Source: Octopus vulgaris (taxonomy: Eukaryota). Taken from it: DNA of 64,000 nucleotides. The stretch's first letter is position 1. Each line of letters starts with the position of its first letter. The translations under genes and the position numbers were made by a program. Below, piece after piece: positions 1-64,000 of the stretch. Under the pieces are notes generated by a model, which had not been told where the DNA came from, ran no database searches, and saw only the letters and a list, made by a program, of their open reading frames with translations. Location of the stretch: assembly GCA_951406725.2 (NCBI GenBank), contig OX597816.1, positions 90,582,001 through 90,646,000 of the forward strand, given 5' to 3'.

Positions 1-332
1 ACATAAGCACAACTGCTTCGGTTGTCAAGCGATGGTGGGACAACAAACACGGTCACCCTCCCCCCCCCACACACACGCATATCCGACGGGCTTCTTTCAG
101 TCTCCGTCTACCAGATCCACTCACAAGGCTTTGATGGGCCTGAGGCTATAGTAGAAGTCACTTGCCCAAGGTTTCCCGCAATAGGACTAAATCTGGAACC
201 ATGTAGTTGGGAAACAAACTTTTTACTACACAGACATATTTCAATCTACAGAGAAACAGATACATTTTCCCTGTTTATATCTACTACTACTACAACAACT
301 ACTACTACTACAACTACTACAATATATATCTA

Positions 333-380
<48 letters not shown>

Positions 381-419
381 CACACACACGCACACAATTC
401 GATGATGAATTCTCACATC

Positions 420-1570
420 AATTCCCATGATAATGAGTTTTCATATCACGTGACTCGCACTTGTGGATAGGCATCTCTTCCCTAATAGCAGTGAGCAGAT
501 GTAGTGTGGGGACCAAGGAGGCTGGAGGTCTCCACTTTCACAGGCTCGACCACAAATCTGTCAAAGAGCCGTCTATACTTTAATATTTTTCCTTCTCGAC
601 TAGAGCAGCGAAGCTTGGACTGGTAGCCAAATACACCAGCATGTGACATCCTATTTCTTTATTACCCACAAGAGGCTAAACACAGAGAGGACAAACAAGG
701 ACAGACATAGGTATTAAGTCGATTACATCGACCCCAGTGCGTAACTGGTACTTAATTTATCGACCCCGAAAGGATGAAAGGCAAAGCCGACCTCGGCGGA
801 ATTTGAACTCACAACGTAACGCAGACGAAATATCGCTAAGCATTTCGCCCGGCGTGCTAACGTTTCTGCCAGCTCGCCGCCTGTGACATCCGTTATGAGG
901 GGCCTTTCATCGTCGAACGGGAAAATTATCATGCTGCCTGGCCTTATACAGTCTACGCTGTCCAGCCCCGCTGGCTTGAGCTGGTGTCTTGGCTATGTTT
1001 TATGATTTCTTTGAGAGTAATATGGCGTTGAATATGGCATGCACTATAATGGCATGACAATGGGTGGAAAGAATCTACAATGGATCCTCAGCTGTATTTG
1101 TGAGGCTCACAGATCCCGAAGCCAAGCCTCTATCCAGATGATTGTCAGTCGAGAGTAATGGTACTGTATTGAGCCAGATACCGCTGTGGAGCTGGAAGGC
1201 CGAGCAGAAACATACCAGACGGTGCTGGCCAAGAAGGCGCACCAGCCCGTCTGAGATCATGCTGCATTGGATGGTGTCCCTTTTTTTTTGGTGGGGGTGG
1301 GACAGGACATCCACAAAAAAGGAGAGGGAGATAAACGTCCACGAGGGAGGACGAGGCTGGCTCCATGTCGCGTAGGTCATCTCGTTCTCCCCGATCACAA
1401 TAAGTTCAGTTGTGTTGTGGAGAATTATGTTGGTAGTACATGGCAAGAGGTCACCGACTTGAAAAATACCGGCAGGGCCAGCGAGACCGGAGACCGGAGG
1501 CCGAGTCCACCATATCTGACGGGTAAAGTGGTCTGTTGCCACCCACTGTCGATAAAAACCGGACATTGCA
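420..1570 (-). mobile_element. Degenerate 3' part of a CRE-like non-LTR retrotransposon (restriction-like endonuclease region)
   Basis: GC-richer block. Peptides HSGIWLNTVP and MIIFPFDDERPLITDVT resemble the 'HSGAWLNAVP' and 'RPDG..IFPF..G.PL.WD.T' motifs of CRE/REL elements. Frameshifted and interrupted by a SINE. Confidence 0.6.
652..881 (-). mobile_element. Full-length tRNA-derived SINE (family A) with 10-bp TSD
   Basis: Head ggcggcgagctggcagaaacgttagc, B-box-like gagttcaaattcc, core cctttcatcctttcggggtcgat. TSD tgtgacatcc at 642-651 and 882-891. Confidence 0.9.
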
Positions 1571-1944
1571 TCTCAGTGGAGTTGGTAGACGGAAACTGAA
1601 ACTCTGTGTGTGTGTGTGTGTGTGTGTGAAAATGTGTGCGTGTGTATCTTTGTGTTTGTGTTGATCCCCACTACTGCTTGGTAACTGATGTTGGTTTCTT
1701 TTCGGCTCTGTAACTTAGCAGTTCGGCAAAAAGTGTCTGATAGAATAAGTACCAAATTGGGGTCGTTTGTTTGACTGGGTGTCGTTTGTTTGATTAAACC
1801 CTTCAAAATAGTACCCCAGCATGACCACAGTCTAATGACTGAAACAAGTAAAAGATAAAAGTGAATATTAAATAAGAATTTAAATAAATTAAATTTTAAC
1901 TAAAATCTTAAAGTTATGTAATAATAATAATAATAATCATAACA

Positions 1945-2562
1945 GTCCTTTCTACTATAGGCACAAGGCCTGAAATTTGTGGAGAGGGGGTTAGTCAATT
2001 ACATCGATCCTAGTGTTTCATTGGTATTTAATTTATCGACTCCGAAAAGGAAAGGCAAATTAAAACTCGGCGAAATTTAAACTCAGGACGTAGCAACGGG
2101 CGAAATACCTATTTCTTTATTTCCCACAAGGGGCTAAACACAGAGGGGACAAACAAGGACAGACAAACGGATTAAGTCGATAATATCGACCCCAGTGCGT
2201 AACTGGTACTTAATTTATCGACCCCGAAAGGATGAAAGGCAAAGTCGACCTCGACGGAATTTGAACTCAGAATGTAGCGACGGGCGAAATGCCGCTAAGC
2301 ATTTCGTCCAGCATGCTAACGATTCTGCCAGCTCACCGCCTTAATAATGATAATAATAATTATTTCTGCTATAGGTACAACGCCTGAAATTCTGGGGGAG
2401 GGGTAAGTCGATTACATCGACTCTAGTACTCAACTGGTACTTAATTTATCGACCCCGAAAGGATGAGAAGCTAAGTCGATCTCAGCGGAATTTGAACTCA
2501 GAACATAAAGACGGACAAAATGCGGCTAAGCATTATTGCGCGGCGTGCTAACGATTCTGCCA
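1945..2562 (-). mobile_element. Cluster of family A SINEs, including a 184-bp-period dimer
   Basis: Three SINE bodies. gaaat junction motif at 2102 and 2286. Confidence 0.85.
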
Positions 2563-2936
2563 AATAATAAATTTTTTTTTATATAATCTTGAATAAACCC
2601 GAATATCATAACATACGTTAAGGATTTCGCTTCTCCTATCTTGTATATATTCCACCTTAATAATTTTTTCTTTAACACTCTTACTCATCCTCTACCTCTT
2701 CATTTCTCTATTTTTCCTTCTTATCCATTCTTTTTTTCTCTCTTTCTCTCTGTCTCTATATACGCCAGTAAATTCTATCGACTATATATAAGTGAGCTGT
2801 CCAAGTTTTCAACAACCGCATTATTTCGTGTCCATGTCTGAAGACTTAAAAGTGGGAGACATCCTACATTTCTATACATATATGTACATTTCTATTATGA
2901 TTTTATTATATTTATATTGTTATTAATATCAATAAT

Positions 2937-3226
2937 TATCGGAATCGATAAAATAAGTACCAGTTGAACACTGGGATCAATGTAATCGACTGACCTCTCC
3001 TCCGAAATGACTGGCCTTGTACCAAAATTTGAAACCAGTATCGAAGCAGCGAGCTGGTAGAATCCGTAGCATGCTGGGAAAAATGCTTAGCGGCATTTCG
3101 TCCGTCTTTACGTTTTGAGTCCAAATTCCGCCAAGGTCGACTTTGCCTTTCTTTCTCTTCGGGGCCGATGTCATCAACTTCGACCCCACTCAAAATGTCT
3201 GACCCTGTGTCAAAATTTGAAACCAT
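2937..3226 (+). mobile_element. Two partial family A SINEs
   Basis: gtcgataaaataagtaccag-type core and gagctggtagaatccgtagc head. Confidence 0.8.
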
Positions 3227-4504
3227 TGTATTGTACTATATTTTATTTAGAGAGAGGCGAAGAAGTGCGAATGAATTTCATTATGCTATAGGTATCTATT
3301 TTATCGACTATTTATCGGCAGGAATGAAATAAAAAGATACGGTTGGATTTGAACTAAAAACAGTCTGATCCAATATATTCAGTGAAGTTTCTACTGCGGT
3401 GGTGTACAGTTACATCAATCTGAACCTATTAAGTTTCGTATTTTCTTCTGCATTATAGAAGACAAGATATATTAATGATGGCGCCTTTTCGAATGAGGGA
3501 TAACATCCCATAGAAAGTGAAACGGCTTTAAAAAGCAACTCGAAACTTTTTATTGTACGATACTTACATATGTCATATATATATTGATTACTTATCTTGA
3601 TTGAAGGCGGTTCTGAATTGAATGAAGTGGCCTTAGGTTATAACAAATACTTTTTATCGAATTTGGAGAGATGAAGGACAGAATGAGCCCCCTATTGGGT
3701 TTGAGATAATATTGATATTAAAATAATATTCTTATTCTCTTCAGGCGCTTCAATGAAACATTATACTCTTCCGTTATAGCTGTATAAACTAACACAATTT
3801 TAAGATTAGCAATACCATATGTTTCCAGATAATATTTTAAAATGTATTTTCGATCATCAAATCATAAAACCGTTACTTTTTCTAAAATCAGAAATTCAGT
3901 CAATTAATGGCAGTATTTTTTCTTATATGAAGAAAACCCGAAGTTCAGCCATGTAAAACAAAACAAAATTAAATAGAAACAAAATGTGTTGACTCTGTTC
4001 CCAGCTGTGTTGGGGCGACCATATGTGAGACTAGTATTTATATTATTACAGATTTACAGATCCTTGTGTGTATCGTTTTTAAAAAGCTTTTATAAACACA
4101 ATTTCAGTTCTCTTGGATATTTTTAGTTGCCTGTATGATTGTGCCCGATTGGTGAATTGATAAACAAACAGATACTTTTGTAATGGTAGGTGGGTATTTC
4201 TTTTAAGCAGTAGTGAAAGCCTTTTTAGGGATAATTTACAGCCAGAACAGTATTAGTAACAGAAACAATGCTTTGTCTTCTTTTCGTTTGGTTTTTAATG
4301 TTCATTGTATGTTGTGGATATTTACTCCGTGTGTTTAGGACGGTGAAGATATTGCCAATGATCAAACGCTGGACATTATCTATTTATCTTAAAGATAATA
4401 GATATGGTAGTTTATAATCACCAGACGTTGTTTTTAAGTTATTAAAAATTACACAAAATGCCACAGAAATTCCAATCAAGAACATGTTTTATTCTTATTT
4501 AATA

Positions 4505-5288
4505 CTGATTTAAAAATTTGACACAAGGCCAGCAATTTCGGGGAGTGAGTAAGTCGATTGCATCGACACCAGTATTCAACTGGCATTTATTCCGACTCCA
4601 GAAGGATGAACGGCAAAGTCGACCTCGGTGGAATTCAAACTCAGAACGTAAAGACGGACGAAATGCCGGCAGGCTAACGATTCTACCAGTTCGCTGCCTT
4701 ACATTCTTATTTAATATTGGTTTCAAATTTTGGCACAAGGCCAATAGTTATTTTGGGGGAGGGACCAAATCAATTAAATTGACCCCAGTACTCAACTGGT
4801 ACTTATTTTGTGAAAGGTAAAGTGAACTTCGGCGTAATTTGAACCCAGAACCTAAAGATGGACGAAATACCTGTTTCTTTACTACCCACAAGGGGCTAAA
4901 TACAGAGGGGACAAACAAGGACGGACAAGCGGATTAAGTCGATTACATCGACCCCAGTGCGTATCTGGTACTTATTTAATCGACCCCGAAAGGATGAAAG
5001 GCAAAGTCGACCTCGGCGGAATTTGAACTCAGAACGTAGCGGCAGACGAAATACCTATTTCTTTATTACCCACAGGGGGCTAAACACAGAGAGGACAAAC
5101 AAAGACAGACAAATATATTAAGTCGATTACATCGACCCCAGTGCGTAACTGGTACTTATTTAATCGACCCCAAAAGGATGAAAGGCAAAGTCGACCTCGG
5201 CGGAATTTGAACTCAGAACGTAGCGGCAGACGAAATACCGCTAAGCATTTCGCCCGGCGTGCTAACGTTTCTGCCAGCTCGCCGCCTT
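4505..5288 (-). mobile_element. Family A SINE array (single copy plus 184-bp-period trimer)
   Basis: gaaatac at 4864, 5048 and 5232; a single head ending at about 5288. Confidence 0.88.
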
Positions 5289-7435
5289 ATTAACTATTAA
5301 GGTAGTGGATGTGGCCTAGATAGTAGAGCAATGGAATCAATGTATCCGGGAATTTAGTCTCACTATCTTGCGTACTGAGTTTAATTTCTTGTAGGGTTGT
5401 TGACTTTCATCAAATTTAAACAAATCCAATCAATTATAACCCGTCTCTAAAAGCAAGTGTTATCGTGCCACTTTGTTAATTAATAATTAACTCTAAAAAG
5501 AACAACTGTGACTGCCTAGAGAGTAAACTGTCTGGAAAAAATGCATTAATACACAAATACATAATACCGACTCACCACCAGCGTGTGGCTAACAGTGAGT
5601 ACGCTTCTAAAAGCTGAAATGCATCTGGCGTTCCCGCTAGCTGCAGCTGGGATGAATTTTTGTCTTTCTCTGATATTCATTATGTTTTTAACATGGTACG
5701 TCCATAAGAGATGTTATCTCACGATAGATGCCGCAGTAACTGGTCTATCAACAATATGTATACATTAGGTGTGATACATAAATGGCTCTTGTTATTAAAT
5801 AATCTTTCAGCTGCGTATTGTTGTATTTCGGTATTTCGGGCTGGTCAATTATTCTTTTGGCAAAGTGCGTGTGTTTATTTAAAAAAAAAAAAAAAAAAAC
5901 AAAAAGAGCGTCCCGAAATACAAAAGTTGGCATAGTCGTTAGAAATTAGGATAAAATACCTTGTTGTATTTGTTACAGCTCTCAGAGTTCGAACCCGCTT
6001 AGGTCAACCTTACCTTTCGGTTAAAGGCCAGCAATTTTTGAAGGAGGAGTTGTTGACTAATTACATCGTTCCAGTACTTAATTGTATCTGGTTGAAAGAC
6101 AAAGTTGATTTTGTCAGGATTTCAGTTCAGAAGATAAATAACCGAAATCTAAAAATAATATGTCACTGTTTAACTATTTATAACTATTACATTATATTTA
6201 ACTATACGTAACAATTCAAATTCGCTCTCAAATGTTAAATATAAAAGTGGCAGACAATTATGATGACTCTCTTTGTAAACATTAAATTGTTTATTAATGA
6301 CTTTTTTCTTAAAAAACTTGATATAATTTAAAAGTTGCACCTTGCATAATCTAATCGTAGCTTAGTCTAATATTTGAGCTTTTATTTTACTAAAATGTTT
6401 GCGGGAATCCGAATTTTTTTCTTTTTTTGTATTGCACACAAATAGTTCTCAGCTTAAATTTCGAAAGCTAATTAAGATTAAGATCATGAAATTATTTGGT
6501 CCTGATTAATTTTCCTGTACCGTTTGATGGACACTAGTAGCAGAAGTAACGACAACGAAACTATTGAGTTAACGTGGGAACCTCTACAACAGCAGTTCCC
6601 ACCCAACCTTACGCCATCGTAACTTATTTTAGCAAAATCAATAATCTTTCACGGCTCTTTTTTTAAAAATATTTAAATAGTATGCAAACAACTTAAAAAA
6701 GAAACAACAACCATACATTAACCGTTGATATATTTCGATAAATATTCCTCAGTTTTTTTTTTTTTTTGTAAGTAATTAATATAGTATTGTAGTGCATATG
6801 TCTATCGCTTTTGGTAAAATACGTTCAGGAATGTTCTACATTTTACTAAATGTTTTACTAGTTTTTCAAAATTAGTAATTCAATGGCCGAAAACTACAGA
6901 TTTAGCGGTCACTCAATTTGCTAAAAGTAGCAGCTAAATTTCCCCTAGATCACATCTTATCGTTATACAGAGGAAGGTCACATTGGCTAATATAGTTCTA
7001 CAAGTACAAAAAGAAGACAAGGTAATTTCGAGGATGCTTTTACTCTATATATCTGCTCAGTCAGAGCTGACTTGGGTAAACAGCAACAACTAAACTGTTG
7101 TATGCTGTTGTGTTATATACGTACATTAGTTATTGCTTTCGATTTGACTAAGAATAATGAATTTCCTATATAACTGCCGAAAGGAAATAAATTCACCTTT
7201 TCTACTGTCAAAAACGTGCAATCTGAAATCTGGTCATTTTCCATTTACTACAAACAAAGTAGAATATTGTTGTTTCAAGCAACTCGCAAAAATAATCTTG
7301 ACAAAAGACGACAGAAAATTAAGAAGGTCCTCCTTACCATAAAAATTCAGTGACAGGCAAAACATTTATGAGGCATCATCAAAATACTGAAGAGAAAGAA
7401 ATCCTATGTAACCCCATATCATTATTACAAACCGG

Positions 7436-7645
7436 AAGGCGGCGAGCTGGCAGAAACATTAGCACACAGGGCACAATAATTAGATGCATTTCATCCGCCT
7501 CCATGTTCTGAGTTCATATTCTAACGAGGCCGACTTTGCCTTTCATCCTTTTGAGGTCGATAAAATAAGTACCAGTTGACTAAATGGGGTCAATAGACTT
7601 AACCCCTCCTTCGAAATTACTGGCCTTGTGCCAAAATTTGAAATC
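7436..7645 (+). mobile_element. Family A SINE
   Basis: aaggcggcgagctggcagaaac head through ccttgtgccaaaatttgaa tail. Confidence 0.85.
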
Positions 7646-7892
7646 ATTATTATAAGCCGGATATTAACAGTAATATCTATTTTTATCACTAATTTAACGG
7701 ACAGCTTATATCAAGATTGGTTGAAAAATAAAGAACAATGTTTTTCTTCATTGAAGAAATAAAATAAGTTGCTAAAAAGTTGGCAGACATAATGTTTGAT
7801 TACACACACGCGCACACACATAATGATCTAGATTAGGGACATGGCGGTATTAATAACCAGTTGTTAGAGCTCAATATACATATGTTTTAGAG

Positions 7893-10090
7893 CAGGAGTT
7901 TTAAACTCAAAGACGAAAAACCCATTATATCCTGGGGAGAAGCACAGACGGCCAAAAGTGAGACGAGGGGAGCGCGATTTCCACCAATAATAATGCTAAC
8001 CTGTAAAAGCGATAGGATGCTGTTTATTTATTCATCAAAATCAATACGCATATGACAGTAGGTGGGATATGTGAATTAATACAAAATGTAAATAAAAATA
8101 GTGTTATAATATTTATTTACTGATTTCGAACTATGTAAGTGAGGCTAAATTGAATTCTAATTACCTTCATTTGATTCCTATCAGTTCATGATGAAGATGA
8201 TTTCTAGCAACGTTTTGAAGTAATCACTGATTCTATGTTCAGCTTCAGATCATGTAAATTGGCCAGCCTCAATGCGGATTGTAGTTGTTCATCATTTAGT
8301 TTTGAGTGCAACACAGGTTTCTATATTTTCGTTATCGAGAAAAATTACTCACAAACATGTGTTTCCAAATGTGGTTAGATTTTGCAAAGATGAGGCAAGC
8401 AATTTGGGAAATATCTCACTTGGAAGAACTGGTAGAAATCAGGAACACCAACCTCTGCATATTTCTGCTTCAGTATGATATCACACTGAAGGTGCAGTAG
8501 ATCCATCTGAAATTCTTCTGAAACAGTATTAACATCCACGGTCAGTGGAATCGGAGAAATCATAAATTCCATCTGCATATTCTTTCAAGCACTCTGGTTC
8601 AACCCTCTCCAAGACCGTGAAGCAAGCTGAGTTCCAGCCTGCAAGCTGCTTTGCCCACAATAAAAGCTTACGCTTGAAAGACCTCACGTTGTCGTACATC
8701 ATTTTTATAACCTGCTTTGGGTCCTGGTGCTTCAAGTTTAGAACATTAAGATAGTCATTCAGATCAGTGAGGAATGCAAGCTTAGAGACGAAGATGGGAT
8801 CACTTAATTTAGGAGTATCATTTCATTTTATTGCCAAGAACAATCCAATTTCTTCTCTTAAAGTGAAAAAAGAAACCCAAACAAAGAAACAAAAAAAAAC
8901 ACCTCTTTAAAACATTCCCTCGATTGATCCCCCTTACTTCAGAATGGTACAAAGGCTTTCCATATTCAGCAGATAGAAAAGATACGAACTGTTGGTGCTT
9001 GAGAGTTCTTGCTTGTATAAAACTGATGGTTTTCACAACGACACCCTAATGTTTTCCGTCTGTAATCTTCCACTATACATTGCTTCATGATGCAGAATGT
9101 AATGGATAACAGAAATGGGCAAACTTAGATTGTTCAGCTTTTCTTTAAGAAGGCCTACTAAACCCACTTTTCAGAGCATATCGCTGGTGTACTATATGTA
9201 GCTACTGATAAGAATTTTATCTAATTCAATCCTACACGGTAAATGCAAATTTCAAGTTCACTAAATATATCTCGCCCCATCATTGTTCCATTCATAGGTA
9301 GTCAACCCAATAATTCTTCAGTAGCATTGAAGTTTTTGTCAATTCGTCTGATAAAGACAGAACAGTAAGTAGTACCTGTAATGCTTGTTCTTTCATCACA
9401 AAGATAGAAAATTAAAAACAAAAATTGAGCAATGGTAGCCAATTGCTGATATGAATTGTTTACTAAATTAGTAATACGGCTGGAAACAAAGTGGCAAGCT
9501 TATGCGTTTAAACATTTTCTTTTCTCTTGGGACACAGAATTTCACCAGCTTTTGAAAAACAATCTTTAATGAAATTAATTTCAGTAAATGGTTGTGATGA
9601 TTTCGCTAAGAGCAAAACTTGTTTCGGTATTTTCACTTGTTTTGTTCAAATTGGAAAAATGTTTTGTTGCTTCGAAAAAGCTGCCTGAAGTCGCTCTCTT
9701 TTCTTATCCTATCTTTCTAGCTAATGTGTTATATTAATCATTGTGTGTTGTTTCATAATGTCGCCTTATGTTATAACCTTTTCGTACAGCAATATTATGC
9801 AGACGTAAGGCGGTGTGCTAGCAAAACCGTAATCGCATCGGGCAAAATGCTTAGCGGCGGCATTTCGTTCGACTTTACGTTCTGAGTTCAAATTCTGCCA
9901 AGGTCGACTTTACCTATCATCTTTTCGGGGTCGATGCAACCGACTTATCCCTTCCCCTAAATTGCTGGCCCTGTACCAAAATTTGAAACCAATATTATGC
10001 AGACATATCAAGAATGTATTTTATCCTTTACATGTTACAAAATACAAATTTTCCCACTTTCCTTGAAAGCTTCGGTTCTCCTCGATAATA
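7893..10090 (-). mobile_element. Degenerate hAT transposon (Buster/SPIN/GTF2IRD2-like transposase pseudogene)
   Basis: Broken minus-strand peptides ENRSFQGKWENLYFV, KTISFIQARTLKHQQFVSFL..EYGKPLYHSEVRGINRGNVLKR, MYDNVRSFKRKLLLW and KYAEVGVPDFY. Possible terminus caggagttttaaact at 7893. Many stops and frameshifts. Confidence 0.85.
9805..9989 (+). mobile_element. Family A SINE inserted into the hAT transposase, 15-bp TSD
   Basis: caatattatgcagac at 9790-9804 and 9990-10004. Confidence 0.88.
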
Positions 10091-10104
10091 GTCCTTTTAT
10101 CTGA

Positions 10105-10445
10105 CGTCCCTTTTACTTGTTTCAGTCATTTGACTGTGACCATGCTGAAACACCGCCTTTTAGTCGAGCAAATCGACCCCAGGACTTATTCTTTGTAAGC
10201 CTAGTACTTATTCTATCGGTCTCTTTTGCCGAACCGCTAATTTATGGGGGCGTAAACACGCCAGCATCGGTTATCAAGCGATGTTGGGGTGACAAACACA
10301 GACACACACACACACACACACACACAAAGCTTTGGTCTGCCCGAGGCTATAATAGAAGATACTTGCCCAAGGTGCCACGCAGTAGGACTGAACCCGGAAC
10401 CATGTGGTTCGTAAGCAAGCTACTTACCTCACAGCCACTCCTCGT
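10105..10445 (-). mobile_element. tRNA-derived SINE (second family, with internal (TG)n); related fragments at 1-230, 1580-1860, 22340-22550 and 30010-30210
   Basis: Minus strand gagtggctgtgaggtaagtagcttgctt...ggttccgggttcagtcc head, and shared cggttcggcaaaagagaccgatagaataagtac core. Confidence 0.75.
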
Positions 10446-11287
10446 CGATATTTTATTTAAATTATTCTTCGGCGAAATTTCTCTTTATTTAATAATCTGC
10501 TCTCAAGCATTCTCTGTGGTTTTTCTATTTGTGAGTGTTTGATGTCTGTCATTCTTCTTTACACCAATATGAGTTGTCAAATCTATACTATCTCATATTA
10601 TGAAAAAAAAAAAAAGAATCTTCATGTTCTGTTGTGTGAGGTTGTATATCCCCTCAGTTACATTTCCTACCACAACAGGTCTTGAAACAAGCCACGTAAT
10701 TATATATGTATGAGCCAGCATTTCAGATTTAGCTAACGTTCTTGTTAAGAATTTTTTTTTTAAATGTGTATAAAATCAGTGTTTGATCTTGAAGTGAAAC
10801 AACTGAAATATTAAGGTATATTCTACCTTTTCCAGAGGAGACACATGGTCAGACCCTCACTGATCTTAAAAGTGATTGACTGCGTGTTTGCATTAGTATG
10901 GCAGATCAAACTCAATACTGCTGCTGCCGCTGCAAGGATTATGGATAGGGCGAGGGGAAAATTACCAAGTTTTAGGAAAGTATTGGTCACGAAAATGGTT
11001 CTGCTGTGGGTAATAGAAAAGTAGTTTACGGGTCTAAAAACGTTAGATGAGTACAGAGCGTAATAATAATTAAAGAATGACAAGAGAACAGGAGTAGCCT
11101 TCACTAGCTTATAGCTTATAGCTGTTTCTGTAGATCGAGCGACCGCATAGAAGTTCTTCAACACAAACACTCAACTCTCAGTACACTGAACTGTAAGCCA
11201 ATGAAGGTGATTACGTGACTCTTGTTCTCCTCATTCCTTAATATATGTGTGAGTGTATGTGTGCGTGTGTGTGTGCAAGTATGTGTG

Positions 11288-11546
11288 AAGGTGCGTGGGC
11301 CAGTGGTTTGGCAGTTGCACTAGATCGCAAGATCGTGGGTTCGATTCCCAGACTGGGTAGTGCGTTATGTTCTTGTGTAAAACACTTTATTTCATGTTGC
11401 TCCAGTGCCTCTTTCGACCTCGATCAGTGGGGAGTGGAATGTTGGCCTGTTCGCCTAGCCAGCGGGGTGGCGTTTTTAGAAAGCTAAAACGATGCAAAGG
11501 GCATTGTGACCAGCGATGTATAACAACATTTGATAGACTGGACCAT

Positions 11547-11552
<6 letters not shown>
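11288..11552 (+). mobile_element. tRNA-derived SINE (third group); related copies at 45565-45870, 47650-47870, 60590-60920 (+) and 14765-15012, 15792-16039, 22050-22325, 62240-62535 (-)
   Basis: ggcgcgtggc(t)cagtggtt A-box, ggttcgattcc B-box, and shared ttgagcaaaacacttcatttcacgttgctcc core. Confidence 0.75.
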
Positions 11553-11608
<56 letters not shown>

Positions 11609-12169
11609 GCATATACACCCGTGTGTGTGTGTGTGTTTGAATCTTATGTTTACGTTTAGTACTTCATATGTTATGTAACAACCGTAGAAATCGTTCCAAA
11701 CATATTTTGTTCCTTCTGAAGTTATGCTTTTTCAAGAAGTCTCTCTTACAAGCAAATGACAATAAGAGAACACACATATAAACATGCACATAGGGAACAA
11801 GCCATAAAGGGATACAATAGTCGATAATATTATCTACTCTTTAATATTATCTATTCAGGAATGGGTGTGTTTTTAAGAATTTCACTTCGCAAATACCATA
11901 GCCTCGGGTAAACCAAAACATTTTGAATGAAATTTGGTGGGCGGAAATTGTAGAAAACCGTGGGAGAAACCTTTTCTCTTCTTAGGTGGTAGACTTAATT
12001 CATTGCCCTGTTTTACACCACTACATGCTCTAAGCTGTTTTAATGGAGTTCACCCTCTTGAAAGCAGTCAGGTTAGGACTCCGGTCTGAAGATAACTTCC
12101 TCCTTTCTTTTTATAGATCACAGAGGCCATTAAAATAGTTATCAGTGCTGCTTCTTTGTTTGTTTGTTG

Positions 12170-12530
12170 AGCAACGCGGTCTTCGTCCCAGAGCTCGCAG
12201 TGGGAGAAGTCCAAAACGTGGTCCTTTGCTATTCGTAAGACCCGCAGAAGAGAAAGCAGGTCAACCTCCGACACCGAGAGCATCGACAGATGGATGAATG
12301 CGCATCCAGGCTCAGCGGTTGCGTAGGAAGTCGGGGACAAGAAACAGGAAGAAAGAGTAAGAGAAAGTTGGAGCGAAAGAGTACAACAGGGGTCGCCACC
12401 AGCCCCTGCCTCGTGGAGCTTTAGGTGTTTTCGCTCAATAAACACACACAACGTCCGGTCTGGGAATCGAAACCGCGATCCTCCGACCGCGAGTCCGCTG
12501 CTCTAACCACTGAGCCATTGCGCCTCCACT
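12170..12530 (-). mobile_element. tRNA-derived SINE; sister copy at 30265-30570 (+)
   Basis: ggcgcaatggctcagtggttagagcagcggactcgcggtcggaggatcgcggtttcgattccc head, and shared tttattgagcgaaaacacctaaagctccacgagg body. Confidence 0.8.
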
Positions 12531-12854
12531 ATCGGTGCTGTTCTTCCATCACTGATCAATATATTAAAATATCCTACTGTTTCGCACTGGCTTTGAGTAG
12601 TGGGATCACGCCGGTGAATAGTCATCAAGTGGCAGCCTGTTCAATACAACTGAACACCAACAGAATATTTTTCAAGTGTTATAAATTGATGCAGTTATTA
12701 TGTGAAGACAGTAAGGTTTTAAGATAAGTGAAATGTCAAATAGAAATTTTGTTACATCAGGAATAGTTTGCATGAGCTTCGTTATGGATAGTTTCACTTA
12801 CGGAGAATAAACTTCACGCTGTGACAAAGTATCAAAAAGAAAATTTTCACATGT

Positions 12855-13083
12855 TGGTTTCAAATTTTGGCACAAAGTTTAACAACTTTTTTGCTGGAGA
12901 GAGTGGTATAAATAAATCGATTACATCGACTCCCAGTGCTCAACTGGTGCTTATTTTACCGATTCTAAAAGGATGAAACGTAAAGTCGACCTGAGCGGAA
13001 CTTGAACCCTGAACGTAAAGGCTGACAAAATGACGGTAAGCATTTTGTCTGGCACATTAAAGATTCTACCAGCTTGCCACCTT
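12855..13083 (-). mobile_element. Family A SINE (diverged)
   Basis: Same core and head as the other family A copies. Confidence 0.8.
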
Positions 13084-13768
13084 AAGATAATTGTCACATA
13101 TTAATAAACGAAATAATTGCCGATTTCAAGACGATTTCTCGCTAAATACAGATTCTGAAATTGTAATCAATGTTGTTCAATATAACATGCTAATCCATTA
13201 TATAGATTTTTAACACAGGCAGCAAATTTTGAGTAAAAGTAGAGCCAATTACATCGATCTGAGTTATATGAGTACTCATTATTTTATCTTTCCCTGAGGA
13301 CGAAAAGGAAGGTGGTCCGTTGGGCATTTGATCTGAGACAGTCTAAATATTTCTTTGCGTCTGTCCCAAATCTGACACTCTACTACACTTTATTTTACAA
13401 GGGGTGAAAAATTAACCGAAGACAAAATTTTACTTTTCTCTCGAAATATAAATCCCTGTCAAGGATTGTAAATTTCAATTGCCTATTGTCATTTTTCTCT
13501 CGTTATGTTCCTTTTAACGTTAACCACACTTTGAAATTAAAATACTGATGCATCTGGAGGGCCGAATGTATAGAAACAACAAATTTTGATTGCATCATGC
13601 TTTTTGTATAGAATCATCTTTGGATATATTCTTTATGGGTATGTCACATGTATATACATGTATCTATTATGTATGAGTGTGAGTGTGCGTGTGTGTGTTT
13701 GTGTGTGTATGTACACATATACACATGTACAGAAACACAGAAACTCACACACTCATGCATACACTTGT

Positions 13769-13799
<31 letters not shown>

Positions 13800-14200
13800 T
13801 ACACACATAGCCAATCTCACTACACTCTTATTTTCCCCCTCAGGAATGTACGTCTGCACGCACTCACATATACACGCGCGCACACATACACTTACACTAT
13901 AGACTAAGCCGCACATGCTCACATATACACGGCACACACATACAAATATATATATACACATATACACATACACACAGAATACACATATATTCTCACATAT
14001 AAGCGTACACTCACACATACATATTCACACACACATTCACATGTACCAACATTAAAAACCGCAATTACCTCTCACATTTCCGGTTACTCTGAAATTGCAC
14101 AGGCGAGTCACTCACGTGCATTTTTTCCTAGCTATCTTCTCTTTTCTCATCTCTTTTTGTCATATATTTCTCTTCTTCCCTGGATTATTCTTTTTTGTAC

Positions 14201-14228
14201 CTGATGAAGGACCACGTCCGAAACGTTT
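14201..14228 (+). ncRNA. Minimal hammerhead core, stem I lost
   Basis: CUGAUGA-A-GGAC cac GUCC-GAAACGUU. The flanks do not pair. Confidence 0.5.
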
Positions 14229-14233
14229 TTCTT

Positions 14234-16287
14234 TCGCTGTATAATTTTTCCTTTATATAAAACTATTTTGCTTCTTTGGAAAAGTTATATATAATTGCCA
14301 TCTGCGTCAGACAGATCGCAATTAGACAAAATAACGAAAACAGGGTTGTTAAATAACTATATCAGAGATTACTAACTAAAGGAAGTAAGAACAATTTCTT
14401 CATTATACACATTTGTTTGCACAAATAACATTTGTATAAATCCATTTTGTAATTAATTAGTGAATTAATTGATTAAGTCATTAATTTATGAAATAGTTTG
14501 CTCTTTATCATTCTCATCACATCTTTAAGTTATTATCATAAAACTTTAAGATCTGATGTGATTGGAAGCGGGTAATATGTTTGATTGATTGATTAATTAA
14601 TTATGATATGGATTTACATAATTTTATATATTTACGAATCAATGTATAAACCGACGAAATATTTCCTCCAGCAATTCGAAACGATCGTCGCCTACAATAA
14701 GTGATGTAACAAGAGAGTGTTGGTTGTTTTCGTTTGATTGCTAATATATAAAAAAAATAAAATCTGCGCCCTTTTTAAAGCCTAGCCAGGCTCATGGACC
14801 CGGTTTCCCGGTTTCAATGGCGTATGTGTTCTCCAGCTGGACGGGACACCAGTCCATCGCAGCGTTACTCATTTTTGTCAGCTGAGTGGACTGGAGCAAC
14901 GTGAAAATGAAGTACTTTGCTCAAGAACACAACGCGACGCCCGGTCTAGGAATCGTAACCACAATTACGATCATGATGCTGACACCTTAACCACTAAGCC
15001 ACGCACCTACACGATTGCTAATATACTCTGCGATAAATACATCAATCCATTGAATGATGATCCTCCTTTAATTTTCAGTTTGTATGGAATACTCTGTGGG
15101 TTAAATGTATGTGGATTCCAATTTTCCTCACTTGACATTCTTTCTGTTAGCCAGGCTTTACGATTGGAGTGCAAACCGAAAAATTCGTCTACATTTAATC
15201 CCTATTTCTCTCGTTATACAAGTGTGTGTGTGTGAGTGTGAGTGTGGGTGTGAGTGTGTGTCGCTGTATAATTTTTCCTTTATATAAAACTATTTTGCTT
15301 CTTTGGAAAAGTTATATATAATTGCCATCTGCGTCAGACAGATCGCAATTAGACAAAATAACGAAAACAGGGTTGTTAAATAACTATATCAGAGATTACT
15401 AACTAAAGGAAGTAAGAACAATTTCTTCATTATACACATTTGTTTGCACAAATAACATTTGTATAAATCCATTTTGTAATTAATTAGTGAATTAATTGAT
15501 TAAGTCATTAATTTATGAAATAGTTTGCTCTTTATCATTCTCATCACATCTTTAAGTTATTATCATAAAGCTTTAAGATCTGATGTGATTGGAAGCGGGT
15601 AATTTGTTTGATTGATTGATTAATTAATTATGATATGGATTTACATAATTTTATATATTTACGAATCAATGTATAAACCGACGAAATATTTCCTCCAGCA
15701 ATTCGAAACGATCGTCGCCTACAATAAGTGATGTAACAAGAGAGTGTTGGTTGTTTTCGTTTGATTGCTAATATATAAAAAAAATAAAATCTGCGCCCTT
15801 TTTAAAGCCTAGCCAGGCTCATGGACCCGGTTTCCCGGTTTCAATGGCATATGTGTTCTCCAGCTGGACGGGACACCAGTCCATCGCAGCGTTACTCATT
15901 TTTGTCAGCTGAGTGGACTGGAGCAACGTGAAAATGAAGTACTTTGCTCAAGAACACAACGCGTCGCCCGGTCTAGGAATCGTAACCACAATTACGATCA
16001 TGATGCTGACACCTTAACCACTAAGCCACGCACCTACACGATTGCTTATATACTCTGCGATAAATACATCAATCCATTGAATGATGATCCTCCTTTAATT
16101 TTCAGTTTGTATGGAATACTCTGTGGGTTAAATGTATGTGGATTCCAATTTTCCTCACTTGACATTCTTTCTGTTAGCCAGGCTTTACGATTGGAGTGCA
16201 AACCGAAAAATTCGTCTACATTTAATCCCTATTTCTCTCGTTATACAAGTGTGTGTGTGTGAGTGTGAGTGTGGGTGTGAGTGTGTG
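14234..16287 (+). repeat. 1027-bp direct tandem duplication
   Basis: tcgctgtataatttttcc at 14234 and 15261. Identical ORFs at 15050 and 16077. About 5 substitutions seen. Confidence 0.95.
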
Positions 16288-16321
16288 TGTGTGTGTGCAT
16301 GTGTATATGTGCGCGCGCACG

Positions 16322-16460
16322 CATGTATGCACACGGGGCTAGGTTTGTAGGGTAAACGATATCTGTAACTCTTTTTTGCTGAAGCAGTAGTTGATGGTAA
16401 CATGACAGGGAGACTTAGTGCGCATGATTTACAAGAAATGCGAATAGACAGGAATTATCA

Positions 16461-16503
<43 letters not shown>

Positions 16504-16762
16504 ATATAAACACACACACATACAAATATATATATACATACATATATGTATGTATGTATATATATATATATATATATATATAGACATACATACAAATATA
16601 TATATATATATACACTGATACAAATATATATGTGCATATATATACATACGAATATGTATCTATATATATATATTTACATAGAAATATATATGTGTACACA
16701 CACACACATATATATACACATATTTGTGTGTATATATATATATTTCTTTGTATGTGTATGTC

Positions 16763-16793
<31 letters not shown>

Positions 16794-17457
16794 CTATATT
16801 ATATTAAAAATGAAATTCAATCTTGTTTGCTTGCATTGTTGCACAGCTAAACCTGCGCATAATGAAAAAATACTTTGAAGGTATAATGCCCTTGAAATGT
16901 GAATGCAAGCGGAATAAAACAAGTAAATCGGACTTGTGGTTATTCGGGGTTTTGGTGGGTATATATACCAAAAATGGAGCATAATGGGAAGATACTCCGA
17001 AAATAACTTCACTGTAAAAGGGAAGAAGCTCTGTTAGACACATTATGATGGGCAAATACTTTTATATGAAAATGACTTTATAAATAGGGTAAATATTTCA
17101 TAAAAGACCTGTTCATAACCTTAGCGTAACAGTTTTTTTTGAGTGCATTCAACGTATCTCACCTCCAAAAATTTGGCTACCATTTCTAGCACGCTCTGCT
17201 ACTACTATTTGCAATAAAGGACCCGAAATGCTAGTTACGTGGTAGCAGGGCGTGCAAGAAATAGCAGCCAAATATTTCTTTTTCCGGGGAAAGGAACCGT
17301 TTACGCGTGATTTCGATGTCACATTAGCTGAAAGCATGCGGAATAACCTGGAAAAGAGAAAAACCCCACGAAACTTCCGTTGCTGGGGAACTCAGACGTT
17401 CCCGGTACTTTGAATTATTAATGACTTAACGGGTCACGTGTAGTCTAGTCTAGTCTA

Positions 17458-17509
<52 letters not shown>

Positions 17510-17655
17510 GTGTGTGTGATAATTCTTGCCCATTTGTGTTCCTTGGAAATCATGCGCACTAAGTCTCCCTGTCAAGTGACCAGCAACTACTGCTTCAGCA
17601 ATAAAGAAATACAGATATTGTTTACTCTACAAACCTAGCCCCATGTACATACACG
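16322..17655. repeat. Inverted repeat pair (about 140-bp arms, 16322-16460 and 17517-17655)
   Basis: ggggctaggtttgtag...gacagggagacttagtgcgcatgattt versus aaatcatgcgcactaagtctccctgtc...ctacaaacctagcccc. Confidence 0.88.
16793..17458 (+). mobile_element. Non-autonomous Helitron-like element
   Basis: 5' TCTATATTATATTAAAA start and 3' ...gtagtCTAGtCTAGtCTAGt end, sitting in a microsatellite. Confidence 0.55.
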
Positions 17656-17672
17656 CACGTACGCACACACAC

Positions 17673-17766
<94 letters not shown>

Positions 17767-17785
17767 GTATGTATGTATGTATATA

Positions 17786-18216
17786 CACGTGTGTGTGTGT
17801 TTCAGATATACAGATAACAAAAGACAAAAACAGGTGAGGAAACAAGAAGCAGGTGCATTAGTTTGGCGCTTGGGAAGAATGGAAAAGTCATTGACGTTTC
17901 GAGCCTACGCTCTTCGATAGAAAGGGATGAGAAGAAAGAAATGGCGATAGTAAAAGACGGAGAGAAAAAAATAATGCAACGGGATTAACATATATATATA
18001 TATATGATATATCGTTAATCCCGTTGCATTATTTTTTCTCTCCGTCTTTTACTATCGCCATTTCTTTCTTCTCATCCCTTTCTATCGAAGAGCGTAGGCT
18101 CGAAACGTCAATGACTTTTCCATTCTCCCCGAGCGTCAAACTAATGCACCTGCTTCTTGTTTCCTCACCTGTTTTTGTCTTTTGTTATCTTTATATCTGA
18201 AACACACACACACGTG
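17786..18216. repeat. Near-perfect 430-bp palindrome made of two Penelope-like terminal sequences
   Basis: Arms 17786-17989 and 18014-18216 with a TA-rich loop. Each arm carries a degenerate hammerhead-like ctatcgaagagcgtaggctcgaaacgtc. Confidence 0.9.
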
Positions 18217-18271
18217 CGCGCACAACACTCACACACAAGCGCACACTCACACCCACACACGCGCACGCACA

Positions 18272-18369
18272 TACGAGGCGGTATCAAAAAGTTCCTAGAG
18301 TAGTTATATTTAATAAAAAATATAACTTATTTACCTAAGTTTTAACATCATCTTCTTCGAAGTAGTCAC
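18272..18369 (-). mobile_element. 3' end of a mariner-type transposon, cut by the gap
   Basis: TAcgagg terminus. Minus strand reads DYFEEDD, typical of a mariner transposase C-terminus (GDYFE). Confidence 0.55.
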
Positions 18370-18469
18370 NNNNNNNNNNNNNNNNNNNNNNNNNNNNNNN
18401 NNNNNNNNNNNNNNNNNNNNNNNNNNNNNNNNNNNNNNNNNNNNNNNNNNNNNNNNNNNNNNNNNNNNN
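18370..18469. other. Assembly gap (100 N)
   Basis: Run of N. Confidence 1.
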
Positions 18470-18557
18470 ATATTGATAGATTCATACATGCGCACTCATA
18501 CACATATACAGAGACACGTGGACACGTACATATATATATGTACATACACACACACAT

Positions 18558-18608
<51 letters not shown>

Positions 18609-18610
<2 letters not shown>

Positions 18611-19670
18611 ATCTTTTCAATTCTGAAGCCAGGACCACATATCTTTCTACTTAACCAAATAATCTGAAACTTCGTATGCTGATAGAGTCTAGCAAAACAA
18701 GACACAGGTTGGAACTAGTTTATTTGAGAAAATCTATTTTATGACTTTAATCGTAGATTAAAACTGCGAATTTTAACCAATCAGATTGTTTGTTTTCATG
18801 TGTAAAACTTGACTGCATTCTATTAGTGTGACGTAGAAAGCGCTTTTGTGACGTACTAACGTTCGGAAAACTGTAAACAAACACAGAACGTAACGGCAGA
18901 CGAAATACGGCTACGCATTTCGCCCAGCGTGCTAACGTTTCTGCCAGCTCTTTGCTTTTTAATATTAAATTTCGGCGAAGTTTCGCTTGTCGTAGCACAA
19001 GTTTTCCGTCGATTTCCGTAAAAAAACTTTTATTTTTTTACATAAGTAATGAGAGCGAAAGAGACTAAGAGGAAGCGATTTTATGACGAGGGAAGTTTGT
19101 CTTTGAAGTTACCGTCTAGGGGAAGCATTGATGTACATGTGTGTGTGTGTGATGGGGTGTGGGAGACAGTATGTTGTGTAAGTGAAGTGCTTCTGTTAGT
19201 GTGTGTGAAGAGACAGAGAGAGTAATGTGTGAAAGAGAGAGATAACTGAAATTTTTTACTCGGTGTATGTGTATATGTATGTCTGCATGTATGTGTGTGT
19301 GTGTATGTATCTATGTATGTATGGCCGATTCATCGTAATTACGATGAATCGGCCATACATACATACACACACACACATACATACACACACACATACTTAC
19401 TTAGAAGGATGCGCTTGTTTACATTTAAGATGTTTAATACGTCACGAAATTGGTGGTCGAGACGGAGTAACTAAAATAAAGCCGAATGACGGAATATCAT
19501 TGGTTAAAATTCTAATTATTAAACAACGTTAAACTTAGAAGTTACAATTCCGTTTTCATTCTGGTTTACAATTAAGTTTACTTTTGACACATTCTACCAG
19601 TATACGAAGTTTCAAATTGTTTGGTTCAGTAGGAAAAATTTGAAAAAACTGGCTTCAGAATAGAAAAGAT

Positions 19671-19672
<2 letters not shown>
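18609..19672. mobile_element. Non-autonomous TIR element (MITE-like) in (TA)n
   Basis: About 80-bp imperfect TIRs: ggatcttttcaattctgaagccag...gaaacttcgtatgctg and cagtatacgaagtttc...ctggcttcagaatagaaaagatcc. Confidence 0.8.
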
Positions 19673-19711
<39 letters not shown>

Positions 19712-21158
19712 TACCTATGTGCATATAAATGTATGTATACACACACATATATACACGTGTGCACACACACGCACACATATATACACACATACATACATAT
19801 ATATAATATACACACAAATACACACAACCATGTACATGCATACCCGCACACATATATGCTAACATATATGTAGCTATATAATATATATTCTATGCATAGT
19901 TACACATGTAACATAATACATGTACACATATACATGTCTATGTATGCATACATGCATGCATGTATGTATGAATGTATATGCTAGATAGGTATGAGGTTGC
20001 CGATGTATTTATTTTTTAGTGTCAGAGGGAGCTGCAGAAGAGAAGGGTGTATATATATACTGTTAGTCTGATCAGGGGTTAACCATAAAGTTATTCATTT
20101 TCAATGTGTTTAACTATATAGGAAACACGTACCCTTTGAAAATGTGGGTAGTTTTGCGCCACCCATAAGTTTGTAATGAATGGGTTTCTCTGAATAGATC
20201 GTGTAACCGAATCTTGTCAGAGGTCATGACCCTTGATAGCTTTAGAGAGCAAACAGAGAGGTAGAAAAAGAAATTTTAGATGTCAATAGTAAAAAAAGAA
20301 ACACACACAAAATATCTATAATAGCCCCATAACAACAACAACAACAACTACAAAACAACAAAAGGAATAAAGTTTTAAAGGCAAGAAAAGGAAGTTAGTC
20401 TGGTAGTTGAATCCAGAGAATAATTTCAAGGCATAAAGAAAAATAAAAGGAGGAAAAAAAAACCCAAGCAAAACACATTGTGAGTATGCTAAAACTGTTT
20501 CCGTAACGGCTCCTTCCCCTTCCAATGTTTTTAAATGTTTGTTTGACTTGATTTCATTTCTTATTTACTCTAAAGTCAAGGCACTTAATGACTAAGAATA
20601 AGTTATCACTTTAAATCACGTCATACTTTCAATAAAAAAACTAAAAAAAAAAAGTTTATCGTTTTCCTTATACATTAGTGCTGACCCCAACATCCTAACC
20701 TACATCTAAAAACAAAGAAGCAGTCAGATCCTTCATACCTGTCACGTGATAAAACTACAAATAATAGTATTTTTCACTCGGGTTTCCGGTATATTTGGTG
20801 CTGATAAATATCTTAGTGACAGAGTAAGTAGCCATTCATATCAATTGTGGACGATTGACGATTTGAAATTGATGATATTGTCTTGCATATGTGGACGAAA
20901 TGATAAATAATTTGATATTTCAATGACCAAGTAACAAAAACAAAGAGGGAAAAAAAGAAGAAAAAATTAAGAGGATATTAATGCAAATATAAGGTTGAAA
21001 GCAATCAATCAATCAACCAATCAATTAGTCTGTCTGTCTGATCGTCTGCCTGTCTGTCTGCCTGATCGTCTGCCTGTCTGTCTGCATATATAATTGATAT
21101 ATCATCCAACGATGGAGTCTCCTATATGATAGTTAATCCCATTTAAAAGAGCAATCAA

Positions 21159-21216
<58 letters not shown>

Positions 21217-21914
21217 CATCTTTCAATCTGCTGTCTGTCCGTTTATCTGTCCTTCTCTCCCGCTCTCTCCCGCTCTCTCTCTCTCTCTCTCTCTATTTAC
21301 TGTCTGTCTTTCTGTCTGCACGTTTATATAATTATATATATCATCTACCGACGATATATTTAGCATCAGTAGAAGTTGAAATGGCTCTACCTCGAGAAAC
21401 TGAAAAGGATAACCAATCAAACCATTTGCTACCATCAATTGTACACGTCCCAATATAATTTTAAATATTTGGAAATATTGTGTACATAATCCTGCGAGAG
21501 TGCAGTTAAGATTGATAAAAACAGCCAACTCTCATTCGAATCAAGCACTAGAGTTCAATACACACACATACACACACACACTCACATATTATGTATGTAT
21601 TCTTTAAAGCATATATATATATAAGCGAGTGGCCATCATTGACAAGACCAAGCAAGGTCGAAGTCACGTGATCTGGTGGTCTCGGCACTGGAGGTAGCAG
21701 GGATTCATCTCTCCGTGCGCGATATCAACATGAGTGTATTTTGTACCAAAAACCCAGTACGAGAGTTTCTGGTCTTTTCTCCAAATTTTCTCTTTAATGC
21801 ACATATTTTCTTATTTTATTTACTCAATATATTTAACTTCACCTTACGCAAATGTCTTACACTTTGACCCCTTATGTGTAAATTTGGTAGACAGAAACTA
21901 TGTGGAAGCCTTTC

Positions 21915-21974
<60 letters not shown>

Positions 21975-22865
21975 AACTATCCCGTCGAAGACGACGTATG
22001 AACGATAAAAGACAGCAACCAACTCTCATTCAAATCAAGTACTTCACACACACACACACACACATGTCGAACGACCTGCACAAATAATGATTTGTTTATA
22101 ATGATCAAATGTTCGTGCCCTACCTTAGCTCACTTTCTCCATCAAATTGACGTTGTTTGAACAGATGCATTGTGTACCACGCATCAGGTGTCGAAATGGT
22201 CGCAGGGCAACGTGAGATGAAGTGTTTTGCTCAAGAACACAATGCACCACCAGGTGTAGGAATTGAAATCATGATCGCGAGATCATGAGTCCAACATCCT
22301 AATCACTAAATCATGCGCCCTCATATATGTGTGTTTGTGAATGCCTGCGTATTTGTGCTTGTCCTCTCACTACAACTTCACCACCGGTGTTTGTTTACGT
22401 CCCCGTAACATAGCTGTTTGATGATAGAGACCGATAGAATAGATACAAAACTTTAAAAATAAGCTCTAGGATTAACTTGTTCAGTTAAACACTTCAAGAC
22501 GGTACCCTAGTATGGCCCCGGATCAATGGCTGTAACAAGTAAAAGACAAAACCTTTTCCAATTTCCTTTCAGTGTATCAATAATTAAGCCTTTAATTCTT
22601 TCAATGTTATAATTTTAATTTTTGAAGATTTTTATTTTGTAATTTAAAAAGTATTTATTAATTTACCATTCTAATTATAAAAAACCCACGTTATTTTAAC
22701 TTTTTCTATAATTTTTCTATGTAATTAATTAGTGCTCTGAGGGACAGGTTGTGGTTACCATATTCCGTATTTTATAAGATATTTCTTCTATTATTATCAG
22801 TTTCATTAAGGCGGCGAGCTCACAGAATCGTTAATGCGCCAGCGAAAATGCTTAGCATATATATA

Positions 22866-23448
22866 CGAGGGAAGTAAAAAATTACCCGCACTTTCGCCAT
22901 ATCATATCTTTATTATTGTCACATTGCCTTCTGCGCGTGCGTGCTTATAGTTAGTACTACTGTGGTCACGCGATTGAAGTTTGAGCCTGATCGCGCCATT
23001 TTTCTTTCTGGCTTTACAGTATAAGCATGGCCGCTCCACTCGCAATGTGCGACAAAGAAGAACAAAGAGCAGTGATCCGAGAGATGGTAATAGTGAACCG
23101 GTTCACCATTACCCTATCTCGAGCTTGCCGAATTTTTTCTTCAGTGGTGGAGATTGACGGGCGTCCTGTTCCCTCTTCATGCGTAACGCTTTTAAACTTC
23201 TCGATCCATTCATACACACCTCTACGCGGTAGTGCACTGTCCTCGTATTGTGTTAAAAGTCTCCGATGAATTTCAGCACCTGACACACCTTACGACCAGA
23301 GAAATCGGACCACTGTTCTTTGTTCTTCTTTGGTGAACATTGCTAGTGGAGCGGCCATGCTTATACTGTGAAGCCAGAAAGAAAAATGGCGTGATCAGGC
23401 AATCGGATATATTATGGCGAAAGTGCGGATAATTTTTGTCTCCCTCTC

Positions 23449-23449
<1 letters not shown>
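22866..23449. mobile_element. Mariner-derived MITE built from two inverted 5' ends
   Basis: TAcgaggg...aaattacccgcactttcgccata TIR. Mariner N-terminal HTH peptide EEQRTVVRFLWS*GVSGAEIHRRLLTQY...VYEWIEKFK...GRPS on the minus strand, and MAAPLAMCDKEEQRAVIR on the plus strand. Confidence 0.85.
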
Positions 23450-23516
<67 letters not shown>

Positions 23517-23730
23517 TCAATATAGGGTGGCAAAAAATTTCGTAGAATTTATTTGCCACCAGTGGCCTAGTGGGGAAAAATTAAATAGTCATAGACCATT
23601 TATAAGTTCAACATCACAATCAAGGAATGGCCATAATAGGCCATTCACCCACTAGAAATAACAGCCAAAGCTTCAACCGCAAAATAACATTAATTCCGCA
23701 AACCAGGAGAAAATTAAAAAAACATTTACC

Positions 23731-23845
23731 CTGTAATTTCTTATACGATGCACCGTTTCATCTATTGTTTAATGGTAAACTAACCTGATTAAATTAAATC
23801 AAGCCAATCTTCCATAGGCCGATAGATTCGTCAGTAAGAAAACAG
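23731..23845 (-). ncRNA. Type I hammerhead ribozyme on the minus (Wnt sense) strand
   Basis: Reverse complement of the same motif: tcgtcag at 23828-23834 is CUGACGA. Predicted cleavage between 23744 and 23743. Confidence 0.85.
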
Positions 23846-24199
23846 CCAGATCCGAGCAGATATTATCACGAGGCATCTCTATCCCTGCCTCGGCAATATC
23901 TGACCTAAAATTTTCAAATCATCGCACTCGCGCCAAATTTATCGGCAGCAAATATAAGCCGCCGATTCCATTACGGAATTAACCAGAAAATTCATAATTA
24001 ATCAATATAGGGTGGCAAAAAATTTCGTAGAATTTATTTGCCACCAGCGGCCTAGTGGGAAAAAATTAAATAGTCATAGACCATTTATAAGTTCAACATC
24101 ACAATCAAGGAATGGCCATAATAGGCCATTCACCCACTAGAAATAACAGCCAAAGCTTCAACCGCAAAATAACATTAATTCCGCAAACCAGGAGAAAAT

Positions 24200-24310
24200 T
24201 TTCTTACTGACGAATCTATCGGCCTATGGAAGATTGGCTTGATTTAATTTAATCAGGTTAGTTTACCATTAAACAATAGATGAAACGGTGCATCGTATAA
24301 GAAATTACAG
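24200..24310 (+). ncRNA. Type I hammerhead ribozyme (copy at the inversion junction)
   Basis: UUUCUUA-CUGACGA(24207-24213)-AUCUAU...AUAGAU-GAAA(24282-24285)-CGG UGCA UCG-UA^UAAGAAA. Stems I, II and III all pair. Predicted cleavage after A24297. Confidence 0.85.
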
Positions 24311-24678
24311 GGTAAATGTTTTTAATTTTCTCCTGGTTTGCAGAATTAATGTTATTTTGCGGTTGAAGCTTTGGCTGTTATTTCTAGTGGGTGAATGGCC
24401 TATTATGGCCATTCCTTGATTGTGATGTTGAACTTATAAATGGTCTATGACTATTTAATTTTTTCCCACTAGGCCGCTGGTGGCAAATAAATTCTACGAA
24501 ATTTTTTGCCACCCTATATTGATTAATTATGAATTTTCTGGTTAATTCCGTAATGGAATCGGCGGCTTATATTTGCTGCCGATAAATTTGGCGCGAGTGC
24601 GATGATTTGAAAATTTTAGGTCAGATATTGCCGAGGCAGGGATAGAGATGCCTCGTGATAATATCTGCTCGGATCTGG

Positions 24679-24793
24679 CTGTTTTCTTACTGACGAATCT
24701 ATCGGCCTATGGAAGATTGGCTTGATTTAATTTAATCAGGTTAGTTTACCATTAAACAATAGATGAAACGGTGCATCGTATAAGAAATTACAG
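24679..24793 (+). ncRNA. Type I hammerhead ribozyme (second + strand copy)
   Basis: CUGU-UUUCUUA CUGACGA(24690-24696)...GAAACGGUGCAUCGUA^UAAGAAA-UU-ACAG. Predicted cleavage after A24780. Confidence 0.88.
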
Positions 24794-24954
24794 GGTAAAT
24801 GTTTTTTTAATTTTCTCCTGGTTTGCGGAATTAATGTTATTTTGCGGTTGAAGCTTTGGCTGTTATTTCTAGTGGGTGAATGACCTATTATGGCCATTCC
24901 TTGATTGTGATATATATATATGTATATATATATACATACGTATATATATATACG

Positions 24955-25240
24955 TACACCAACCCTATACTAATACATACACCAACCCTATACATACACA
25001 CGTCCAGACCCATCATACGCACTTATACTCTCTCATACACACACACACACACTTATACATACTAATACGTACTAATACATACTAATACATACTAATACCT
25101 ACACCAACCCCATACATACGCACGTCCACACCAATCCTACGCACTAATACTCTCTCATACACACACACACACACCCTTATACATACTAATACATAGACCA
25201 ACCCTATACATACACACGTCCAGACCCCTCCTACGCATTA
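24955..25240 (+). repeat. Imperfect minisatellite of about 100-120 bp, about 2.5 copies
   Basis: actaatacatacaccaaccctatacatacacacgtccagaccc recurs three times. Confidence 0.75.
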
Positions 25241-25259
25241 TTAGCTGGTCCTTCAACCA

Positions 25260-25550
25260 TATTATCAACCCTATTATCTCCCCTTATTTCGCTCTCGCGT
25301 CTCATGTTTGATCTTTGACCTCTGGCCGAAATCAGATCGCCATGTTGATTCGTTAGCTACTGCACGCATTTTTTTTCTCTCCTTCTTTCTGTTTTTTTTT
25401 CTCTGTGTGTATCTTTCTGTTGAAGAGCGTAGGCTCGAAACGTTAAAGACTTGTTTTATTTATATTTCCTGAGCGCCATACTAATACAATTGTTCGTTTG
25501 TTTTCCACCTGCCTTCGTCTTTTGTCTATTTTCATAAAGCTTCCCGTTAT
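25260..25550 (+). mobile_element. Penelope-like terminal sequence with a minimal hammerhead variant (25412-25449)
   Basis: UCUUU-CUGUUGA-A-GAGC guag GCUC-GAAACGUU-AAAGA. Ends in (TA)n. Same family as 17786-18216 and 46425-46610 (-). Confidence 0.7.
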
Positions 25551-28500
25551 ATATATATATATATACATACGTATATATATATATGTATACATATATACTT
25601 ACACACACACACATATATATACATACATACATACATACATATACATACATACATAAATATAAAGCAACGAAACCTCCAAACTGATCGATGCAACAAAGAA
25701 AGATAGAAAAATTAAAATAAGGAGGAAATAAATTTGAAAAAGAAGAGCTGAGAACCTAATATGACGTGAATAATAGAATACTTAGGAAACTTGGTTATCC
25801 AGTAACGGAAGGGTGACATATTGTAGAAAATGCTACGAGTAAGAATAATTGAGAGCGAAATAAAAGTGATACTAAATTGATGAAAACACAAAGAATTCTT
25901 TTATTATATGTTGATTGTTCCTTTTTACGTATATTCTTCAGCCACCGTCGACCCCTAAACTTCCAATGTAAATACACCACCCTCAACGTCTCAGTTGTTA
26001 TATGTTTAAGGCTGAGATGTAATGAACATTCTCTCATAAGTATTTCGATTCACATTTTAAAATTGCTTTAATAGCTCCAAGACACTCACTGTAACCTTTG
26101 GCAATTTATTCGTTAAAGAAGATGAATAATGTGGATAGTGAGCGTAATGAAAAAGCAGAATAAGAACAGGAAAAGCAGTTTTAGAGTTTTGTTTATCAAT
26201 ACACGTACATAAAAAAATGTCGAGGAATTTTATTCCCAGTGATAAAAGTTCAGAGTAATTGTAACAGAACCTGCTTGGATAAATCAGATGACAATAACGG
26301 AGAAATTAGAAAGGGGAGGGTATAGTAATGTAGAAAAATGTGAGGGTAAGGTGATGTAGAAGAATGAGACGGTATGGTAATGCATAAAATTTAAACGGAA
26401 ATCTTGTATAAAGATTACAATATTAATTAAAAGAAAAATATTTAGTAGATTACTTCATTTCAGCTTTTTTAATCTCCTTTTCCTCTGAGCCCCACTTGAA
26501 GCATTTTATAGTTTGATTTGGCGTAAGAAAATTGTTTATACAGACTTATTTCAAATGTACCCAAAAAAGACCTATATCAATTCAAATATTTTATCCGAGT
26601 TTAATACAAGCTCTCTTGTAATATATTTAGCATGCAGGGTATTTTTCTTTCAGAAATTACTTTGAAGGGAAAGCGAAGTTCACACAATCTTTGTAGGCCT
26701 TCTTAAATTGGTGAGCTAGAAGAGAGAAATAGGAGGGAGAGAGAAAGAAAAGAAGAAAGAGAAAGAGAAGGCAAGAGAGAGAGTTCTTTGCTATTTTGAA
26801 GAAGAAAAATTATTTAAAGGCAATTTCTGTCTCAGAAGAAAAAGGCTATTTTATCGATATTCTCTGGCATCAAGATGACCAGAGGTTGTGAAGGTTAGCA
26901 TACGTAAAGTTAGTGGAGGTTTTTGTTGTGAGATGTCTCTGAGTAGAGATGGTGTGGTGTAGTAAGTAGTTTTTAAAATTATATGGGTAGGGATTGTGTC
27001 TTTGTGCTGTTGAATGGAATCAGGTTGTCATGCATTAAATGGTTGATGATTTCAAGGTGTTTGTGAATAGATGTAGTGCAAGTCAAGCGTGAGGTGTCTA
27101 TGTTGTGCGTCGATTATGCCTGTACGTGAAGTATGGAAAGAGTGAAGATGACATAAGCATCATAAATATAATCGACTCTAGACATGTGCCGACACTACCT
27201 TGTAATGGGAAGTCAGACAGCAATTCAGAGGTCGAGAGATCTTTTCACACTTTTTTTGGCTTTTCCGATGGTCACCGGTAATCTGAGAAAAACCTCCCAG
27301 TCGATAATGGTAGGGATTTTCCTATAGGATTTATGGGTTATCTGCATAACTTACAAAACGGAGTACATCTGCAGGTGAACCACCTGTGGCAATTTGGTAG
27401 TGATACAAAGGTGGGATTTGAACCCGGAAAGTAAATGGGCGTAATGAAATAAATACTAGATAGCAATTACTTGTTACTCCATCGTTCCTCTCACTCCATC
27501 ATAGTGACACATTTATCAAGGTGCGATAATTGAAAGTATATTAATATAAGTGTATGAATAATATTAGTATATGAATATAAAGTGGTGTCTTTAACAAAAT
27601 ATTCGGCATGCATATAAACCAACAAAAATAGATTGCTATTTTTTTCTTAAAAAAGACAGGAACGCGTTGCACTGTCAAAAATGTAAATGGGGAATTATTT
27701 AAGTATACAAATACAAGAGAACAATGAAAAATAACATTGTAAAATTCCACTTAACAGAGCAACACCATCATATATAAAAAAGATTATAGGAGAATATGAC
27801 CTTCTTATAGATGACTGACATACACATTTAAAAAGTAAGTGAAACCATTAAACAATTATGAAAATTACAAAGCATCAGGGTGAAGTTGCTCAAAAGTTGC
27901 TGACAACTGGTGTAAACCATACACCAATATAGCTTACTATGTTATTCAACAAAAAAATTTCTTGGTTATGTTAAGAATACGTGGTACCATAAAAGGTCAT
28001 CAGAGATTATAAAATTTAGCACTTTGTAGTAATGTCATATTTCAGCTGTTTTGTTTATGATTGTGAGGATAGAAGCAATGGGTTTATTTTCTTTTGTGTT
28101 TAGTGTTGAAGATGTCAAGTCACTCTTCTAGGATATATCTTAAGTTTGTGTTCATGGGGTATATAAAGCGTAGTGATAGGTGATGTGTGTAGATGGCGTC
28201 AAAGTATGAGATTAGAGGTGATGACAAATTGCTAGTTAAGAGCCCGCAGAAGATTTATAAAAGCTTAGAGAAAGACGCATATGTGAAAAGTCCGCAGCCT
28301 TTAAGTGCGATGTTTTGTCAGAAGGTTCTCAAGCCAGAGATAATCGCAGGCTTTATTAATATCAAGAGTAAGAGATTACTGGTGTATGACGCCTAAGAAA
28401 AGATCACAAATAGAATATTAAAAACCCCCCAAAAAAACAACAAAAAGCAAAAAAACACTGATTGTTATTGAGAAGAGAGAGATAGTGATGTTGGTGAAGT

Positions 28501-29140
28501 TAATGATCATCTCTGACCTTTTATATTGCCTTTGAGGAATTAGAAGTGTTACAGATATTAAGATCTTGGTCACCGAATTTCCTTGATGCTTAATTAGCTT
28601 GTGTAAGAAGGAAGTAAAGCAAGACAAAATTTTGTGAGACTAGGAACAAATACAGAAACAAATGCACCTATTCAGTACAATACCTGTGGTGCGGGTAATG
28701 AATTTCAGAAAAAAGTATCTTTGAGTTTGTGCGTGAAAGATAGAATTTTAGGTCGCATTGTCTTTCGATAGAGCTATACGAAATGATGTGTAGATAAAAT
28801 CGCATTCTGCCTAATTACTGAACCAGTATAGCATCCACTAATTCATTGATAATCGATTCTTCAATGTTTTGAGAAGCACTTGTTATTGGTTTTCGAGGCC
28901 TTTAGGAAAGGCATGAACAACGTTACCTCAATTAACCGAAGGAGAAAAGTATGTAGAAATAGACCTTTGCAAATACTTGTCTAGAGTTATATATCCATCG
29001 ACATTGCTAAGTTAATTGCCAATATCGGATTGTTAAGCGTATAGAATGCACACACTTTTACAAACACATACACAGATACACACAGACAACCACCTCCATG
29101 TGTATACACACACATGCTCTTACGCATACACACAGACACG

Positions 29141-29203
<63 letters not shown>

Positions 29204-30736
29204 AAAGCTCATTCTTGCCTACGATTTGATTAACAAGAGTCTGCTTTGTGTTTCAATAAATAATCAGCCTGTTTTACTGATCAGTGACGTGTACGGACTA
29301 TATAAATACAGTTAACATTTCAGAAGTATACACATTAAAACTGAATGTGATGCAGACAACGAGAACTGGTGCGCAAGGATAAATATTTTGGTTAAAAGAT
29401 TACACATTTTAAAAATGAGTGATGACATTTGATTGAACTACTTCTCAACTAAGATTCAGTGTGAGGCTGATGATATGGATGGGAACACACACACACACTC
29501 ACACGCGCACATGCATCGAGGAGGCATTGATATGCTGAATGATGTGTGTAAAACATATTAATAAATTGAAATTTGCTTCTCAGAGAAAAGAGATATGTAA
29601 GCCTGGTAGCAATTGTTGAAAACGGACAGTGAGTAAAGGTCTTTTCAAGATATCAAGAATTAATTTTCAGAAATTGATAAATATGTAACGTATGTTTGCA
29701 AGCGTTTATATATGTATGCATGTATGTGTGTTTGTATGTATGCATGTTTGTATGTATGTATATAGAAGGATAGACGAATGTGTCTTTCTGTGCACATACA
29801 TAAATACGTATGTGTATGTATGAATGTGTGTATGTAGACACACACACACATATATATATACACACATACATGCACATGTAACACATATATATTAGCATCG
29901 AGTTTGCAGAGTTGTTAGAGCATCAGGTCGGATGTCTTGGAGTATTTGTTCCACTCTCTTGTTTCGGAGTTCATATATTGCTCCCTCTCACAACATATAT
30001 AATTATATATAGACGGAAACTGAAAGAAGCCCGTCGTATATATGTATATATATATGTGTGTGTGTATGTTTATGTGTCTGTGTTTGTCCCCCTAACATCG
30101 CTTGACAACCGATGGTGGTGTGTTTACGTCCCCGTAACTTAGCGGTTCGGCAAAATACACCGATAGAATAAGTACTAGGCTCCCAAAGAATAAGTCTTAG
30201 GGTCGATTTACATTAATTTATCCATGATGCTGGCCAGTTTAACGAAACCCATATCTATGTGTTGTGGAGACACAATGGCACAGTGGTTAGGACAGTAGAC
30301 TCGCGGTCGGAGGATCGCGGTTTCGATTCCCAGACTGGGCGTTGTATGTGTTTATTGAGCGAAAACACCTAAAAGCTCCACGAGGCTTCGGTAGGGGTGG
30401 TGGCGACCCCTGTTGTACTCTTTCGCCACAACTTCTCTCACTCTCTCTTCCTGTTTCTTTAGTAACGCTGCGATAGTCTGGCGTCCCATCCAGCTGTGGG
30501 GGAACACATACGCTACAGAAACCGGGAAACCGGGCCCATGAGCCTGGCTAGGCTTGAAAAGGGCGACGTTTATCGTTTATATATGTGTTAGTGAAGCAAA
30601 CCTCTCTTAATCACTCAGCTATGCTTGCGCGGGCAAATTCTTTTTATAAATATATTTTGAAAGGAGTATCTTCAAAGCAACCACCGTTTTAAGTCTTGCT
30701 TTTCATTTCTGGCAGTTTATAGAATATTTTCTCAGC

Positions 30737-30933
30737 TACCGTATTTTCTGGCACATAAATCCAATTTTTCAGACAGAAATTTAGAGCCAAAAATTGAAGG
30801 TCGACTTTTACACCAAGACGACTTTGGAAGACCAAAAATTCCATGTGAAATGCAGCAGGATTTGGAAAGATAGTAACGATGTTTGACTGTTTACACTATA
30901 TACTACATCGCCCTGTATGCCGGAAACACAGTA
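30737..30933. mobile_element. About 200-bp MITE (pogo/Tc1-like ends); second copy at about 39745-39931
   Basis: taccgtattttctggca...tgccggaaacacagta termini, and shared internal aattttcagac and gatgtttga motifs. Confidence 0.6.
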
Positions 30934-30961
30934 TTTCGTCTATATAGGAATAAAAATAAAA

Positions 30962-30998
<37 letters not shown>

Positions 30999-31988
30999 CA
31001 AGCAAGTAACATGAACAGCTCACATTATCTGCAATTTCGTTTAAGAGAGTCATACGACTACTACTATTTCTAAATTATTGATGGCCAGTTTTCACATGTA
31101 TGAAACTTCATATTATTTATAAACACAACAAACGTTGGTGTGTTAATTCTATAGATATACCTTTCTACTCGAAAACAAATGCAATATGTATTTAATTATA
31201 TGTAAATTATTTAAAATTATTCTGTAACAAATTTCATCAAACTAACCTTTAATTATTTCACTTACAATAATTTCATGTTCAGAATCATTACTTGATAGTT
31301 TAGTATTTAATTTAATCATTAATAACTTTATAATCTAATTATCAACTAATAGTCTTCAAATAGTTAGACTTCATTTTATTCTAATAATAATGCTGTTTCG
31401 CGTTTAATTCCCTTTATAATTATTTTAAAGAAATCGAGTACTTAGCCATACATATATAGATACACACACACACATACATAAAAACAGACATAATATATAC
31501 ATGCATAATTACATACATATTTACATACATATACGGGCGCACACATAAGTGTGTGTTCTATTCTTAAATAAATAAATAAATAGAAATTGGATTACAATCC
31601 ACAGTAGTTTACTTGTGCGCAACGATATTGTTTTGCATTTGGTCGATAGGTCACACGATGCAAGTCTATGGAACTCCTAGTGGAATAAATAATCGAATAA
31701 TAAGCCCAAACCGAGTTTCAGAGTCCTGCGAGAAGAAATACCAAACATTTCACCGTCGTCGGCCACTACCAATCTCTTCTAATCTTAGCGATTATATTTG
31801 AATAAATAATAATCCACTAAGTAGTTTCATGAGAAGCGTGAAATAACAGTTAATGGAAAAAGAAAGAAAGAAATTTAATAGATCAACAAAGGATATTAAA
31901 TTAGACTAAAACGAGGAAAGAAAGAGAACAGAGCATAAGGAATTAAAACACACACACACACACACATACACTCGCACTCGCGCGCGCG

Positions 31989-32029
<41 letters not shown>

Positions 32030-32034
32030 GCGTA

Positions 32035-32600
32035 GACGAAGAAAAGGTCAAGAGAGACTGCCCGGTCTTTGAGTTGTCAAAAACTTTCCCGTGGCTGCCT
32101 CGTTGACAATGTCTGCTGGAAGGAAATTCCCAAATCTGATAGTTTACGAGTTATACATCAAGGGTATTTCTTCCTCTTGTTGGGAATATGACGACTTGAT
32201 AGATAGCTGCTCCGGTAACTGGTGGGTGGGTGATGGGTTTTGGTTCTGATGACGCTAAGCTTTGCTTCGTTAGATGAGTAGACTTCCTCGGCTGTCAAGC
32301 ATTTCCTAAAAATGATTACAACCCCACACCAACCATGTTTGAGATCTTTACGGAAACAAGTATGTAATTCCGGCAAAGAATTGTGGTCTTTGATGTTGAG
32401 GGAGAGTTGTGACTCTCTTCCAATTAGCACGTCAATGCTTTTGTAGTTTGTAGTTTTCGTCGGATTATTTTGTGCTGATTCCCATGTAGACGGTATCTTT
32501 TGTGATTGAATTTGGTCTCAAGTTCTGCGTTTTCTACAGAATGAAGCAGCACGTTGAAAATATCTTCTGGTGTTTCTGATTTTTTAAAATTAACGGATGA
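32035..32600 (-). mobile_element. LINE apurinic-endonuclease domain remnant
   Basis: LIGRESQLSLNIKD..LPELHTCFRKD..HGWCGVVI resembles APE motifs (I.GTESWL...FRKDR...GGGV). SLDLF lies downstream. Confidence 0.6.
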
Positions 32601-33455
32601 AGTAATTTGATGTTGGTTAATTACAGAGGTTCCCTAGCAATGTTAGTTGATGCCTGACATCACTTATAAGATGTTCTTACTTCGCTTACAGTTCTATGCT
32701 TACGATGTTTGTAGGCGAAATCAAACGTTATATTTTAAATCTCCTTAGCAGTTCTTTTGTAGTTTTATGGCAAATTTGTATCGTTAATGATATTCATTTA
32801 GATTCAAATATATTCTTTTTTCTTTGTAGCAAATGTGATTAGCAGTCCGGGAGCCAGTGAAGCATAAAAAGTACATGATTTCATGTTGAGTGTTTCAAGC
32901 TAATAAGTTTGAAGTATAGTTCCAGGGAAAAGGATCCACTTTGTTTTGTAATTTGTTTAGTAAATTGTTATTCTATTTATTTCTCATTTTGCTGGTTTCA
33001 AAAGAATTTTGCTATGAATAATTTGGAATAATTTTACATGGTTGTTTCTTTCATTGTCTCAACTGGTAAATTAGAACTACTACATCGAGGAATTATTATT
33101 GATTACTTTAATTGTTTCTAGAGCACACACTCGTGATATTCCGTTGTATTGCCTTATTTCAACAATGTCCTGACACTACTACGTCATCTCAGGAAATTTG
33201 GTATTTTCCCTGAGTGTAAATCCGACGAATTTTACAATTTCAAACGATTTTGGAGTCTGCACTTGCATACAATCTCATTTCTCCTTTTGAGAAAACATGT
33301 TTACGCGATGACATTGTCATTTTTTTTCTCTCTTAACAACCGAGATGAACACTTCCCAAAACTATTATTATTACCCAGCTGGATATTGTTGTTTGGGACA
33401 GAGGAGCAAAGGTATGTACCATCATAGAGGTCAGCTGCTGTGCAAGTATAAATAT

Positions 33456-33494
<39 letters not shown>

Positions 33495-33689
33495 CACACA
33501 CATACAAACATACATACACACTGCCTAAATACCAGTCTTGAAAAATTAGGCTTCTCAAAACCAGAAAGAAGAAAGCTAATTCGAAGACTACAGATATAAT
33601 CCATCACTGTAATTGTAAAATTCTGTAAAACTTTCCAGAAGTTTATCATTTAAATATATATGAGCATGTCTAGATATGCTGAGAAATGT

Positions 33690-34100
33690 CTAGGGCTGGG
33701 AAATATTTCAGACTTAAAATTGTTGACACGCTATAAACCTCAATTAAGGCTCATAATGAATTAGTGTTACCACATGTGGGATGGTGCAGTTGATATCCTG
33801 GACTACGTCCAGAGAAGGGCTACTCGACTAACTGAAATTCAGACTCTAATGAACAGTCCCTGACTTTGGCCCACATACATGTTGTCTCCCCTTTCTGTCT
33901 TTTCCTTCTACCTCTTTCTCTCAGGCACTCTCAACACACACATGTCTCCACCTCTGGTATTTCTTGTTGCCACTAGGCCTCGCAGTAACATTTATATTTA
34001 GTCCTACCTAACATAAACATTCAAAAATATCTTTCTTACCTATACATTTCCCGCATATCAATTTACATCAATTTAGATGCAATTACATCAATTTCACCGG
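33690..34100 (+). mobile_element. LINE RT C-terminal remnant
   Basis: YKPQLRLIMN*CYHMWDGAVDILDYVQRRATRL resembles YK..VRP.MEYC..W......LD.VQRRA.R. Confidence 0.6.
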
Positions 34101-34157
34101 TCTCGGAGGGCCTGTAAATTTGATGGGCACTGCCCCTTTCATCCAAACTCTGTAATC

Positions 34158-34207
<50 letters not shown>

Positions 34208-34859
34208 GCACACGCACATGCATTGATTTATGAATTAATTTCAAAGCAATACAATTCGTTGGAAAAATAAATAAAAAGCTTGTTTGACGTTTAGGATTTG
34301 ATGGCCATAGTATTGTATGATGGTCGTAGATTCCCTGCTCTTACTATGAAGAACAGGCTTAATTTCTAAGTCGATTTCCGATTTCCTTGGTGACTAAGAA
34401 TACCAATACTGTTTCATGTCTCTTACTGTTTTGAAGTTTATGGTTATCGATTCCATGATTGTATCACCGTGAAATTTTCACATGTAAAAATATAAATTCT
34501 TAGAAAATTCGTTACCTTATTCTATACACATGCAGATACACGCATATACACGCCTACATATCAACATACACATTCACACACACACATATATACATACAAC
34601 ATGCACAAACACTTAAAGGCCCAGTGAATACCAAGGCACCAATACTATTTACGTATATCATCGATTCCCACTGTTCATTTCGTCTCAAATCATCAAATAA
34701 ATGTTATTTTTTGGAAGTATTCCCCAGAACATAACATTCAACGCGATAAGGGAAACTGGCTTAATTCAATACATATAAAAATGTATGGAGAAAAATAAAT
34801 AGATAGGACGATGGACAGATACGGAGACAGAGAAGGAGTAAGAGGGAAAGAGATAGATT

Positions 34860-34922
<63 letters not shown>

Positions 34923-35165
34923 TAACAAAGGAAGAAAGAATGAATTTTTACATTTTATTCTGATAAAGCTAGAATTATCAAAGTTAATTAGTCTATTGTT
35001 TTTGTTAACAAGATGTAATTGTATTTTTGCCGTTAGATGTTAAATGAAAGGCTGAAAAATTATCTAGTTTCTGGAATAGCGCAGTAAACTAATAATAATA
35101 AAATATACAGTTAGGGTTCCAATAACAATTGTCTAAATAAAGAAATAGTACTCACATTAATGACC

Positions 35166-35258
<93 letters not shown>

Positions 35259-35360
35259 CACACACACACACACACACACATATGTATATAAATGTTTCAT
35301 ATGTATAATGTATATACATATATACGTATGTATATCAATATATATATATATACACTGTGT

Positions 35361-35403
<43 letters not shown>

Positions 35404-36848
35404 AAGTATTTATATTCATGCAGTGATACCAAAGAAATAGTAAATAAAAAGGAAGAGCTTTTTTCGTCAGCAATTAACCTACTTATCATTCGAGGAACTT
35501 CAGGAAGTTGAAATGGTCTCCATATCTACAATAAAGGTATTAGGCTCCTTTTCCCTAGTTTAATATATTACACCTTCTATAGCATTGAACATAAATACCA
35601 CAGGTCTTAGGGAATTGTTATTATCCAGAAATATAATTGTTTTTCTTAGGAATAATGGTTTCTTTAATTCGTCAATTAATTTCGATGTCTAAAATGTAAT
35701 TTCTCAAATGATGTTCCTTTCAATGTTAAGCGCCCGTCCGTCCATTTATCGCTCCAGCCATCTATACGGTGTTCGTATGTTTTTTCTATCTTATGTCTGC
35801 TTTTGCATTTCTTGTTTTCATGTTTCATGTGTTCATGCTTTCATTTTGGGCGTATGCACATACTTTCAAGTTACGTTATTGAGAAATTAAGAAATTAATT
35901 GGATGTAAGAAACCGAGATTTCAATATTTGAATTGTAACATCAAAGAAATAATTTTGTAATGTTTGAGTATACAAAATGGCGAACTGACAGGGTCGTTAG
36001 GGCGTCAGATAGGACTTGCAGTATTTGTTCGAACTCTCTGCGAACCGAGTTCAAAACTCACTGAAACGAACTTTACTTTTCATCCTTTCGAGGTCGATAA
36101 AAAAGAGCCAATCTTAGGTGGTGAACAGACAGAACCTTGGGAAAACATCGGTGGTGTAGAGAGAAGAGAGACTTGTATGCATGGACAACTGCTAGTCTGC
36201 CTCTAAATAATCTTGCCCAGTCTGCGCATATATGTGCAGGTACATGATCAACCTTTCAAAGGAGCCCTATGCAAAGAAGCCCTATGCAAAGGGGCTGCTA
36301 GAAAATTTGTAAAAGAAATATATGCTGTTCTCCACACAGGAGAAACTGAAATAAAAACAAAGAAATTTCTTTGAAAATAAATCCTTTTAGTTGATTAGAG
36401 GTACTAAAAAGAAACTCCATTCATTTATGTTTGGTTGATATTGACTGATGAGTGGTATTTGCTCTGCTCTGGTTGAACAGGTCTCCAGCTGCATTTATCA
36501 TGTCTCTCAATGTCCAGCGTATCGTCTTTTTTTTATGTAAAACGGTATGGCGTGTCTTTGATGGAGATTGGATCACTATTTCTAAAAGTCTGGTCTACTG
36601 TTGTTTCGTATGCTTTACATTGACAAATGAAGGAAAACAGAGCTAAAAATGATACTTTAATGTTGAAAATGGTTTAGATGCATTTAAACAGGGGAACTTG
36701 TGTTCAGAAACGGTGTGTTAACTTACGACGTGTTTAGCTGTTACACTGAAGTGAAATCAAATATTTTTGAGGAACATTTCGTAGACAAGAGAAAAAGTTT
36801 CACAGGGAAAGGAAACGCACACCTGAATTCTGACAGACAAGAAGGAAC

Positions 36849-36885
36849 GTATATTTCGACTCCTTTTAGAGTCTTCGTCAGCAGC
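36849..36885 (-). ncRNA. Minimal hammerhead core on the Wnt sense strand
   Basis: CUGACGA-A-GACUC uaaaag GAGUC-GAAAUAUA with palindromic AUAU stem III. Stem I is only about 2 bp. Confidence 0.5.
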
Positions 36886-37462
36886 TGAGTGCAAACAGAC
36901 TGCATATAACTCAACTAACATTAGATTTTAAACTGGATAGTTCAAGAAAGTGTTAAAATGTAAAAAGTGTGGAAATTGGTTTATCGATACTACTTTAACT
37001 CCTAATACGGCATACTACTTATCATAATGCTCTACTTTGCATATGATCTATATCTCCAGTTTGCGCAAACTATATATTTATACATATTTATACAAACACA
37101 CACACACACACACATTCTAACGATAGTAGAATTAATTATCTAGGTCGTTCAATTTTTCTCAACTGATCAAGGTAAACTTACCAATAACGAACCTATAACG
37201 ACTACCGGAAACAACTGTAAGTCAAATTTACTTTGATAAAGAAAAATATGTAATGACCATTATTTATGCCTTGTCTTGTTTTTCACTAGGTAAATGGGGC
37301 ACAACCATGGATTTACGATATAGAATGGCGATGAACTATAACCTCGGACCCTGCCACAAGAATACGCAGAGTTCTTTACTCAACAATATTGCTAGCCTGG
37401 TGTACTAACAGAAAAATTATAAAGTATTTTGCCCGGCTTGATAATCCCTCCTATTAAAACTG

Positions 37463-38128
<666 letters not shown>

Positions 38129-39124
38129 ATATCATATATAATTCTTAAACAAGAATATCATTGGCAGTGACTTCTAAGTTCTGCCGAAACTTCGATGTCA
38201 CTGCCAGTAATATTCTTGTTTAAGAATAATAAATTTGTACTCTACAAAAGAGTGTAGAGTAATCCATGAGATTAATGTAACGTTGTTTCTATTATATTAT
38301 AACTGAATATAAAAGTAAACACACAAACACACACACACATACACGCACATTCTAATCAATTATCACTTAAAAGCCAAAGTCTTGATTTATTTCAGGCAGA
38401 TCTGTTTTCAGCTGTGAGTTGTACGTTAAGGAAAGAAAAAGAATTTGAAAGAGGAATGCATCGATAATAAATGGAGTAATAGATGGAAGATTAAAAGTTA
38501 GACATTCACAGTTTATGAATTCTTTGTGCAATATATACAGAAAGAATGTAACATCTTTGCTGTGATATATTTGGAACCTAAGCTGAAATTATGAGCGTAA
38601 ATGTAAGCTAGAAAACAATCCTCTACGTAAATGGTTCTGTGAAGTGTTTCGAAAAAAAAAAAAAACATCGTTGTGAGACAAATATGCATGCTCAATAAGA
38701 TCATATCCCTGAATAAACATAAAAATCAATTCGAGCCGAAAATTTACCCTAATTGCCGACAGGTTGAATATTTAGCTTCAGTATTGTAGCAGGATGTCAG
38801 CATTATAGTAGTAGACAACAAAAGCTATGTCCACTTAATAGATTGATCAATGAAAGGAGGCTATTCAATAGATAGACCAATAAAAATGTTAGGGATACAA
38901 TGGGACATAATTATTTGATCATCTGATTTCAGGGTCTGAAACGTGAGAGACCAAAGAAAAAATACCCCATCCCACCCCCACAAAAAACGGAAGTTTAAAT
39001 TATATAGGAATAGATTTTACACTATATATTGAATACTATTTTGATTACAATGCTTAACATTTTTTGTACATATATATATTTGCCTATTTGTATGCATGCA
39101 TATAAATGTGTGCGTATATATTTA

Positions 39125-39180
<56 letters not shown>

Positions 39181-39240
39181 TTTATATAGGAGAGAGAGAG
39201 AAAGAGGAAGAGGGATAGACCATAATACTTTATATATATA

Positions 39241-39279
<39 letters not shown>

Positions 39280-40674
39280 GGATGGTGGGAAGAGAGAAAG
39301 AGTAAAAGAGGTAAATACGAGGGAAGAAGAAATAAAGATGTTAGAAAATAGATTAGGAAATGGTTAGTTTGGGCGTTCGAGTTGGAAAGAGCTGGGACTC
39401 TGGCCTGATGAACACGTTTCATGCAACACTGGTCAACTTCTGAAAACCTTTCAGTAACATATCTGACTCAATAGTTAAGCGATGTAAAAGCACTTCGGTG
39501 TTAGTCACTCTTAGAAAAGTTCTATGGTTGGCAATAAAGTATAGTTTAGCAATCAGACTACAATTGTAGTTCTGCTCATATTTCATCGTAGCAGTAATTT
39601 TCATGAAAATTTATATACTGTTGAGCTTGAAAATATCTTAAAAATTAAAATAGTCACACACACACTATAATCACACAAATTGAAACAATCAGAGAAACAA
39701 GAAGATTGCAAAAAGAATGCCAAACTTCGTACTATTTTCCATAAACCGTATTTTCTGGCAAACAAATGGAAATTTTCAGACCAAAATTTACGTCTTATAC
39801 GCCATGACATCTTTGGAGGACTAAAAATTCCTTTTGAAATGAAGCAGAATTTGGAAAGCTAGAGATGTTTGAATGTTTGTACTATGTTTACACCATAGAC
39901 TACGTAGACTGGTTTGCAGGAAAATACAGTACCAAAAATGCATGAGAATTCTATGTAGCTTTTTCCTCGTAATTCCTTAACTTCAAATTCATATTTCTAA
40001 TCCATGCTATAATCAAAAAATTATTATCTCCCTTGAAATTGCTGCTAGCACTAAGCTAACCATGTATATTTAAGATGCATGTATTATAAGAAAATATGCA
40101 AGAGTTAAGGAAGACTAGAAAAGATTCGAAAGCAATCTTTTTTCTGGGATAGTGATAAAAATATTGATAAATTAAACCATATATGAACTAATCTAGAACA
40201 TCTTAACACATATTAGCATATTCTATGAACTACAAAAAAAAAAAAGGTGTAGCTTAAAAATTTCTGGAAGAGCATCCGAAGGTCAGAAAAGTAGAGAAGT
40301 AGTTTTTTGCCTACAAATATATCGAGCAGATGTAACTTCCGGGTTAGCCAACTGTGAGAACTGACTTGATAGTAATTTTCAGTTAGTCCGTTTCAATTAC
40401 CTTTTGAACGATGCCCTTGGAACTAGCAAGACTATTATAAAATGCCGCGTTCTTTCTACTGTAATTGTTCACTTTATGTCTACAACTTTCATTGTGGTCA
40501 ACATCATAAATATAGATGAACTCTACCATGTTACATTTTTGATTTAGCACAAAGTCTAATGTCTTTAGTAATACATCATTTCGATAAATTACAAAATCTT
40601 TATTGTCTCTTTCAAGCGTTGAAAGCTTACCTAGGTAAAATTTGTAAAACGATTATATCGTAGAAATAATTTTC

Positions 40675-41030
40675 TCTAGATTTTGGCACAAGACCAACAA
40701 TTTTAAGGGGTGAGAGAAGTCGATTACATCGATGAAAGTGTTCTACTGGTACTTATTTTATCGACGCCGAAAGGATGAAAAGCAAAACTCGGTGGAATTT
40801 AAACTCAGAACGTAGGGACGGATGAAATACCGCTAAGCATTTTCTCTGGCGTGCAAACGTTTCTGACTGCTCACAACCTTACATCGTAGAAATATTGATT
40901 TTTAATATTGGTACAAAGCCTCAAACTTGAGGGAGGGGATACGATCAATTATATTGATAGCAGTACTTGACTGGTACTCTATTCTATCGAATTCAAAGGG
41001 ACGAAAGTTGACCGCAGCAGGATTTGAATT
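40675..41030 (-). mobile_element. Two family A SINEs downstream of the Wnt exon
   Basis: Family A core and head motifs. Confidence 0.8.
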
Positions 41031-41487
41031 CACCGCCGTAAAACTATTAAAATGAAGAAATTTGTGGACTAAAACATACATTTTTCAAGTGATATAAAAT
41101 AGAAAAGGTAATAATAGAAGGAAAGAAAGAAAAATAAAATAAAATAAAAGAATACATGAAATGAAGTGAAATAGCATTTGTGAGAGAGAAAAGGTGTGTT
41201 GAAAATAGCAGAGACGATGGGGGTAAAATACCTATGAGTTAAATGGGGACACCTTTTCCTTTTCTACCTAAAAGAAAGACGAGAAAAGTTGATTGTAAAA
41301 TCCTGATGTAAATGAGAGGAATTAATATATTTTAGTATTTCAATATTTTAATATTTCTAATAATTGAATTATTTCAATTTATTTTCACAAATAAAAGATA
41401 AAAAAAAACATACAAACACATACATGTAATTAACATTCAATGCATGAAATAAACCTACTGATAAAATAAAGGAATTAGATCACCTAC

Positions 41488-41780
41488 CCGTCTTCCAGCT
41501 TCATTGTTATGAAGATTCATAAGCATTCTGGCTAATCCACGCGAGAAACGCGGATAATTTCTTTCTTTCTCTCGTTTATCAATAAAACCAACTGCAAATT
41601 TGTAGGCATGCTCAATGTTGTCCCCACATTCTCCCCATAGCCAATCTTTATGTATCGTCGGTGGCCGAGGGGCTTCACTGCATCCACACCGAGATAACTG
41701 ACCTTGTTGACATGCTCGACTGATGGAATATACTACACCAGAAGAAGATATAGCATGTGTGAAACCATTTTCTCGACTAC
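41488..41780 (-). CDS. Wnt5: Internal coding exon of a Wnt5-type ligand gene
   Basis: Translates (G)SRENGFTHAISSSGVVYSISRACQQGQLSRCGCS...DWLWGECGDN...ARMLMNLHNNEAGRR, colinear with the Wnt5 segment GSRETAF...SRAC..G.LS.CGCS...DWLWGGCGDN...LMNLHNNEAGRR. Acceptor tttctcgttgattccAG (AG at 41782-41781, phase 1) and donor CGG|GTAGGT (GT at 41487-41486, phase 0). 293 nt. No other Wnt exon was found in the window. Confidence 0.93.
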
Positions 41781-42144
41781 CTGGAATCAACGAGAAATTA
41801 AATTGAAAATTGTTTTGAACAGTCTTAGAATTAAATTACTTCTAAATCGCCTTATTATGTGGATAGAGCTATTATTTAAGATAATGACTAATTTTTATTA
41901 TTATTTTTCTCAGTATCTAAGTGTTTATAAATCATATCTTTAATCACACTATTTTTTTTTTATTTAGCAAGCCGAACTTTATCAAATAAAAAGAAACGAC
42001 AATTAATTTGTGAATTGGATAAAAGTAACGATACTTAAAGTGGGTATGTCCATCAAACTCTGACACGAAATTTTTATGAATAAAAGGATAATATTCGACA
42101 AACAGCAATTGTCTAGGAGTAAATTTTAATGACAATACAAATAT

Positions 42145-42800
42145 CAGTTTCAAACTTTGGCAAAAGGCCAGCAATTTCAGGGGAGGAGTGAGCCGATTGC
42201 ATTGACCGTAGTGCTTAACTGATACTTATTTTTTGACCCCTAAAAGATGAATTTGAACTCAGAAAGTAAAGACGGACGGAATGCCGCTAAGCATTTTGCA
42301 CCACGTGCTAACGATTGTGCTAGCTCGCACGACACAAATATTAACTGATGTTTCAATCGGCTTTTTAAGATGGGGAAAGGTGGCGAACTGGCGCCGGAGA
42401 AAATAGTCGGAAAAATGCTTAGCAGCATTACTTCCGATTTTACGTTCTGAGTTCAAATTCTGCCGAGGTCGACTTTTGGGGTCGATAAAATAAGTTTCAA
42501 TTGAATACTGGGGTCGATATAATCGTCAGCCCCCCCCCCCCCCCAAGTTTTTAGCATTATGACAAAATTTGAAGCCATTATTAAGATGTAAAAGGTGGAG
42601 AGCTGGCAGAATTGTTAGCACGCCTGGAAAATGTTTAGCGACATTTTGCTCATCTTTACATTCTGAGTTCAAACGCTGCCGAGGTTGATTTTATCTTTCA
42701 TCCTTTTCAAGTCGATGAAATAAATACCAGTCGAACACTGGAGTCAATGTAATCGACTAACCCTCTCTCCCGAACTTACTGGCCTTGTGTCAAAAATTAA
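42145..42800. mobile_element. Three family A SINEs upstream of the Wnt exon (one -, two +); two more (-) at 43220-43640
   Basis: Heads at about 42330 (-), 42378 (+) and 42592 (+). Confidence 0.82.
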
Positions 42801-45438
42801 TATCAAGATGGTGACTTTTTGCATTTCGAATTTAGTTTAATATTTTTAGAATGGAAAATTAAGTAAATGTCGAAATGTTCTGCTTTATGTTTCTTCTTTA
42901 AATAAAAATAGGTAGATGTCATTGAGAAACTTTAATTAAAAAAAATTGATTTGATTTTTATTTTACAACTGAGGGAGTTCAATATGAAGACAAAGACAAA
43001 CATATATCGTATAATTTAAATTAAAAACACTTAAAATGTAGATTTTCTGGTAAGAAGACTGTTTTTACATCACAAAAGCTAATATATAAAAAATGACCCA
43101 GAGATAATTAACAAACGTTATTACTTAGAAAGCTGTACATACAAATTCAGAGACAAAGTATTTAGTAACTAATACTGATGACGATGATAACAGTAGGAGT
43201 TCTTGGAATAACAATAATAGTTGTTTTTAATAGAGGCATGAATTTGGGTAAACGGGATAGTAAGTTATAATGATCCCAGTATCTGACTGGTACTTTATTT
43301 TATCGACCAAGTAAGGATGAAAAGTAAAGTCGACCTGGGCGAGATTTGAACTTAGAATGTGAAGAGCTCGAAGATATGCCATTAAGGCTTTTGACCTACA
43401 CGATCGCAATTCTGCCAGCTCCCCGTCATAATAGTCCTTTCTTATTTTGGCACAGGACAAGCAATTTAGCCGTGAGGAAGTCGCTGACATCAACCCCAAT
43501 GCTTAACTAGTACTTATTTTATCGACCTCAAAAGGCTGAAAGGCAAAGTCGACATCAGCAGAATTTGGACTCAGAAGTTAAAGCCGGAAGAAATTATTGC
43601 TAAGCATTTTATTCGACGCATTAGCGATTCTGCCAATACACCACCATTTCATCCAAAACGACCGTGATGGACGAGTTGACATCATAAGGTTAAATTGCAG
43701 AAATGGCGGGAGAAAATTTGTTTATATATGTGTTATGATCAGAAATAGACATGTTTTAATCAATACGAAAAAAGTTAATCGGATAATCGCTAAACAATAA
43801 TGAAATGTCTAAGAAATATAAGCAAACATATACAAAGTTACTTTATATCTGTATCCTCTAGAAGAAAGATCATACAGAATAATAGTTTGTCCGGGTACGA
43901 CTATTAATATTAATAATACACCAATATATACAGAATTGTTGCAACTGAAGAAGTAATTTACATATATTCATTTCCTTGCTGCTTGTTTTTTTTTTTATTT
44001 CACGCTTTTATTTCTGCAAGTAAGGCTAGGAAATGGAGACATCTAAGTGAGATAAGAAAATACTTGTTTATTATGAAAATACTCTTCCTCAAATTGTAAA
44101 TATGAAAATAGTATTTTAATAATTTTTATGGAAACTATTACATATTGGTCTATAATACTCGAGAGATTACATATACCAGAGAAACAGTTTAGAAGAAAAG
44201 AAAGGAATAAAATGCATCTCTTCATATATTATACACGACTTCCAATTATTTGCTACCATTGAATGACAGAAGTGGGTTAATAAGAAGAAATTTGGTGGCA
44301 TAAATATGTCAGAGGAAAAGAAGGCTAATGTTTGGCAAAGCAGTAGACTGAATAGGAGATAGAGAACATTAGTCTACATTCTTGTAAAGACTGGTATGTA
44401 GAATTCGGCTGATACATAAAGAAGCTGTAACTTATAAAGAGCTCTTATATATAAAATAATTGTTTGCAGTTTCTATTGAAGAAGATGATGATCGAAAATA
44501 TTTCCATGCGAACTTACTCTGCGTGATTAAGATAGATTGAAAAGAAAATCCCCTTTACCCAAAGTTAAATGCTTACTCCATACGTCATCCTTTTGTTTTA
44601 CTTGTTATAATTAAAATTCAATGTTGAATTAAAATTTTGCTTTGACCTGAACCTAAAGAATTTCGAGAAAATAAACAAAATAAGGTAGCAATTTTCAGGA
44701 TCAGATGTCTCTCTAGACGTTGATTAAATAATGTGTTTTGTAGAGTCAGTACCACGTTATGTTTCTGTACTGAATGTCATTCATTTCCTGCAGTAGACGA
44801 TGTCGTATTGAAAGAATTACGTAAATACCATTTTCTGTTCATTTATCATAATATATCAAGGCTTCATTTATTGAGTAATATTAGGAAAATAGATGACTAC
44901 TTAATATGAGGCTATAATAATGTATATGCATCAGTATTATAAATATGTATTCAAAGAGCCAACAAGGAAACATCTGTGTGGTCACTATACCTCCTAAAAA
45001 CAACGGCAAATTTCCCTCAAACTACAACCCAATCAAGTTAAAATATGTATTGCAGTTCGTGGTACAGTTTTCCCTCAAAAAGAAAAGTTCATCATTGCTA
45101 GAATTTCTATGATTCTAGGTTTGCTCGACGGGAGACAACTTCAGTTTAGGCAACAACATAAAAGTTAAAAACAGACACATTAAAATTTATGAGAAAGCAA
45201 TACGAAGATTCATCTTTTGCTACAGTTAACCTGCGACTAAGTGTGTGAAGCCTTTCAATTAATATGGACAGAGGGACACACGTAAGTAACAGTAATATAC
45301 GAACAGAATGTGTATATGGACTTTTAATCACAAAATTTGAGATGAGGGTGAGAATGCCATGACATACATATTTTCCGAAAGACATTAGAAGCGTATTAGA
45401 ATCGAGAACCAAAAGTCTGGTGAATTATCACACACACA

Positions 45439-45556
<118 letters not shown>

Positions 45557-45884
45557 AGTTTTGGCACGTGGCTCCGTGGTTAGGGTATTCGGATCACGCC
45601 TTGTGTCCTTGAGCAAGACACCTTGTTTCACGTTGCTCCAGTTCACTCAGCTGCCAAAAATGAGTAGTACCTGTATTTCAAAGGGCCAGCCTTTGTAACA
45701 TTCTGTGTTACATTCTGTGTCGCGCTGAGTCTACTTGAGAACTACTATAAGGATACGCATATCTGCCGAGTGCTTAGTCACTTGCACGTTAATTTCACGA
45801 GCAGGCTGTTCCGTTGATCGGATCAACTGGAATCCTCCTCGTCGTCATAAACGACGAAGTGCCAGTTTATATATACATATAAAA

Positions 45885-46086
45885 ATGTGACCGCGTGTGT
45901 ACCGTTGGCGATTTTTTTCCCTCTGTCTTCCCTTCTCTGGATCTTTCCTTCAATGTTTCCGACGAAGAGCTCCGCTCGAAACGTTAAACTCTCCTTCTTC
46001 CCTTTCTTCCTGAGCGTCCAATAATACTATATTTGTTCCACGTCCACGCGTTGTTGTGTTTTCTCTTTGTGTTTTCATGTTTGGAT

Positions 46087-46092
<6 letters not shown>
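45885..46092 (+). mobile_element. Penelope-like terminal sequence with a minimal hammerhead variant (45955-45989)
   Basis: GUUU-CCGACGA-A-GAGC ucc GCUC-GAAACGUU-AAAC. Ends in (TA)n. Confidence 0.7.
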
Positions 46093-46133
<41 letters not shown>

Positions 46134-46917
46134 TTAATAAAACCTCACGGATTTAGAATAGGAAAAACAGGATATTGTGACAATTATGCCATGCCAAGTC
46201 GTTGACATAATGTATTGAAAATTTAACGCGGTAACGCAGCGCCCTTCTCCTTGTGCAAATAAATATCATTAATACCTTATCTAGGTCGTGGGGATGGGGA
46301 CCCTTTTGGTCCGATGAGTCAAAATACCAAATCTCTTTAAAAATCCTTTTAGTGGAGTGTCACATACACACAAACACACACAAAAACACACACACACACA
46401 CATACACACACAGAGTTCAAATTTACAGATAACAAAAGACGAAGACAGGTGAGGGAACTACAAGCAGGTGTGTTAGTTTGACGACTCGGGAAGAATGGAA
46501 AAGTGTTTGACGTCTTGGGTCTTCGACAGAAAGGGTCGAAAGGGGAAAAATAGAGAGAACGAAAAAAACGGAGAGAAGCAATGTTTAGGAATTAACGGTT
46601 CAACATGAAATGTATGATTGTTTCAGGTGATTGTTTATAGACAAATTTTTTATAACATGCTGTAAGATATAGCAGAGAGATTTTTTTCCACAAGTTCATG
46701 GTTTTTCACTTAAAAACCAGCAACATGTCACTGTGACCGGCTTGTTAAGCATTCACCCTCACTGATCTAGCTGTATTTTTCAATTGTGAAACTAAAAGGG
46801 GCATACTAAAAATTACCGCGTTTTTACTTTCAATATTGAAACAATGCGATGATAAATACATAAGATTTATAGCAAAAATTTCTATTTGAAAGTTATACAC
46901 TAAGGAAAGTAGTAGCT

Positions 46918-46962
<45 letters not shown>

Positions 46963-46966
46963 CATC

Positions 46967-47043
<77 letters not shown>

Positions 47044-47488
47044 ATATATATATATATGTATATATATATACAGATACGTATACATACGCACATACATATA
47101 TGCATACACACACACACGCGCACGCGCACACACGAGTGTATGTTAAAACAAAACGCTATTAACGCACTCGTAATTTAATAATTTAATAATAAATATTGTA
47201 TATTACATACAGCAATATCCATTCATAGCGAAGTGACTCACATCGATTCTTTGTTTACAAGATATAACACCAATTAATCAAATTATGAATGAATTAACTG
47301 CTATAGTTTTTAACATAAAGCTGTATTTGAACATAATAAACAAATTATAATATATAAATTAAATATATATGCAGTGGCCTTTCCGAATAGTTTCTGCTTA
47401 CCAAATTCATTCACAAGGCTCTGGCCAGCTCGATTCTATGGTGTAAGACACTCAAATAACTGCACAGTGGAATTATATCTATATCTCA

Positions 47489-47573
<85 letters not shown>

Positions 47574-47606
47574 GTCTATCTGTATGTCTGTCTGTCTGTC
47601 TCTCTG

Positions 47607-47645
<39 letters not shown>

Positions 47646-48959
47646 TTGTAGCGGCGCATGTCTCAATGGATATGTGGTTGAACTCATGATCGTAAGATTG
47701 TAGTTTCGATCCCTGGACCGGCCGATGTTTTGTGTTCTTGAGCAAAACACTTCATTTCACATTCCTCCATTCAACTCAGCGGCTAAAAAAGAGTAATCCT
47801 GGGATGGACTCACGTTCCGTTCAGGGAGGAATATATACGCCGAAGAAACCGGGAAACATGCCCTATAATCAATCCTTACGGAGTAATGTGGACTGACATA
47901 TGTATTTACTTTTATACTTTTATACACTTATATATAAACCTATAGATATCTGTATACATACATACATACACACACACACACATCAGTTCCTATTTATAAA
48001 TTTATTGTTTTTATTAGTCACTGGTAAGTTTACATTATAGCTTATAAGGTTAATATATATTAAGAGTATGTAGTGTTTTTATTATTAATTTCTGAATTAT
48101 GAAATAATGTATTTCACTCATAATTATTATATTATTCATTAAATTCAATCGCGGTTTTGTTTTGCAGAGAATTGAAATAAAGCTTTCACTTTCTGTTATT
48201 ATAGTAGTATTTATAGAAGATTGGTGGATTATTATTTGTATAGACTAAAAGATCGGTCGCTATTTAGTATATAATTTAGTTATAGTAGGTTTACTATTAA
48301 TACCGATGCAGATGTACACATATTTATGTGTTTCTTGTAGTTTGATTTTAAAGTTAGTGTTTAACCCTGCCTATATTTGATTGGATATTGTCGTACATAG
48401 GGTAAAATGCTTGAAAGTTGAGTGTTTTGTTTTGTTGGTATGTTTGTTCCCAAACAGCGCTTCTTTTACTGCTGTTGACATCGCCTGATTGAATGGTACT
48501 GCCCAGGTGTCGAAACCATAATGATATCCGTGGGGCAGCTGATGATGGAGGTATGTTGGATTGTAGGTATGGCTGTTTTTGTATATGTGGATTAGTGTTA
48601 TGACACATCCTTTTAATATATATATATATATACATGCACACACACACACAATATATATATGCACACACATACATACACAAACATATATTGTATAAACCGT
48701 CAAGCGAAACTTAAATACCCAGGCAATATGAACTTTACACTAATATTGACTCTACTTTCATTATTGAACATTCATTATAAATAAATTTACTGTTGTTATC
48801 CTTAAAATTGTTTTAAAATTAACCTTAATTAACCCCCACTTATTTAACGATAAGTGACTCTTGCAAGACCAGTGCTGTTGCATTCTTGGGGAAATTCGTC
48901 AGACAGAATTAATTAACTGCATCAATACAATTTCTACTTGATATATTGAGTAACTTAAG

Positions 48960-49045
<86 letters not shown>

Positions 49046-49130
49046 TATACACATATATACACATATATATATATATATATGTGGTTAGGGCAGCGGAGGA
49101 TCGCGGTTTCGATATATATATACACACACA

Positions 49131-49356
49131 CATGTATAAACCCCAAAGCACATGTGTGCATGTGTGTGCGAGTGAGCTACGTTTGTGAATTTATTTTTCT
49201 TCCCATCTAGTGGTTGCTTAATTCTTTTTCGCTCTATAGGCAAAGTCTATGTCTAATACATACAAATGTATTTATTAAACAATCTTCGTTTATTAAGAAG
49301 CTGATTTATATGTCTGTAAATGTATATATATGTGTCTGTATATATATACATATACA

Positions 49357-49455
<99 letters not shown>

Positions 49456-49474
49456 GTGAATACACACACACACG

Positions 49475-49540
<66 letters not shown>

Positions 49541-50393
49541 TATAGATGTATATACACACATGCAAACATATCTGTATCTCCTCTACATGTTACGGAGTAA
49601 ATTCAGGGTATAACGACCTTCTGAGTAATTTAAATATTTCGCTGATTCTATTTTCTTGATGAAATATTTTTGTAGTCTTCCCAGAAAATATATTTTTCTA
49701 GGAGTATTGGAAGGCCATAAATATAAACGCAGAAACGTGCATTTTGGATGTTCTTGGTGAACACCGCACATCCCCCAATGTCAGTAATTTTTCTGTCTAA
49801 TTATTTTGTTCTTGTAGTACCATCATAAAGTTTGACTGTACGCTGCTTTAAAACCTAAATAAAACATTCAGAAACAAAGATTTAGGATGGGATGAAGTCT
49901 AATTTATGTATAGAAAGAATATAGAATTTGTTTATTTATACTTATGTCAGTGTAGAATTTTCAGCACATTGACACTCTCTGTGGCTATAGCTACTATGTT
50001 GTTAATAAGTAGTAACCAATTTCTTCTTCAATGATAATATTAAGTAGTGGGTTTATAGAAAAAGAGGTCCTTAGTATTAAAAGTACTAACCAATACCATA
50101 TTAGGAAGGATTCCTTCATCATCATTTCTGATTCTCAAGGCCGGACTAGTTCTGAGTTCAAGATATGTTCTTTGGGGTCGTGTAAAAGATCGCACTTTCT
50201 TAGTACAGACACATATAAATCAGCTTCTTAATAAACGAAGATTGTTTAATAAATACATTTGTATGTATTAGACGTAGACTTTGTCTATACAACGGAAAAG
50301 AATTAAGCAACCACTAGATGGGAAGAAAAATAAATTCACAAACGTAGCTCACTCTCACACACATGCAAACATGTGCTTTTGGGTTTATACATG
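49131..50393. repeat. Inverted repeat pair (about 190-bp arms, 49131-49318 and 50204-50393)
   Basis: gagtgagctacgtttgtgaatttatttttcttcccatctagtggttgcttaatt... and its reverse complement, over 90% identical by eye. Confidence 0.92.
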
Positions 50394-50878
50394 CATATAT
50401 ATATATATATATATATATATACGTAATATTTGTGCACATGCAAACATATACACGCGCATTGTGAAGACACATATATGCTTGGGTGTATGTGTGTATGGAG
50501 GCATATGCATGTTTGTGATTGTGTACGTATATGTATGCATACATGTGTATGTGTGTGTTCGTAAGGTTGCATGTGTACACATAGAAAATAAACATAATTT
50601 TCATTTTATAACAGAGAAGTGGGGAAGAGAGTGCTATAAAGCATTGAAGTACTCCAACTGAAATGTTCAACAAGAATCAAACGAGGAGACAGGAACGTAA
50701 AAAGAAACAAGTGTAAAGTGAAATACAAAGTGCTAAAATATAAATAAACAGTGACAAACACCATGAAGGAAGGCATCCGGTGAGCTGAGACCTCAAGCTA
50801 GTTTTCATTTCCGGTTGAAGCGAAAACTTCTCAGCTACGCTACTAATGCCCTCGATAAAAGTCATGGATATGTGCGTG

Positions 50879-50938
<60 letters not shown>

Positions 50939-52364
50939 AAGCTTGTTCCTTTCAGTATGTAAATAAATATTATGTTAAAAACGTAACGTTTTCAATTTTT
51001 ATTTGTTTTATATTTACTCTCGTGTATTTGCACTCAGCATTTTGCGTGCCATGTTATATTTGCTCATTGCGTGAAGTTGTCACAATAATTTTGCTTTACG
51101 TTGTTTTCTTCGTATAGTTGATGTGTTTGACGTACAAGTGTTACTGGAGTTACGAAGCTATAAAACAATTTATAGTTGCATAAGTGTCAATCGACTTTCG
51201 CTTTGGTGTTCATTCAAAAAGAAACACATTTTACGTTTGGCTAATGTTAGTGAGTTCATTGTCCCCTCGTTTTCGTTTCGTTTTCCTTTCTATTTCCATC
51301 TGAATCGATTCACCCTTAACCCGAACCCCGTACAACAATCAAAGGAATTTTAGCTACTCTGTTCTACTTAAAGTTATCTATGTATATGATGAATTTTTTT
51401 CAGTTGTTTTTCAACACTTAAGCTGTTCTAACTAGGCTAAGATTTCCGTATTTGTTCCTAATGAATCTTAAAATTCTGCAGTTCACTTAAACTTTACTTT
51501 TTAAAATCCTTTTCATTAATGGCTTAACAATAATACGTTCTTTAATCCGATTCATTAACTTCTTCCCGTTTATAGAATATGAGCAAAACGCCACCGATGG
51601 ACGGTGCTGAGTTGTTAAACATTTAAACCAAATTTTCTCAAAACAACTTCTCCGACCGTCCCATAGGCCTCTTCTTTGAGAAACACTGATTTAACCTAAA
51701 TTTGAGACACCAGTAAAAGAAGAAATAAAGATAGACTTTTTTTCTATTCCAAAGAAAAACGATTTCCCACAGCTTTATCGATCGCATCTCACCTGGAATC
51801 GATTTTTGTAATTTTTTCAAGACTTATACACGCCTCGATACCGTCGGTATCTACATATCAAATTTGAGTGCAATCGGATGCAAGATGCCCGAGATCCGAG
51901 AAGACATACACACACACAGACAGACGGGCAGACAGAACGGATTTTATATAAGAGATGTTTCGAAAATAATTGACTAACCAGTACCTTATAGCAACTGACA
52001 GCAGCCAACTGCTGTAAAAATTTCTGAATATTTAATAAATCTTGCTTATAAATTTACTTTTTGTCGTTTCTTGTTTAATAACTCATTAACTTAAAATAAT
52101 TATATTTATTATGTAGTCAATAATTTAAGCATTATTGTACAGAAAATATTATTATTAGCGTATCTTCAATTGTCCTAGATACAATTATCGTTTCAATAAC
52201 TGATTGTCGTATGAGTATTTCTAAAAAAAACATTCTTTCAAACACATCTTGATTTTAACAAAGAATTTGCTTTATTTAAATGTTGCAATCATTCTCGCTA
52301 TTCTTTCTTATTAAAGTTAACATAAGAGGTAAATAATAAAGGTACATACTACAGTATTTTCCTA

Positions 52365-54064
52365 CTGAATTTCTCCCTTTCTGAAATGGATTCGTCCTTT
52401 TCTGAAATGGATTCGTCCTTTTCTCAAATGAATTCGTCCTTTTCTCAAAGGAATTCGTCCCTTTAATATCATAGTCCGATTTATAAAACATAATAATTTC
52501 AACACTTTTAACATGCCAAACAAGACACACAAGAAAGTATCTGAGTAGGATAAAAAAAGAATATTTTCTGCTTTCAGAAACAGCGAAAATTTGAAATCGT
52601 TGCCCCGCGCCCTTGATATATATTTCTTTGCTACCCACAAGGGGCTAAACATAGAGGGGACAAACAAGGACAGACAAAGGGATTAAGGCGATTACATCGA
52701 CCCAGTGCGAAACTGGTACTTTATTTATCGACCCCGAGAGGATGAAAGGCAAAGTCGACCTCGGCGGAATTTGAACTCAGAACGTAACAACAGACGAAAT
52801 ACCGCTAAGCATTTCGCCCGGCGCGCTAACGTTTCTGCTAGCTCGCCGCCTCCTTGATATTAACTACAGTATAGTTAAGGCAATTGCGCAAAAAGATTAT
52901 TCTCCAAAGAAAAAACGTGGGCACCGATAGCGAAAAATCAAGGAAAATCATTAACAATTTTTACAAGAATCGATTAATGATGACCCAACTTTAACTTTGA
53001 AAAGACTGAGAGAACTTTTACATGAGAAATTCGATTATCAACTATTGATCACTATCTTGATGGCTTTGGATACACTCTGAAAGAACTAATAATTCGCCCT
53101 CAAGAACGAAATAGCGAAAATAAAAAAAGGAGCGATGTTATTACGCAAAATGGCTTCAAGATAATGGATTGCCCATTCATCGCGTATGCATTGATGAAAC
53201 AAATTACATTTGGATTTCAAGGTAAATGATTAATATATTTTCTAAATATTTATATAAAATTTTGTTTCTGAAATATTTTTGCGATCTACTTTATTTTGAA
53301 GGTCGATGGGCAGAGCATACCGTGGAGTTCGGGTAATTACCGATCGTCCTTTTACTAAAAGGGCAAATCTAAACATTATTACCGTTATGGATATGTCGAG
53401 TTTTATCCAATTCGAAACATTTAAGAAGATCACAGCTTCTGAATTTAACAGCTTTTTACATCAATGTTCACTAAAGATCGCTGCGACTACATCAGATCCT
53501 ATCATATTTATTATGGACAATGCGTGCATCCATAAACGTGTCGATGAAGTTGATCTCGCGCCACAACATACGGTTAAATATCTAACTCCTTATTTCCCAA
53601 TGTTTAATCCCATTGAGGAAATATTTAACGAATTGAAATCTTTTGTGAAGCACTATATACAGTCATAAAAATGATTTCTACAGCAGACCAGAAAATTTAC
53701 CCGTGACGATTCATAGAGCGAATATTTTAAAAACAGCAATGTATCTTGCTGTAAATTGTGCAAGATATGATCGACATCAAACATTTTCATCCTGCAAGCA
53801 TTGAATATGAAGGATTTGTGAAATATTCATGATTACAAGCATTTTAAAAAAAATTTATATCGTTTTAAGTTTAGTTTTTGTTTATTTTTTTACTATTTTC
53901 GTGCTAAGATACTATTTTGTATATTTGTTTAAACTTATAGGTGTCTAATTTTTTAAATATTTAAGATCTAAATTGGCTTTGATATCAAAGTGACGAATTC
54001 ATTTCAGAAAAGGACGAATTCATTCGAGAAAGAGACGAATCATTTGAGAAAGGGTGAGGCGCAG
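52365..54064 (+). mobile_element. IS630/Tc1-superfamily DNA transposon with a decayed, intron-containing DDE transposase
   Basis: TA-ctg...cag-TA ends and 21-bp subterminal repeats (ttctgaaatggattcgtcctt) inverted at both ends. ATG at 52513. Catalytic motifs CIDETN, IMDNACIH and YLTPYFPMFNPIE. In-frame stops and frameshifts upstream. Confidence 0.88.
52620..52851 (-). mobile_element. Family A SINE inserted into the transposase N-terminus, 9-bp TSD
   Basis: ccttgatat at 52611-52619 and 52852-52860. Confidence 0.9.
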
Positions 54065-55051
54065 TAAGTTAATAAACGCTACACACTATAGTAATGATAC
54101 TGTAATAATAGCATAGGGAAGACACAAGCGAGTGAGTAAATCAGAAGTGCATGCTCAAAACATAATGTTTGACTCATATAACAGAAATAAATTAGGATGG
54201 CTGAGTAACTTAAATAAAAGAACATAAATAACAAAACAAGCAAAAACAATGTAACTGTTTTAACTCAGTTCCTACCAATATTTAATACAGTTAGAATTAA
54301 GACATAATCTTATATATAATGTTGAGAAAGCAACCTGAACAAAATATTAAAATAATCCATGATGGTTTTATTCAGTATATGACAATATACTCAGGTCATG
54401 AACCCCGGGCATTACAGGAATGAATAAAACAAGAACCCTCAGGTACAACATGGAGGCTGCTGAGAAAGCACCGGATGAAACGAGGTAAACGGTGGGATCA
54501 CAAGACACAAGTCTAGGTTTGATGAATCTGGGTTGGGATGCCTGGACAAAGGTGTACGTTGTAAGATCCGAAGCGCACAGTGGCACCAGGATACAGTACT
54601 GACGAGATGCCCAAGTGTTACATTTATTATTTCAATGTATATTTTGAACTAATAATTAATTGCTTCCAACTGATCTAAGTGATTAATTGGAGCAAAGAAA
54701 GCAATGACGAAATGGAAATAAGGCGGTTTGTGTAACAACAATAATCTAAATTTGTAAGCTGTCTGATCATGCTCCTTCCCCAAAATACACAGAAAGTGTG
54801 TTTTAAAATACTGAAATAACAGTCATCTGAGACATGCAGATACTGATTAAGATATAGTGGAGAATACTCCTGACATAGTCATCAAAGGCTCTTGGATGAT
54901 ACTTGATATGAGTATTCATGAGAGCCTTGGGATTGCTAAAAAAAGGAATACCCAGAAGAAATCTCTCCTAATTCCACCACACATCCAGAAAATTTTATCA
55001 GTATGGAATATTTTATACGTTGCTGGAATACACCTCATATGTTAATAATAA

Positions 55052-55126
<75 letters not shown>

Positions 55127-55662
55127 TTAAATAAGCTGTTATGTGTATAGGCCTGTTATAATTTGTGAATTGTTTATAATGCATGATCTATTTTCATATA
55201 ATTTGGATAAGGTAGTTATGTTGCGAGGAGGATAAGAATATGTTGCTTCCAGACTGATAGTTTGTTTGGAAAAAACTGAAAAATAAGGTTTTGTTTGTGA
55301 CGAAGGGTCCTTAAACACTAGCCTTATAACATCTCCACAGCATACAAACTTATCCACCAAAAATCTCGTTGCAGATATTTTTGGTGACGCAGGCAACGAC
55401 CATGATGATGACGACGACGATGAAAAACCCTCACCACCATAACCACTACTAGTCCTACTACCACCACCAACAACCACCACCAATCACCACCACCACCACC
55501 ACCAACACCAACACCACCACTAATTTCTGTGGACACTTAATTTTTTTTATATAACCGTGGATATAAAACGTTTGCGTGACTATTAACCTCTAGATTTATT
55601 AGTTCATGAAGAGTAAAACCAATAATAAAGGATAGACAGCCGCCTCCACCAATGACTACACC

Positions 55663-55693
<31 letters not shown>

Positions 55694-56094
55694 CATACAA
55701 ACACACACACATACATACATACATACATACATACACACACATACATACATACATACATACATACACACCCCACTCACTTATATACATTAGACTAGCGATT
55801 TCGATTATGCTTCGGAAGTGACCTGAACACATGACATTGATAAGCCGCAAATACGGCGAAGTACATTATCTGTCGTATTCGTGATCACTGTTGGGGTAAT
55901 TTCGTATCACCCAGCGCTGAAATGTAATGTTTTCTTTTCAACACAATGTTTTTCTAGTTTGGTATTCAAAACATGAAAATATACCACAACTCAGCGACTC
56001 GCGATTTTTAAAACAATCTTTGCGAACATAGATACTCACTATCGAAATTATAAAATATTCATATACCAAAGACAAAATACATGCAAAAAACATA

Positions 56095-56310
56095 TTGGTT
56101 TCAAATTTTGGTAAAGGCCGGCTAGTTCGGGGGAGGAGGTAAGTTTATTGCATCGACTCAAGTCCACAACTAGTACTTATTTTATCGACCTCAAAAGGAT
56201 GAAGGGGAAAGTCGACCTCGGCAGAACATGAACTGAGAACGTAAAGTGCCGGAAGAAATGTCGTTAAGCATTTTGTATGGTGTGCTAACGATTCTACCAG
56301 TTCGCCACCT
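56095..56310 (-). mobile_element. Family A SINE; another at 58035-58240 (-)
   Basis: Family A core and head motifs, next to (CTA)n and (AAT)n tracts. Confidence 0.8.
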
Positions 56311-56375
<65 letters not shown>

Positions 56376-56599
56376 ACAATAATCCTTTTTACTAAAGGCA
56401 CAAGGCCTGAAATTTGGGGAGGGGAGGGGACTAGTAGTTTATATCGACATCAGTGCAGAAGGTTATTATTTTCAGAGACATATCTGGGTGTGCGTGGCTT
56501 ATATGGTATTTGTTGAGGGTAATCATCTAGAGATGGTTTGAATACTGCCGTTTTTGCTGCTGTCGATGCTGGTTGCTTCTCTGCTGTTGTTTCCACTAT

Positions 56600-57420
56600 T
56601 GTTCTTGGAGATGTTGCTGTTACTGCTGTCGTGCTTCTGTGATCGCAGTTGCTGCTACGACTGTTACTGTTGTTTTTGAAGCTGCAGCCACCTGCTTCTG
56701 CTGTTGCTGTTGTTGTGCAGGTGGAAAAGCGCAGGCCTCTCTTCTTTCTTTTGTGGTGGGCAGAAAGCCTTTAGATCGTTTGTGTCCCCACACAGTTGAC
56801 AATTTGGCTTTCTGCCCTCAACAGCCACATGTAGTTTTGAGCCATCCGGTAGGCTTATATAATCCGGGACATTTTTCACACTTGCTGATCAGTTTGTATT
56901 AGCTGCATCCCTTGACAAAACCAGATCTGCTTGTGAATCTTATGGATTTGCAGAATCTTGGTTTCCTCCTCTATGTTTAGGAGAATTGCAGCTACTAACC
57001 AGTAGATGATAATTTCTGGTGGAATATTGAGTATTCTGATTCTGTATACTCTACGTCCCAGGTAGGTGGGTATAAGAATTATTTCATCACTCGTCAGAAT
57101 GGCTGTCGAATGACTTTTTGCTTCCTTCTCTGAAGCGAACCTCACCTCGACAGTCCCATACTTCTTCCCCTGGTCACGAAGGTTTTGCTCTTCCACACCG
57201 TTCTCGGGTATTTCTTTAATTGTTGCTATGTCTCTGCTCAACTTTTCTACTTCTCGCTCCAATTATTTTATATAGAACTGTCCACAAACTGATTTCATGC
57301 TGGACAGTCCTGGGAATGTTTAGCGCCACATTTCTGCCACATTTCTTCAACATGCATTTAATATTTCTGAACTTATTTTCATCTAAGAAAATATCTTCAC
57401 TCACGTGTCGGCTGCTTGCG
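56600..57420 (-). pseudogene. Non-LTR retrotransposon ORF1 (RRM-like region plus zinc knuckle), frameshifted
   Basis: KKYGTVEVRF...PTYLGRRVYRIRILNIPPEI...VAVEGRKPNCQLCGDTNDLKAFCP: a CX2CX4(H>D)X4C knuckle preceded by an L1/Tx1-ORF1-like segment, split over three ORFs. Confidence 0.7.
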
Positions 57421-58247
57421 CGAAGTCGAAATCGTTCCGATTGGATTTGCTTGAGTCGATTTCATTGTTTTTCGTCAGTCATATCGGCGACGGTGATGGT
57501 GGTGGAGTTGGACCTGCTGCTGCTACTACGAGGTGGACTTTGTACTTTTTCTACAGCATTTTCTCCTCCCCTTCTCCTGTATTATTGCCAGTAAAAGAGG
57601 AAGGGGAGGGAACTCTACATCAGTCACTAGACCTGCGGGTGGGGTAGTTTTTTCTTAACTCTTTCAGGATAGGATCTGCCATCTTGTTGAATTATATGTG
57701 ATTAAACACCCACCGAACTTATTTCTGGAGCGAATATAACCCGCAAGGGGGCAAACAAGCGCAGAAACCCAGTGACAGTTTCCTGGTGTTTCTATTAACA
57801 ACAGGGAACAAAATGTAAACCGAGAAAACGGCACCAAACGGGTGTAAACAAACGTTTTCAAACAGACTTACTTGGAGCGATGTACTCCGCAGCAAATATA
57901 ATAATAATAATAACGATACTGATAATAATAATAATAATAATGATGATGATGATAATAATAATGATGATAATAATAATAATATAATGATGATGATGACGAT
58001 GATGATGATGATGATGATAATAATAATAATAATAATGTTTCGAATCTTGCCACAAGAGCAGCAATTTTGAAGGAGTGATGAGTCGATTACATCGACCCCA
58101 GTCTCCAACAGGTACTTATTTTATTAACCCCGAAAGGATGAAGGGTAAAGTCGACATCGGCGGAATTTGAATATAGCGACAGGCGAAATACCGCAAAGCA
58201 TTTCGTCCTGCGCGCTAACGAGTCTGCCTCCGCGCCGCCTTAATAAC

Positions 58248-58298
<51 letters not shown>

Positions 58299-59685
58299 CA
58301 CAAAAACTACAACACTCTTCATTGGCTGCCAAAAACATTTAGGATGTATGCGGTTTAGAACTCAAAACAGAGATTCAAAGACTCTTGACTTGCACTACAG
58401 TGTTACAGATTTCCCATCAAAACATACAATGAAACAGTATAACGAAGTGGCATACATTATGTAACTCCAGAATATATGGAGATTGTCTCTTATTGGAAAT
58501 GGAGTAAAGGGAGTATGGAAATTGAAAAAAAAAAGGAGCATCCGTGGGAAAGATGTAGACAAAGGTACAACCAAAATGCAAGAACTTACAAAACTGCGTA
58601 ACGTAGAAAACATCACTGTACACACATTAGTAGCATACTTAGAATTTAATAGAAAATAGGAAAAAAAGTGAAAAAAAGAAGAAAAAAGCGCTCACACGCT
58701 TTGTTTATTGAAAAATAATAATGCTTGCTGCGATAAACTATACTTTGAGGTTCAATAACGTAACTAATTTGCTCTACATGAAACGAACCATCCCATTTCA
58801 ACTGCTTCAAGTTCTTCCATTTATCTTAGAAAATGATAATGTGAAAAATAGTGTGGAAGAAGCATACAAACCGACAGCCAAATTGTAAATCGTTTTTTTA
58901 TGTGATTAACACAAGAATACCGTACTAATTATCATTACAACAATATGATATGATTATGTTTTGCAAAAGTGAGCTAAAAGAATTAGAAATTACACTAATC
59001 TAGCTTTCGTGTCAAAAACATTATTGCAGTATATCACCCCATCTTTAATGTGATGTATACCCTTTCGACTGTGAAGATGCAGGAATCTGACAATGAAATG
59101 AAACAGATTGATCAACGGAGCAGAGGATTTGGAATGGCAGGGAAGAGATACCATCTAGGAACTTCCCAAATTAGCATTCGACAAATCGATGAGAGTAAAC
59201 TGCGTGTGTAAAAGGTGTCTGAATGAGAATGAAAATTGAATATAGTGACTTAACCAAATTTTCGGATCGACCCGAACCCTGTAAATGGATTTGGGTAGAA
59301 GGAAATAGTGCAGAAACCTGTCAGACTAACTATATCCGTAATTCAAAGGTCCAGCCTTGTCACACTGACTCTACTTGAGAATTACGTTCAGTAATTTTGC
59401 ACGATAATTCAATGAATAGGCTATTCACTTCATCGAACATCTACTCAGAACTAAGGTTTTTTGTAAAATTAACGTTACTACCGATTCTTTTGTAACCGTG
59501 GTTCTTAGAATCCATTCTGTGATATTTCTACATTTAGAGGGTCATTTGGTGATGTGTCTGATGAAAGATGCATCCGTTTTTGCATAATTATTCCTAATTC
59601 TCATATTCTTTTCTACTCTAGACACAAGGCCCGAAATTTTTGGGGAGGGGGCAGTCGATTAGATCGACCCCAGTACGCAACTGGT

Positions 59686-59716
<31 letters not shown>

Positions 59717-59829
59717 TACGCACATATATATGTTAGATAAATAAGTATATACATAAACACGCACACGCATATATGTCCATTATCCGTTAGATTGGCCGAG
59801 AGTACCTGATAGCTTATACCTGATAGCGT

Positions 59830-60430
59830 GATCATAAATTATAGTGAACCTAGGATCGTGCTTTTGCATACATTATATGTTACAAGGGAATTGACAGAGA
59901 GAAACTGTCGCCGGCAATAGATTGATTTCTATCCTGTAAAAGCCAAGAACGAAGCACCAAGTTTTCCCCGGATACCAAAATCTCTTAATCTTATCAAAAA
60001 CTTTAGCTATATTTCATGATTTATAAAGTCAGTACCGATATCCCTTTGAGGATTGCCGAGGGTAATGTAATGGCAATATCGTGGTTGTATCATGCAACAT
60101 CATCCTGTTCGAAAACCGTTCTGTGTATAAGTTAACAGAATGTTTTCCTTAGGAGTATTCCCCTTTTTAGACGATGCGTTCTACTATCTTAAATGTATGG
60201 GATACAAGAGAAACAAGTCTAATTTGTAACTTCAACCCTGCTACCTACTTTGTAGATCGGTTTTAGTGCTGCGTCTTTCCGCAGATCTTATAATAGTCAG
60301 GTCTTTAGAGTTTTGGAATGATATCTTTAATGGCATAAAATACTGGTAGTCTTTCATGTCCGAGAAAGATAGTTCTGCAATCAAATGTTTGTGCTCCACA
60401 TAAGTTTGTTCTTTCCATGAAATCGACATT
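59830..60430 (-). mobile_element. LINE reverse transcriptase remnant
   Basis: KPIYKVGSRVEVTN*/LVSLVSHTFKIVERIV, NGFRTG, KVFDKI and FGIRGKL match RT motifs (PIYK...NYRPVSL, QHGFR, KAFD). Confidence 0.75.
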
Positions 60431-61224
60431 GCCTGTACAAACGTAGTAGCGTATCACACGTCATATGTCGAAGTGATCACATAACAATGTTGCAGTAAGG
60501 CTATTTTTTAACGTGTTTTGTAGCTCGGCTCAGAGACCATGAAGTTTTGTGCAGAGGTTGGATCCATATAATGAATAGCTACACGTATGAAGGCGCGTGG
60601 CTTAGTGGTTAGGATATTCGACTCACGATCGAAAGGCCGAGAGTTCGATTCCCGGCCGTACATTATGTCTTTGAGCAAGACACTTTTATTCCACATTGTT
60701 TCAGTTCACTCAGCTGACAAAAAATGAGCACTACCTGTAATTCAAAGGACCAGCCTTGTCACATTCTGTGCCACGCTGATTCTTCCTGAGAACTACGTTC
60801 AGAGTACGCGTGTCTGTGGAGATTTCAGCCACTTGCACGTTAATTTCACTATCAGGGGGATTCCGCTGATCGGATCAATTGGAAGCGTCATCGTTGTAAC
60901 CGACGGAGTGTCAGTTGACATGTATGAGATCTTCCATAGTATCTTCCATAGTATCTTCTCGCTGTGTCTCCGCACTTGAATTCAGGATGTGAAGAATTCG
61001 CTTGAACTTTATACTATATGCTGATCATCGGAAGGAAGAAATCGTTATTGTACTATTGTCCCAAAGTTTATGTATTTGTGAGGACTCAGTGTATGATCCT
61101 TAGTGATCCATTAGAGGACCAGTCTCTTTACTTTGTTTTTCAAACGGAAGAACTCGAGATTAGGTTTTAGATTTTACCTCTTCTTTACTGTCTATCGCCA
61201 TTAAGCTTTCTTTTCTTGACCCAG

Positions 61225-61227
<3 letters not shown>

Positions 61228-61309
<82 letters not shown>

Positions 61310-61318
61310 ATCTATCTA

Positions 61319-61353
<35 letters not shown>

Positions 61354-61354
61354 C

Positions 61355-61412
<58 letters not shown>

Positions 61413-61523
61413 CGTCTGTCTATCTATCTATAGGTGTGCGCGCGCGTATATGTGTCTGTGTGCACATCTCTTTCTACATGCACACACGCAGACACACAAA
61501 TATACATACATATCCATCCATCC

Positions 61524-61620
<97 letters not shown>
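61228..61620. repeat. Compound (TATC)n/(TGTC)n microsatellite
   Basis: Directly visible. Confidence 0.95.
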
Positions 61621-61622
<2 letters not shown>

Positions 61623-62644
61623 CACACATACATGCTCACACACACGCACACATGCACACAAGCATATATACATACTACTAGAATTCTGCAGCATGCTGTA
61701 CGAAGTAGGCGTATATATATGTTTTGTTTTAATATGTTAGAAGGATACAGTTTGTGATTGGTGAGATTTTCTAACTAGTATAATTGAGTTTAATTTAATT
61801 ATTAGTAAAGAAGTTAATGACTGATATGGGTGTGTTGATTCGCTGTTTAATTACACTCTGGATATTAATTGGACTAATAAATGCACAGGAACATAGGAGG
61901 AGATATGTATATTTTAAGATTGGTAGCTTGAGTAATAAGATACAGTGTTATGCACATGTATGCATACATACATACATAAACACACACACACATATACATA
62001 CATACATAGCATATATATACACATACATATACACACATATATATACATATACATTGTATATATATATATATATATATACTTTTAACTTAGACACTACCTT
62101 ATCTATCTTCACTCACCCTTCAGGGTATATAAATCTTGAAGGGCATATTGTATAGTTGGGAAAGAAATAAAGATTGGAACTTACCATTAGAGGGTAATGT
62201 ATTCCTACACCACACTATATCTTCCTCTTTTACAACACTTTATTCTTATCTTATTCATCAAACTCATTATCATCAAACTCTGGTCACTACTGTCTTGAGT
62301 CTTTGGACTCAGAGCTGTTTACTCGCTTTCCATCACTGAAAGCAGACCATTTCCCCTCAACGAAGACAGCAGTCTGTTGCAGGGTTACTTATTTACAGCG
62401 AAGTGAATTGGTGCAACGTGAAATGAAGTGTTTTTGCTCAAGAAAACAATGCACCGCCCAACCTGGGAATCGAAATCACGATTTTGCTATCGTGAGTGAG
62501 TGCAACATCCTAACCACTCGGCCATACGCTTTCACTTATCCTACGGAAAGCGTAAAAAATATAAAACACTAGTTAACTCACACTTTTGGTACTAAAATGT
62601 TTCCCAACATTAAACCACATGAAGGCCACCCATACAAACACACA

Positions 62645-62706
<62 letters not shown>

Positions 62707-62919
62707 GTGGAAAAGTTTTTGGCTTTGAGGGTCTCGTGAAAGGCCTAGTTGGAAGCCCAACCTTCTGAGTTCTTATACAGGGCTTAAAAAAACTAAACGA
62801 CCGTTGCAATAAGTGCGTGAATCATAATTAGCTGATCCTCCTGTATTTTTTTTTACTGAAGGCGGGGCGCATTTTAGCACCATGTCCTATTTAAAGCTTG
62901 GTAGCTTACACTACCAAGC

Positions 62920-62983
<64 letters not shown>

Positions 62984-63136
62984 CCTATGCTACTATGTAT
63001 TTGTTAATCCAATTAATGCCTAGATTGTAATAAAATAAAAAGCTACACAGATCCGTTATTAATTTAGTCTCAATTCTCAATTTAGTAAAAATGCATGTGT
63101 GTTTGTGAGTGTGTGTATGTGTGTACGTGTGTACGT

Positions 63137-63184
<48 letters not shown>

Positions 63185-63462
63185 CTATTTCGTAGCCAAG
63201 ACATGTGCGAATCAGCATTTTAGGAATTTCAACAAAACGGCTGACTTCATTATTAAATTCATGTATACTTCACGTGAAATTAGTAACTTCTTTCAGGCTC
63301 AAAATTTACAAATTTTTCGTTGCATGACAATAATAAATATGATTGACTCAGCAAAAGATGAACTTAAGGGACCAAACTGCTAATTTATTATTATTTCTGA
63401 AAAATAATTTCTCTTCCACTTATGATCTCTACCGGTTTTTGACCGATTCTAACAATCCAAAT

Positions 63463-63507
<45 letters not shown>

Positions 63508-64000
63508 ATACACACACTGACAATCACACACATACATATATACACATAAGTCGCCCTTCTTTAGGTTTAGACTATCACTTGTTAAGTATCTATCTACCTG
63601 TCCGTCCGTCTGTATGTTTCTATGTCTGTCTATCTGTTTAAAATCTTTTAAGAGACTTGTCTCAGACTAAATAGTACAAATAGCGTTGCTCACTTCTTAA
63701 TTAAATGCTCTTTCAAGTGCGTATATCAATTTAACTTAAACCTTGTCAGCTTCCGCACAAATCAGTAAATGTTTAGTTGCTGATTTCTACACATAAGTGA
63801 AAGGTCTGACTTGGCTCAAAATGAATGTGAGTGTGCATCACTGAGGAGGTGAAATTAAGCCCAAACACTGGTGTTTGACGTCCTGTTCATGACATTCTGA
63901 ATAAGCGCTGTATTTTAAATACACTAGGTTTCGTACGAGAAGTTTATCTAAAATAAAATCTTACAGCTAGTATCTTTCTCCGTTTGTATATACAATCTAA

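What the first reader, a model, noticed from the sequence alone, without database searches (positions are those of the whole stretch)
23509..24911. Candidate new retrozyme: a 483-485 nt non-coding unit with an intact hammerhead ribozyme, in tandem and inverted copies
Seen: the unit repeats head-to-tail (period 485), the array starts and ends at arbitrary points within the unit, copies are about 99% identical, there is no ORF, and both flanks are (TA)n. Two + strand type I hammerheads (CUGACGA at 24207 and 24690, GAAA, GUA cleavage triplets) would cut after 24297 and 24780 and release a 483-nt monomer. Known: metazoan non-LTR retrozymes are tandem repeats with type I hammerheads that produce circular RNAs and are thought to use Penelope-like RT; reported monomers are mostly shorter. 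Inference: this is a recent integration of cDNA copied more than once around a circular RNA, possibly an undescribed cephalopod retrozyme or viroid-like family.
Basis: partly seen in the sequence, partly recalled or inferred. Interest (0 to 1): 0.92.

Follow-up and report, generated by a model that had tools for sequence, protein, structure and literature searches.

The report
Octopus retrozyme with Penelope two-site footprint
This is one of about a thousand copies of a short, protein-free jumping repeat with a predicted self-cutting RNA motif in what is likely an octopus genome; its kind (retrozyme) is known, but its insertions end at two fixed points in strict pairs, which suggests that a Penelope-type enzyme copies one RNA unit, probably a circle, from both cut DNA strands and makes a long-suspected spreading route testable.

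Summary
Core conservation and compensatory stem changes support a real ribozyme; cleavage is untested. The family has about 1,000 hammerhead copies genome-wide, plus a sister family at about 75% identity.

One claim is wrong: the ends are not arbitrary. 123 of 127 TA-flanked 3' ends fall at two sites 104 nt apart. Of 46 inverted insertions, 43 pair one site with the other, and none repeats a site. That is the Penelope-like (PLE) 'tail' signature, also seen in this genome's own PLEs; Hydra-clade tails match best in length. Arms often cross the cleavage junction precisely and share rare alleles, favouring repeated copying of one unit, probably a circle. A-to-G-rich contigs hint at transcription.

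Verdict: a new member of a known kind (non-LTR retrozyme), useful as footprint evidence for PLE mobilisation. Circle, cleavage and helper are inferred. The scan reported the same reading earlier for other octopus-type repeats.

The parts
23460..23511 (.). (TA)n target tract, left
23509..24200 (-). Inverted arm, 1.43 units; 3' end at 23509 = unit position 233 (site B); 5' end at unit position 27
23509..23612 (-). 104-nt PLE-type tail (site A to site B), present at the end of this arm only
   Evidence: (I1 arms start at 23613)
23737..23841 (-).
24199..24200 (.). Head-to-head junction of the two arms, 2-nt overlap in a T/A run
24199..24911 (+). Forward arm, 1.48 units; 5' end at unit position 385; 3' end at 24911 = unit position 129 (site A)
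24200..24304 (+). Type I hammerhead 1: stem I 7 bp, CUGACGA, stem II 6 bp capped by a 56-nt structured loop, GAAA, 3-bp stem III with palindromic UGCA loop, GUA, predicted cut after 24297
24298..24780 (+). Predicted 483-nt cleavage-to-cleavage monomer (family range mostly 481-493 nt)
24683..24787 (+). Type I hammerhead 2, predicted cut after 24780
24910..24952 (.). (AT)n target tract, right

Best explanation
The element is a recent insertion of a dispersed, non-coding tandem repeat with a type I hammerhead motif in every unit (a non-LTR retrozyme), likely copied into (TA)n by a Penelope-like RT-endonuclease that primes both nicked target strands at two fixed RNA sites 104 nt apart and likely runs repeatedly round a single-unit, probably circular, template. 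SHOWN: anatomy, copy number, (TA)n flanks, two fixed 3' ends, strict A+B pairing, scattered 5' ends, precise junction crossings, array homogeneity, covariation, and the same A+B footprint in the genome's own PLEs. INFERRED: (1) a multi-unit source locus is transcribed; (2) the hammerheads cut, probably as dimers since helix III is weak alone; (3) the monomer is ligated into a circle; (4) a PLE protein nicks both strands of (TA)n and starts one cDNA at site A and the other at site B; (5) each cDNA runs 0.1 to several rounds and stops at a variable point; (6) the two cDNA ends are joined by microhomology into a head-to-head insertion; (7) some arrays later grow by local amplification. The helper is more likely Hydra-clade (about 0.5) than Neptune- or Naiad-type; it is not identified. 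Confidence: retrozyme 0.9, PLE-type mobilisation 0.9, circle as main template 0.6.
For: Ends: 123 of 127 TA-flanked 3' ends at site A (67) or B (56) over 78 regions. Pairing: 43 of 46 inverted insertions are A+B, 3 are B+other, none AA or BB; in the complete contig-C1 list alone, 21 of 27 are A+B, 6 have one other end, none AA or BB. A sister family at about 75% identity has ends at matching places, with 5 of 6 pairs A+B. PLE comparison: two internal RT start sites, nicking and extension of both strands, and the tail are reported for an anole PLE (PMC11167929); tail at one end, inverted 5' copy and (TA)n targets for PLEs generally (PMC8557442). In G000, Hydra-clade PLEs (RWK, DKT, CxCx5C, CxxC, CxH motifs; open 947-codon frame) carry long-loop-II, GUA hammerheads and tails of about 100-121 nt, A+B in 7 of 7 head-to-head copies read. 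Neptune-like families have tails of about 26-33 nt. Single-unit template: 246 of 248 junction crossings have no indel; divergence is 0.61% within arms and 0.95% between arms against a 3.8% median between loci; 31 rare alleles are fixed in all copies on both strands against 2 true cases shared by a subset across arms. Ribozyme: 0 of 12 invariant core sites are polymorphic across loci against 105 of 425 sites overall, and N7 takes all four bases; 6 of 15 stem pairs change on both sides and 95.8% of cells pair. RNA hint: single contigs of RNA-guess runs read A as G or T as C in clusters.
Against: No cleavage, monomer or circle was observed; only contigs were available and no run is on record as RNA. 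No nucleotide homology was found between the unit and any PLE terminus sampled beyond a 15-nt AT-rich match, so the helper rests on tail length and architecture only. The circular minimum-energy fold forms stem II but not stems I and III. 7 of 74 loci have an A-C mismatch at the base of stem II, and most sister-family copies read CCGAUGA. In the anole PLE, cleavage was not needed and uncleaved RNA was the main substrate. 8 of 9 predicted Xenopus dimers did not cleave. Long arrays show mosaic or periodic variants, so unit number is not a pure count of RT rounds. 5' ends are mildly enriched just after the cut site (17 of 140 within 30 nt, p = 0.006), which hints at some linear cut templates or at alignments stopping in a T run. 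One locus (L141) has an arm-specific dinucleotide, which suggests two RNAs or conversion. Covariation counts mostly reflect two related families, not many independent events. The C1 loci were chosen by a 17-mer that covers half of the core sites and the junction.
Confidence: 0.65

Rival explanations
1. Non-autonomous PLE derivative copied from uncleaved linear multimeric transcripts, or by precise template jumping on a linear monomer. The hammerhead acts at another step and no circle is needed; arrays are kept homogeneous and lengthened by unequal exchange.
For: Uncleaved RNA was the main substrate for the anole PLE. Periodic or mosaic variants occur in long arrays L137, L138, L155, L107 and L017. 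L153 shares a variant between round 1 of both arms only, and L126 has an alternating helix-III variant also present in the other arm. 5' ends are in excess near the cut site.
Against: 31 array-wide rare alleles on both strands against 2 subset cases. Short inverted arrays are homogeneous although the family spans about 10% divergence. 246 of 248 junctions are precise. 5' truncation would shrink arrays unless units are regenerated (inference). Circles are shown for three other animal retrozymes.
Confidence: 0.25
2. The unit is the pseudo-LTR or 3' end of an autonomous PLE, and these arrays are 5'-truncated copies of it.
For: Same footprint as autonomous PLEs; truncated PLE ends are common in this genome. 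Only 78 of an estimated ~480 loci were read.
Against: None of the 78 regions showed the unit continuing 5' into a shared upstream sequence. PLE reading frames near L105, L109, L106 and L133 are separate insertions beyond (TA)n or other sequence. 60 of 121 arms cross two or more junctions of the same unit.
Confidence: 0.05
3. Mobilised by a LINE with twin priming, or a plain satellite or assembly artefact with a chance hammerhead.
For: A few loci (L100, L109, L119) have a non-overlapping inverted 5' piece with a non-TA flank, as twin priming would give.
Against: No poly(A) tail; two internal fixed ends in strict pairs; overlapping arms; dispersal over many contigs; 0 hits in 30 controls; covariation; held by runs of four organism labels.
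Confidence: 0.03
4. Endogenised viroid-like or satellite RNA that replicates RNA-to-RNA.
For: Highly structured unit (z = -6.2); contigs with editing-like changes on both strands.
Against: Hammerhead found in one polarity only. Branched rather than rod-like fold. Both-strand RNA is expected from inverted genomic copies.
Confidence: 0.02

Closest known systems
Metazoan non-LTR retrozymes (coral, mussel, axolotl: PMC7229834, parts 2-4 of 6 read; vertebrate survey 10.64898/2026.07.22.740005, parts 1-3 of 5 read)
   Same: Non-coding tandem unit of a few hundred nt, one type I hammerhead per unit, GC below 50% (37% here), dispersed copies, no LTR, structured RNA, PLEs in the same genome.
   Different: Hammerhead with a 56-nt structured loop II (missed by Rfam). 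Insertion into (TA)n. Head-to-head two-arm insertions with two fixed, paired 3' ends, which I did not see described for retrozymes in the parts read. No sequence homology to a PLE terminus found, unlike 21 of 57 Xenopus families. Cleavage and circles not shown here.
Penelope-like elements: Poseidon of Anolis (PMC11167929, parts 1-2 of 4 read); Hydra, Neptune and Naiad clades (PMC8557442, passages and section 11 read)
   Same: Two internal RT start sites defining a tail, tail on one arm only, inverted 5'-truncated copy, partial tandems, AT-rich or (TA)n target, type I hammerhead near the 3' end.
   Different: No reading frame. Tail of 104 nt rather than the 30-40 nt quoted as typical (this genome's Hydra families have about 100-121 nt). 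The whole element is one repeating unit with up to about 10 copies per arm.
Non-autonomous Chlamys PLEs such as MRC1 (PMC8557442, passage)
   Same: Non-coding PLE passengers with multicopy head-to-tail insertions.
   Different: Those share 3' sequence with autonomous families and mostly lack canonical hammerheads; green algae.

Membership tests
Type I hammerhead ribozyme | CUGANGA / GAAA / NUH core with stems I-III in type I order | tested here: met
   3 copies in the window, 0 in 30 controls
Type I hammerhead ribozyme | Core conserved, stems covary | tested here: met
   few independent events; some subfamilies have a stem II mismatch or a CCGAUGA core
Type I hammerhead ribozyme | Match to an Rfam hammerhead model | tested here: not met
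   no hit at gathering score or up to E 10; likely due to the 56-nt loop II (inference)
Type I hammerhead ribozyme | Self-cleavage | not testable with these tools
   needs transcription assay; helix III hairpin -0.2 vs dimer duplex -17.5 kcal/mol predicts dimer action
Non-LTR retrozyme | Non-coding tandem unit with a hammerhead in each repeat | tested here: met
Non-LTR retrozyme | Dispersed multi-locus family | tested here: met
   502 + 498 exact 17-mers, reversed control 0 + 1; 39 loci on contig C1
Non-LTR retrozyme | No LTR architecture | tested here: met
   arrays end inside the unit at sites A and B; PBS and PPT were not searched for separately
Non-LTR retrozyme | Transcribed | tested here: inconclusive
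   RNA-guess contigs cover the unit, with A>G and T>C clusters in single contigs; no run on record as RNA, no matched DNA
Non-LTR retrozyme | Accumulates as circular RNA | not testable with these tools
   the tandem DNA holds the same junction, so contigs cannot tell
Non-LTR retrozyme | Target-site duplication | tested here: inconclusive
   flanks are (TA)n, so a duplication cannot be read
PLE-mobilised element | Two 3' end sites (tail) with the tail on one arm only | tested here: met
   123 of 127 ends; 43 of 46 pairs A+B, 0 AA or BB
PLE-mobilised element | Inverted 5'-truncated copy, variable 5' ends, (TA)n target | tested here: met
PLE-mobilised element | Sequence shared with the terminus of an autonomous PLE | tested here: not met
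   none among 50 GIY-YIG regions or 50 Hydra regions; only part of the PLE diversity was sampled, Naiads not sought
Autonomous PLE | RT plus GIY-YIG reading frame | tested here: not met
Viroid or viroid-like replicon | RNA-to-RNA replication; ribozymes in both polarities | tested here: not met
   one polarity only; replication itself not testable here
Catalogued repeat (Dfam, Repbase) | Existing library entry | not testable with these tools
   no repeat library on hand

The most novel reading that the evidence does not exclude
These insertions are a genomic record of double target-primed rolling-circle reverse transcription: a Hydra-clade Penelope-like RT dimer loads one ribozyme-made RNA circle, starts one cDNA at each of two sites 104 nt apart from the two nicked (TA)n strands, and rolls several times round it with strand displacement. 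It recognises the RNA by shape, not by shared sequence. That would name the missing helper of animal retrozymes and show that PLE RTs use circular templates.
Probability: 0.35. Interest if true: 0.78.

Novelty: new member of a known kind. Interest (0 to 1): 0.52.

Why it matters
PLE mobilisation of animal retrozymes has been proposed from co-occurrence and from pLTR similarity in Xenopus. How PLEs make their tandem and inverted insertions is itself open. This family supplies insertion-level evidence (two start sites, strict A+B pairing, multi-round arms) and the reagents for a direct test: a 483-nt RNA, predicted start positions 129 and 233, a (TA)n target, and open Hydra (947-codon) and Neptune-like (781-codon) frames in the same genome. 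It also shows that Rfam misses long-loop hammerheads. The inverted insertions are predicted to be ready-made double-stranded RNA substrates in an animal group known for heavy A-to-I editing (the last point is recalled).

Tried and rejected
Rfam: no hammerhead hit at either threshold.

A Pfam accession recalled for PLEs is not in the library, so GIY-YIG PF01541 was used.

Search for a parent PLE terminus: no homology in 50 GIY-YIG regions. The one 53-nt hit (L079/L033) is a separate short retrozyme insertion ending at site A. There was none in 50 Hydra regions either, where the hits were a sister retrozyme.

Apparent retrozyme-Hydra chimeras at L106 and L129 were rejected: they are inverted duplications of flanking DNA. 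L129/L025 was therefore left out of the Hydra pair count.

A-to-G bias among genomic singleton variants was not seen: G>A 54, C>T 39, A>G 9.

The idea that higher-order periods always track a broken ribozyme fits L126 and partly L137, but not L107, L017 or L138; it was not adopted.

A shared CATTC motif before site A is too weak, since older subfamilies read CGTTC.

The RNAalifold run held one spurious row (L239) and was not used for counts.

No RNA holder is listed as such. The flank 2425-3100 of L144 had no cover in X1, X4 and X14 but was covered in X15; this is a weak hint only. Contig depths were not used for copy number or expression level.

PMC5785218 is not held. Supplements of PMC11167929 were listed but not read, and bioRxiv supplements are closed. 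Species lists or end maps there could bear on novelty.

Look-up of earlier findings by sequence returned nothing.

Full report
ANATOMY. The stretch 23509-24911 lies between (TA)n tracts. It is a head-to-head pair of arms of one unit: a minus arm 23509-24200 (1.43 units) and a plus arm 24199-24911 (1.48 units), overlapping by 2 nt. Numbering the unit from 24298, the minus arm ends outward at position 233 and the plus arm at 129. A strict type I hammerhead scan of both strands of the window found three hits, all here (cores 24207, 24690 and minus 23834; stems of 7, 6 and 3 pairs), and none of equal stem length in 30 Markov controls. Loop II is a 56-nt hairpin, the likely reason Rfam finds nothing. 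Helix III is marginal alone (-0.2 kcal/mol) but self-complementary as a duplex (-17.5). Dimer cleavage is therefore predicted, as reported for axolotl retrozymes (PMC7229834). There is no ORF over 60 aa inside the element. The host is likely an octopus; this is recalled from the 2.8-Gb size and repeat landscape and was not tested.

FAMILY. The unit gave 193 matches from 40 of 1,792 candidates scored. The 17-mer over helix III and the cut site occurs 502 + 498 times, with a reversed control of 0 + 1, plus 17 variants. The 81 matches on contig C1 fell into 39 loci, all fetched, which extrapolates to about 480 loci. Units are mostly 481-493 nt and subfamilies diverge up to about 10%. A sister family at about 75% identity turned up. 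Runs under four organism labels hold the unit.

IS THE RIBOZYME UNDER SELECTION? Across 74 loci, 0 of 12 invariant core positions carry an allele shared by two loci, against 105 of 425 positions overall, while N7 takes all four bases. Half of these core positions lay in the pattern used to pick the C1 loci. On 27 aligned hammerheads of both families, 6 of 15 pairs change on both sides and 95.8% of cells pair; slid controls pair 38-42%. These counts reflect a handful of events, not 27. Against: 7 of 74 loci have an A-C mismatch at the base of stem II, most sister-family copies read CCGAUGA, and the circular minimum-energy fold lacks stems I and III. In Xenopus, 8 of 9 predicted dimers failed to cut. 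Cleavage remains a prediction.

THE ENDS ARE FIXED. Over 78 regions (39 from the full C1 list, the rest best matches or long arrays) and 140 segments, 127 3' ends are TA-flanked: 67 at site A (120-145, mode 129), 56 at site B (222-238, mode 233) and 4 elsewhere. The other 13 are not TA-flanked. Of 46 inverted insertions with both arms TA-flanked, 43 are A+B, 3 are B+other and none is AA or BB. C1 alone gives 21 A+B, 6 with one other end, and no AA or BB among 27. 5' ends are scattered, with a mild excess just after the cut site (17 of 140 within 30 nt, p = 0.006). Arm junctions mostly show short overlaps or short inserts. The sister family repeats the pattern, with 5 of 6 pairs A+B. This is the PLE signature: the anole PLE protein nicks and extends both strands, starts at two internal RNA sites that bound the genomic tail, and is predicted to be a dimer (PMC11167929). 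PLE copies carry an inverted 5' copy and a tail often at one end only (PMC8557442).

WHICH HELPER? G000 holds many GIY-YIG elements. A Neptune-like family has an open 781-codon RT + GIY-YIG frame; its tail is about 33 nt, that of a relative about 26 nt, and my scan found no canonical hammerhead in them. A second group has the Hydra-clade motifs listed in PMC8557442, including an open 947-codon frame that Pfam does not match. It carries GUA hammerheads with stem-loop II spans of 59-60 nt and tails of about 100-121 nt. All 7 head-to-head copies read are A+B (L039/L157, L221, L223, L225, L230, L234, L236); L129/L025, a flank duplication, was left out. The retrozyme's 104-nt tail and 68-nt span fit Hydra best, but no sequence is shared beyond one 15-mer. 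Other hammerhead families and Naiads were not followed. The helper clade is thus a lead at about 0.5.

CIRCLE OR NOT? 114 of 121 arms cross at least one cut site, 60 cross two and 25 cross three (biased by selection on the hammerhead). 246 of 248 crossings have no indel. Divergence is 327/53,782 within arms and 231/24,311 between arms (the latter inflated by L108, which holds two insertions), against a 3.8% median between loci. 31 rare alleles are fixed in all three or more copies on both strands, while only 2 true cases are shared by a subset across arms (L126, L153; two further rows were single reversions). This favours repeated copying of one unit, usually the same for both arms. It does not prove a circle: uncleaved multimers from homogeneous sources or exact jumping would look similar. 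Long arrays show periodic and mosaic variants typical of later amplification or of multimeric templates, and L141 has an arm-specific dinucleotide.

EXPRESSION. No holder is on record as RNA. In RNA-guess runs, single contigs equal the unit with clustered changes, compared by eye. X1 reads 9 of 13 A as G across the cut site; X9 has one end with 3 A>G and one with 6 T>C; in X4, A>G is the largest class on the antisense strand (15 places). This suggests transcription of both strands and A-to-I editing, without a matched DNA control. For this locus, folding predicts a 584-588 bp hairpin from either strand that buries two of the three hammerheads, and only 1 nt of sense sequence precedes the first one. 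The copy is more likely a dead-end product than a source of circles. A Wnt exon lies 16.6 kb away on the minus strand. The element is probably in its following intron, but the next exon was not found.

COMPARISON AND NOVELTY. It works like, and by the testable features is, a non-LTR retrozyme (PMC7229834; PMC7761336, passages). The link to PLEs was proposed there and backed by co-occurrence and pLTR similarity in 10.64898/2026.07.22.740005, whose 35 species included no mollusc. Searches for octopus + hammerhead ribozyme, cephalopod + retrozyme, Octopus + Penelope + Neptune, PLE + tail + hammerhead and recent retrozyme papers listed no description of this family or of paired ends in retrozymes. 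The library lacks most subscription papers, supplements were not read, and repeat libraries could not be checked. Earlier notes of this scan reach the same reading for other octopus-type units; I saw them after forming mine, and they are not independent support.

VERDICT. New member of a known kind; interest 0.52. The value lies in the insertion footprint and the direct tests it allows.

Noticed in passing
window 41458-41835 (-); G000:C3:90680600-90680785 (-): Wnt-family exon (PF00110, E 4e-28) ending at a splice donor, with an upstream exon 57 kb away; the last exon was not among 39 genome hits, so the retrozyme is probably but not surely intronic.
   Followed up: partly
window 22865-23450: Nested terminal inverted repeats (96 nt, 92%; 45 nt, 84%) left of the element, likely a mariner-derived MITE (label recalled).
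   Followed up: no
L223:1700-2337, L225:233-596, L237-L260: Sister retrozyme family, about 75% identical, older-looking, mostly CCGAUGA core and GUC triplet, same two end sites.
   Followed up: partly
L217:3051-5891 (-), L159:585-1013 (+): Hydra-clade PLE families with an open 947-codon frame, an Asn-rich linker, long-loop hammerheads and 100-121 nt tails; no Pfam match.
   Followed up: partly
L061:1405-5087: Young Neptune-like PLE family with a 781-codon frame, an upstream frame of about 330-480 codons, and no canonical hammerhead found in its pLTR.
   Followed up: partly
L012, L034, L038, L042, L076, L088, L106, L112, L125, L127, L256: At least six further type I hammerhead families in (TA)n, several inverted; one has a tail of about 150 nt (L256: ends 52 and 204 nt after the cut).
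   Followed up: no
L106:2753-3922; L129:2150-4530: Retrozyme insertions whose 5' side is an inverted duplication of the flanking DNA.
   Followed up: partly
L126 (G000:C1:173.13 Mb): A helix-III-breaking variant alternates in every second unit and also occurs in the opposite arm, as a dimer template with one non-cutting junction would give.
   Followed up: partly
L144:1988-2074: A contig form skipping or replacing 85 nt (the 5' half of the hammerhead) appears in three RNA-guess runs of three studies and not in the laid part of X15.
   Followed up: no
window 53300-53665 (+): DDE_3 transposase fragment.
   Followed up: no
window ~14786-15270 and ~15813-16300: Near-identical local duplication with a period of 1027 nt.
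   Followed up: no

Follow-up and report, generated by a model that had tools for sequence, protein, structure and literature searches.

What does a hammerhead ribozyme do with a second stem of 68 nt, and what kind of element carries it? Both questions are raised by a motif in a 64,000-nt stretch of the Octopus vulgaris genome, which we call the window and to whose positions all unlabelled coordinates refer. Here we examine the motif, its copies across the genome, and the pairings that its long arm could make. The reading we favour, with moderate confidence, is that of a type I retrozyme hammerhead whose stem II would dock on stem I through a kissing helix and so speed self-cleavage.

A hammerhead with an extended stem II

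Read from its letters (24683-24787 of the window), the motif is a type I hammerhead with a core, stems I to III and a GUA cleavage site, in agreement with the general pattern CUGANGA...GAAA...NUH. On the plus strand, the 5' strand of stem I (24683-24689) pairs with 24781-24787 over 7 bp (UUUCUUA/UAAGAAA) and leads into the catalytic core CUGACGA (24690-24696). The GAAA (24765-24768) opens a block of the same strand (24765-24780) that also holds stem III, its loop UGCA and the GUA triplet, with the cut predicted after 24780. An earlier note on this DNA had described a 68-nt stem II interrupted by a 6x6 internal loop, together with a palindromic loop on a stem III of 4 bp, and all letters lie where it placed them, both in stem II (24697-24764, plus strand) and in stem III (ACGG/UCGU, with UGCA at 24772-24775). 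Stem II is built from an outer stem IIa (AUCUAU/AUAGAU), the internal loop, and a stem IIb hairpin with AUGG/CCAU beyond the loop; the note's 2x2 mismatch 'aa/ua' needs amending, being one A-U pair and one A.A mismatch. The 5' strand of the internal loop is CGGCCU (24703-24708, plus strand), the helix-II side of the predicted kissing helix, and the 3' strand is UAAACA (24753-24758, plus strand), whose central two A's are conserved while the others vary.

The 146-nt region folds with z = -2.5 against chance, and the fold constrained to the hammerhead lies 2.1 kcal/mol above the minimum free-energy fold. Rfam gave no match to the window at gathering score and only repeat noise at E values up to 10—a miss that is likely due to the long stem II. 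A match to such a model does not define the chemistry.

Copies elsewhere in the genome were aligned to examine the stems. The loci examined held 261 motif matches (overlapping loci counted twice), from which 73 representatives were taken; nine of these, with junction or foreign DNA as their 5' flank, were removed and one was replaced by an intact sister, giving 64 aligned copies in 17 subfamilies with a mean identity of 62%. Three stems surround the core in this alignment, with stem I open. The paired share is 95.6% in stem I, 85.9% in IIa, 93.3% in IIb and 99.5% in III; most pairs have two-sided changes (four of the five tested in stem I), and stems I, IIb and III were recovered from the alignment unprompted. 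For the whole structure, scored with all three candidate extra pairings discussed below, 85.5% of cells are paired compared with 76.4% in shuffled alignments, and 222 cells are two-sided compared with 89; none of 500 shuffles scored as high. The earlier proposal of a structural variant is borne out in that the extended stem II is real and covaries across genomic copies. A distal extension of stem I, 76% paired but weak in the window's lineage, was not relied on.

The core letters doubled as search criteria, and their conservation comes partly from this selection; U4 is replaced by C in two of the 64 aligned copies. Position 10.1-11.1 is a weak spot, unpaired in 24 of 64, which should slow cleavage and counts against the reading we favour. 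Core variants also occur at the level of whole subfamilies: a U4 to C change that gives CCGAUGA, A.C or A.A at 10.1-11.1, and one additional base following A9 (loci L076, L102, L104, L041-L044, L054 and L052).

The palindromic loop III, which the earlier note had thought would permit dimers, holds up as a feature of the family. Among 100 matches listed from a search in which the loop was not a criterion, 91 have a palindrome when counted by eye (UGCA in 69, UAUA in 22), seven from one array have UACA, and two have other loops. Stem III is worth -0.2 kcal/mol as a monomer hairpin compared with -17.5 as a 12-bp dimer duplex, and dimeric cleavage is therefore plausible; palindromic stems III are already known in repeat-type hammerheads (PMC3088659). 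A 7-unit array with the non-palindromic UACA (L105, G000:C1:28.88 Mb) may be an intermediate between UGCA and UAUA.

The repeat unit and its spread through the genome

The window contains three hammerheads, two on the plus and one on the minus strand, all within a retrozyme insertion of ~1.4 kb (23509-24911) that is made of an inverted and a direct arm and abuts (TA)n at both outer ends. The inverted arm (23509-24200, minus strand, ~1.4 units) has one hammerhead, with its core starting at 23834, a predicted cut after 23744 and a GGCUG kissing strand at 23843-23847 (minus strand); its 3' end falls at unit position 233. The direct arm (24199-24911, plus strand, ~1.5 units) has two hammerheads and a 3' end at unit position 129. 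Between their predicted cleavage sites lies a 483-nt monomer (24298-24780, plus strand), a predicted circular RNA whose circular fold has z = -8.5 against 20 shuffles; across four subfamilies z runs from -4.9 to -8.5, and the minus strand is negative too. The first plus-strand hammerhead (24199-24323) has the inversion junction as its 5' flank and so lacks the GGCUG kissing strand—a natural knot-less control.

The ~485-nt tandem repeat is almost certainly a non-LTR retrozyme. Its short tandem units carry one type I hammerhead each, the GC content of the region is 0.35-0.38, below 50%, and no stop-to-stop ORF of 90 aa lies within 23509-24911. Its dispersal is that of a retrotransposed element, with many chromosomes, varying 5' truncation, fixed 3' ends and inversions; target-site duplications are unreadable because the insertion ends lie in (TA)n. 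The unit contains no ORF with RT and GIY-YIG, and so falls outside the autonomous Penelope-like elements (PLEs). Contigs of four sequencing runs, whose origin from RNA is uncertain, cover most of the unit.

Pattern and similarity searches over the 2.8-Gb genome point to a large family. Matches to the unit number 198 as listed, many in tandem arrays, and the full-length ones among them are 93-100% identical. A search with the 3' half of the motif gave 4,490 matches in the genome against one in the control, and the pattern core-N40-70-GAAAC-NN-UGCA-NN-GUA has 1,107 against two for the reversed control; a second long-stem-II pattern, whose set overlaps the 1,107, has 740 against one. A pattern with a short stem II and UGCA gave 42 matches, and from these numbers we take the long stem II to be the family norm, with a length of about 36-72 nt. 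About 25 of the 42 short-stem matches come from an older, different hammerhead-like family with a stem III of ACAC-UGCA-GUGU (L143-L150), and two loci, L068 and L069, were rejected as false pattern matches. Arrays reach 17 units; in the rolling-circle test, units differed by no substitutions in one 7-unit array and by 1-8 in others.

Insertion anatomy was scored in 17 distinct insertions from the 30 best loci (L001-L030), with the composite locus L019 excluded. Eleven of the 17 are inverted. All 28 of the 3' ends touch TA-rich DNA, and 26 fall into two clusters away from the cleavage site, near unit position 129-134 or 226-237; nine of the 11 inverted insertions have one end of each cluster, which gives a tail of ~100 nt. 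Copies of differing subfamilies inside one locus (L158, L177) suggest that they inserted into one another or side by side.

Fixed ends and (TA)n targeting provide anatomical support for mobilisation by Penelope-like elements. Insertions of PLEs as described by Craig et al. (bioRxiv 10.1101/2021.04.23.441226) and by Cervera and de la Pena 2014 (PMC4209133) share with ours the partial tandems, the inverted 5'-truncated copy, the tail at one end, the (TA)n bias and the palindromic loop III; in contrast, our unit has no ORF, its tail is ~100 nt rather than 30-40 bp, and its stem III of 3-4 bp is not minimal. No sequence link to a pLTR was found in a comparison with two nearby PLE 3' regions (best BLAST E 0.13), and in 40 flanked loci no RT/GIY-YIG ORF is joined to the unit; PLE-like ORFs near two of the 40 were rejected as partners, being separate insertions. 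The lack of an autonomous partner in these comparisons counts against the reading we favour.

Two loci contain fragments of other elements. L070 has a separate PLE fragment with a GIY-YIG ORF (6321-6863, minus strand; Pfam E 1e-4); after it, at L070:5045-5125 (minus strand), comes a hammerhead-like motif whose stem II is ~60 nt long and whose loop GAUC is palindromic. At L056:300-3500 an RT/endonuclease fragment, presumably PLE-like by its motifs, has the same inverted-arm anatomy with an end at (TA)n; its ORF had no match in Pfam.

A predicted helix between stem II and the stem I flank

In the mechanism we propose, stem IIb would cap loop 2 into an internal loop and present RCC to the flank of stem I, leaving the length of the cap free. 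A predicted kissing helix of 3-6 bp would replace the usual loop 1-loop 2 contact and accelerate self-cleavage. Tandem transcripts would be cut at GUA/GUC into ~485-nt monomers, aided by neighbouring hammerheads that pair up by joining their palindromic stems III; the monomers would be ligated into circles, and a Penelope-like RT/GIY-YIG enzyme would copy the circles into (TA)n.

The helix-I-side strand of this contact would be GGCUG (24677-24681, plus strand), just 5' of stem I, which is predicted to pair with CGGCC at 24703-24707. On the stem I side the helix would lie about 5-9 nt away from the core, and on the other side 2-7 nt deep in stem II. In the window's subfamily GGCUG/CGGCC makes five pairs with -6.1 kcal/mol, and the last G-C has changed on both sides relative to the nearest subfamily. 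Both the GGY that precedes stem I and the internal-loop RCC are conserved across the 64-copy alignment: two of the pairs are retained as G-C in 59/63 and 60/63 copies, and the third has gone from C-G to U-A in five copies of one lineage, with one copy having a perfect 6-bp UAGGUC/GACCUA. Alignment A2 was kept out of these counts; the upstream strand shifts by one column between subfamilies.

After the pairing had been proposed, a contig was found in which the upstream G is A and the loop C is U. A pattern for this A-U double change has 229 matches against eight in the control, and 94 of the 100 listed belong to the retrozyme family, in long arrays on many chromosomes; the subfamily has about 215 copies. 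At the same pair, G-C or G-U occurs in 2,281 copies (the first 100 listed are all G-C), compared with a one-sided A.C mismatch in 3 + 1 copies, one of them a junction artefact, and G.A or G.G in ten. The downstream GGGU is unchanged in the A-U subfamily, which argues for the upstream GGY as the partner of RCC. The A-U subfamily, which also carries a second change in stem I, differs from its sisters by 24-30 substitutions in ~490 nt; by our own arithmetic, a chance double change on both sides of one of so few pairs would be expected in roughly under 1% of cases. The two-sided changes in the core of the helix are counted as two events, one per lineage, and not as 215.

Several results count against the kissing helix. 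Its outer flanking pair is unpaired in 19/58 copies, RCC could pair instead with the invariant GGU 3' of stem I, and stem I can be extended by CUGU in the four-U variant of the window, in competition with the helix. No two-sided change at the middle G-C pair occurs among 100 matches listed of 557, which are mostly an unrelated coding-like repeat. A subfamily permutation test, made when the A-U subfamily had yet to be found, did not reach significance (p = 0.18 by length, 0.22 by energy); this would be expected if both strands are nearly constant, yet it is a result against. For the distal partner the permutation test gave p 0.012 (length) and 0.094 (energy). On balance, the conservation and the paired changes suggest that the helix very probably forms between GGCUG and CGGCC.

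If it forms, the helix probably speeds cleavage and does not block it. Activation is favoured because pseudoknots increase rates by orders of magnitude in tested hammerheads (PMC3088659) and because a rate of 0.96 per min is given for a termite delta-like hammerhead with GCCR/YGGC, the kissing pair of delta-like type III hammerheads that are active (PMC7936874). A preprint on frog retrozymes, in which only one of nine predicted retrozymes cleaved in vitro (bioRxiv 10.64898/2026.07.22.740005), counts against.

The same helix could instead be a brake, so that the hammerhead of a lone monomer or circle would be inactive and cleavage would take place only in the tandem double-hammerhead fold. The covariation of the helix is equally compatible with brake and accelerator, a monomer has only a marginal stem III, and the palindrome is retained. 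Metazoan retrozyme circles are stable though their hammerhead is predicted to be free, a block left unexplained (PMC7229834); and in the sCYDV-RPV hammerhead, with its long helix II and internal loops, a peripheral contact lowers the rate (PMC1636495, PMC3152364). We nevertheless consider a brake less likely, as the helix sits where activating contacts lie, most of the tested pseudoknots activate, and the termite hammerhead cleaves with the same motif. Just as tentative is an extension to a safety catch, in which a helix-swapped GCCR/YGGC module and the palindromic stem III would together let tandems be cut and keep the monomer circle locked. If true, this would explain how the circles of animal retrozymes escape cutting, and compensatory variants that occur in nature allow it to be tested.

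More doubtful than a brake is the model of the earlier note, in which AAACA/UGUUU is the active contact and CGGCCUA/UAGGCCG an alternative, inactive fold. Both complementarities are present in the window—AAACA with UGUUU (24800-24804; 24317-24321 in the first plus copy) and CGGCCUA with UAGGCCG (24470-24476)—but as conserved pairings neither is supported. A duplex of AAACA with UGUUU yields only -1.0 kcal/mol, and the 483-nt unit contains UGUUU twice. The duplex is 61% paired in the register proposed and 82% paired when slid by 2-3 columns; its central C-G is unpaired in 55/64 copies, and its covariation is within that of shuffles. Amplified subfamilies carry AAUCA, AAAAA, AAUGA or AAACG with no matching change opposite. 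In favour of the model, conservation extends to two A's of the loop and to the U-run, and some A-rich/U-run register with at least four pairs exists in 62/64 copies; with the register left free, permutation gives p 0.047 (length) and 0.029 (energy), and at about 0.03-0.05 a loose pairing in other registers may add a weak contact. UGUUU lies within a conserved AGGGUAAAUG plus U-run 3' of stem I (24792-24808, plus strand). The form GGGUAAAnG plus U5-7 is kept in all subfamilies ~12-28 nt past the cleavage site, although it was a selection criterion in some pattern searches; we speculate that it may serve as a Pol III terminator-like run or bind a protein.

The second pairing was tested on 37 longer copies, namely the window's minus copy and 36 of 50 representatives. 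It is 66% paired, with the central C-G broken in 23/36. Two measures were beaten by only 2-3 of 500 shuffles, a control that ignores kinship, and in the window's lineage the 7-bp duplex reaches -11.2 kcal/mol. The UAG is paired elsewhere: CUAGUGGG (24384-24391, plus strand) is the 5' strand of a covarying helix with 24465-24472, and in CCCACUAG-GCCG (24465-24476, plus strand), which contains UAGGCCG, the UAG pairs with 24384-24386. This helix is 94% paired with three two-sided pairs, and the UAG pairing has a p of 0.87-0.96 in the circle. What survives of the claim is CGGCCU as a probable strand of a tertiary contact; the named partner UAGGCCG does not, and GGCUG 5' of stem I is the better candidate. 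A lineage-specific misfold through CGGCCUA/UAGGCCG is possible, as is a hammerhead that could switch between active and inactive folds.

Least probable of all is that GGY and RCC are kept for some other reason (recognition by a mobilising RT or by some host factor of protein nature, or an RCC that pairs with the downstream GGU) and that the long arm is non-catalytic: many unpaired stretches of the monomer are conserved too, the permutation test is non-significant and independent events are few, but the A-U subfamily changed the upstream G and the loop C and left the downstream GGGU as it was, and one-sided mismatches are rare and scattered.

Relation to known ribozymes and retrozymes

Precedents exist for each ingredient of the accelerating architecture we favour: the retrozyme, the palindromic stem III, the long helix II, the Watson-Crick contact between helices I and II, and the GCCR/YGGC letters. 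What appears to be new is their combination in a type I hammerhead with the helices swapped, which is absent from the literature found. Our search returned no report of this retrozyme family or of a type I hammerhead with this contact; subscription literature and the supplement of PMC7229834 may hold similar motifs.

The metazoan non-LTR retrozymes of Cervera and de la Pena 2020 (PMC7229834) are likewise tandem non-coding units with one type I hammerhead each and GC below 50%. With those of the Li, Clavereau and Pollet preprint (bioRxiv 10.64898/2026.07.22.740005), they resemble ours further in having no LTR and apparently no PBS or PPT, a stable predicted circle and co-occurring PLEs, from which the preprint derives non-LTR retrozymes. 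Mussel retrozyme hammerheads, like ours, do without the usual loop 1-loop 2 bases. The unit is ~485 nt here, compared with 170-400 in PMC7229834 and 51-972 in the preprint. Unlike these retrozymes as described, ours has a stem II of 36-72 nt with an internal loop and cap, a predicted kissing contact by Watson-Crick pairs, 5' inversions, a tail of ~100 nt and insertion into (TA)n; neither source is known to describe a long stem II.

Closest in the letters of the contact are the toad and termite delta-like RNAs and the dipteran type III hammerheads (de la Pena et al. 2021, PMC7936874), which also have a short stem, an internal loop with 5' GCCR, a capping hairpin, and pairing with YGGC on the other helix. 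In these, helix I carries the capped internal loop and helix II has YGGC in its terminal loop; our motif swaps the two helices, is of type I topology and has a palindromic loop III. Identity with the atypical delta-like type III hammerheads is ruled out by the type I topology and by the strands lying on opposite helices; the likeness is one of working only, and we assume convergence.

The sCYDV-RPV (+) satellite hammerhead resembles ours in its long helix II with internal loops, its peripheral contact between helices I and II, and its double-hammerhead cleavage (PMC1636495, PMC3152364). It differs in belonging to a plant satellite RNA, with a closed loop 1, a 6-bp helix III and a contact reported to be inhibitory; ours is a genomic animal retroelement with an open helix I, whose contact may speed or slow cleavage. 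The pseudoknotted hammerheads of types I-III (Perreault et al. 2011, PMC3088659) replace the non-canonical contact between stems I and II by Watson-Crick pairing, and their repeat types have a palindromic stem III, as here. As far as described, they have a short stem II, often of 2 bp, and knot through a terminal loop or tail, in contrast to the internal loop in a long stem II proposed here.

The family adds an architecture missed by Rfam—a type I hammerhead whose stem II has a capped internal loop and a predicted Watson-Crick kiss to the flank of stem I, in thousands of copies—in which the GCCR/YGGC contact would be used with the helices swapped. Its dozens of subfamilies provide natural compensatory mutants, making accelerator and brake cheap to tell apart; a brake, if true, would bear on why animal retrozyme circles stay uncut.

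Other features of the window lie outside the insertion. Short CUGANGA-hairpin-GAAA or GAAGAG-hairpin-GAAAC motifs resembling minimal PLE hammerheads occur at 14201-14223 (plus strand), 36854-36881 (minus strand), and 18078-18117 and 25413-25452 (plus strand), with a pattern count at chance level. At 22985-23400, inverted arms of 96 nt flank a short reading frame, which we take to resemble a fragment of a mariner-type transposase. A 184-nt tandem of a SINE-like repeat, presumably one from octopus genomes, occupies 4811-5239.
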